Virus record (IMG/VR): IMGVR_UViG_3300038701_002087
Span: 1 to 36,395 of that record
Length of the DNA stretch: 36,395 bases
From: a virus
Reading direction: 5' to 3' (one strand)
The position numbers and the translations under genes were made by a program. Below are positions 1-36,395 of this stretch, piece after piece (within the stretch, counting starts at the first letter, position 1; every line of letters starts with the position of its first letter). The notes below the pieces were generated by a model. That model did not search any database. It was not told the origin of the DNA and saw only the letters and a program-made list of their open reading frames with translations.

Positions 1-127
1 CTCCTTATGATTTGATCATCACAAAAACTGGCTCTGGAATGAATACAGAATATAAAGTTACGCCAGGTCGGGATGACAAACCACTTGATGAAAAACTTAC
101 AAAAGAAATTGAAGGAATGAAATCAAT
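1..127. repeat. Terminal direct repeat, copy 1. Identical to 36269..36395. Either a circular-assembly overlap or a short terminal redundancy.
   Basis: Base-by-base comparison: the first 127 nt equal the last 127 nt of the window. Confidence 0.95.
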
Positions 128-200
128 TGAAGATTATGTAAAAGAGCAAATACAGAATCCAAATGCCACCGAAGAAGAGCTTGATAAAAAAAAACAATAG
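1..200 (+). CDS. 3' part of the same gp32-like SSB gene. 1..127 duplicates 36269..36395. Stop TAG at 198-200.
   Basis: Open frame from the window edge, in phase with 35917..36395. Ends ...EEELDKKKQ* immediately after an A9 tract. Confidence 0.5.
   Translation, partial: PYDLIITKTGSGMNTEYKVTPGRDDKPLDEKLTKEIEGMKSIEDYVKEQIQNPNATEEELDKKKQ
186..194 (+). other. A9 homopolymer, a candidate -1 frameshift or transcriptional slippage site.
   Basis: Zero-frame codons are GAT AAA AAA AAA CAA TAG. The -1 frame has TAA at 185-187 and is then open from 188 to 544. Confidence 0.45.
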
Positions 201-544
201 AAGTTTTTGAGCAAGTTTTCTGGAGGCCAGAAAGATCAATTGTATATTCCGTAAAATCAAAAACTGATCAAAGTAAAATCTATGAAGTTACTGTTTTTGA
301 AAAAAAAGTTATCAATTGCTCTTGTAAAGGCTGGCAATTTAATAGGTCTTGCAAACACTCAAAACAAATTCGCTATGAAAAACTTACTCAGTCACCCCAA
401 GATAAACAAATTGAAAGAGCTGAGGCTCAAAAATACGGTAGGCAGGTAGCTGAGCATGTCAGTAAAAACCCTGCCTACCGTTCAGTTAAAGAAAGAATAG
501 AAGAAAATGAAGAACTAAAAGAGTTCATGCAAGTTGTAACCTAA
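188..544 (+). CDS. SWIM zinc-finger protein frame with no ATG, GTG or TTG start before the domain.
   Basis: Translation ...SIVYSVKSKTDQSKIYEVTVFEKKVINCSCKGWQFNRSCKHSKQI... contains CxC-x9-CxH (nt 317-358), the SWIM signature. The frame is 118 codons long and is missing from the ORF track because it has no start codon. Confidence 0.55.
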   Translation, partial: KKTIEVFEQVFWRPERSIVYSVKSKTDQSKIYEVTVFEKKVINCSCKGWQFNRSCKHSKQIRYEKLTQSPQDKQIERAEAQKYGRQVAEHVSKNPAYRSVKERIEENEELKEFMQVVT

Positions 545-554
545 TTCAAAATCA

Positions 555-953
555 ATGCTATCAGAACTTAAAGAGCAACGTATGGTGGTTAACTGGTGCC
601 TTGAAAGAGGGATACGAGTAAGTGCCACAGCTCAGAATACCTTTACTAATTCATGGAAAGCAATCAATCAGAATATGACTGCTGGAGTAGTGAGGGGGGT
701 ACCTGACTTAATTATAATCATACCTCCCAAGTATCGCACTAACAAAGAATACAAGACTGTATTCATTGAAATGAAAAAAGAAAAGGGTGGGGTTGTGTCC
801 AAAGAGCAGAAGGAGTGGATACATGACTTGGACAATTCAACTGGCGTGTCAGCTTCTGTTTGTAGGGGGCACAAAGAAGCTCAAGAATATTTGTTTACAT
901 TTCTTCAAGAAGAACCTCCAGAGGACACATCATTTATAGATAACTTAATTTAA
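555..953 (+). CDS. VRR-NUC family (PD-(D/E)xK) nuclease.
   Basis: GVPDLIIII ... FIEMKKEKGGVVSKEQKEW matches the G-x-PD / E-x-K / Q-x-x-W core typical of VRR-NUC domains. Confidence 0.7.
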   Translation: MLSELKEQRMVVNWCLERGIRVSATAQNTFTNSWKAINQNMTAGVVRGVPDLIIIIPPKYRTNKEYKTVFIEMKKEKGGVVSKEQKEWIHDLDNSTGVSASVCRGHKEAQEYLFTFLQEEPPEDTSFIDNLI

Positions 954-954
954 A

Positions 955-1161
955 ATGCAAATCGATCTTAAAGCTTCCATTGAAAAAACAAATGGAAGGA
1001 TTACACAAAAATTCCTAGGTCAAACATTGGGCAGGCCTAAGCAAACAATATACAACTGGGTAAAGAATAATATCATCCCAAGAGATGCTAACATTAGATT
1101 GATTGGTATCTTTAGAGAGAATGGTGTAGAGCCAGAGTTTGTGGGCCCAACCATAAAATAA
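955..1161 (+). CDS. Small helix-turn-helix DNA-binding protein, a putative regulator.
   Basis: ITQKFLGQTLGRPKQTIYNWVKN looks like an HTH. The gene is tightly packed after the previous stop. Confidence 0.45.
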   Translation: MQIDLKASIEKTNGRITQKFLGQTLGRPKQTIYNWVKNNIIPRDANIRLIGIFRENGVEPEFVGPTIK

Positions 1162-1178
1162 TTTTTTAAAAACAATTA

Positions 1179-1400
1179 ATGATCGAAGAAATAAAAACAG
1201 CTATAATTATACTGATCATCTTTGTAATTATATTGGGTGTCTCAAACATAATAATGAAAGAGGCAGAAGACACCAAAAAGCAAAGAGAAAGAGAGATTCT
1301 TTATAGAAGTGATATGAAAAATTTGAGAAAAAATAATTCTCCTCATGCCTACAATAAATACCCCGCCTACAAAAGAACTAAAAAGAAGAAGGTATCCTAA
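1179..1400 (+). CDS. Small membrane protein with an N-terminal TM segment and a basic tail.
   Basis: Hydrophobic segment AIIILIIFVIILGVSNIIM followed by a Lys/Arg-rich tail. Confidence 0.4.
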   Translation: MIEEIKTAIIILIIFVIILGVSNIIMKEAEDTKKQREREILYRSDMKNLRKNNSPHAYNKYPAYKRTKKKKVS

Positions 1401-1409
1401 AAAAATTCC

Positions 1410-1583
1410 ATGAAAAAGAGACTTTCATATTTGGTCCTTGGCAGCTTTGGACTCCTATTTATCCTTATAATTTTTTTTGAAAATACAATAGATAATGTTG
1501 AGTTGCTGGAAGATATTTCAAACACTGTTGCATTAATATTTTTCCTGTCATCAATTTCACTTGCAGTTAAGAATTTAAAATAA
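1410..1583 (+). CDS. Small membrane protein, 57 aa. Below the ORF-track cutoff.
   Basis: Hand translation gives MKKRLSYLVLGSFGLLFILIIFFENTIDNVELLEDISNTVALIFFLSSISLAVKNLK*, with two hydrophobic segments. Confidence 0.35.
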   Translation: MKKRLSYLVLGSFGLLFILIIFFENTIDNVELLEDISNTVALIFFLSSISLAVKNLK

Positions 1584-1595
1584 AATCTTTTACCT

Positions 1596-1642
1596 GAAAA
1601 AGCCCACCCTCCTTATATCGATAGAGTGCGCTTTTTTGTTTT
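1596..1642 (+). terminator. Putative intrinsic terminator closing the plus-strand arm.
   Basis: An imperfect GC-containing stem (aaaagcccaccctc ... gagtgcgc) is followed by TTTTTTGTTTT. It sits at the convergence of the two arms. Confidence 0.4.
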
Positions 1643-1740
1643 ACTCTGATTTTATACACAGTCATTATCCAATGTCCTGAGTTTTTTAAATCAGCTCTTC
1701 TATTTTAATTTACTATAAAAATAAATTTATGCAAGACTAA

Positions 1741-1774
1741 AATACGTCTGAAGATTCGAGTCAGAAGACGTATT
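1741..1774 (-). terminator. Hairpin in the convergent intergenic region, a possible minus-strand terminator.
   Basis: aatacgtct (1741-1749) pairs with agacgtatt (1766-1774). Only a short T run follows on the minus strand. Confidence 0.25.
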
Positions 1775-1888
1775 CTAGTTAAGTCACATGTTTCTAGAGC
1801 AATATGATTTTATCATGTTGATAATCAAGTTACAAGTCTCGCCAACAGAAAGGCAACGCTCATCAAAAAAATTATCACACAGATTAGC

Positions 1889-2173
1889 CTAAACAGTTTT
1901 ATTTTTATTAATGATGGTCTTACCACCAGAATAAACTCCCGCTGCTGTAAGGCCTACTAGCAGGCCAGATTCTAACGCGGCATAAGTAAAACCTTTTGAA
2001 TAGGCAAAACTTAATATCATTGCTACAAACACCGCAAGGAATGGTGTTATTTTCTTTAAGACTTTAAAGAGCTTTTTATTTGTTACTGGTGGCAGCATGC
2101 TTTTGTATATTTGAGTCACACCCATTGTAAGGCTAACCATCATTACAAGCTCAGGGGTTAAATTTAAATTCAT
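1889..2173 (-). CDS. Holin candidate, a 94-aa multi-TM protein.
   Basis: Two to three hydrophobic segments and a charged C-terminus. It is the last gene of the lysis cassette, next to the endolysin. Confidence 0.5.
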   Translation of the reverse strand: MNLNLTPELVMMVSLTMGVTQIYKSMLPPVTNKKLFKVLKKITPFLAVFVAMILSFAYSKGFTYAALESGLLVGLTAAGVYSGGKTIINKNKTV

Positions 2174-2184
2174 TTTTTTGTGGG

Positions 2185-2460
2185 TTATTTTTTTACATCA
2201 CACTTCTTCCTAACAAGATTTCTTAATGTGTCAGTATTCCTTTTAATATATTCATTTTGATTAACAATGTTTTTCATTATCTTTTCATATATCTCTTTTC
2301 TCTCTTCAGTCCATTGCTTTCTTTCTTCCTCTCCTGATTTATAATGCTCTATTCGTTCCTTCCTTGATTCTTTAGTTAAATTGTAGGCAAACCATATCAT
2401 AGCCCCTGCCATAGGTACTTCAGATAAAATTTGAGAAAGGTCAAGGTTCATTAAATCCAT
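2185..2460 (-). CDS. Lysis-cassette membrane protein with BhlA/UviB-holin-like architecture.
   Basis: N-terminal TM (VPMAGAMIWFAYNL) followed directly by KESRKER and a long charged helix. It lies between the endolysin and the holin candidate. Confidence 0.4.
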   Translation of the reverse strand: MDLMNLDLSQILSEVPMAGAMIWFAYNLTKESRKERIEHYKSGEEERKQWTEERKEIYEKIMKNIVNQNEYIKRNTDTLRNLVRKKCDVKK

Positions 2461-2461
2461 T

Positions 2462-3070
2462 CTATTTTTTATCTAAATATTCATTGAATCGCTTCAGCAT
2501 CACAAAGACTTCTCCACGGCTAGCTACTTTGTCTGTGTCTTCTCCATTGCTAACTCCAGCCTCCTTAACAAATTCAACTGCTACCGCAAGTTCCTTTTCA
2601 TACTCTGTCGGCTCAACTGGCTTTGGCTCATTGATTGTTTCAAGTAGGGCATAGCCAGAAATTTCATTTATATTCTTCACTACGAAATCACCTTTAAGCG
2701 GATCCATTACTTTAATTTCACCTGAGTCATTCACCCCCTCAAGAGTAACCCAATGTCTAGGGTTGTATCTTAATTCAATGATCATCTTTTCTGAATGCTC
2801 CTCCAAGACTTTCTTGCTTGGAGTTCCATACTTACGAGCAGCCCTAAGATTGATACGGTCTAATGAAGACCAGTAAAGCATCCCTTGATTATTGAACAGT
2901 AAAGTTTTAGCCAGCTTTCCAGGCTCAATAACTTCATTATTCAACAAGAAGTTAATTCTTGCAATTGATGTAATTGTGCACCCCCAACTTTTAATTGTGT
3001 AAGGAGTTTGTCCTAATGTCTCTCGTCCCCATCGTGAATCGAGTTGACTAAAAATTGCTTGATCGTCCAT
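2462..3070 (-). CDS. Endolysin candidate, a papain-fold cysteine peptidase (C39-like / CHAP / NlpC-P60-like).
   Basis: SQLDSRWGRETLG...SWGCTITSIA (candidate catalytic Cys) and RHWVTL (candidate His). Position is adjacent to the holin-like genes. Confidence 0.55.
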   Translation of the reverse strand: MDDQAIFSQLDSRWGRETLGQTPYTIKSWGCTITSIARINFLLNNEVIEPGKLAKTLLFNNQGMLYWSSLDRINLRAARKYGTPSKKVLEEHSEKMIIELRYNPRHWVTLEGVNDSGEIKVMDPLKGDFVVKNINEISGYALLETINEPKPVEPTEYEKELAVAVEFVKEAGVSNGEDTDKVASRGEVFVMLKRFNEYLDKK

Positions 3071-3083
3071 AGTTTTTTAATTA

Positions 3084-5063
3084 TTAAATTCTATAAAATG
3101 TACAATTTACTGAACCACCAGCTGGTGACCCAGAACCAGAAAAAGAAATTGAAACAGAGGTTGAGAATGTAATGGATGCTGTTCCGCTACCTCCACTGTG
3201 ATAAGTTGAAATTTGTGTCGTTCCCCATTTCATAAGTGTGGCTGACCCCCTAATTGAATAACTTGATTCCTGAGGCGTTGAGAGTTTAACCACAACCATG
3301 TTGGCATCCTCTGGAACTTGGAAAGTAATACTACCAGGAATAGAGTCTGGCCCTCTTGCTTCTGTAGCAGCCAAAAAGCAAGGGCCCTTTCTTACAAGTA
3401 ACTTAGTTGTTGTTATAGCATTGCCCACTTCACAAAGATTAGAACTGGGGCTAGACAAGAGTGTCCCATTGCTATGAAGGAAGTACGCCTTACCAGCAAC
3501 GAATGGCGCACCTGAATCATAGAGAGTATCATTACCTCCTATTACAGGGTGTTCATCATTTAGTACGCCTGTTGCTGAAGCAAATCCTATGAAGCCATTT
3601 GCGAATATTCCATTAGAGCTATCAACCTTGTATAGCTTTCCATCCATTCCTATGTAAACTAAGTTATCTATATAGGGTTTATTTGATCCGTTATTCTTTG
3701 AGTTCCATCTATGCTCAGTTGCATTTGCACATTTTAAAATGAAACCATAATTAATTAATCTGTAACTTTCCCCATATCTTAAATCATCACAATTGAAAGT
3801 TATGTATCCAGTTGCATTGCCAGCTACTACATTTGACATTGCAAGGCTAGAATGATCAGGGGCGGTATCATAAGTAACAGTTGCTGAGGTCCAAGATTCA
3901 TTGATAGGTCTTAGGTCATGATCACCAGCTCCTGAAGAAGTTCCTCTATAAATATTAAAATCAAAAGAAACAATCTGTTTTACATCAGCAGCAGTTACCC
4001 CTATATCACTAAGTAAACTTGTAAATTGAAACATACCATATCTAGGATCACCATTGTCTGTATAGATATAAATTTCACCATTGTAATTGGTTGCACCAGA
4101 AGAGCCATTCACATAGGTATCATTAGTGGGTTCATATTGATTAGCCCCCAAGTCAACCATCTTGAGATAGCCAACAGGATCACCTGCTGTAATAGCCTCT
4201 CCATAAACACCGCCAACACCATAATTCACCACACCCCCATCAATATGCTTTACAGACAATGTTCTTGTTTCTGTACTTTCAAATATCTCACCTGCAGCTG
4301 CAGCAGCTTGTGATTTCTCACTAAGACTGACTCCGCCAACTGCTATTTTTGTTTCAACTCCATTGTCATCTAAAACATAATAACCATCAGCTTTAGGATA
4401 AAGCCTCCACCTTCCAGTTGTGGGAGTGGGGGGAGTTATACCATTCTCAGGCTGATCAATCAATCCATCCACTATTTTTAATGTATCAATATCAATTCCA
4501 TTGTCAGTTGTCTTCTCAACAATATTATCTACCTGTAAAGTATCAATATTATTGATACTGATGGTATTTCTTGAGTCAGTTATATCACCCTCTTCAACTG
4601 TAGCTCCTTGAACAACATCTGCTAGACGATACCAAAAATAAGCATCAGCTGTTTGTGAGTCTATTTCAGAATCATCCATTGGATTGGCATCAACGCCTTC
4701 AACATGGATAATAGTAAAAACACCAGTACCATCTTGAGGATTTGCATTACCATCCTGAACATTAGCCTTTGGTATTGCCGCTATTACTGAACCAACATTG
4801 CCATTTGTACCAGTAATGGTCACTACTTTTTCACTTGTATTTTCACAAAAAACTTTAAATGTTTTTGTATCAACTGTTCTTTCGACCTCTATTAATACAA
4901 CACCAGCAGAGATATCAACTGTATTGTCGGCAGGGTCTTGTGGAGTAATTTCTAAATGATTAGAAACAAGTACTCCTGTACTTAAATTTTCAGAAAACCA
5001 CTGATTTACATCATATTCTTGTACTTCATTTTCGCCGTTGAGTAAACAAATTCTTTCTGCCAT
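3084..5063 (-). CDS. Tail fibre or receptor-binding protein.
   Basis: 659 aa, Gly/Ser/Thr/Asn-rich and beta-rich. It is the last structural gene before the lysis cassette. Confidence 0.5.
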   Translation of the reverse strand: MAERICLLNGENEVQEYDVNQWFSENLSTGVLVSNHLEITPQDPADNTVDISAGVVLIEVERTVDTKTFKVFCENTSEKVVTITGTNGNVGSVIAAIPKANVQDGNANPQDGTGVFTIIHVEGVDANPMDDSEIDSQTADAYFWYRLADVVQGATVEEGDITDSRNTISINNIDTLQVDNIVEKTTDNGIDIDTLKIVDGLIDQPENGITPPTPTTGRWRLYPKADGYYVLDDNGVETKIAVGGVSLSEKSQAAAAAGEIFESTETRTLSVKHIDGGVVNYGVGGVYGEAITAGDPVGYLKMVDLGANQYEPTNDTYVNGSSGATNYNGEIYIYTDNGDPRYGMFQFTSLLSDIGVTAADVKQIVSFDFNIYRGTSSGAGDHDLRPINESWTSATVTYDTAPDHSSLAMSNVVAGNATGYITFNCDDLRYGESYRLINYGFILKCANATEHRWNSKNNGSNKPYIDNLVYIGMDGKLYKVDSSNGIFANGFIGFASATGVLNDEHPVIGGNDTLYDSGAPFVAGKAYFLHSNGTLLSSPSSNLCEVGNAITTTKLLVRKGPCFLAATEARGPDSIPGSITFQVPEDANMVVVKLSTPQESSYSIRGSATLMKWGTTQISTYHSGGSGTASITFSTSVSISFSGSGSPAGGSVNCTFYRI

Positions 5064-5094
5064 AGTATCCTAATTATACATTAAATAAAAAATA

Positions 5095-6198
5095 TTAGCT
5101 AATCTCTAATTCAGCAACTTTATCCTTAAGCTCAACAATATCATCAATAAGATTCTTTTCCTCTACTGCCGTCTTTGCAAATTCTATATTCACTTCTAGG
5201 CTGTTTGCAGTTGTTTTATTATTGATTTTAACAACCTTAAAAACATCATCAACTGATAGCAAGTCTGACCCTGTATTTATAAACACGGGGACAGTATCGC
5301 CAATATCAATATCTTTAAAAGTTAACTTACTTGTATTTGGAGTAATCTTATTGAAGGTAGCACTCTCTTTATGGAGCTCAAGATAATTAGTCACTTGTGT
5401 TGAAAGCCCAGCAACGGCAGTAGTATTGAATGATTCAATTGACTCTATCCTACCTCTTGCATTTATACTGGTCGCATCTGTATCAGATGAGAAATCAGAA
5501 CTACTTTTACCAAGTACAGCATTTGATAAATCAGAAGAATCAACAGTAATTAAAGCTGCTCTAATTGAGTTCTCAGGTGAATTGTCTATGTCATATCTGA
5601 AATCCATGTATTCATCTGTCTCTGGTATAGTTCGATTGATTCCAATACTATCTTTTAATTGTAACTTCCTGTCTTTAACTTGCCACTCTCCATTGACCGC
5701 CACTGATAAATCCTTAAGTATCTTCAAGAAATTCTCACCCCTCTTATACTCTTTGTCTACAGCAGTTGTTAATATATCCTCTGTGTCTAGGGTAATGCCC
5801 ATGTCATCAAGTGCATTTAATTGAGTGAGTATATTAGAAAGAGTGACATCTACATTCTCAGCTGTGGCTGTGTAGTCAGATGCAAAAAGAATCCTTCTTT
5901 CAAACAGATAGCCGAAGTCGCTAAATAGAACTTCGACTCCTTCAAAGTCTGCTTGATACCCTCTAATGACACCTTCAAAAATTTTATATTCAATGTCTTC
6001 TGGTTGTTCATAAATATCTATCCTATTAAATTCTTGAAGGTTTTCCTTAGAGGCACTTGGATGATCGTATCTAATAAAGAAAGAACCATTCCATTTTTTG
6101 TTTATGGTTTTAGAATAATTTAAATCTCTAGGATTAATTATTTGAGTTAATACTGCGCCATCATCATTACCCCTAATTTTGACTATATATTGAAACAT
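5095..6198 (-). CDS. Tail tip / baseplate hub-like structural protein (Tal-position).
   Basis: Called on position only: second gene after the tape measure, with a coiled-coil C-terminus. Confidence 0.35.
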   Translation of the reverse strand: MFQYIVKIRGNDDGAVLTQIINPRDLNYSKTINKKWNGSFFIRYDHPSASKENLQEFNRIDIYEQPEDIEYKIFEGVIRGYQADFEGVEVLFSDFGYLFERRILFASDYTATAENVDVTLSNILTQLNALDDMGITLDTEDILTTAVDKEYKRGENFLKILKDLSVAVNGEWQVKDRKLQLKDSIGINRTIPETDEYMDFRYDIDNSPENSIRAALITVDSSDLSNAVLGKSSSDFSSDTDATSINARGRIESIESFNTTAVAGLSTQVTNYLELHKESATFNKITPNTSKLTFKDIDIGDTVPVFINTGSDLLSVDDVFKVVKINNKTTANSLEVNIEFAKTAVEEKNLIDDIVELKDKVAELEIS

Positions 6199-6204
6199 TG
6201 CTTT

Positions 6205-7095
6205 TTATATAAATGTATCTGGCCATTCGAAGAGGACATCCACACATAAGCCGTCACCAAGCCTTTGCAAATCATCCCTAACAATAAATGTATTATTTCC
6301 TGGATAAGCATACTGGAAGATAGAGCCATTAATCCTATCACCACTAACACTAACATCATTAAGAGTGATTGAACTATTTCCTGTGTCTATCACCAAAACA
6401 TCCCCCTCCTGCATTTCAGTCTGTATACCAATATAATTATCATTAACAGTATTGATCAATCTCATATTCGGGCCACTAAGATGGTTAGCTGTGATTGTAG
6501 TTTTTAATGGTGAAGGCCAATTACCAGCATTGATAGTGTTGGCAACATATCCATAAGTATCAAAAGCAACAGGGAAGGTAGTTGGAAAAGATATACCACC
6601 ATAGAAACCTTCGACATGTACTAACTCATTCTGAGTTAAAGTTTGATAATATGAATTCTCAGATATCAGCTGTGCTTGCCAATCAGTTATCATCACATTG
6701 CCAAGTTCTTGTTGTAGATAACTAGGCATATTCAATATTTTTGCAGGGATGACATAGTCGACACCATCATCACCAAGGAATTCGAAATCATAAACCCCTT
6801 TATTGTTAGGTCCAGGGAAAGCTTCAACAGCAAATGTTGAAGCTATGATCTGTCTATAGACTTCTCTTTCCTGTCTACTGTTTGCTATGATCCTACCTTG
6901 AATATTTATTATTCTACCTCTAGCAAAAGTTGGGCTCACCTCTATCCCATGGGTACCTTGTCTATTGTTTTGATCATCAGAAGTTACAACATCGGCCCAC
7001 TGACAAGCAGTGATAACAATCCCTTGTCCATTTGGCCTATCAAATTCATCATCTGAAAAACTCTGCCCACGATATTTAAAGTTTTTTCCAATCAT
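6205..7095 (-). CDS. Distal tail protein (Dit-position).
   Basis: Starts immediately after the tape-measure stop, which is the canonical siphovirus order. Confidence 0.45.
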   Translation of the reverse strand: MIGKNFKYRGQSFSDDEFDRPNGQGIVITACQWADVVTSDDQNNRQGTHGIEVSPTFARGRIINIQGRIIANSRQEREVYRQIIASTFAVEAFPGPNNKGVYDFEFLGDDGVDYVIPAKILNMPSYLQQELGNVMITDWQAQLISENSYYQTLTQNELVHVEGFYGGISFPTTFPVAFDTYGYVANTINAGNWPSPLKTTITANHLSGPNMRLINTVNDNYIGIQTEMQEGDVLVIDTGNSSITLNDVSVSGDRINGSIFQYAYPGNNTFIVRDDLQRLGDGLCVDVLFEWPDTFI

Positions 7096-10000
7096 TTACA
7101 TCATCCATTTTAAGCGATTAAAAGCAGCAACTGCATCAACATCATTATTAATTACCTGATTAACTGAAAAGTTTTTTTGATTGTTATTCACTGTGTCACC
7201 CATAGGAACTTGTTTTGTTCTAACAGCCTCGAGGCTCTTGATAACATTAGGCATACCTCTAACCTGCCAAGCAGGCACAACATACTCATTTTTATGAACA
7301 TCCCCTGCCACCTCATTATCATGCCCAATACCTGTAGCCCCCCCCTCACTGAAGCCTACATCAGACCCCTCAGCAAATCCGCCCTCCTTCCTACCAGCAG
7401 ATTTCTTAGCGGCTGCAAGTTTATTGTAGAGGGTAATGAGCCTGTTAATGCTGTCAGTCGTAGCTTTCTCACGCTTCTTCAATTCATTGGTTACTGATTG
7501 AGTAAACTTCGCATCCTCATCTGAAAGAGTTAGAATAAAATTTTCATACTCCTCTTGACGAAGAGCAAGGCTATCTTCAAGTGCAACTTTCCTTTCTTCT
7601 AATTGTAGGATCTCTTCATTGAATGCATCTTCACGTGCTAGTTTCTCAGCCTCATACTCCTCTATCAGAGCTTCTAATGGATTGAGGGAGGCTACACGCC
7701 TGGCCTCTTCTAACTGTTCAGCAGTGACCACTCCATTCTCTTCAGCTGTCTGTAAAATTAATTGTTGCTCTGCAAGATCAGCTTGTAACTCAAGAAGCTT
7801 TTCTTGGTTTTTAATTTGATCAGCCTGAGCCCTTTCAAGCTCCCTAGTTCCTTCTGCGCCCTTCTCTGTAGCCGCAGTTATCCTTTCTCTAATCTCTAAT
7901 GCTTCTTCATTTTTTTCATTTATTTTATCTTGTATGTCAGTGCTCTTGTCTTCAGCACCAATTACAATACCTGTAGCCTTATCTTCAAATTTTAATTTAG
8001 ATGCTTCAGCAGCATTTTCAAAAGATTGAGTAAGTTTATTTATATCATTCTCAGTCTTTTCAATTTCACTTCTAATGTCTTCTTGTGCTGCTTGATTCTC
8101 TTTTACAAAATCTAGCACCGCATCTTCAGCAGCCTCATAGGCATCATCAACAACTTCCTCAAGTTCTTCAAAGGCTTTTCCAAAATCCAAACTTTCTTCC
8201 ATCTCTTCAGCCTCTGCTATTAAACCTTCTGTTAAGGTATTCATTGCATCTAATACAGCTGGTGATCCATCCTCTATTCCTAGCAAGAAGCCCTCAGCTG
8301 TGAAATCACCAAGTTCTCTAAATACTTTTGAAGGTGATTGAATTTTCAGGCTACCTCTCATTCCATCCTCAGCAGCATGACCAAGTTTTGCGGATGCTTG
8401 CTGAACACCAAATAATCCACCAGTAATACCACTTATAAAACTAGAGACTGCATTCGTGGCAGCTTCTAACATTTTACCAGGAAGTTCTTTTACCCCATCA
8501 AGAACATTGGTTGCTATTTCTGATGCGGCATCAAATATACTACTTAAGCCATCTTTTATCCCCTGTATTATATTACTAATTACTTCACCAGCCCAAGACA
8601 GAACTCTCTCAGGAAGTTTTTTAATCCCATCCCAAAATCTACTAAGCATATTTTTAGCACCATTATACATCGCAGGTATGGCCTCAGTGAAAAAAGCAAC
8701 TATAGTATTTTTTACCTCAGCTAAAAATTCGATAGCACTATCCCAAACGTTCTTCCAAAAAACTTCCCAATCAGTAAGTATCGTGTTAGTACTCCTATCG
8801 AAAACAAGCCCTTGCTCTTCTGCCATTTCTTCAGTTGCACTCACAACTTCTTCAGCAGCTAGTTCAGCCTCCTCAACTAATCCGTCTCTTATCTCTTGTG
8901 CATTTGTTATTGCGTCATTATATTGCTCTTCATTTAGTATCCCAAGTTCATCTTTCTGTTTTGTTAGAATAGCAACTTGCTCTCTATACTCTTCATCAGC
9001 AAGAGCAATTGCTTCATCCTTAGCAGTGACAGCCTCTTGTGCAAGTTCAGCAGCTTGTTCAGCAGCAATGCGTCCTGACTCAACTTTTAATAAATTTTGA
9101 AGTTCAAGTATCTCACTAACCTTCGCGTCAGTTACTGATAATGATGTATTAAAACTCTCTTGCTCTAATGCTGAAAGCTCATCTACTAATGCTTCTTTAT
9201 CCTGTATCACTGCTTGATTCTCAGCATCAAGTAATTCAGTTATCTCTTTAATTCTTTCAGCCCTCTCCTCTGCTAAAACTTTTTCTTGTTCAGCAAACTC
9301 TAAATTCTTTTCAGCAGCTTCATCAAAAGTTTCCTGGGTAATAATGCCTAAGTTCTTCATTTCTTCTAATGCTCCTATTTGCCCTTCAATCATTCCATCA
9401 ATTGAATTGATAACTTGGTTTCTCATTTCAAGTGAATTGTTCACTATGGTGTCTTTCATCTCGGTACTTAAACCACCTCCAGTTAATTTCATTTCAAGTA
9501 TAGCCTTCTGAGATTCTTGAGACATCTCAACCAAGTTAGCCACTGTCTCATTACTAGCAACCAAAGAATTCTCTTCTACCTTTTCCAAACTCGTCTTCAT
9601 TGATTCAGATATATCATCAAAGGCTTGTTTGAAATCACCCACTATTTCAGAGCCAAGTGCAAATGCTTTAGGGAATTTATCCTGCATAAAGCCACCAATA
9701 GCATCCAGATTGTCATATAAGAAAGTTCCAGCAGCTGCTATAGCAGCAAAGGCTGCTGCATATGGGAGAAGTGGAAGAAGAGCGGCACCGGCAGCAAGAG
9801 CAAGTGATCCTAACGCAGGAACCATCAAGCCAACAATAGCACCTGCAAAGAGTGACATAGCAAGTTTACTTTCACCTAAGAAGGACGCAAATTTTATTAC
9901 TCCCTCTAAAACTCCTCCTAATAATTCAGTTGCAAAAGTAGCTAAGCCTGAAAGCACATTGGCTATCTCCTCAGAATTTTCTGAAAGTAAATTATTCAAA

Positions 10001-11142
10001 TCACCAACAGCATCAGACATGCCAGGCAAGGATTGTGTCCCAGCCTCTATCAAAACAGCATTGAATTCATTCTTTAATATTTGAACTTGATTGTTTAAAG
10101 TTTCTGATTGAGTTTGAAAAGCTTGGTCTACAGAAACAATTCCATCTTCAAAGTCACCCATTGTTTTTATAAATGGATCATATGCTGCTCCTAGCAAAGC
10201 AACAGCTGCACCACCTGCTTCTTGAGAGCTAAACAAATTAATTAACTCTTGCTCTGAAAGATTGCTTTCTAATTGTAACTTCTTTAAGACGCCAACAAAT
10301 CCATCAGACTCAATAGCTGCTTTTGTATTTGATATTCCTATATCCTGTAAGGCCGCTTCAAGCTTTGTTCCTGTCTTTAATGTCTCATTAAATGCAACTT
10401 TTAATTGTGTTTGTGCTACATTGGCAGGAAGCCCAGAGGTAGTTAACGCAGCCGTAGCTGCTTGAAGTTCTTCAAAGCTCACCCCAGCTGCATTAGCAAT
10501 AGGAGCTACTTGTCCAAATGCTGTAGCTAATTGATCAATAGTAGTCTTACCATTCTTTACGGTCTCGAAAAGAATATTTGAAACTTCACCAGCCCTACTT
10601 GCATCAATTTGAAAGGCATTCAATGAAGACGTTAAAAGGTCTGCTGCTGATTCAGTACTACCAAGCCCAGCAACCCCCAACCTTGCAGATTCCTCTAGAA
10701 CATTCATTGCTTGGTTTGTATCAGAGATACCAGCAGAAACAATATTATAAAGTGACTCCGACAAGACTGATCCCTCAATTGGAACTCTCTTGCTTAGGTC
10801 TAAAACCTGATCACCGAAAGCACCGATCTCTTCTTTGCTTTGGCCCAATAGAGTATTGACATTAGCCATACTGGATTGGAAATCAGCAGCTTGTTTTAAG
10901 GCTACTCCACCAAGAGCAGCCCCAGCTGCCAATACACCTGCCCCTAACTTAACGATAGAATTACTAAGGCTTAATGCCTCTTGGTTCATACTAAACATTG
11001 ACTTGTTAAAGCCAGCCCCCTTTTTATCAGCTGCTTCAAATTCACCTTTCAGTTCACCAACTGCTTTACTAGCAGAGTCGATACTTTTCGCCGAACCTTG
11101 GTCATTTACCTCTAGGTTGTATTTTAAAGTTCCAACATCCAT
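7096..11142 (-). CDS. Tape measure protein.
   Basis: 1348 aa, Ala/Glu/Leu-rich coiled coil with a central hydrophobic block (AIVGLMVPALGSLALAAGAALLPLLPYAAAFAAIAAAGTF). It follows the chaperone pair. Confidence 0.85.
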   Translation of the reverse strand: MDVGTLKYNLEVNDQGSAKSIDSASKAVGELKGEFEAADKKGAGFNKSMFSMNQEALSLSNSIVKLGAGVLAAGAALGGVALKQAADFQSSMANVNTLLGQSKEEIGAFGDQVLDLSKRVPIEGSVLSESLYNIVSAGISDTNQAMNVLEESARLGVAGLGSTESAADLLTSSLNAFQIDASRAGEVSNILFETVKNGKTTIDQLATAFGQVAPIANAAGVSFEELQAATAALTTSGLPANVAQTQLKVAFNETLKTGTKLEAALQDIGISNTKAAIESDGFVGVLKKLQLESNLSEQELINLFSSQEAGGAAVALLGAAYDPFIKTMGDFEDGIVSVDQAFQTQSETLNNQVQILKNEFNAVLIEAGTQSLPGMSDAVGDLNNLLSENSEEIANVLSGLATFATELLGGVLEGVIKFASFLGESKLAMSLFAGAIVGLMVPALGSLALAAGAALLPLLPYAAAFAAIAAAGTFLYDNLDAIGGFMQDKFPKAFALGSEIVGDFKQAFDDISESMKTSLEKVEENSLVASNETVANLVEMSQESQKAILEMKLTGGGLSTEMKDTIVNNSLEMRNQVINSIDGMIEGQIGALEEMKNLGIITQETFDEAAEKNLEFAEQEKVLAEERAERIKEITELLDAENQAVIQDKEALVDELSALEQESFNTSLSVTDAKVSEILELQNLLKVESGRIAAEQAAELAQEAVTAKDEAIALADEEYREQVAILTKQKDELGILNEEQYNDAITNAQEIRDGLVEEAELAAEEVVSATEEMAEEQGLVFDRSTNTILTDWEVFWKNVWDSAIEFLAEVKNTIVAFFTEAIPAMYNGAKNMLSRFWDGIKKLPERVLSWAGEVISNIIQGIKDGLSSIFDAASEIATNVLDGVKELPGKMLEAATNAVSSFISGITGGLFGVQQASAKLGHAAEDGMRGSLKIQSPSKVFRELGDFTAEGFLLGIEDGSPAVLDAMNTLTEGLIAEAEEMEESLDFGKAFEELEEVVDDAYEAAEDAVLDFVKENQAAQEDIRSEIEKTENDINKLTQSFENAAEASKLKFEDKATGIVIGAEDKSTDIQDKINEKNEEALEIRERITAATEKGAEGTRELERAQADQIKNQEKLLELQADLAEQQLILQTAEENGVVTAEQLEEARRVASLNPLEALIEEYEAEKLAREDAFNEEILQLEERKVALEDSLALRQEEYENFILTLSDEDAKFTQSVTNELKKREKATTDSINRLITLYNKLAAAKKSAGRKEGGFAEGSDVGFSEGGATGIGHDNEVAGDVHKNEYVVPAWQVRGMPNVIKSLEAVRTKQVPMGDTVNNNQKNFSVNQVINNDVDAVAAFNRLKWMM

Positions 11143-11195
11143 TTAAAAAGAATAACAAAAATTTAAAATTATTATTGTTATTCTTTTTAAATGGG
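11138..11195 (-). promoter_or_regulatory. Long perfect hairpin that sequesters the tape-measure start codon.
   Basis: 11138-11158 pairs with 11175-11195: 20 Watson-Crick pairs plus one G-U, with a 16-nt loop. The ATG (11142-11140) lies in one arm. The core stem is flanked by an A5 and a T5 run. Confidence 0.5.
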
Positions 11196-11202
11196 CTATG
11201 GT

Positions 11203-11436
11203 CTATTCTACAAATTTTGTGATCTTCTGTTTAAAAAGATTCATATCTTTCATCATTTTCTTTCCCTTCTTATTATACAGTATTTCATCCTGTCTATTAA
11301 GCATCTTATTTTCTTTTGCACCTTCTTCTGTTTTCCATCTTTCAAGATAGAACATGTACTCTTGATACATTAAAAACTGAGTCCATGGCATTGCCATTAT
11401 CTCACTGTGTGAGAAGGCACCTTTATAGAAGTGCAT
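11203..11436 (-). CDS. T segment of the tail assembly chaperone GT. It is in the -1 frame relative to 11457..11870.
   Basis: This frame stays open upstream of its ATG back to a TGA four codons before the slippery heptamer. Confidence 0.55.
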   Translation of the reverse strand: MHFYKGAFSHSEIMAMPWTQFLMYQEYMFYLERWKTEEGAKENKMLNRQDEILYNKKGKKMMKDMNLFKQKITKFVE

Positions 11437-11456
11437 GAACTGGGCAATGGCAAGAC

Positions 11457-11870
11457 CTAGCCTGAAGTAGTCGCAGTCTTCTCTGCTGCCACGACTTCTT
11501 TGCCACGCCCCTTTTCTAAACCCATACCTTCACTTAAAATAAATTTAAATATCCCATTGATAGCAGCAGGTGGCAAGTCCTCTAGTACTGAACGCTCCAA
11601 TTTTGGATTATGCTTTTTAAGGACAACCATCATCTGATCAATGAGATTGGCATATACTTCCTTTTCTGCTAATTCTTTCCCCTCTTTTTCAAGTTCTTTT
11701 TTCCTCTCTCCAAGTTGATAAGATAGTGCTTTAGTTTGAGCTAATTCATCAACTGTTATTTTCCCAATTTTCAAAGAAAGGTTTTCACCAATTTGAATCT
11801 TTTGAAAAGTTTTTAGATAGGTTTCGACATCTAATATTCGAACACCATCTTCTTCAATTACATTAATCAT
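11457..11870 (-). CDS. Tail assembly chaperone G.
   Basis: 137 aa, located between the major tail protein and the tape measure. It overlaps the downstream -1 frame. Confidence 0.6.
   Translation of the reverse strand: MINVIEEDGVRILDVETYLKTFQKIQIGENLSLKIGKITVDELAQTKALSYQLGERKKELEKEGKELAEKEVYANLIDQMMVVLKKHNPKLERSVLEDLPPAAINGIFKFILSEGMGLEKGRGKEVVAAEKTATTSG
11508..11514 (-). other. Candidate -1 slippery heptamer A AAG GGG (minus strand).
   Basis: Zero frame reads GAA AAG GGG CGT (E K G R). Both tRNAs can re-pair after a -1 slip, and the -1 frame continues to the stop at 11203. Confidence 0.5.
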
Positions 11871-11890
11871 AATATTGAAAGGTTACAAGG

Positions 11891-11913
11891 GAGGGGCGGC
11901 CATACCACCCCTC
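11891..11913 (-). terminator. GC-rich hairpin after the major tail gene, a possible attenuator.
   Basis: gaggggcgg / ccacccctc forms a 9-bp stem. The downstream T run is weak. Confidence 0.35.
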
Positions 11914-11925
11914 ATAAATAATTTA

Positions 11926-12702
11926 CTAAACAACTGACTGTTGATCGATAATATCTTGGATACTACCTTGCAGTTCAACTTCAACAGTAGTTACATCATC
12001 CGCAGCATCAGCCAAGAAAGGCATAACTGTTGGAGTGATATTCGTAACACCTGTTAAATTCACAATGAAAGATTTTCCATTTTCATCTGTGTTTGTGATC
12101 CGTGCTACCTTTTCTACCTTAGTTCCAAAATCATTAAAGGTTACATCTTTACTCGCGTTAGGCGTGTAATCGTAATCGATAGTAAGATTTTGCGCTTCAG
12201 TAGTAGCAACAGTACCATCAACAACGGTGACGATTGATCTACCTTGTCCGTCAAGACCAACAAAGTAATCGTCATTCGCATTCAAGGCACCATCAACAGA
12301 ACCTGTGACAGAATTAACAGTGACTACAGTTCCGTCACCATTTGGATTCTCGATAATGATTGGACCATTAAAAGTCCAAGCACCATCCAATACAACTTGC
12401 TCAGCACCCGGTACGAGTACACCAGCAGTAGTATTAAGAATCACTAGACCATCATCAATCATGCTGTATGAAGTCATGTCCATTTCAGCCAATTGGAGAG
12501 TGAAAGAAGCAGTGAGTCCCTTTTTGAATTTCTTGATACTCTCTGTGTTGTCAAATTCAATCACAACGTTTTCTACTTTCTGATTGAATGACATACCACG
12601 AAGAGCTCCAAGATTAACCAAACTCAAGAAATCGTCACCGACTTCTAAAGTAGTTGATCCAAAACGGATTGACTCTCGCTTCTGTATACTAGTTTGAGGC
12701 AT
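11926..12702 (-). CDS. Major tail protein.
   Basis: 258 aa and beta-rich. It lies directly upstream of the chaperone pair and is followed by a hairpin. Confidence 0.55.
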   Translation of the reverse strand: MPQTSIQKRESIRFGSTTLEVGDDFLSLVNLGALRGMSFNQKVENVVIEFDNTESIKKFKKGLTASFTLQLAEMDMTSYSMIDDGLVILNTTAGVLVPGAEQVVLDGAWTFNGPIIIENPNGDGTVVTVNSVTGSVDGALNANDDYFVGLDGQGRSIVTVVDGTVATTEAQNLTIDYDYTPNASKDVTFNDFGTKVEKVARITNTDENGKSFIVNLTGVTNITPTVMPFLADAADDVTTVEVELQGSIQDIIDQQSVV

Positions 12703-12727
12703 AGCTTAAAGCTTTATTAAAATAAAA

Positions 12728-12988
12728 TCAGGCCATCTTAAAAGCCTGAGGTTTGTGTGTGAGCAATCTTTTTGCATATAGTTTAGGGACTTCAACGGTC
12801 TCACCTTCTTTAACGAAGTGACCATCCCAAAGCATGAAATTCCTCAATGCTTGAATTTCTATTGTGTCTTTTTCTTTTGGCTTCTCTGTCATCTTAGCTT
12901 TACGTCTTTTCTTTGATTTCTTTTTCTTAGGCTCAGAAATAATTGCTTCTTCTTCAACCTCTGTTTTCTCAACTTCGTAATCAGTCAT
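12728..12988 (-). CDS. Hypothetical protein with a Lys-rich stretch.
   Basis: KKKKSKKRRKAK tract. Compact spacing within the tail module. Confidence 0.45.
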   Translation of the reverse strand: MTDYEVEKTEVEEEAIISEPKKKKSKKRRKAKMTEKPKEKDTIEIQALRNFMLWDGHFVKEGETVEVPKLYAKRLLTHKPQAFKMA

Positions 12989-13007
12989 GATATTTATAAA
13001 TTAATAT

Positions 13008-13430
13008 TTAAACATTGTCACCAAAGTATTTAAATCTCACCTCTATCGGAAAGTAGTAAAGATCATTGTCTGGATCACGAGATTCAAAATCATTCACAAT
13101 ATAAGTATACTTTACTTTTCTTAAACTGGCTAGGTCTCCTTTGTACCGATTCAACAATGCAATAATATCATTTTTCAAATCAACTGCATCTGAATATTTT
13201 TTAGCTATAGCATTGATCTGAAAGAGTGGAAGTCTAACATCCAAATAATTAAGATCGGGTATACTGCTAACTTGACCAAATGAAATATAATAATCAGCCT
13301 TCTCTTTGAGGGCATTGTTAGGAATGGCAACAGGATAGATATGGAACTTTCCACCACCAGCATCTACTTTAGCAGAAATAGCTGGGTCATCCTTAAGTGA
13401 ACTAAACAGTGCTTCTTGTATGTTAGCCAT
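13008..13430 (-). CDS. Tail terminator-like protein (DUF3168-like pattern).
   Basis: N-terminal pattern L..SL..D..I...V.....IYPV.IP, and its position before the major tail protein. Confidence 0.5.
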   Translation of the reverse strand: MANIQEALFSSLKDDPAISAKVDAGGGKFHIYPVAIPNNALKEKADYYISFGQVSSIPDLNYLDVRLPLFQINAIAKKYSDAVDLKNDIIALLNRYKGDLASLRKVKYTYIVNDFESRDPDNDLYYFPIEVRFKYFGDNV

Positions 13431-13765
13431 TATTTAGGAAGATTTTTAGATAATAAACTTAGGATAGCACTTTTACTATTGTCAGCCCCACTTCGAAACA
13501 TCGCCCTTGCTGATTGTGATGAAGTACCATATTCAACATATTTAGCATATTCAACCTCAGTCCCAACTGAAGTTGAATAAACAGAACCTGAGCGACTTAC
13601 TTGAGCATCAGGTATAATTTGAGATTTTAAATACCCTGTTAAAACTGGCGTTTCTTTTCTAATATTAGTTGACAATAATTCAGCTGACAAAGCCAAGCCC
13701 GAAGCAATACCTTCACCAATCTCTTTAAGAGCCTCCTCAAATTTATTTGTGTATTGAACTGACAT
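13430..13765 (-). CDS. HK97 gp10-like tail completion / neck protein.
   Basis: ETPVLTGYLKSQI resembles the P-x-x-TG-x-L-x-x-S motif of the HK97 gp10 family. ATGA-type overlaps on both sides. Confidence 0.55.
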   Translation of the reverse strand: MSVQYTNKFEEALKEIGEGIASGLALSAELLSTNIRKETPVLTGYLKSQIIPDAQVSRSGSVYSTSVGTEVEYAKYVEYGTSSQSARAMFRSGADNSKSAILSLLSKNLPK

Positions 13766-14100
13766 TAGTCTACGATTTTACATTTTAATTCCCAATGATG
13801 CTGAGATGAATCTTTCACTGCCTTAATAACTTCATACTGTTTACTGTCAACTGTAATCCTATCTCTATCAATTATATCCTCATCCTCAAGTGCATAAATA
13901 GTGTAGTCAGCAACAACATATTCACCAACCCCACCTTTCTCAAGTAATGAGTTCTTCTCATTCATTGTACGCTTCTGGACTCTACATTTAAGAAGTGCAT
14001 TAATAACATTCCAAGTTTTATCTTCTTCACCAAAAGAATTCTGTGTTGAAGTATAACGCTCCTGCACCCCCTCTCTATTTAAAAGTTTTAAGAAGCTCAT
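13765..14100 (-). CDS. Head closure / head-tail joining protein.
   Basis: 111 aa. The pattern ...FGEEDKTWNV...CRVQ...DRITVDSKQYEVI... is typical of the SPP1 gp16 / HK97 gp9 class. Confidence 0.55.
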   Translation of the reverse strand: MSFLKLLNREGVQERYTSTQNSFGEEDKTWNVINALLKCRVQKRTMNEKNSLLEKGGVGEYVVADYTIYALEDEDIIDRDRITVDSKQYEVIKAVKDSSQHHWELKCKIVD

Positions 14101-14102
14101 AT

Positions 14103-14900
14103 TTATTTATTTGAAAGGAATCTCTTGCGGCTATTCATTCTTGAATTTGATGGAGTATTTTTAATTGTAAGTCGTCCATAGTTTTTAACATAACCTCTAA
14201 GCATAGCAACCGCTCTTCCCCCTAAGAATCTTTGAGCATACAAAGTCTCACTCATTGCCCCTGCTCCTTGTGTTTGTTTTTTATAAGAATAGTCACCAAG
14301 CTTCTCACTCTCCATAACCTCATCGCCTAAGTCGGCTTCATTAGGGGCTCCAATAAGAAAAACATTCTCAAGGCCATATAAGGCCGCCTGAGTGATTCTA
14401 TCAGGGATTGGGGGGTAAGAGGTAGGAGAAGCTATTTCATCCTCGTTATCGTCATCTACCCTAGGGAAAGTAAGGAGCTGAGCGGTTCCAATTGTAACAT
14501 TTGCTTCTGAATCGTAATATTTTTTCCATGATCCACAAACAATGTCAATATACTTCTCAACCTCTCTAATTATCTTTTCAACATTCTCATCAGTCTCAGA
14601 TGTCAATTCAGTGACACGACTTAATAATTGAACTTGCCTTGTCGTAATATACCTTGTTGCATTCCTAGTGTTAGGCTCTGATCTCTTGTAGTAACTAACA
14701 GAAATAGAATCTGTTGCCTCTGGCGCGTAATCAAACACAACAACATCATTCTCGCCATCAGCTGAAGACTCTCGCCATTCATAAAAAAGTTTACCATTAT
14801 AAATAATCTTTAAAGTTCCAGCTTTAAAATTATTTGCAAGGGTAAATGTTTTGATCACACCGTTACCAGTAATGGCTTCGTTTTGGATGAAGTTGTTCAT
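14103..14900 (-). CDS. Head-tail adaptor candidate with an N-terminal extra domain.
   Basis: Position only. The central helical segment ENVEKIIREVEKYIDIVCG resembles gp6-like connectors. Confidence 0.4.
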   Translation of the reverse strand: MNNFIQNEAITGNGVIKTFTLANNFKAGTLKIIYNGKLFYEWRESSADGENDVVVFDYAPEATDSISVSYYKRSEPNTRNATRYITTRQVQLLSRVTELTSETDENVEKIIREVEKYIDIVCGSWKKYYDSEANVTIGTAQLLTFPRVDDDNEDEIASPTSYPPIPDRITQAALYGLENVFLIGAPNEADLGDEVMESEKLGDYSYKKQTQGAGAMSETLYAQRFLGGRAVAMLRGYVKNYGRLTIKNTPSNSRMNSRKRFLSNK

Positions 14901-14912
14901 AATTTAATTATA

Positions 14913-15305
14913 CTACAATTTGTTAAAATTTACATCGACTTCCATTCCTTGAAGTTCTTCAATTTTATCAGAAAGAGTCAACTCCTTCTTTTCTCCTGTT
15001 ATAAATAAAGCCAATAAATCACCTTTTTCTTTTGTTATTTGTATTGGCGGCTCTCCTCCCCATCCAATCAAATAGCCTTCTTCATTCTCTTTAAACATAA
15101 CGATTGCGTGCATACTAATGGCCAACACTTCATTAATTTGAACCATATGACCAATAATCGTCATCAGCCATTCATACTCACCCTCTTTTAATAGGGTTTC
15201 ATATTTATTGGTTAACTTAACACACCAAGCATTATCAACAAAACTTATTGAAAGTATTGCATCTGAATTTATAGTGATCTTATTTTTTAATTTAATTAGC
15301 ATCAT
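14913..15305 (-). CDS. Hypothetical protein.
   Basis: A 130-aa ORF whose start overlaps the upstream gene's stop by 4 nt. Confidence 0.45.
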   Translation of the reverse strand: MMLIKLKNKITINSDAILSISFVDNAWCVKLTNKYETLLKEGEYEWLMTIIGHMVQINEVLAISMHAIVMFKENEEGYLIGWGGEPPIQITKEKGDLLALFITGEKKELTLSDKIEELQGMEVDVNFNKL

Positions 15306-15925
15306 TTTATTCTATACATGTAACTAAAAGCAAATTCTCTACCATAGATATCAGATGTATTTATATACTGAAACCTTGCACGATTCCAAGTAGTATCAGC
15401 CAGAATAGCACCTCCTAGTGAAGCTGAGTTCTTTGAGAATAGAGTTCCACCAACATCAGCAAATAAAGAAAAGTTTGAATAAATTGGGATAGACATTCTG
15501 AATTGAGTATTCACACTCGCTGAAATTGGATTGACATAAACTCGGCCTGAGACCACCACCATATCACCAACACGTAAATAGTTAGCTGCATTCACTGTGC
15601 CAAATGATGAGACATTAGCATCATTTGTGAAGGTAGGTGTATATGTGCCCTCTTCTATATCTAAAGTATCACGGGCTGCTTCAGCATCAGAATCATCAAT
15701 CAATGTCCTTGCAAAAGAGGACAGAGTTGTATACGTCATGGACTCGAAGCCATTGAAATATGGCAATCGATTAGATGAAGATGATACTGCTGACAGAGCA
15801 TCGAGATTACCATCTTGATCTTGCTTATCTGGAATATCCCATCCATTCAAATCAAGGTTACCTCCAAGCTGAGGACTGGTGTCATCAACGAGTTCAAACG
15901 TTTGTGATGGTGGGTAGTATGGCAT
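15302..15925 (-). CDS. Fibre-like structural protein.
   Basis: N-terminal ELVDDTSPQLGGNLDLNGWDI and ...AEAARDTLDI motifs are common at the N-termini of phage fibre proteins. Confidence 0.45.
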   Translation of the reverse strand: MPYYPPSQTFELVDDTSPQLGGNLDLNGWDIPDKQDQDGNLDALSAVSSSSNRLPYFNGFESMTYTTLSSFARTLIDDSDAEAARDTLDIEEGTYTPTFTNDANVSSFGTVNAANYLRVGDMVVVSGRVYVNPISASVNTQFRMSIPIYSNFSLFADVGGTLFSKNSASLGGAILADTTWNRARFQYINTSDIYGREFAFSYMYRIK

Positions 15926-15926
15926 C

Positions 15927-16661
15927 TTAAGTAAATTCAGTTATTCTTACAGCTCCTGTTGCAGTATCTGCCACCCAGATACCATCAACTATTCCAGTGT
16001 ATTTAAATGGCAATTCCAGATATCCCCTTTGTTCAACTGGGAGCATGAAACTTGTTGTGGAAGCTGTTGCTCCACATTTTAAATAAAGAGTAGATGTGGA
16101 ATCATTGTAGAAAGTGGCCCCCTTTCTATTTGCATTTGCTGCAAGTAGAGTCGTACTTACAGCTGTATCGCTAACACTTGTTGTTGTTCCAGTGTCAGAA
16201 TTCCCACCCAATGCATCAATAATATCATCTTGTTTTGCTTCAGTGGCAGGAGCTGCAATGACTTTAGCAAGCAATGCAGCAAGAGTAGTTTGTGTAGCGA
16301 AGTCTTTGCCATCAAGGTCCTGAAGTTCGGTTATGATGTCATCCTGCTTAGCTTCTGTAGCTGGTGCTGCTATAAGTTTGGCCAACACAGCAGCGAGCGT
16401 AGCCTGCGTTGCATAATCCTTTGCAACCAAAGATTGGAGCTCTGTTATCGAATCATCTTGTTTGGCCTCTGTAGCGAAACCGGTGATGGCGGCAGGCGGA
16501 GTGAGGGTAAGAACTTGATCCTCTGGTAGCGGATAGCTATCGGGGAAATTCAATACATTCACATCTCCCCCACCGCCACCACCGCCAAAATTAACGGGGT
16601 CCCCGTTGACGTCATAGACAATGACACGTATTGGCAAATTGGCTTCGTGAGTTTGAGACAT
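15927..16661 (-). CDS. Repeat-containing fibre or decoration protein.
   Basis: Gly7 tract, then about 2.3 copies of a 38-aa unit (ATEAKQDD.ITELQ.L..KD.ATQ.TLAA.LAK.IAAP), then a beta-rich C-terminal domain. Confidence 0.45.
   Translation of the reverse strand: MSQTHEANLPIRVIVYDVNGDPVNFGGGGGGGDVNVLNFPDSYPLPEDQVLTLTPPAAITGFATEAKQDDSITELQSLVAKDYATQATLAAVLAKLIAAPATEAKQDDIITELQDLDGKDFATQTTLAALLAKVIAAPATEAKQDDIIDALGGNSDTGTTTSVSDTAVSTTLLAANANRKGATFYNDSTSTLYLKCGATASTTSFMLPVEQRGYLELPFKYTGIVDGIWVADTATGAVRITEFT
16212..16475 (-). repeat. Tandem 114-bp (38-codon) repeat, about 2.3 copies, inside CDS 15927..16661.
   Basis: Unit starts at residues 63, 101 and 139 of the translated protein. Confidence 0.8.
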
Positions 16662-16976
16662 TTAAAAGGTGGCTATAATTTCATAATCTACAGTGCCAGC
16701 ACTCGACTTAATCGTAATGGCTTCAATAGTTACTGGTAAGTATAAAGGGGTTTGATACTCAACAGTATAGAAAACAGAACCCCCATCTAAGGATATAAGA
16801 AGATTATTTGTTCCACCTGTATCACGATTTTGAATCATAAGACCAGTAGAAATCTTTGAGACACCAGCAGAAGCAACTGTAATATCTGCAGGCGTTGTAG
16901 TAGCAGTGCCATTCAAATGAACAGGCATACCACCACAAGAGGCCACTCTTCTAGGTTTATTAATTTCAGCTTCCAT
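16662..16976 (-). CDS. Hypothetical beta-rich structural protein.
   Basis: 104 aa, abutting the next gene. Its C-terminal pattern is loosely similar to the C-terminus of 15927..16661. Confidence 0.4.
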   Translation of the reverse strand: MEAEINKPRRVASCGGMPVHLNGTATTTPADITVASAGVSKISTGLMIQNRDTGGTNNLLISLDGGSVFYTVEYQTPLYLPVTIEAITIKSSAGTVDYEIIATF

Positions 16977-16993
16977 ATTTTATAATGGGTTAA

Positions 16994-17326
16994 TTATTTA
17001 GCACGACTTGGTGCATCTTCTTCTTTTACTTCAACTTTCTCTTTAGGCTTTTCTGATTTCTTTTTCTTTTCTGTGGTAGCCTTTTTCAAAAGTGCTTCAG
17101 CTTCAGCATCTGCCTTAGCATCAAGCTCTTTCATCCTACTTCCTTTGATATCTAGTCCGGGGTCTTTACCCTCATAAACTACAATGTCATTTGGAAACTT
17201 CTGGCAAAGAACAGCAGCACGTTTAGCTAGACGTGGCTCTAAAACCTCATCAATGTAAACAACACCTTTAGGTAAGATAGTGTAACTATCAGCTGCTATT
17301 GCAGTGGCTTTGATAAATACTTTCAT
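16994..17326 (-). CDS. Hypothetical protein with a Lys/Glu-rich tail, downstream of the capsid gene.
   Basis: ORF of 110 aa ending in KKATTEKKKKSEKPKEKVEVKEED. Confidence 0.45.
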   Translation of the reverse strand: MKVFIKATAIAADSYTILPKGVVYIDEVLEPRLAKRAAVLCQKFPNDIVVYEGKDPGLDIKGSRMKELDAKADAEAEALLKKATTEKKKKSEKPKEKVEVKEEDAPSRAK

Positions 17327-17362
17327 AGTTTTAATTATAATTATTTATAAAATAAGAATGAA

Positions 17363-17382
17363 GGCCAAGGTTGCCCAAGGCC
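17363..17382 (-). terminator. Hairpin terminator or attenuator after the major capsid gene.
   Basis: ggcc-aa-gg ttgc cc-aa-ggcc hairpin, followed on the minus strand by TTCATTCTTATTTTAT. Confidence 0.45.
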
Positions 17383-17401
17383 CACATCTTATATTCAAGG
17401 A

Positions 17402-18562
17402 CTAGGTAATACCATAGATACGAGCAAAGTCAGTTGCTGTATCTTTAATTCTTAAACTGAATTGACCCTCAAGGGTTTCAACGAAAGTACGGCTATTCCC
17501 TGGTTCCTCTGCATAACGTAGCATGTCATCTTTAAACCAAGTCTTACCCATCTTGCGAGTGTTCACAATGTAGGCTTCACCATGAGCATGTCGAAGCAAA
17601 GGATCAGCAATGACAGCGATTCGGCCAACACCTTCACCTTCATAGAAATCAACCAGAGTACCAGCTGTTTTTTCTAAACGATCAACACGAGTTTGTACAC
17701 CAGCAGAAGCAGTGGCATTGAAACCATTGACAACACTTTTAACATCTGGTGAACAGATCATTGCATCTGGTGTACCACCACGTTTAGCAACAGTTAAAAG
17801 AGTACTTTTAAGGATTGCTTCAGTGAAAGGACCAGCTGCATTCACATTAATATTATCTGCACTTGCTGAGATGAAATGACGAAGACCACCAGCAGAACGT
17901 GGTAGAGTCTTTGAACCTACAGCAGCAACACCGAACAAGGCTGAGTTGTTCATCTTTCGAAGAGCACGGCTCATAGCTTTAGTACGAGCTTCATCCATTT
18001 TGTCTTGGACATCTTCATATTTCTGATTCTTTGAAGTCTTTGTAACATTGATAGGCTCTTCAACAATTTGAAAATAGTTTTTAGTTTCAACATTGTCTTC
18101 CAAGATAGCATCACCATCAACAGTTCCTTCAACATGAGCAGAACCTACAATGTAGATTACAGCATCAGCCAAATGAGCTGCGGCAGTAGTACCACCATGA
18201 CCACGAGCAAATACATCGATAGTAGCAGAATCAACTGTTCTATCAACTGCACTGACAACAAGCCACTCATCATCAACACGGATTTCATCTCCTATGTTAA
18301 TTACAGCAGCAGTTTCATTGGTGATTACCAAACCAGTAGTATCACCGATATTCCAACCGCCAAGACGAACTGCACCCTCTAGAGAGTTAGTGACAGCATC
18401 GTACCATTTGATAGTTTGGGTTTCACCCATTCCATCTTCTTGAAAAAGATCCCACGTAGTAGTCAAGCGAGGCTCGACTAGCATTGCGAAACCTTTTACT
18501 TCTTCATCAAGAAAGGCGCTATCATATGTAGCAAACTTTCCAATAGTAGTAGTTAAAGGCAT
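17402..18562 (-). CDS. Major capsid protein, probably HK97-fold.
   Basis: 386 aa, directly after the scaffold gene and flanked by terminator-like hairpins. Composition and length are typical of major capsid proteins. Confidence 0.8.
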   Translation of the reverse strand: MPLTTTIGKFATYDSAFLDEEVKGFAMLVEPRLTTTWDLFQEDGMGETQTIKWYDAVTNSLEGAVRLGGWNIGDTTGLVITNETAAVINIGDEIRVDDEWLVVSAVDRTVDSATIDVFARGHGGTTAAAHLADAVIYIVGSAHVEGTVDGDAILEDNVETKNYFQIVEEPINVTKTSKNQKYEDVQDKMDEARTKAMSRALRKMNNSALFGVAAVGSKTLPRSAGGLRHFISASADNINVNAAGPFTEAILKSTLLTVAKRGGTPDAMICSPDVKSVVNGFNATASAGVQTRVDRLEKTAGTLVDFYEGEGVGRIAVIADPLLRHAHGEAYIVNTRKMGKTWFKDDMLRYAEEPGNSRTFVETLEGQFSLRIKDTATDFARIYGIT

Positions 18563-18612
18563 AGCTTTAAATTAGTTATTTAAATATAGCTATGCTCCCT
18601 TTTTTTATCTAA

Positions 18613-19278
18613 CTATGTAGACGCGGCGGCGATCATTCGAACTAACTTTGAAACTTTAGATGCTTCCACTGCATTCAAATGGCCAGTACTTTCTCTCTTT
18701 GCCTTTAGTTCAGCAAGTTCATTCTTAGCCTTTTCTAATTCATTCAATGCCATCTCATCATCCGTTTTCGGAAGAGCTGGTGTTGAATTATTAATCTTGG
18801 CTTGTTCAGAATAAAGGAAAGATTGATTGGCAATTATATAGTCTAACTTTTGTTGAGTTGTGAAATCATCTGGAATCAAAGATCTTTTACTCTCATCCAC
18901 TTTATTAAGTTCAACATCAAGATATTTTTGAAGAGTTCCATTCATCTTGTCAAGACTTTCAGCTTTAGTTAAAAGTTCAGACTTTTCAGTTTTCAAACTA
19001 TCAATAACATCTTGAAATTTTCCATCTTCCAAAGCCTTTTCTTCTTCTCGTTTCTTTTCAGCTTCTTGATATTCTTTAAGTTTATCTTCAGCTGTCTTAG
19101 TACGAGCATACATCTGATCCCATTTATCTTTAGGAACTTCAATGTTCGATTTAGCCTCGGGTGTTTGAGGAGTAGTTGATTGATCAGCACCTTTATTTTC
19201 AGGAGCATCTGGCGTTTGAACTGCGCCGACAGCACCAGCTTGAGCATCACCACTGGCAGGTGTAGTTTGGTCTGACAT
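18613..19278 (-). CDS. Scaffolding protein.
   Basis: 221 aa, acidic, predicted coiled coil (KLKEYQEAEKKREEEKALEDGK...). It lies immediately upstream of the capsid gene. Confidence 0.65.
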   Translation of the reverse strand: MSDQTTPASGDAQAGAVGAVQTPDAPENKGADQSTTPQTPEAKSNIEVPKDKWDQMYARTKTAEDKLKEYQEAEKKREEEKALEDGKFQDVIDSLKTEKSELLTKAESLDKMNGTLQKYLDVELNKVDESKRSLIPDDFTTQQKLDYIIANQSFLYSEQAKINNSTPALPKTDDEMALNELEKAKNELAELKAKRESTGHLNAVEASKVSKLVRMIAAAST

Positions 19279-19387
19279 ATTTTTTTAGGTTAAATATTTT
19301 AGACATACGTTTTAAGAGATCGTAAAACTCCAGATTTTTTAAGGCTGGTTATCTCCAGCTTTTTAAGATTTTTTCACACACATATTT

Positions 19388-19396
19388 ATTATAACA
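19388..19396 (-). promoter_or_regulatory. Extended -10 element (TGTTATAAT on the minus strand) upstream of the scaffold gene.
   Basis: Plus strand reads attataaca. The -35 element is poor. Confidence 0.25.
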
Positions 19397-19451
19397 CAAT
19401 GATACTAAAAGGAAAATCATTTATAGATCAGTTTCTTTTAGTTAGTAAAGA

Positions 19452-19483
19452 ACGAATAAAAGCCAGCTATCACAGAGGCTGGT
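19452..19483 (-). terminator. Putative intrinsic terminator after the Mu F-like gene.
   Basis: ccagc (19463-19467) pairs with gctgg (19478-19482). The minus strand continues TTTTATTCGTT. Confidence 0.4.
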
Positions 19484-19600
19484 GAGGCTGTCGCCCTTCA
19501 TTTTGAGAAAGTATTTGACCTCCCCAGCACCCATGATAACTGACTAATGTTCAAGGCTCGCTATCCCTAGAAAGTTAGCAAACTAATTATAACATAAAGG

Positions 19601-20398
19601 TTAAGACAGATCAGGCCTCAAAGAAAGACTATGTTTACAATTTGGATGGATAGGCATGTCTGGGGGCTTTGGATATTCCTTGCCATCAAGAGCGAACAAC
19701 TCACCTTGTACATCTAGGCATGGCTGATCTTTAACATTAGCATGCGTACTCATCTCTAAAACATTGACACCTAACTGTCTAGCCCTTGATATGGCAGCTT
19801 CATTTGCTGCCTTAATAACATGTGTCCTTGTGAGCATTTCAGAGTAAGCATCTAAAGACCACACACTTCCATTCCTTGCAACGAATGTAGTGAAGCCCTG
19901 CTTCCCTAAAAGCCTACTAACATTCTTTGTGATCTTAGGTATTGACACACCACCCCCTGCCCCTTCAGCTATCTTATTTGCCAACTGCTCTTTTAGTGTC
20001 AGCCTCAATGCCTGTCCAGCAGCCTTACGAGCCCCAGCTAATCCAGAGCCGAAATCCACCTTAGCATCAGACACTATTAAAGCAATCTCCTCCTTCAGAG
20101 CTGGCGATAACTTCACTCCTCTTAAACTGGCAGGCAAAGCTGAGTCTGCAGTCTCTACAGCATATGTGTATACCTCAGGTAGAATTTCATCAAGTATTTC
20201 ATCTGTTATCTTCTGTGTATTATCTATGATGACATCAATCTCATTCATTGCCTTATCGATCTTGGCAATGTCAAGCTTAGCTGAAATATACAATAAGATT
20301 ACATTCCTCATCTCATTTCCAGCTTCTTCATAAACATCACCAACCTGCTCAGCCATGTCCTCTGACATCTTATCTAATTGTTCGTCTTGACTTGGCAT
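19601..20398 (-). CDS. Head morphogenesis / minor capsid protein (Mu F / SPP1 gp7-like).
   Basis: C-terminal PIHPNCKHSL matches the P-x-H-P-N-C-(R/K)-C-type signature of the family. The gene follows the portal. Confidence 0.75.
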   Translation of the reverse strand: MPSQDEQLDKMSEDMAEQVGDVYEEAGNEMRNVILLYISAKLDIAKIDKAMNEIDVIIDNTQKITDEILDEILPEVYTYAVETADSALPASLRGVKLSPALKEEIALIVSDAKVDFGSGLAGARKAAGQALRLTLKEQLANKIAEGAGGGVSIPKITKNVSRLLGKQGFTTFVARNGSVWSLDAYSEMLTRTHVIKAANEAAISRARQLGVNVLEMSTHANVKDQPCLDVQGELFALDGKEYPKPPDMPIHPNCKHSLSLRPDLS

Positions 20399-20399
20399 A

Positions 20400-20642
20400 T
20401 TAAAGTGGGATTGATAATGCTAAACGAACAAAGAATACAACTGAAAACAAAAACAAGAGGAATGAACAAAAGATAAAGAATGCAATTGCAAACAACTTAA
20501 GCAGATTGAGCTTACCATCAACTGATGCTACTGAATCTTTCACTGCATCAAACATACCAATTTCATCATACCTTTGAAAGGTGGTAGGTGTCTCTTGCTT
20601 ATGCTCTAATCGTTTAAAGTTCTTGGTCTCTGTCTTTGTCAT
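20400..20642 (-). CDS. Small protein with a C-terminal TM anchor.
   Basis: FAIAFFIFCSFLLFLFSVVFFV hydrophobic segment. Confidence 0.35.
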   Translation of the reverse strand: MTKTETKNFKRLEHKQETPTTFQRYDEIGMFDAVKDSVASVDGKLNLLKLFAIAFFIFCSFLLFLFSVVFFVRLALSIPL

Positions 20643-20898
20643 ATGGAGTTAAATTAAGGAATAAGTTGCGCTGCATATTGAAATAAATCACATTCATCTG
20701 AGTATCTGTCAGATGACCACTCATTGACATTCCTGTGCTTAGTAATTGATTTTTTGAATCAAGCGCGCCCCAATTACAAATCATATCTGCACCTAACTCT
20801 TTCTTGACCAACTTAACATAGGCATCACTTATTGCCTGCATCTTCCTTGCGTTCTTTTCATTTATCATTTTCCTTAAGATTATTTGAATCCTCCCCAC
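20614..20898 (-). CDS. Hypothetical protein, start uncertain.
   Basis: The ORF overlaps the portal 3' end by 41 nt. Internal Met codons would reduce the overlap. Confidence 0.35.
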   Translation of the reverse strand: MGRIQIILRKMINEKNARKMQAISDAYVKLVKKELGADMICNWGALDSKNQLLSTGMSMSGHLTDTQMNVIYFNMQRNLFLNLTPYDKDRDQEL

Positions 20899-22309
20899 CT
20901 AAAGATACTGTAGTTTTCTTATCCGATTCCTTTTTTAAATTTGTCTTTGTTTTATTGTTAAATGAAGGAAGAATAGGCTGACTCTCTTGATCAATCAAAT
21001 CCAATTCACCGTCAAGCTCTTCATCATAAATGTCTTGCAACTCTTTGATCGCTTTACGTTTAGATTTCAATCCACCGATTACCTGCTCATTCAAACGCTC
21101 TGTCAATAAGTTTTCATCAATAGGCAATGCGTCAGTCCATTTAACTCTAATGTCAAACTTGTCCTTTCCTGCTGGCAGAGGAACACCTTTCAAGACTAAG
21201 GCAAGATTCATCATGTTGATAATGACCTGCTCCATATATATTCTTTTTCGACTCACCTTCCTCAATGTACTAAACAGTTTGATCCTCATTGCCTCTGGCT
21301 TCTCAGCTCCACCCTTTCCAGGGTAGCCCATCTCTTCAGCTGGTATCTTAGTAATAGATGAGATCATCAAAATCAACTTGTCTAATTGCTCAAACCCTGA
21401 ACTAATAAGAGGGTTAGCATTGGTAATGTACTGAGGCATCTTGTCACCATCACCGACTTCGAAGATATCACTACTCTCTACTTTAATATCACCCTCTGAG
21501 CTCAGCGTTCCATTAGGCACTGCAATCCTAGCCTTCATATGTTTAATCAACTGCACACTAATCTGAGTCACACGATTGTTCACCTCTTCAAACAAAGGCT
21601 CAGGATCTTTATAGTCTGACTTACCAAACATTGACTTGCTACTCTTGGCATTATTGATTTGGAATACCGGGATTATAGGTTGGCCAGTGTCCATAATATC
21701 AGACTCAATATCATTTAAATATTCAGTCACTGGGACCTGGACAGTTGGCTCCTTATTCGTATTAACCTTCCATAGTTCATGCTTAAGCATGACAGTCTTA
21801 CCCTCATGATAATATATCTGTTTGTACAATAGTTTGAACTTTTTCCCGGTCAAAGTGCTAACAAGAGTGATGTAGCTGGCCAACACGATGCTACCATCAG
21901 CTTGAGGGAAGTATTGATCAACTGGGATCTCTTCAATGATTACCTTTTCCTTTTCATCAATGCGTACGCGGAATACACTGAACCCACTCTTACTTGTGGT
22001 GATTGAACTTTCATAGAAGGCAACATCAAGTGAGTTGTCTGAATAGATTTCATTGACCGCCCCTTGAACCTTCTCATCATCTGAATCAATGAATATACCA
22101 TCAGCCACCACCATGTCAGCATAATACTCACTGATCAATGCTGGTAGGTTCACTGCAATGTACATCTTCTTGTTCTTCTCTGTGCCATCAACGAAGTAAT
22201 CCTTGATGCCAAACAAAGCGAAATGCTCACCATTATAAAGTTCCTCATATCTTTTGAGGGAGTCAATTCGTTTCTTCTCTTTATCATTTGGAAATTTTAA
22301 AACCGCCAT
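20858..22309 (-). CDS. Portal protein.
   Basis: 483 aa, located between the large terminase and the Mu F-like gene. Confidence 0.7.
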   Translation of the reverse strand: MAVLKFPNDKEKKRIDSLKRYEELYNGEHFALFGIKDYFVDGTEKNKKMYIAVNLPALISEYYADMVVADGIFIDSDDEKVQGAVNEIYSDNSLDVAFYESSITTSKSGFSVFRVRIDEKEKVIIEEIPVDQYFPQADGSIVLASYITLVSTLTGKKFKLLYKQIYYHEGKTVMLKHELWKVNTNKEPTVQVPVTEYLNDIESDIMDTGQPIIPVFQINNAKSSKSMFGKSDYKDPEPLFEEVNNRVTQISVQLIKHMKARIAVPNGTLSSEGDIKVESSDIFEVGDGDKMPQYITNANPLISSGFEQLDKLILMISSITKIPAEEMGYPGKGGAEKPEAMRIKLFSTLRKVSRKRIYMEQVIINMMNLALVLKGVPLPAGKDKFDIRVKWTDALPIDENLLTERLNEQVIGGLKSKRKAIKELQDIYDEELDGELDLIDQESQPILPSFNNKTKTNLKKESDKKTTVSLGGEDSNNLKENDK

Positions 22310-22355
22310 CTTTTGATTGTGTTAAGTATTTATATTATACGGCATTTGACAAAGT

Positions 22356-23810
22356 TTAGAAAGCAACCTTTGACTTCACCATCCTTGTCTTGCCCTTGCC
22401 AAGCAGTCCTTCAATACAATCAATCACCCCATCAACCAGATCATCATGTGGCTCAGTTCCGAATCCAACCAACTGATCTACCATGTCTCTATGTCGTCTT
22501 CTGAAGTATACACGCTCATTCTCAATATGATGAGACACACTGATCAATCGAACACGCTTACTTGCCTTACGAGTCAAGCCACGCACTGGCATGCTATGGT
22601 CATTCTTAAGATCTTGTATCAGCCAGTTCTGAGCAGCCACATCCTCAACGTATACAGTGATTGGTCTCCATACTCGATCCATCCTTGCTGCCTCACTCTT
22701 GATCTTCTTATAGCTCAACTTAGCTTTCACATAGTCTAGTATGTATACATATCCAGTCACCCTGTCAAGAGCAGCTGCTACTATCGTTGTGTCATCATGT
22801 TGTGCTCCATCTTTGACCGCGGGATCAATTGCCATCACAATCTTAAATCGCTTCTCATTGAACCAATCATAGTTTGTGTTATAGTACTTGATCCAATCTT
22901 CATAGATGACTGAGTCAGCATTTGACATAGGCTTGAGTCTATACTCCTGGTTATAGACATGAGTCCCCTTATCCTTTCTAATCTCTTCAAGGCTGATCTT
23001 CCATTGAGCACGCGGCTTATTGCGATTGAATGATTCAGCTTCAGCAGCAGTGAAGGTATGCCGAGCAGGCCATGCCAACTTGCCACCTTGCTCTATGGCG
23101 AGCCAGTGAGTCTTCCATACTTCCCCCATCTTCCTTAAGCGAGGAGGGAGACTGTCCGCATGTAACATGTTACCAAGTATCACTGCTTTACCTACAACTT
23201 GATCAATGCCTGAAAGCACTTCACTCTTTAGCCACACGTCAGCCTTGTCCCTCTGCTCTCTAGATTCAATGTTACGTATACCTTGAAGATCATCACCGAT
23301 AAAAAGATCGGGACGCATTGCATTGTGCAAGTGACCCCGAACCTTCTGACCAACACCACGTGCCCACACTCTGATGTCATTAGTCGTAACGAAGTTCTTA
23401 TCAGTCTTCTTCTTCGCCTTCTTATATCGCCCCATCTTCTCGAAGTACAACGCACCGAAATCATTATTGAGCAGTGTGTTACCCTGAAGTTCTTGAATGA
23501 TGTTAGAGAGGATGGCAACGGCCGCTCCTTCCTCATCTGATCCAATGATAATGAAGTTGCTCTTCTTATAAGCAATGCGCCATATCGAATAGACAATCGA
23601 GATGAATGATGTCTTCCCTGCATCACGAAACATACAAACAAGGAGACGCTTGCAATCATCATCGTATAGGTCCTTCTCTATCGCCTTGTGAAAGTCTGCG
23701 AAGGCATAGCGTACGAAGTGCGGAAAGTATATCAACATGAAGACCAGGATGTTCTGCCTTCCAGCTTCAACTCTCCATGATCTCTTTGTTAATATCTTTT
23801 CGAATTTCAT
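22356..23810 (-). CDS. terL: Terminase large subunit.
   Basis: Walker A-like FRDAGKTS, Walker B-like DLFIGDDLQ, and a C-terminal nuclease-like half (AIDPA..., YVEDVAAQ). Confidence 0.85.
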   Translation of the reverse strand: MKFEKILTKRSWRVEAGRQNILVFMLIYFPHFVRYAFADFHKAIEKDLYDDDCKRLLVCMFRDAGKTSFISIVYSIWRIAYKKSNFIIIGSDEEGAAVAILSNIIQELQGNTLLNNDFGALYFEKMGRYKKAKKKTDKNFVTTNDIRVWARGVGQKVRGHLHNAMRPDLFIGDDLQGIRNIESREQRDKADVWLKSEVLSGIDQVVGKAVILGNMLHADSLPPRLRKMGEVWKTHWLAIEQGGKLAWPARHTFTAAEAESFNRNKPRAQWKISLEEIRKDKGTHVYNQEYRLKPMSNADSVIYEDWIKYYNTNYDWFNEKRFKIVMAIDPAVKDGAQHDDTTIVAAALDRVTGYVYILDYVKAKLSYKKIKSEAARMDRVWRPITVYVEDVAAQNWLIQDLKNDHSMPVRGLTRKASKRVRLISVSHHIENERVYFRRRHRDMVDQLVGFGTEPHDDLVDGVIDCIEGLLGKGKTRMVKSKVAF

Positions 23811-24172
23811 TCATTGGATTTGTAGAGGGCACTATTGATTGCGTCTTGTATATTCGTACTCTCTTCAGTGGTCACATCATCTGGACTCTCTCGGTTATCT
23901 TCAAAGGTGATATCCTGCTTATTGGCAAACAACTTATCAACTAACTTATTCAAAGTCTTCTCAGATCCAGAAAGAGCAAGTGCAGCGAATACATGCTTTG
24001 CTCCTTTACGTTTCTTCTTTTGCTTAACTAACCTCTCCAGTTCTTCTTCATCATAATCACCTTCCCAAATCTGATCTAAGAACTTTGCGTCCTTAGCTTC
24101 TTGATAGGCAGACTTACGGCCTCCCCCTTTATTTCCCAATGCGTTTTTCTTACCTGTATTACCGTGTGCCAT
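23807..24172 (-). CDS. Terminase small subunit candidate.
   Basis: The N-terminal GNKGGGRKSAY pattern is common in small terminases. Its stop overlaps the terL start as ATGA. Confidence 0.5.
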   Translation of the reverse strand: MAHGNTGKKNALGNKGGGRKSAYQEAKDAKFLDQIWEGDYDEEELERLVKQKKKRKGAKHVFAALALSGSEKTLNKLVDKLFANKQDITFEDNRESPDDVTTEESTNIQDAINSALYKSNE

Positions 24173-24204
24173 AAAAATAAGTTTATACTTAAATATACTT
24201 TATA

Positions 24205-24402
24205 CTATGCGCCCTTCTTTTGTACAGCTTTCTTTTTCTTTTTTAACTTTCGATTCTCTTTGATCAATGCGTCATGATCTTCTTCCAACAAACGAAGTCG
24301 GCCAAAGACTTGATTGAATGCCTCGGCAAACAGGAGCTTCATTGGCACTTCAAACTTTGTAGCATCCTCAACCATCTCTTCAAATGTATTATACACTTTC
24401 AT
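24205..24402 (-). CDS. Hypothetical protein.
   Basis: 65-aa ORF, tightly packed. Confidence 0.45.
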   Translation of the reverse strand: MKVYNTFEEMVEDATKFEVPMKLLFAEAFNQVFGRLRLLEEDHDALIKENRKLKKKKKAVQKKGA

Positions 24403-24403
24403 A

Positions 24404-24670
24404 TTATTTCTTTTTAGGTTCGCTTTGCTTAATCGTATAGTCAGTCAAACATTGTTCAAGTGTCTTATCACTCTCAGGGATCAATTCAATGTTAGCCTGG
24501 ATACTTTGAGGGCCAGTCTTCAAGACAGGCACAATACGAACCTGAGCCTTCTCTTGCAACTCACGTATGCCATCTTGAACATACTTCATCCTTTCCCCCA
24601 TCTTCTCTTTATATTCTTCATCCCTTTTCTTTTTTGCATCCAATGCAATCTTTTCTTTATCCAAACTCAT
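24404..24670 (-). CDS. Hypothetical protein.
   Basis: 88-aa ORF, tightly packed. Confidence 0.45.
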   Translation of the reverse strand: MSLDKEKIALDAKKKRDEEYKEKMGERMKYVQDGIRELQEKAQVRIVPVLKTGPQSIQANIELIPESDKTLEQCLTDYTIKQSEPKKK

Positions 24671-24671
24671 A

Positions 24672-25034
24672 TTATTGTTGTTTTAAAATAAATAAAATTT
24701 CTGGCAACTGATCATCATCCACATAAGCCACTTGGTAATTCACACTCTTTATAACTGCCTCCTTATCTAGACAAGAGTTCTTCAGTATATCAATCATAGC
24801 ATCTATCACCTCGCCTGGTTTCTTCTCACGCTTCAGAATGGCTGTCAGGGAAAGCTCAACCTCTCCTGTGATAGTTTCTTTGATTTGCTTCTTTACAGTG
24901 GTCTCAGCATTTATAGTCCATAGAGATCGTTTATTGACCATATAGATCACTGGATTATTATTTGAATCCCGAGTGATCTTCCAAAAATCCCTACGTGAGG
25001 GAGGCTCACCTATAATTTGACCTCGTACTTGCAT
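24672..25034 (-). CDS. Hypothetical protein.
   Basis: 120-aa ORF. I saw a weak resemblance to RusA-type resolvases but could not support it. Confidence 0.45.
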   Translation of the reverse strand: MQVRGQIIGEPPSRRDFWKITRDSNNNPVIYMVNKRSLWTINAETTVKKQIKETITGEVELSLTAILKREKKPGEVIDAMIDILKNSCLDKEAVIKSVNYQVAYVDDDQLPEILFILKQQ

Positions 25035-25170
25035 GATTGGTTTTTCTAGATATTAATCCAAAAGTAACACGATTCACATCATCCAAAAAATCAATGTCCT
25101 TACTATAAGTTGTAGTCAAGGCAAGCATAATCTCTTCACATGTGAGTATTTTCTTTGGTTCGTTTTCCAT
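25006..25170 (-). CDS. Possible small ORF, 54 aa.
   Basis: Hand translation gives MENEPKKILTCEEIMLALTTTYSKDIDFLDD... It overlaps the next gene by 29 nt. Confidence 0.2.
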   Translation of the reverse strand: MENEPKKILTCEEIMLALTTTYSKDIDFLDDVNRVTFGLISRKTNHASTRSNYR

Positions 25171-25202
25171 TGTATTTATTATTATTGTGACTTGAAACCA
25201 CT

Positions 25203-25481
25203 CTATCTTTTCTTTTTCAATATATTATACCTCCTCAATTCATCTAATATCTCTTCATTCTTGCTCCTAGGTACATTTTTTTTATGACTATGCTCATGAT
25301 ACACCACAATTGAAATAGTGCCTATCTTCATGGCTATAGCAGCAACCAGCCATATATAGTTTTGCAAAATCAATCCAACAACCAAAAAACAAAATCCAAC
25401 AAAGCTACCAATGGTCTTTCGATTTTCAATATCTTTAAATTTCATGACTATATCATAACACAATATCAATCCCATATCCAT
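25203..25481 (-). CDS. Small membrane protein. An alternative start MKFK lies at 25445.
   Basis: Two TM segments (IGSFVGFCFLVVGLIL, IWLVAAIAMKIGTISIVV). The first 12 codons overlap the TCCCATA iterons. Confidence 0.45.
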   Translation of the reverse strand: MDMGLILCYDIVMKFKDIENRKTIGSFVGFCFLVVGLILQNYIWLVAAIAMKIGTISIVVYHEHSHKKNVPRSKNEEILDELRRYNILKKKR

Positions 25482-25507
25482 CCCATAATTCTCCCATAGC
25501 TATGGGA
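25470..25507. repeat. Three direct TCCCATA copies phased at 11 bp, plus one inverted copy that forms the palindrome tcccatagctatggga.
   Basis: Copies at 25470, 25481 and 25492. Inverted copy at 25501-25507. A T6 run follows. Confidence 0.8.
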
Positions 25508-25531
25508 TGGATTTTTTATCTTTATTCAAAA

Positions 25532-25561
25532 CGGACAGTTTCGGACAATTTAGGACAAAAA
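25532..25561. repeat. Three tandem 10-bp iterons (c/a)GGACA(nnnn).
   Basis: cggacagttt / cggacaattt / aggacaaaaa at 25532, 25542 and 25552. Confidence 0.8.
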
Positions 25562-25616
25562 TAAAACTAACTTCCAGTCCCATCTGCAATAATCAGTTTC
25601 TATGTTATAATATACT

Positions 25617-25833
25617 TTCAGTGCAAAGATGCAAAGTATTTTGCCCCTATATATAAATAATTCATTTTTACCTATAAAATAGAGTATATAAACAATAGAA
25701 GATTAAAACTTTACATCTTTGCACTGAACCTCTATAGCTAGCCACGTATTCTGGTGCAAAGTTGTTTTAACTTTACTTTAACTTTAAACTGATTAAAACA
25801 TCAAAAATAACTTATGGCAAACAAACTTTGCAC
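25617..25833. repeat. Five TGCAAAG / CTTTGCA motifs, including two inverted pairs.
   Basis: ttcagtgcaaagatg (25617-25631) is the reverse complement of catctttgcactgaa (25714-25728). gtgcaaagtt (25754-25763) is the reverse complement of aactttgcac (25824-25833). An extra tgcaaag lies at 25630-25636. Confidence 0.8.
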
Positions 25834-25921
25834 TAACTACACCAATACCAGAACATAAATACACCACCCTCGTCAATGACTTTTGCTTTACTTTCAAGTA
25901 CAATTATTTATACTGGGTTTT

Positions 25922-25971
25922 GTCGATGGGGTGCACAGGATTATTATTAAATATTCCATCGACATGTGCAC
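25922..25971. repeat. Dyad gtcgatgg / ccatcgac, each arm followed by GTGCAC.
   Basis: 25922-25929 is the reverse complement of 25956-25963. GTGCAC occurs at 25931-25936 and 25966-25971. Confidence 0.7.
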
Positions 25972-26002
25972 CTCGTCTTCATATTATTTAATTATTCAAA
26001 CA

Positions 26003-26404
26003 ATGTCTCAGTATCAATACATCATAATATTCTTTGTCATTTCATTCTATGCTTTATTTATATGGATAGTAGGTAGACACTTGGATAAAAAGATTAATCA
26101 GATTGAAGATGCTTTGAATAGATTGGAAGGGGAAATGAGGAAGGATGTTGAACCACTACTTAAAAGGATTAAGAAAGACTTTAAATATGAGCTAGAGGAA
26201 CATTGCCCACTTTCAAATCCAATATCATACTCAAAATCAAAACATATTATAGAATTTGAAGAAATGAAATATGCATTAGGATTTTCTGAGCCAGAAACAG
26301 GATGTGTATCTACGATTGAAAGATGGTACGCATTATTAGATCATCTTGGAATTGAATGGGATGAGAGCAGAGTTGAGGGTAAATTTATAAATAAGAAGAA
26401 ATAA
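26003..26404 (+). CDS. Membrane-anchored hypothetical protein.
   Basis: I prefer the ATG at 26003 (MSQYQYIIIFFVISFYALFIWIV...) over the TTG at 25883, which would run through the operator repeats. Confidence 0.5.
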   Translation: MSQYQYIIIFFVISFYALFIWIVGRHLDKKINQIEDALNRLEGEMRKDVEPLLKRIKKDFKYELEEHCPLSNPISYSKSKHIIEFEEMKYALGFSEPETGCVSTIERWYALLDHLGIEWDESRVEGKFINKKK

Positions 26405-26419
26405 TTAACTATAATTAAA

Positions 26420-26629
26420 ATGAAAAAAACTGAAATCATCATCAAGCAAGATGGTAAAGAAATATCAAAAAAAATTCTTACCTCGCCAGATAAAAAAATA
26501 GAACAATTAGATTTGAGCTGCTCATTTATAAATGATGGTGAGGAATTAGTTGAGATAAGCAATAAAATGTATATCAACTATGGCACTATAACAATACAAA
26601 ATGATAACACTAAAAGCATTAAAGAATGA
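26420..26629 (+). CDS. Hypothetical protein.
   Basis: 69-aa ORF. Its stop overlaps the next start as ATGA. Confidence 0.45.
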   Translation: MKKTEIIIKQDGKEISKKILTSPDKKIEQLDLSCSFINDGEELVEISNKMYINYGTITIQNDNTKSIKE

Positions 26630-26742
26630 AAAAACTATACCTAAAAAAAATATGTTCCTGTAAAAGTTGTAAAAATTGTATAGATTGTATGAAATGCAAT
26701 GTTTGCAAACAATGTAAAAATTGTGTTATAGTAACTGTTTAA
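26626..26742 (+). CDS. 38-aa Cys-rich peptide with nine Cys on a CxxC period.
   Basis: Hand translation gives MKKLYLKKICSCKSCKNCIDCMKCNVCKQCKNCVIVTV*. ATGA overlap with the upstream ORF. It is below the ORF-track size cutoff. Confidence 0.45.
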   Translation: MKKLYLKKICSCKSCKNCIDCMKCNVCKQCKNCVIVTV

Positions 26743-26755
26743 TATTATAAAACTA

Positions 26756-26941
26756 ATGAAAAAAGTACGTCTAAACATCTTCACCCCAAAGAAAGAGGGT
26801 GCCACAGAAGCCTTCGCAAACGCTTCTAAGCAAATAGAAAAACTTATGGCCGAGGGTTATGAGGTCGAGGTAAAACTCTTGGCAGACGGGACAAGGCGTG
26901 AGGTATATAAATTTGATAACTTAAAAGACTCACCAAGATGA
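26756..26941 (+). CDS. Hypothetical protein.
   Basis: 61-aa ORF. Confidence 0.45.
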   Translation: MKKVRLNIFTPKKEGATEAFANASKQIEKLMAEGYEVEVKLLADGTRREVYKFDNLKDSPR

Positions 26942-26985
26942 AAGACTAGCACCTCCCTACCAGGCTTCCATTGTGGAGCCTTGCA

Positions 26986-27078
26986 TGAGGGGTGGCGGAA
27001 AAGGTAAATATACGAGTAAGGCGTCCGTAAAGACGATTTATATAAAACTAACTCTCGTCAAATCCCTGCCACCCCTCA
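26986..27078 (+). ncRNA. Structured element, domain A: an extended hairpin of about 93 nt. Strand is not resolved.
   Basis: 26986-26998 pairs with 27066-27078 (13 bp, one G-U). Nested stems at 27012-27016/27054-27058 and 27022-27025/27032-27035. Confidence 0.35.
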
Positions 27079-27100
27079 CTCTCCCCCCTGTTCATTGCTG

Positions 27101-27331
27101 GTATTTGAAATGTAGGTTGTAAGGATTCTGTCTGGCTTGGTCGCCCCAAGTAATCATACTAGTTCGGTAAACAGATAGAAGGCGGAATAAGCGAGGCTGA
27201 AAATCTCGTGCTGAGGCTAGCTTAGAAGTAGCTTAAACAACTGCTCACGAAGATGCACATGATCTTAGTCGTTCTCGGCAGGCTCGGTGAAAATCCGACT
27301 ATTGCTCGCTTACAACCTACATCTTGAATAT
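27101..27331 (+). ncRNA. Structured element, domain B: about 230 nt closed by a long helix. Strand is not resolved.
   Basis: 27110-27123 is the perfect reverse complement of 27309-27322 (14 bp). After one mismatch, eight more pairs form (27101-27108/27324-27331). Several internal hairpins. No ORF in any frame. Confidence 0.4.
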
Positions 27332-27437
27332 CAATAGTGAGTATAGGCCTTAATACTTAATTTAATTTTATGAAAAATAATTGCATTGCCCTCCTCCTTG
27401 CATTTGCATTTGTTTGCTTACTAACTTTTTTATAAAA

Positions 27438-27911
27438 ATGAACAACCTAACCCACCCCACCTACATCAAAGCGCGTGATCTCATCTTAAAGTCCGAAGGG
27501 AGGGCGCTTGAGGATGAGCAATCGAGTGCGATCAGAAGACAGACATCATATTGCTTAAAATGTGATGAGGATTTAAGTGATTTAATTGGATGGGATTCAA
27601 TTGGGGAAAAAATTGAATGTAGAAATTGCGGGCATTTTATGGAGGTAGATTATGATGAAAGCTATATAAATGGTAATGAAGAAAATCACTGGTTTCTAGT
27701 CAATCTAAAAGGATTTGACCCCATCTCCCTAGACAGGGTTTTGATGGCTTTAGAGAAGTGGTATTGGAAAAATCCTATGGCCAATGAGCCTGGATGGGAT
27801 TGGTATATTTTGATAATCACAAAAGAATGGAAACTAGGCCAACCCCTCCACCTCCAATCCGAAGAGGTATGGGAGAAGATTGTGGAGATTTTAGAAGATA
27901 ACCAAAAATGA
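27438..27911 (+). CDS. Zinc-ribbon protein of unknown function.
   Basis: CLKC ... CRNC pairs. I prefer the ATG at 27438 over the TTG at 27381. Confidence 0.5.
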   Translation: MNNLTHPTYIKARDLILKSEGRALEDEQSSAIRRQTSYCLKCDEDLSDLIGWDSIGEKIECRNCGHFMEVDYDESYINGNEENHWFLVNLKGFDPISLDRVLMALEKWYWKNPMANEPGWDWYILIITKEWKLGQPLHLQSEEVWEKIVEILEDNQK

Positions 27912-27915
27912 TTAT

Positions 27916-28287
27916 ATGTCCATACATTGTGATGCATCCTTCAATAAGGATGGAGCATCAATTGGGGTTTACATACCAAATGTTTGTTCTAAATTTAAAA
28001 AGATAGAAGCCAAGGATTCTGGCCATGCAGAAAGAATGGCTATCCTGTATGCAATGAGAATTGCAGCTAAGAATGGGTTGGTAGATTCTGTTGTATATAG
28101 CGACTCTAAATCTACAGTTGATAAAGTTCGTAAGGATGGAAACGGAGGTTCAAAAACAATAAAAAGAATAAAATATATGATGAGAAGGTGGGGTTATAAA
28201 TTGAGATGGAAAAGAAGAAGTACTCATAAAATAAAAATTGCTGATAAGATAAGCAGAGGATTAAACTTGCCAAATCATAAATTATAA
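27916..28287 (+). CDS. RNase H-like protein (RNase HI / RVT_3-type fold).
   Basis: The pattern CDASF...ASIGVYI, SGHAERMAILYA, VVYSDSKSTV and IKIADKISRG fits the D-E-D-D layout of RNase H domains. Confidence 0.65.
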   Translation: MSIHCDASFNKDGASIGVYIPNVCSKFKKIEAKDSGHAERMAILYAMRIAAKNGLVDSVVYSDSKSTVDKVRKDGNGGSKTIKRIKYMMRRWGYKLRWKRRSTHKIKIADKISRGLNLPNHKL

Positions 28288-28296
28288 AACTAAACC

Positions 28297-28644
28297 ATGA
28301 CCAATAAACCCCTTACACCACAGGAGATAATAGATCGGTTGGCTAACTTTGAAGTCATCATGGAGCACCCTAACGGCACAAAGAGTTTAAAAGATAACCC
28401 AGTCTACATAGGGGATGTGCTGGCAAAATTTTTTGACAACAAACCTTCAAATCTTGAAAAAGAAAAAGAGTTATTATTTTATTGGGGGGAATGTGGATCA
28501 GACAAATCCCTACAGGAGATAGAAAAGGAGAGTGGGTCTGATTGTTGTTTTTTACATTTTGATACTACTTGTGATGGAAAAACTAAAAAACTCAAATCCC
28601 CCCAAGCTCGTGATCTGTTTAATTTCTTATCTGAGATATTATGA
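28297..28644 (+). CDS. Hypothetical protein.
   Basis: 115-aa ORF. Its stop overlaps the next start. Confidence 0.5.
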   Translation: MTNKPLTPQEIIDRLANFEVIMEHPNGTKSLKDNPVYIGDVLAKFFDNKPSNLEKEKELLFYWGECGSDKSLQEIEKESGSDCCFLHFDTTCDGKTKKLKSPQARDLFNFLSEIL

Positions 28645-29021
28645 ACAAACTAACCAACCTAGAAATCATCAAGAAGGCTGCGAAGATGGGCTATTCAGCA
28701 GTGTTGAAATGGCCAGATGGCATAGGTCACGTTGTAGCTATTTCCAAGGACAGTCCTCCATTTGTTTATGATAAAAAGGATAAGGAGGCATCCAATGAAT
28801 TTGGAATTGATTCCGCAAAGATTAAAGGCTTCCTATACGTCTCACAACTCTTCGGTGAACCAAAGATAACAGAAGGGCAGAGGTTTCGGGTGAGGGAGAC
28901 GGGGGAGATTATGGCAATGGATTATCAGCCAGACAGTGAAGTGCTTTTGCTGGACTATGACAAGGTGAATAACACCTACAAAAACTATTATAAATCAGAA
29001 CTTGAGCCAGTATTTGAATAG
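28641..29021 (+). CDS. Hypothetical protein, paralogue of 33982..34380.
   Basis: Shared blocks K.AA.MGYS..LK.P, GQRF....TGEI and a C-terminal EPVFE. Confidence 0.55.
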   Translation: MNKLTNLEIIKKAAKMGYSAVLKWPDGIGHVVAISKDSPPFVYDKKDKEASNEFGIDSAKIKGFLYVSQLFGEPKITEGQRFRVRETGEIMAMDYQPDSEVLLLDYDKVNNTYKNYYKSELEPVFE

Positions 29022-29047
29022 GTCTATTTAAACGAAAAGCCAAAAAC

Positions 29048-29074
29048 GTTTACATAGATCAGACCTATGTAAAC
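29048..29074 (-). terminator. Perfect 10-bp-stem hairpin with a T run on the minus strand.
   Basis: gtttacatag (29048-29057) pairs with ctatgtaaac (29065-29074). The minus strand continues GTTTTTGGCTTTTCG. Confidence 0.45.
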
Positions 29075-29271
29075 AAAATTGAAAAAACTTAACATGCAAG
29101 TCAGAAAAAATTAATCAATAACCCCTTTAAAAATGAAGAAGAATTTAATTATTTTAATTTCAATATCAATAATCTCAACACTAGCTATAGTATGGTCAAT
29201 TAATTTTCATAAACTTAAAGATTGTAATGAAAAACCATCAACAATTTGTTCTATTGTTGATGGTGCTAATT

Positions 29272-29493
29272 TTAATTCCTCTTATTCTTTATGATAGTTG
29301 CTATCTCACTGAGTACAGTTGTATTATTTTTGGTAACTTCAAGGGCTTCCTCATGTTGGGCTTTCAATGCCTGTGTTACATCCTTTCTTTCCTCCTTGTG
29401 TTCACGATCCTTTCTTACAATATACCACCCAAAGCTGAAAATTATGAGCCCTGGCATGCCGTATTGACCAGCAATATCAATTAGATTTTCCAT
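29272..29493 (-). CDS. BhlA/UviB-holin-like small membrane protein, opposite-strand cassette.
   Basis: N-terminal TM (GMPGLIIFSFGWYIV), then RKDREHKEERK and a charged helix. Same architecture as 2185..2460. Confidence 0.5.
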   Translation of the reverse strand: MENLIDIAGQYGMPGLIIFSFGWYIVRKDREHKEERKDVTQALKAQHEEALEVTKNNTTVLSEIATIIKNKRN

Positions 29494-29785
29494 TATTTAC
29501 ATATTTAAACACCCGGATAAAAGCAGACAATTGAGCAAGGACAAAGAGACTAAATAAAATTCTACTAATTTCAATTGGAATTATTCTTTCTCCATTAAAA
29601 TAGATCCAAAAATTATTAAAACCAGCCCAAGTATAATGTAAAGTCCAGGCAATTAATAGATGTATCATAATTGATTTTAATTCATTCTTTGGAAGACGAA
29701 TTAAATAAACTATCATGAACAAGCTAATGGTGGAAGATACACTTGTTACTAGCGAAAGTAAAAAAGTGCTATCAAAAATAACCAT
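29477..29785 (-). CDS. Multi-TM membrane protein, opposite-strand cassette. An alternative start lies at 29863.
   Basis: Three or four hydrophobic segments. Starting at Met27 (29785) avoids overlap with the divergent plus-strand gene. Confidence 0.45.
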   Translation of the reverse strand: MVIFDSTFLLSLVTSVSSTISLFMIVYLIRLPKNELKSIMIHLLIAWTLHYTWAGFNNFWIYFNGERIIPIEISRILFSLFVLAQLSAFIRVFKYVNNGKSN

Positions 29786-29843
29786 AATAAAATTCTTTTT
29801 TAACAATAATATTATAACATTTTTATCAATAAATATAAAGAAA

Positions 29844-30161
29844 ATGGACAATAAAAAAATCATGCTAGAGACAATGCTAGAGTATAAAACAATTATGGAA
29901 GAAGATAATTATGATGGATTAAAATATGAAGAGCTTTTGAAAATCATAATAAGAAAAAAGGAGGAACAGTTTCTTAAGATGATCGAAAATGCCTCAATAA
30001 AAAGTGCTACTTGTTTAAGGTGTGGTGCAGAAAAAGGAAAAATGTATAGGCCAATAAAATATTTCTGGTGCAATGTCCCAGGCAAAGAAAGGGCCGAACA
30101 TAAATACACTCGAAATATAAAAGACATTCAAAAAATTTTAATTAACAACTTAAAAAAATAA
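29844..30161 (+). CDS. Hypothetical protein with a Cys pair (CLRC ... C).
   Basis: I prefer the ATG at 29844 (MDNKKIMLETM...). The 29715 start would overlap the minus-strand membrane gene. Confidence 0.45.
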   Translation: MDNKKIMLETMLEYKTIMEEDNYDGLKYEELLKIIIRKKEEQFLKMIENASIKSATCLRCGAEKGKMYRPIKYFWCNVPGKERAEHKYTRNIKDIQKILINNLKK

Positions 30162-31493
30162 ATGAAAAAAGCAGATAAATTCTACAGCGTAGCAAAGAAG
30201 TTTACTGATGAGCACAACTTAATTTATTTTAAAGGAACCCCCTACCTTTTTAATGAAGGTATTTGGAGGGAGGAGGATAAAGAGAACACTATGGCATGGA
30301 TTGGAAAGGAGTACACAAAGGCTTACACAGAGCCCGCACTAAAAAAAGATAAATCTGAGATGCTATCAATGATTCAAGATGATACCTACAATCAATACAG
30401 GAAGCAAATCAAATATCTTTCGCAAAAAAGAGACAAGAAAACTGTCAATACTAAGGAGGGTGTTCTGAGCTTGAAAGATTATAATGTCAAGTCATATGAA
30501 AAAGAGGACTTTGCTTTTCATAAATTGCCATTCAATTATATTGAAAAACCAAAGTGTCCTACCATGCAAAAGTTTTTGACAACCTCAATGGGGTGGGATT
30601 GGAATGAAAAAAAGAATGAAGCAATTCTAACAAAGGACACAATTGAAGACTATATTAAAATCATGCAATTCATTCAAGAGTGGATGGGCTATAGTCTTGT
30701 ACCTGGAAACCCTATGGAGAAATGTTTAATCATGCATGGCTCAGGTCGTAACGGGAAGGGAAAACTTCAAGAGATTTGGAAGTATATTGTCGGCGCACAT
30801 AACGTCTCGTCAGTTGACATCAAAGGAATTAATGATGGTACTGTTATTTTTCAAACAAAGAATAGATTAATTAACTTCTCATACGACTTAGAAGATGGCC
30901 AGCAATTAGACACAGGAGTAATAAAGTCTGCCATCTCTGGTGAAACCATGACAGTCAATGAGAAGTACAAGCCTCAATATGAAATGGACTTTACAGCAAA
31001 GCTAATCATTGCCTGTAATAATTTACCCTTCATCAAAGATACTGGCTTTGCAATCAGAGAAAGGATTCACTTCCTCCCATTTACAAAAGAGTTCTCTGAA
31101 GAGGAGCGGGATATTTACCTTGGGGAAAAATTAAAGGCAGAGGCAGAGGATATCTTTTCTTGGGCTATAAATGGCCTTAGACGCCTTCAAGGACGTGGAC
31201 ACTTTGATGTACCAGAGCGTTGCAAAAAAGCCAACAGGAGCTACATGAAGGACAACGATTCAATTTCTAATTGGATTGATGAGGATCATATAGTAGAAAC
31301 AACTTCTAAATGTAAGCGAAGTGAGGTGTGGAAAGCCTATAGGTATTACTGCAGGGAATCAAACTTCAAGCCTGTTGGAAAAATAAAATTCTATAAAGTT
31401 ATGGAGAAACGATTCAATTTGATACTATCGAATGGGGAGTATTACTTTGATGGCCTAAAGATACCGAATCAAACTATTGAGATGGGAAGTTAA
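30162..31493 (+). CDS. SF3 helicase of the D5 / phage-plasmid P4 primase C-terminal type.
   Basis: EWMGYSLVPGNPMEKCLIMHGSGRNGKGK (Walker A) is characteristic of the family. At 443 aa there is no room for an N-terminal primase-polymerase domain. Confidence 0.75.
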   Translation: MKKADKFYSVAKKFTDEHNLIYFKGTPYLFNEGIWREEDKENTMAWIGKEYTKAYTEPALKKDKSEMLSMIQDDTYNQYRKQIKYLSQKRDKKTVNTKEGVLSLKDYNVKSYEKEDFAFHKLPFNYIEKPKCPTMQKFLTTSMGWDWNEKKNEAILTKDTIEDYIKIMQFIQEWMGYSLVPGNPMEKCLIMHGSGRNGKGKLQEIWKYIVGAHNVSSVDIKGINDGTVIFQTKNRLINFSYDLEDGQQLDTGVIKSAISGETMTVNEKYKPQYEMDFTAKLIIACNNLPFIKDTGFAIRERIHFLPFTKEFSEEERDIYLGEKLKAEAEDIFSWAINGLRRLQGRGHFDVPERCKKANRSYMKDNDSISNWIDEDHIVETTSKCKRSEVWKAYRYYCRESNFKPVGKIKFYKVMEKRFNLILSNGEYYFDGLKIPNQTIEMGS

Positions 31494-31528
31494 TTCGTAA
31501 CTTTAGGTAACTACACGTAACTTAAAAT

Positions 31529-32125
31529 ATGTTAATGAAACCAAACAAAAATTTCGACAGGCAAATACTAAAATTCTACTCAGAGGGGATGAGTGTCTAC
31601 GATATTGTCCGCATCTTCAATCCTGTTTATCGGGAGAAGGATATCCACAATCTTATTGATGAGCATGAATGGGCCACCAGAGAAATCAAAAAGCACATGT
31701 ATGAAACAAAGCAATCGGTTCATTTGATGGAAGCATTCGAAGTATTTGAAGAGCACATCTATGACATGTGCATGGTAAACATCGGTGATGTTAAAGCATC
31801 TAAAAAGCGACGTGAGCACTTCTCACAAATGTTAAAAAAGTTTAGGTCATGGAAGAATAAAGATGAGCAACTCATGGTTGAGAAGGCGAAAGAATATCCA
31901 ATCATTGAATTGGTCTCACAGTTCACAGACGATCCAAATGGGGTAACCTTCTACAGGAACATTAAATGTATCCTCCATGATGACAGCACAGCAAGCATGA
32001 AACTATATGAGAATAACACATACTACTGCTTTGGTTGTAACCAGGGCGGTGACACTATCGATCTTCTAATGAAGAAGCGTGGTGTCGATTTTATTTCGGC
32101 CGTTAAATGGCTAACTAATTCTTAA
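31529..32125 (+). CDS. CHC2 (DnaG-type) zinc-finger protein without a TOPRIM domain.
   Basis: The C-terminal IKCILHDDSTASMKLYENNTYYCFGCNQGGDTIDLLM matches C-x2-H-x17-C-x2-C plus GGD.I.F. The N-terminal half has an HTH-like segment. Confidence 0.65.
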   Translation: MLMKPNKNFDRQILKFYSEGMSVYDIVRIFNPVYREKDIHNLIDEHEWATREIKKHMYETKQSVHLMEAFEVFEEHIYDMCMVNIGDVKASKKRREHFSQMLKKFRSWKNKDEQLMVEKAKEYPIIELVSQFTDDPNGVTFYRNIKCILHDDSTASMKLYENNTYYCFGCNQGGDTIDLLMKKRGVDFISAVKWLTNS

Positions 32126-32136
32126 TAAAAATAATA

Positions 32137-33381
32137 ATGTCACTAAACGAAAAACAACAACAAGCATTTGATACAATCAAGGCAGGCCACAACGTATTCC
32201 TGACTGGTCCTGCTGGCACTGGTAAGTCATACCTGATCCACTACCTCAAAAAATACCTCGATGTAGATGTGACTGCATCCACTGGCATTGCTGCGAATCA
32301 CCTTGGTGGTCAAACAGTCTTTAGTTGGGGTGCGTTCTTTCCAATCCCAGCACTAGAGGCATATGGACAAAAAGAAATACCATACATAAGGGAGAGAATA
32401 AAGAAATGCAGTAGACTTATTATTGATGAAATCTCAATGATTGATGCTGAGTTCTTTGATTATATCGATGTTTCTTTGAAGGCTATGCGGCATGACACAC
32501 GGCCATTTGGCGGCTTACAAATTATTGCTGTAGGTGACTTCATGCAGTTGCCACCTGCCAGTAAGAACCCCAAGTATTGTTTTGAATCTAAGGCTTGGGA
32601 TGAAGCTTTATTCGAGCCAGTTAAATTAACTGAAATCAAAAGACAGGAGGATGCAAACATGGCAGCTCTTCTTAATAGGATGCAAATCAACCAAATGAAA
32701 AATGAAGACATCGAACTTTTGAAAGCTAGAAATATTGACACTCCATTTGATGATGATGTAGTACAACTTTTCCCATTAAATAAGTATGCTGATAGTGTAA
32801 ATCACAAAAAACTTTTTGCCCTTCAGGCAGAAGTAAAAAATTACTACGCCCAAAAAGAAGCTGATCCTTTTGCACATCCTAAACAGGCCGAGGTTGGCAT
32901 TAGCAAGTTTATAAAAGACAGCCTTATTGAAGACAGGTTAATTTTAAAAGAGGGTGCTAGAGTAATGATGCTTTCAAACGAATACCTAGAAAGTCAAAGG
33001 GTATCAAATGGAAGCACGGGTGAAGTACTGGCAATGAATGATCATGTAGTCCTTGTTGGGTTTGATAATGGAGTTACTTTAGAAATAGAAAGAAAGACAT
33101 ATGAAGTTAAGATGAAGAACATTAAAACTAGAAAGGAGGTAAAGCTAGGGACGGTAACTCAATTCCCACTCAAGCTTTGTTGGGCCATCACGATTCACAA
33201 GAGTCAAGGCATGAGCCTCGATAGGTTGGCCATAGACTTTAAAGGCATATTCGCCCCCTTCCAAGCTTACGTTGCATTGTCGAGAGCACGTAGTCTTGAT
33301 GGTGTTCAGATTAAAAACTTTGATCCTAAGTATATTAAGATTGATCAAAAGGCAGTAGACTTTATGAATAGTATTAAATAA
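32137..33381 (+). CDS. PIF1 / RecD / Dda-like SF1B helicase.
   Basis: GPAGTGKS (Walker A), LIIDEISMID (Walker B), GDFMQLPP, TIHKSQGMSLD and YVALSRARS. Confidence 0.8.
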   Translation: MSLNEKQQQAFDTIKAGHNVFLTGPAGTGKSYLIHYLKKYLDVDVTASTGIAANHLGGQTVFSWGAFFPIPALEAYGQKEIPYIRERIKKCSRLIIDEISMIDAEFFDYIDVSLKAMRHDTRPFGGLQIIAVGDFMQLPPASKNPKYCFESKAWDEALFEPVKLTEIKRQEDANMAALLNRMQINQMKNEDIELLKARNIDTPFDDDVVQLFPLNKYADSVNHKKLFALQAEVKNYYAQKEADPFAHPKQAEVGISKFIKDSLIEDRLILKEGARVMMLSNEYLESQRVSNGSTGEVLAMNDHVVLVGFDNGVTLEIERKTYEVKMKNIKTRKEVKLGTVTQFPLKLCWAITIHKSQGMSLDRLAIDFKGIFAPFQAYVALSRARSLDGVQIKNFDPKYIKIDQKAVDFMNSIK

Positions 33382-33385
33382 TATC

Positions 33386-33622
33386 ATGTCCAAAGAAACT
33401 AAATACGAAGAACATCAATATGAAGAACGTCAATCTATGCTCATGTGTCCCAAATGTCGGGACGTTAGAATGAATGAACGATGGCTTCGATATCTAAAAC
33501 GTCTAAACAAATACGGAATGACTCCACGCAAAACACCAAAGCCTGAAGCTGTTTGGTGTCCTAAATGCAAACATGTGCTAGGTAGTATTAAACAACCTAA
33601 ACAAGATCAGTCTATCAAATAG
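33386..33622 (+). CDS. Small zinc-ribbon protein.
   Basis: CPKC ... CPKC pairs. Confidence 0.45.
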   Translation: MSKETKYEEHQYEERQSMLMCPKCRDVRMNERWLRYLKRLNKYGMTPRKTPKPEAVWCPKCKHVLGSIKQPKQDQSIK

Positions 33623-33624
33623 TA

Positions 33625-33653
33625 TTGACTTTGGTACAATTATTTGATATACT
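33625..33653 (+). promoter_or_regulatory. Near-consensus sigma70-type promoter: TTGACT, 17-nt spacer, TGaTATACT.
   Basis: TTGACT at 33625-33630, a 17-nt spacer, TATACT at 33648-33653 preceded by TGa. Confidence 0.5.
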
Positions 33654-33772
33654 GAGTTTGTTGAATTGATCAGGGCAAAAAATATTAAACAACGCTACTG
33701 AAATTAATTCTTCACTATTATCTCTCTTGGTTAGCCCTCCTTGCCCTCCATTTTATTTCATAATCCAAAACT

Positions 33773-33967
33773 ATGTCGTACTTTGGAACACATGACAGTG
33801 ATCATTCTAACTTGAACATTGACCCTACAATTAAAAAGAAGGTCGTTCAAGAGGTTAAGAACAGAATGAAAACTGAAAAAAATCTTTGCGAAAGACTTTG
33901 TGACATCGTAAAGAATAAAGTTACAGTTCGTAACTTGAAGGCTGAGGAGCGCAATCGTAAAAAATAA
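33773..33967 (+). CDS. Hypothetical basic protein.
   Basis: 64-aa ORF, preferred over the antisense ORF 33758..34048. Confidence 0.4.
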   Translation: MSYFGTHDSDHSNLNIDPTIKKKVVQEVKNRMKTEKNLCERLCDIVKNKVTVRNLKAEERNRKK

Positions 33968-33981
33968 TTTCTTAACTTTGC

Positions 33982-34380
33982 ATGGAAAAAATTGACCAAT
34001 TAAAAATGGCTGCATTGATGGGATATTCTTGTATGTTAAAAAAGCCAAATAATGAAGAGTTGTTTTTGTTCATAGCCTTTAATAGAAATGGGGCCTATGT
34101 AAGAAATAGACATGGAAAACTCATCCATGAATTAAGAATGGGTCCAAAGCTTGGTGGGTATGAAATAAATCATTTTGTTTATGTCGGAGATTTCTTTTTA
34201 GTTCGTGAGACATCCTCATCAAGGATACCAATAGGGCAAAGATTTATTGATAAAAAAACAGGTGAAATATTTAAAGCTTCAGGAAAAGCAAATCACCCAT
34301 CAAAGGTTTGGCTTCAAGCTAAAAACAAAAAATTTATAGAGTATGATAAGTGTGATGTTGAGCCAGTATTTGAAAGCTAA
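33982..34380 (+). CDS. Hypothetical protein, paralogue of 28641..29021.
   Basis: Shared sequence blocks listed under 28641..29021. Confidence 0.55.
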   Translation: MEKIDQLKMAALMGYSCMLKKPNNEELFLFIAFNRNGAYVRNRHGKLIHELRMGPKLGGYEINHFVYVGDFFLVRETSSSRIPIGQRFIDKKTGEIFKASGKANHPSKVWLQAKNKKFIEYDKCDVEPVFES

Positions 34381-34402
34381 TTAAAAAATAATTAAAACAA
34401 GT

Positions 34403-34615
34403 ATGAAGATCAAAGGATTCTATGGAGATACTTACGATGTTAACTCCTATCAAAAAATTGCAAGCATCGAAATATTAAAATCAGATGGTAGAAAGTTCTA
34501 TATCCCAATCGTAGATATAACAAAGGTAATTGAAGGAGTTAAGCTTCTTGCCAGCAAAGATGAGGCAGACCGATCACTTGAACATTTTAAAAAGATTAAC
34601 CAAATTGAATCATGA
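34403..34615 (+). CDS. Hypothetical protein.
   Basis: 70-aa ORF. Confidence 0.45.
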   Translation: MKIKGFYGDTYDVNSYQKIASIEILKSDGRKFYIPIVDITKVIEGVKLLASKDEADRSLEHFKKINQIES

Positions 34616-34660
34616 TGCAAACACAAGAGCCTGAAATTTTTATGCAGGACCAATAATAAA

Positions 34661-34855
34661 ATGTCTAAGATTACTAATTTAAAATATAATATGAAGTCAC
34701 TAAGGAAACTTATAAAAGAATATGCTAAGATGAATGGTCTTGAAAAAGTACCACCAAAACATATTGAAGAATCATTGGGATTCAGAATATTTGTTTTATC
34801 CTCAAGGACTAATGAGCTTTGGAATGAAATATTAAAGTCGTTAAAATTGAAATGA
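34661..34855 (+). CDS. Hypothetical protein.
   Basis: 64-aa ORF. Its stop overlaps the next start as ATGA. Confidence 0.45.
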   Translation: MSKITNLKYNMKSLRKLIKEYAKMNGLEKVPPKHIEESLGFRIFVLSSRTNELWNEILKSLKLK

Positions 34856-35340
34856 AAAAAAACAGTTGCTCACATCTTCTAAGATACATTTTCCCAGAGA
34901 ACTGTACACATTGTTTAAATTGTCATTTAATTATTAAACCACATATGCCAATGAAAAAAATATTAAAACTAGCTGCATCCCTTGCTAGGATAAGGGAGAA
35001 AGAAAAAGAAATTAAATCTCTACTCGATTCAATAAAAGAAGAGAAGAGAGAAGTGCAAGCAAAGCTTATTGAAGAGATGTCAAAGTTAGGCTTGAAGTCT
35101 TTGAAGACTGATACGCATAACTTCGCACGCATTGTTAAAAAGGACGTTAGTGTCTGCAATGAAAGTGCAGTGATTAGCTCACTCAAAAAAGCTGGCATTA
35201 AGGACGACTATGTACATGAAAAACTAGACGTTCTCGCATTCAAAGGATATGCAAAGGCTCTGTTAAAAAACAAAGGTGAATTGTTAGACGGTACTGACAT
35301 AACTGAAAGTGAGTACATGTCTATCAAATCAGTAAAGTAA
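34852..35340 (+). CDS. Hypothetical coiled-coil protein, loosely like Gp157 / Gam-like phage proteins.
   Basis: N-terminal Cys/His cluster (CTHCLNCH), then a coiled coil, then a KKAG...DVLAFKGYAKAL region. The family assignment is weak. Confidence 0.35.
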   Translation: MKKNSCSHLLRYIFPENCTHCLNCHLIIKPHMPMKKILKLAASLARIREKEKEIKSLLDSIKEEKREVQAKLIEEMSKLGLKSLKTDTHNFARIVKKDVSVCNESAVISSLKKAGIKDDYVHEKLDVLAFKGYAKALLKNKGELLDGTDITESEYMSIKSVK

Positions 35341-35374
35341 ATTTATTTATAACTTATTAATTTAAAAAAACATT

Positions 35375-35656
35375 ATGAAAAATCCTAAATTCACACCGCT
35401 AGCTATTTTAATTCTAGCCATCGTATTTGTAACTGGCTGTACTGCTGAGCCAGTTGAAGTTGTAGAAGACCAGGCTGAAGAGCCTGTGGTTGTTGAGGAG
35501 GAGGAAGTTGAGAAAAAAGATTTAATTCTTCCTGGTGGTTATACAGTAACTCCAGAGTGCCAAGAAATATGTCTTGATAGATGGATGGAAACTGATATGA
35601 ACACAGATTATAATTTTGATGCTTGCTACATCCTTTGCGAAGAAGGAGAGTTATAA
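35375..35656 (+). CDS. Lipoprotein.
   Basis: Signal peptide with lipobox MKNPKFTPLAILILAIVFVTG|C, followed by an acidic linker. Confidence 0.6.
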   Translation: MKNPKFTPLAILILAIVFVTGCTAEPVEVVEDQAEEPVVVEEEEVEKKDLILPGGYTVTPECQEICLDRWMETDMNTDYNFDACYILCEEGEL

Positions 35657-35696
35657 TCTTAAGCCCTCCATTTTACAAACAATAACAATAATAAAA

Positions 35697-35831
35697 ATGG
35701 AATTATCTACAGCTATAATAACTCTTGCTGGTGCTGGTGCAATGTTCGTCTCACTCTCATATACTAAAGATAAGAGTTGGGATAGGGCTACTTACTTCAT
35801 GGTAATAGCAGGAATTATTTGGTCATTATAA
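35697..35831 (+). CDS. 44-aa two-TM membrane peptide.
   Basis: ATG at 35697 (MELSTAIITLAGAGAMFVSL...VIAGIIWSL), in frame with track ORF 35616..35831. Confidence 0.4.
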   Translation: MELSTAIITLAGAGAMFVSLSYTKDKSWDRATYFMVIAGIIWSL

Positions 35832-35840
35832 AAATTGGAA

Positions 35841-35880
35841 TTCAGAACGTGGCCATCCTAGTTGATGGTCACATCCTGAA
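35841..35880 (+). other. Interrupted hairpin upstream of the SSB gene.
   Basis: ttcag/ctgaa plus gtggccatc/gatggtcac (one G-U), with a 3x3 internal loop. Confidence 0.3.
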
Positions 35881-35916
35881 CTTCAGGAAACATTTATTTA
35901 TTAACTCATTAATATC

Positions 35917-36395
35917 ATGAGTGATCAAAAACTTTCTTGGGGAAACATCCAAGAGCAAGCCAGTGAACTTGGCATTTCAAGTGGAGGCAATTATTTTCGT
36001 TTTGAAGATGGCGAAAACATCATCAGGATTTTAAGTCTCCCAGTACATACAGCCCAGTATTTTCTTGGTAAAGGTATTGCACCTGTTTATGAGCAAAATG
36101 CAGATGATAATCTCAAGTCAAATAAAGATGCAAGATTAGTACATCGTTTTGTTTGTTATGTTTACAATGTAAATTTAAAGCGAATTCAAATCGCTGAATT
36201 GGGTTGGTCAATTGTTAAACAAATTGATGAGCTTTCAAAGAGCAGTCAATATGGCTATGATCGAATACCTCCTTATGATTTGATCATCACAAAAACTGGC
36301 TCTGGAATGAATACAGAATATAAAGTTACGCCAGGTCGGGATGACAAACCACTTGATGAAAAACTTACAAAAGAAATTGAAGGAATGAAATCAAT
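35917..36395 (+). CDS. gp32-like ssDNA-binding protein, 5' part. The gene continues across the circular junction into 1..200, about 183 aa in total.
   Basis: ATG at 35917. The frame is in phase with ORF 12..200 once 36269 is mapped to 1. Segments NIIRILS, RFVCYVYNV...WSIVKQIDEL and YDLIITKTGSGMNTEYKV resemble the T4 gp32 OB-fold layout without its zinc finger, and the C-terminus is acidic. This resemblance is from memory only. Confidence 0.5.
   Translation, partial: MSDQKLSWGNIQEQASELGISSGGNYFRFEDGENIIRILSLPVHTAQYFLGKGIAPVYEQNADDNLKSNKDARLVHRFVCYVYNVNLKRIQIAELGWSIVKQIDELSKSSQYGYDRIPPYDLIITKTGSGMNTEYKVTPGRDDKPLDEKLTKEIEGMKS
36269..36395. repeat. Terminal direct repeat, copy 2. Identical to 1..127.
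   Basis: Same comparison. The repeat falls inside one continuous reading frame, which argues for an assembly overlap of a circular or permuted genome. Confidence 0.95.

Follow-up and report, generated by a model that had tools for sequence, protein, structure and literature searches.

What is the G+C-rich stretch without a sizeable open reading frame that lies at 26941-27336 of this viral DNA, just upstream of a zinc-ribbon gene, and on which strand does it act? An earlier note on the same DNA (36,395 nt, analysed in full here and referred to as the window) had proposed a novel ncRNA or a structured origin. It had reported no ORF of 60 aa or more at 26942-27380, and this was borne out, the longest ORFs there being of 49 aa (+ strand, GTG start, 26973-27122) and 33 aa (- strand). 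Since no ORF exceeds 49 aa and the length differences from the homologous element of a related phage, L028, do not preserve the reading frame, the region is non-coding. A decayed protein gene was considered and rejected, because the ORFs of relatives gave no real tblastn match and the indels relative to L028 are out of frame; the only related-phage proteins that matched the region were translations of the homologous element itself. The G+C content at 26942-27345 is 45.8%, compared with 37.1% for the whole window, which places it in the top 2.2% of the 400-nt windows of this DNA. The earlier count of G+C by hand was accurate (47.2% for 27121-27300 and 21.7% for 26401-26460). Promoter and terminator scans of the region identified no promoter, terminator or processing signal. 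Shine-Dalgarno sequences are missing from the genes, which may point to a Bacteroidota host.

The whole region was folded and compared with shuffled sequences. On the + strand the fold was more stable than all 100 shuffles (z = -3.36), while the - strand gave z = -1.70. Above-shuffle folding is limited to the + strand, which is the coding strand for every flanking gene. The leader together with domain A folds with z = -3.73, and the interior of domain B (27124-27308) with z = +0.14 on the + strand and +0.77 on the - strand. The source of the fold signal is the two long closing helices and not a multi-stem core. The parts of the element and its immediate surroundings are as follows:

26941-26985, + strand: 5' leader block with the small hairpin H0, aligning to L028 2235-2280 with 4 differences.
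26962-26968 / 26975-26981, + strand: stem of H0, predicted in both the window phage and L028.
26986-27078, + strand: hairpin A, with a 13-bp closing helix (26986-26998 / 27066-27078) that has one G-U pair.
27012-27016 / 27054-27058 and 27022-27025 / 27032-27035, + strand: inner stems of hairpin A, continuing the closing helix.
27079-27098, + strand: pyrimidine-rich linker CUCUCCCCCCUGUUCAUUGC, mostly unpaired, kept in L028 save for a 1-nt deletion and TG>CA.
27099-27123, + strand: 5' arm of helix B, 25 nt, 100% identical in L028.
27124-27308, + strand: interior ('cargo') of hairpin B, 185 nt, neither conserved nor unusually structured.
27309-27333, + strand: 3' arm of helix B, 25 nt, with one difference in L028, A27315>G (U-A to U-G).
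27087-27097 with about 27335-27345 (within 27334-27437), + strand: outer pairing, specific to the window and outside the conserved element.
From the outer pairing up to the start codon (ATG, 27438) of the zinc-ribbon gene, + strand: A+T-rich spacer, also outside the conserved element.

The main pairings had been read correctly before. Domain A has the 13 bp, the single G-U pair and the nested stems then assigned to it, the pyrimidine tract does lie between the two domains (27079-27090), and 27110-27123 is the perfect reverse complement of 27309-27322, with the helix continuing past an A-C mismatch at 27109/27323. Over its 25 positions helix B forms 21 Watson-Crick pairs, 3 G-U pairs and the one mismatch. 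What did not hold was the picture of a closing helix around a multi-stem core, as that core is not conserved in L028 and folds at chance level. Its small hairpins, and the repeats TGAAAATC (27198, 27288) and TAGCTTA (27218, 27229), are present as described, but at the level of chance; by our own arithmetic, 7- and 8-mer direct repeats are expected about 0.2 to 1 times per 185 nt. The start of the leader block coincides exactly with the end of the upstream ORF. At the other end the L028 alignment stops at 27336, beyond which the two phages are not alignable, and a weak hairpin with a U-rich tail once suggested at 27338-27370 received no terminator call and is not kept in L028.

A BLASTN comparison, suggested earlier as a check, gave no match to the element among GenBank phages, and exact-motif scans of viral contigs, JGI metagenomes and GTDB (185,579 species genomes) returned chance matches or nothing. 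One true homologue of the framework, that of L028, was reached through contigs with homologues of the zinc-ribbon protein and the D5 helicase; the zinc-ribbon protein had no relative in viral contigs. In L028 the element lies between unrelated genes, the flanking genes being non-homologous to those of the window, and the blocks that hold the helices are 93-94% identical, compared with only 74% DNA identity for the D5 helicase gene. The strand bias of the fold recurs there (z = -4.11 on the + strand, -1.35 on the - strand). The outer 9-10 bp of hairpin A are identical, and its interior, 67 nt in the window and 39 nt in L028, is there a different, G-U-rich stem extension; the 185-nt interior of hairpin B is replaced by about 42 nt. 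Differences between the two phages fall at 2 of 82 paired and 11 of 66 unpaired positions (Fisher p = 0.003, a post hoc test on 13 differences), and the sole substitution within helix B retains pairing. In this one alignment, conservation was shown to follow pairing; the support for helices A and B comes from L028 as the single framework homologue. Other short islands of 88-100% identity occur at gene junctions between the two phages. The early region is highly mosaic, so block conservation could partly reflect recent recombination rather than structural selection. Taken together, these results support a real structured element without coding function at 26941-27336, which acts on a single strand and forms a conserved island in a second phage.

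Of the two original proposals, the non-coding structured RNA has therefore stood, with its conservation in L028, and the structured origin has not: there are no iterons, no repeat family and no A+T-rich unwinding region in 26941-27336, and the helices rely on G-U pairs, which exist only in the + strand RNA (three in helix B, with the hairpin A of L028 extended by G-U-rich stems). We considered more broadly whether the element might function as DNA, either by serving the neighbouring D5-type primase-helicase as an origin or cruciform, or as the scar of a recombination event or an inverted-repeat mobile element. The replication genes lie 2.7 kb downstream of it, its 32-nt inverted repeat is the second longest in the window, and hairpin B of L028 is flanked by the 6-nt direct repeat ATCACT. 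As DNA, however, 4 of the 25 positions of helix B are mismatched and the - strand folds much worse. The region is also G+C-rich, repeat-rich and origin-like sequence lies elsewhere (25463-25835, 31496-31523), and no direct repeat flanks the element in the window. No further true copy of the arm motif turned up in the viral contigs, JGI metagenomes and species genomes scanned, so the element is not a multi-copy mobile element, and a miniature inverted-repeat element, with its 6-nt flanking repeat seen in L028 only, was rejected. A role at the DNA level is very unlikely.

Where did hairpin A come from? Comparison with related phages points to descent from a tRNA-Leu-like RNA gene found widely among phages, a derivation that the earlier note had missed. 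We defined this unnamed family from 39 sequences (alignment A2). Its members have a 7-bp acceptor stem that covaries, a D arm as in tRNA-Leu and a T arm whose loop is UGCAAAU or carries an inserted helix; the anticodon arm is missing, with variable hairpins of 43-146 nt in its place. Ten of the 13 pairs change on both sides, including six of the seven in the acceptor stem. In the alignment 98.6% of helix cells are paired, compared with 70.7% in shuffles, none of 500 shuffles reaching the observed score, and the 20-nt core motifs are nearly unchanged across phages of many phyla. The hosts belong to at least six phyla (phages of Actinomycetota, Acidobacteriota, Bacteroidota, Saccharibacteria, Planctomycetota, Campylobacterota and Bacillota, prophages among them), and unannotated copies are present in Bacillus phage SPP1 and Listeria phage B025. 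These copies lie at 6647-6755 of X97918.2 (SPP1) and at 41907-42095 of NC_009812.1 (B025). The family has no entry in Rfam 15 and our literature search found no description of it; it is apparently undescribed. Among relatives of the window phage, L001 carries a member in the corresponding early region and L045 one downstream of its helicase gene, and these are intact tRNA-mimic RNAs. Most members are the sole tRNA-like gene of their locus. No conserved protein partner was found among the neighbours of the family loci examined, and a fixed 5' leader of a gene was rejected as an identity, only about half of the copies having an ORF within 40 nt.

Against this family, the strands of hairpin A in the window resolve as follows:

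26986-27006, + strand: tRNA-Leu-like 5' module, sharing an exact 18-mer with L001.
26986-26992, + strand: acceptor 5' strand UGAGGGG, part of the 5' module.
26993-26994, + strand: U8 G9, part of the 5' module.
26995-27006, + strand: D-stem 5' strand and D loop GCGGAAAAGGUA, part of the 5' module.
27009-27069, + strand: tRNA-Leu-like 3' module, made up of UAUACGAGU, a variable hairpin, CUCGUCAAAU and the T-stem 3' strand.
27009-27017, + strand: UAUACGAGU, the start of the 3' module.
27054-27063, + strand: CUCGUCAAAU, preceding the T-stem 3' strand.
27064-27069, + strand: T-stem 3' strand CCCUGC, whose partner GCAGGG is absent upstream.
27070-27071, + strand: 2-nt insertion CA, separating the T-stem 3' strand from the acceptor 3' strand.
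27072-27078, + strand: acceptor 3' strand CCCCUCA, complementary to 26986-26992 at 7 of 7 positions in a register taken from the family.

The 5' module is the best match in the window to the family 5' profile (E = 0.0084), and 26993-27006 reproduces U8 G9 and, after them, GCGGAAWAGGUA, which makes up the D-arm 5' strand and loop. With the full-length profile, 27009-27075 matches positions 113-191 (E = 7.6e-9). The 7-bp acceptor helix of the family is complete in the window copy (7/7 pairs), and the T-loop helix of the long subfamily (UGACUAUAC-GAG...CUC-GUCAAAU) is represented by UAUACGAGU and CUCGUCAAAU, with the leading UGAC missing. Of the 6-bp T stem (GCAGGG / CCCUGC), the 3' strand alone is present. 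GGUA is directly followed by AAUAUACGAG, with no D-stem 3' strand (GACGC) and no variable arm or arms of the centre; the copy retains profile positions 5-21 and 113-191, and positions 22-112 have no counterpart, which makes tRNA-like folding impossible. None of the 39 family sequences has the CA insertion, the acceptor strand there abutting CCCUGC directly, and L028 has it as well (ACACCCCUCA). Because CA pairs with U8 G9, the helix of hairpin A is continuous. Judged by these profile matches, domain A is an internally deleted derivative of the phage tRNA-Leu-like RNA family and not an intact member.

Such losses could mean that the element has no function and is a relic, made of a dead tRNA-like gene (or two) in decay, with arms that look conserved through recent exchange between the window phage and L028. 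Domain A lacks half of the family core, the hairpin interiors are unconserved, that of B is no more structured than chance, further high-identity short islands lie at gene junctions of the same early region, and scans of contigs, metagenomes and GTDB found the framework in no phage besides L028. A decaying relic, however, sits poorly with differences that shun paired positions, with a common 2-nt insertion that perfects helix A, with an L028 interior of A rebuilt as a longer G-U-rich stem rather than random sequence, and with strong, + strand-specific folding in both phages. We regard decay as unlikely, though it carries real weight.

The interior of hairpin B calls for separate consideration, as it contains two stretches that resemble tRNA arms:

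27181-27191, + strand: D-arm-like GGCGGAAUAAG.
27284-27298, + strand: T-arm-like hairpin UCGG-UGAAAAU-CCGA.

This raises the possibility of a trans-acting small RNA, in which the interior of B (and perhaps that of A) would be the functional part, the stalks would only release or stabilise it, and the interior might be a second, diverged copy of the family. GGCGGAAUAAG is identical to the D arm of family members, the T-arm-like hairpin (loop UGAAAAU) lies 94 nt downstream of it, which is the family spacing, and a count over 1.88 Mb of fetched sequence gave 29 occurrences of the motif pair, 28 of them in family members and one here. The profiles do not follow, however: the family 5' profile gives E = 6.3 for this interior, the 3' and full-length profiles report nothing, and by our own reading an acceptor stem placed in register would have only four of its seven positions paired. 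Membership of the B interior in the family was rejected except as a lead: the motif pair is suggestive, but the profile searches gave no significant match. The interior is also replaced in L028, folds at chance level and has no homologue in about 570 kb of fetched loci. A trans-acting small RNA is accordingly an improbable explanation.

Searches against known RNA families agreed with the earlier statement that none fits. Using cmscan with Rfam 15 on 26700-27600 at E <= 10, three chance-level matches were obtained, and nothing meaningful at gathering thresholds. ARAGORN predicted no genes in the window, and the Rfam tRNA and tmRNA models had no match at E <= 10. A retron-like msr-msd RNA or a 6S-like RNA, both raised as analogies by the earlier note, would agree with the element in general shape only, namely inverted repeats around a folded region, with an RNase H gene nearby. 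Taken without a reverse transcriptase or a conserved msd-like stem, the inverted repeat is not specific to retrons. The interior is unconserved, no Rfam family, 6S included, was found at E <= 10, and Pfam and PHROGs scans of 30 window proteins, together with Pfam notes for the capsid, portal and terminase, revealed no reverse transcriptase domain, as had been stated before; the RVT_3 match on 27916-28287 is an RNase H fold. Neither analogy was upheld, and we consider such an RNA extremely improbable.

The explanation that we favour, tentatively and with close to even confidence, is that 26941-27336 is a non-coding RNA module of the early operon, read from the + strand, whose irregular, G·U-containing hairpins serve as processing or stability stalks. 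Its conserved parts are the small hairpin and two long irregular hairpins, A (the 13-bp closing helix and its inner stems) and B (the 25-bp helix). Hairpin A arose from the tRNA-Leu-like gene by loss of its centre (the D-stem 3' strand, the variable arm, the T-stem 5' strand and what lies between them); the 2-nt insertion joined the remnants into a single continuous helix, reused as a plain hairpin. Hairpin B bears an exchangeable interior, of 185 nt here and roughly 42 nt in L028. In a polycistronic early transcript, duplexes of this kind could be substrates for a double-strand-specific RNase, RNase III for example, or could shield the neighbouring mRNA from exonucleases, and cleavage within stalk B would free the interior as a discrete small RNA. 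RNase III usually requires roughly 20 bp. Helix B (24 of 25 positions paired) is a duplex of at least about that length on the transcribed strand between cistrons; the continuous helix of hairpin A (13 bp) is shorter, and A attains about 20 bp only if its internal loops are included.

It is possible, although we would call it doubtful, that the family as a whole represents phage RNAs for which tRNA-Leu served as the chassis, and that the lineage of the window phage has reduced this chassis to stalks that mark the early transcript for processing and release an exchangeable small RNA. The chassis, as part of this same doubtful reading, would consist of the acceptor stem, the D arm and a modified T arm, often with a T-loop helix, and cargo arms would replace the anticodon and variable arms. 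As the family has no fixed protein partner, it presumably acts through universal host machinery, for instance RNase P or Z, the CCA-adding enzyme, LeuRS or the ribosome.

Taken by itself, the window element has modest significance: a pair of conserved RNA hairpins, with an inferred function, in a phage lineage that is rare. It matters mainly as a pointer, since domain A led to the tRNA-Leu-derived RNA family. Should the family prove truly undescribed, model systems offer a direct test of it, and it bears on why phages carry tRNA-like genes unable to decode and on whether phages use tRNA scaffolds for the expression and stabilisation of small RNAs.

How does the element compare with known systems? 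The closest likeness in sequence is to class II tRNA-Leu. The 5' 21 nt of domain A and the family match its acceptor and D arm; E. coli tRNA-Leu contains GGUGGCGGAAUUGGUAGACGC, and the same motif matches annotated tRNA-Leu genes of cyanophages, of Klebsiella, Erwinia and Serratia phages and of mycobacteriophages. The family also keeps the 7-bp acceptor stem, U8, G18 G19 and a 6-bp T stem. In contrast to tRNA-Leu, its T loop is UGCAAAU, with G for the near-universal U55, or holds an inserted helix, it has no anticodon arm and as a rule no encoded CCA, and ARAGORN and the Rfam tRNA model miss it even at E <= 10. The window copy departs further, being without the D-stem 3' strand and the T-stem 5' strand.

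The species 1 and 2 RNAs of phage T4 (rnaC, rnaD) are small, stable, without anticodon function and encoded beside tRNA genes. Some family members also lie within tRNA arrays, in L021, L047 and L048, and rnaC resembles the family in ending with a T arm and an acceptor-like stem. However, the T4 sequence shows no similarity to the family core, and most family members stand alone rather than beside other tRNA-like genes. We know of no function for the T4 RNAs. YrlA (RF02553) is also a phage-carried tRNA-mimic RNA, but consists of permuted tRNA modules inside a Ro-binding stem, whereas the acceptor stem is made here by the two ends of the RNA. Neither a Ro60-like gene nor, at E <= 10, a YrlA match occurs in the window. 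In the related phage L039, a Ro60-like gene (DUF2828 and VWA) precedes several repeat units, and the YrlA model matches one unit at E = 2e-7, with a score under the gathering threshold. With retron msr-msd RNAs the element shares inverted repeats that enclose a folded non-coding region; it differs in having no reverse transcriptase among the window proteins scanned, an unconserved interior and no Rfam match.

The remaining comparison is with RNase III stalks, such as the early intercistronic sites of T7 and the stems flanking 16S and 23S rRNA. Hairpin A differs from these in its short continuous helix, and the likeness is read here from sequence. As in those systems, long imperfect duplexes would separate cistrons within a polycistronic unit, on the strand that is transcribed, with a stem that is conserved and an enclosed sequence that varies.

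The window covers most of one siphovirus-type phage genome, with the structural genes on one strand and the early and replication genes on the other:

1889 to 25034, - strand: structural genes (tape measure, distal tail protein (Dit), SU10-type capsid, SPP1-type portal, terminase)
from about 25883, + strand: early and replication genes
27916-28287, + strand: RNase H-fold protein
30162-31493, + strand: D5-type primase-helicase
31529-32125, + strand: DnaG zinc-finger protein
32137-33381, + strand: PIF1/Dda helicase

The element belongs to the early operon, with a 61-aa ORF (ending at 26941) before it and a zinc-ribbon ORF (starting at 27438) after it. It is non-coding, + strand-specific and structured, with two conserved long helices whose interiors are exchangeable. 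The earlier note had described a GC-rich, ORF-free and structured region here, and every sequence feature it listed was found where it had been placed; the observation was largely right and the interpretation partly so. The longest ORFs across the element are 49 aa and 33 aa, confirming the absence of a long ORF, and the G+C of 27121-27300 and 26401-26460, estimated as roughly 47% and roughly 22%, is 47.2% and 21.7%. At 26626-26742 there is a 38-aa ORF made up nearly entirely of C-x2-C motifs (MKKLYLKKICSCKSCKNCIDCMKCNVCKQCKNCVIVTV), coinciding with a 9-nt tandem repeat, TGTAAAAAT, in about 3.4-4 copies.

The G+C of 26942-27345 was 45.8% against 37.1% window-wide, within the top 2.2% of 400-nt windows. 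Folded as RNA, the + strand of 26942-27380 reached -131.2 kcal/mol with a z (folding stability relative to shuffled sequences) of -3.36, and 0/100 shuffles were equally stable, whereas the - strand gave a z of only -1.70. The leader with domain A (hairpin A, 26986-27078) gave a z of -3.73, and the 185-nt interior of domain B (hairpin B) gave +0.14 on the + strand and +0.77 on the - strand; the two closing helices are the source of the excess stability. Read base by base, helix B (27099-27123 with 27309-27333) comprises 21 Watson-Crick pairs, three G-U pairs and one A-C mismatch. The closing helix claimed for domain B therefore stands, but the structured multi-stem core claimed within it does not, and the small hairpins and 7-8-nt direct repeats noted there are chance products, since the interior z is near zero.

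Rfam 15 gave no match in the whole window at gathering thresholds, in agreement with the view that the element matches no Rfam family, and at E <= 10 returned three chance-level matches and nothing else in 26700-27600. ARAGORN found no tRNA or tmRNA in the window, and no reverse transcriptase domain was present in the window proteins scanned; an 'RVT_3' match on 27916-28287 was rejected as a reverse transcriptase, being an RNase H fold. The resemblance to retron and 6S RNAs drawn in the earlier note is therefore without support, and we consider it extremely improbable that the element is an RNA of either kind.

L028 (ENA ERZ26692762), reached through homologues of the zinc-ribbon protein encoded downstream, is a locus from a phage of the same lineage (helicase 78% identical), in which the element occupies 2235-2460. 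Blocks 26941-26995, 27068-27123 and 27300-27336 are 93-94% identical to L028, compared with a DNA identity of only 74% in the helicase gene, and no homology links the genes that flank the element on either side. The interior of hairpin A changes from 67 nt in the window to 39 nt in L028 and that of hairpin B from 185 nt to about 42 nt; both L028 hairpins are about 25 bp long because the hairpin A interior forms a further G-U-rich stem extension. A CA insertion is common to the two, as is the strand asymmetry (in L028, z -4.11 on the + strand versus -1.35 on the - strand). Differences within the conserved blocks fall at 2/82 paired versus 11/66 unpaired positions (Fisher p 0.003, in a small, post hoc comparison), and the sole substitution in helix B turns U-A into U-G. 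Recent recombination at conserved junctions may contribute to this conservation, since other short islands of 88-100% identity lie at gene starts and junctions of the early region, such as 27886-27915 and 28291-28333 (100% each). The gene bodies between islands are unrelated, and the resulting mosaic of window 27438-29020 and L028 2894-5680 suggests that conserved junction sequences recombine frequently.

Viral contigs, JGI metagenomes, 185,579 species genomes and the phage's more distant relatives yielded no other copy of the framework. This absence of copies from the contigs, metagenomes and species genomes argues against a mobile inverted-repeat element, as does the presence of a 6-nt flanking direct repeat in L028 only. 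That repeat, ATCACT, stands on either side of L028 hairpin B (2353-2358 and 2461-2466), and the window has an inverted match, UCAUU / AGUGA, at the corresponding place; it may be chance or a trace of the hairpin's origin.

An element acting at the DNA level, including the structured origin proposed earlier, is improbable: the region has no iterons and no A+T-rich stretch, its helices need G-U pairs, and more origin-like repeats lie elsewhere:

25463-25487, 25532-25558 and 25766-25787: short tandem repeats
25610-25640/25705-25735: inverted repeat, 31 nt, 84% complementary
25754-25768/25819-25833: inverted repeat
31496-31523: 10-nt unit CGTAACTTCA, 2.8 copies, in the short gap between the D5 primase-helicase and DnaG zinc-finger genes

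The repeats at 25463-25835, the divergent intergenic region separating the early operon from the late one, probably represent operators, promoters or an origin, and those at 31496-31523 are a more conventional origin candidate than the element itself. In two more distant relatives (L044 7076-7219, L045 2596-2739), a 47-aa protein with an Acb2/Tad1 hairpin domain, of the anti-CBASS / anti-Thoeris sponge family, adjoins the divergent promoter region.

The sole match to this region in L001 (IMG/VR; helicase 82% identical to that of the window) was an exact 18-mer, GGGGTGGCGGAAAAGGTA, the 5' arm of domain A. A motif scan of viral contigs with its core gave 24 loci, among them several class II tRNAs and many others with the same 5' end without the anticodon arm. 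The latter form a family that starts with the tRNA-Leu acceptor and D arm, finishes with a T arm and complementary acceptor strand, and has 43-146 nt of unrelated sequence in place of the anticodon arm. More viral-contig scans and a scan of species-representative genomes added many further copies, the genome matches coming from Actinomycetota, Acidobacteriota, Bacteroidota, Saccharibacteria, Planctomycetota and Campylobacterota. The consensus is as follows:

5' part: 7-nt acceptor 5' strand - U G - GCGGAAUAGGUAGACGC
middle: variable arm(s), then CAU, then GCAGGG
loop, short form: UGCAAAU
loop, alternative: UGACUAUAC-GAG...variable hairpin...CUC-GUCAAAU
3' part: CCCUGC, then 7-nt acceptor 3' strand

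The family helices are well supported by covariation in alignment A2 (39 distinct sequences, register set by consensus anchors), with both-sided changes at 6/7 acceptor pairs and 4/6 T-stem pairs. Paired cells make up 98.6% of A2, versus 70.7% in shuffles and at most 54% with the partner column slid, a percentage partly built in by admission at >=6/7 acceptor pairs and a fully paired T stem; the covariation is not built in.

Four class II tRNAs sharing the family's 5' 21-mer (L006 10713-10801, - strand; L009 1139-1227; L017 191-277; L027 1149-1237) have a long variable arm and a tRNA-Leu-like body, and ARAGORN names them 'tRNA-Asn' from a GUU anticodon, an odd combination that might reflect recoding or a non-decoding role. 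One viral contig (L081, - strand orientation) carries two long-form family copies in tandem, spaced by about 390 nt (their 3' motif matches lie at 5014-5030 and 5406-5422). The family 20-mer ATGYAGGGTGACTATACGAG is present in GTDB genome contigs L103-L109, from assemblies of Antrihabitans, Arthrobacter, a Blastocatellia MAG, Chitinophaga, Saccharibacteria, Brocadia and Sulfuricurvum; its retention across such different hosts points to a universal host partner.

Family members were unrecognised by ARAGORN and all Rfam models, even at E <= 10. A copy is usually the sole tRNA-like gene of its locus; an ORF lies directly downstream in only about half, and the neighbours of the examined loci include no conserved protein. 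Two members belong to named phages:

NC_009812.1 41907-42095, + strand: Listeria phage B025, 189 nt, acceptor AUACUCG/CGAGUAU
X97918.2 6647-6755 (locus 495-603), + strand: Bacillus phage SPP1, intact short form

The B025 member is unannotated and lies upstream of an HNH endonuclease gene, its last 49 nt being the annotated start of a hypothetical 'gp64' CDS; its central arm is similar to that of another locus, L085. The SPP1 member (acceptor AACACGG/CCGUGUU; T arm GCUAGG-UGCAAAU-CCUAGC) is likewise unannotated, between genes 9 and 11 beneath a doubtful antisense 'gene 10', and is followed at about locus 616-668 by a T-arm-like minihelix with a U run. The 2018 SPP1 re-annotation nowhere uses the words tRNA and ncRNA (PMC6316719). 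A full-text literature search found no description of the family, though one may exist outside the searchable literature; it is apparently an undescribed, very widespread RNA on a tRNA-Leu chassis.

Phages related to that of the window carry intact tRNA mimics. An intact family copy lies in the same early region of L001, and another lies downstream of the L045 helicase gene. L039 4769-6781 encodes a 478-aa Ro60-like protein (DUF2828 + VWA) followed by a 576-nt gene-free stretch; the roughly five repeat units in it are bounded by sequences similar to AGNCNCNCACAGCAA...GNCUAGGUACA and have cores that resemble a T arm. A match to Rfam YrlA, at E 2e-7 and short of the gathering score, was obtained for one of them.

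Helix A was exapted from a tRNA-Leu-like RNA gene of this large phage family. The full-length family profile matched 27009-27075 at E 7.6e-9 (profile positions 113-191), 26990-27006 aligned to positions 5-21, and positions 22-112 had no counterpart. Separate 5' and 3' profiles, compared with the whole window, each scored best in domain A, on the + strand and with the two matches correctly ordered. In the window copy the acceptor stem and U8 G9 survive, as do the 5' half of the D arm, the helix inserted in the T loop and the 3' strand of the T stem; the 3' strand of the D stem, the central arm and the 5' strand of the T stem are lost. The 2-nt CA insertion of this copy (27070-27071) is not seen in any family member. 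By pairing with U8 G9 it joins the remains into a continuous 13-bp helix. A tRNA-like fold is impossible for the window copy, which derives from the family without belonging to it. That the element is a decaying relic is possible, if rather doubtful.

A decayed protein-coding gene had also been raised earlier; compared with the genes of relatives the element is not one, and this origin was rejected for the domain B interior as well. No homologue of that interior was found in about 570 kb of fetched loci. It holds GGCGGAAUAAG, identical to the family D arm, with a T-arm-like hairpin (loop UGAAAAU) 94 nt downstream, a motif pair with 29 occurrences in 1.88 Mb of fetched sequence, all of them in family members (28) except the one in the window. 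The family 5' profile matched the interior at E 6.3, the 3' and full-length profiles did not report it, and only 4/7 positions of an acceptor stem in register pair. The interior is possibly a second decayed family copy, a lead and not a finding. A trans-acting RNA carried by the element as cargo is unlikely.

Our preferred, still tentative, reading is that both duplexes would serve as processing or stability stalks of the polycistronic early transcript, stalk B freeing its interior as a small RNA. The chief interest of the element is that it exposes an apparently undescribed family directly testable in SPP1 and B025. The proposed stalks would act much as T7 RNase III sites or rRNA flanking stems do, and the known kinds nearest to the element are tRNA-derived phage RNA and intercistronic hairpins.
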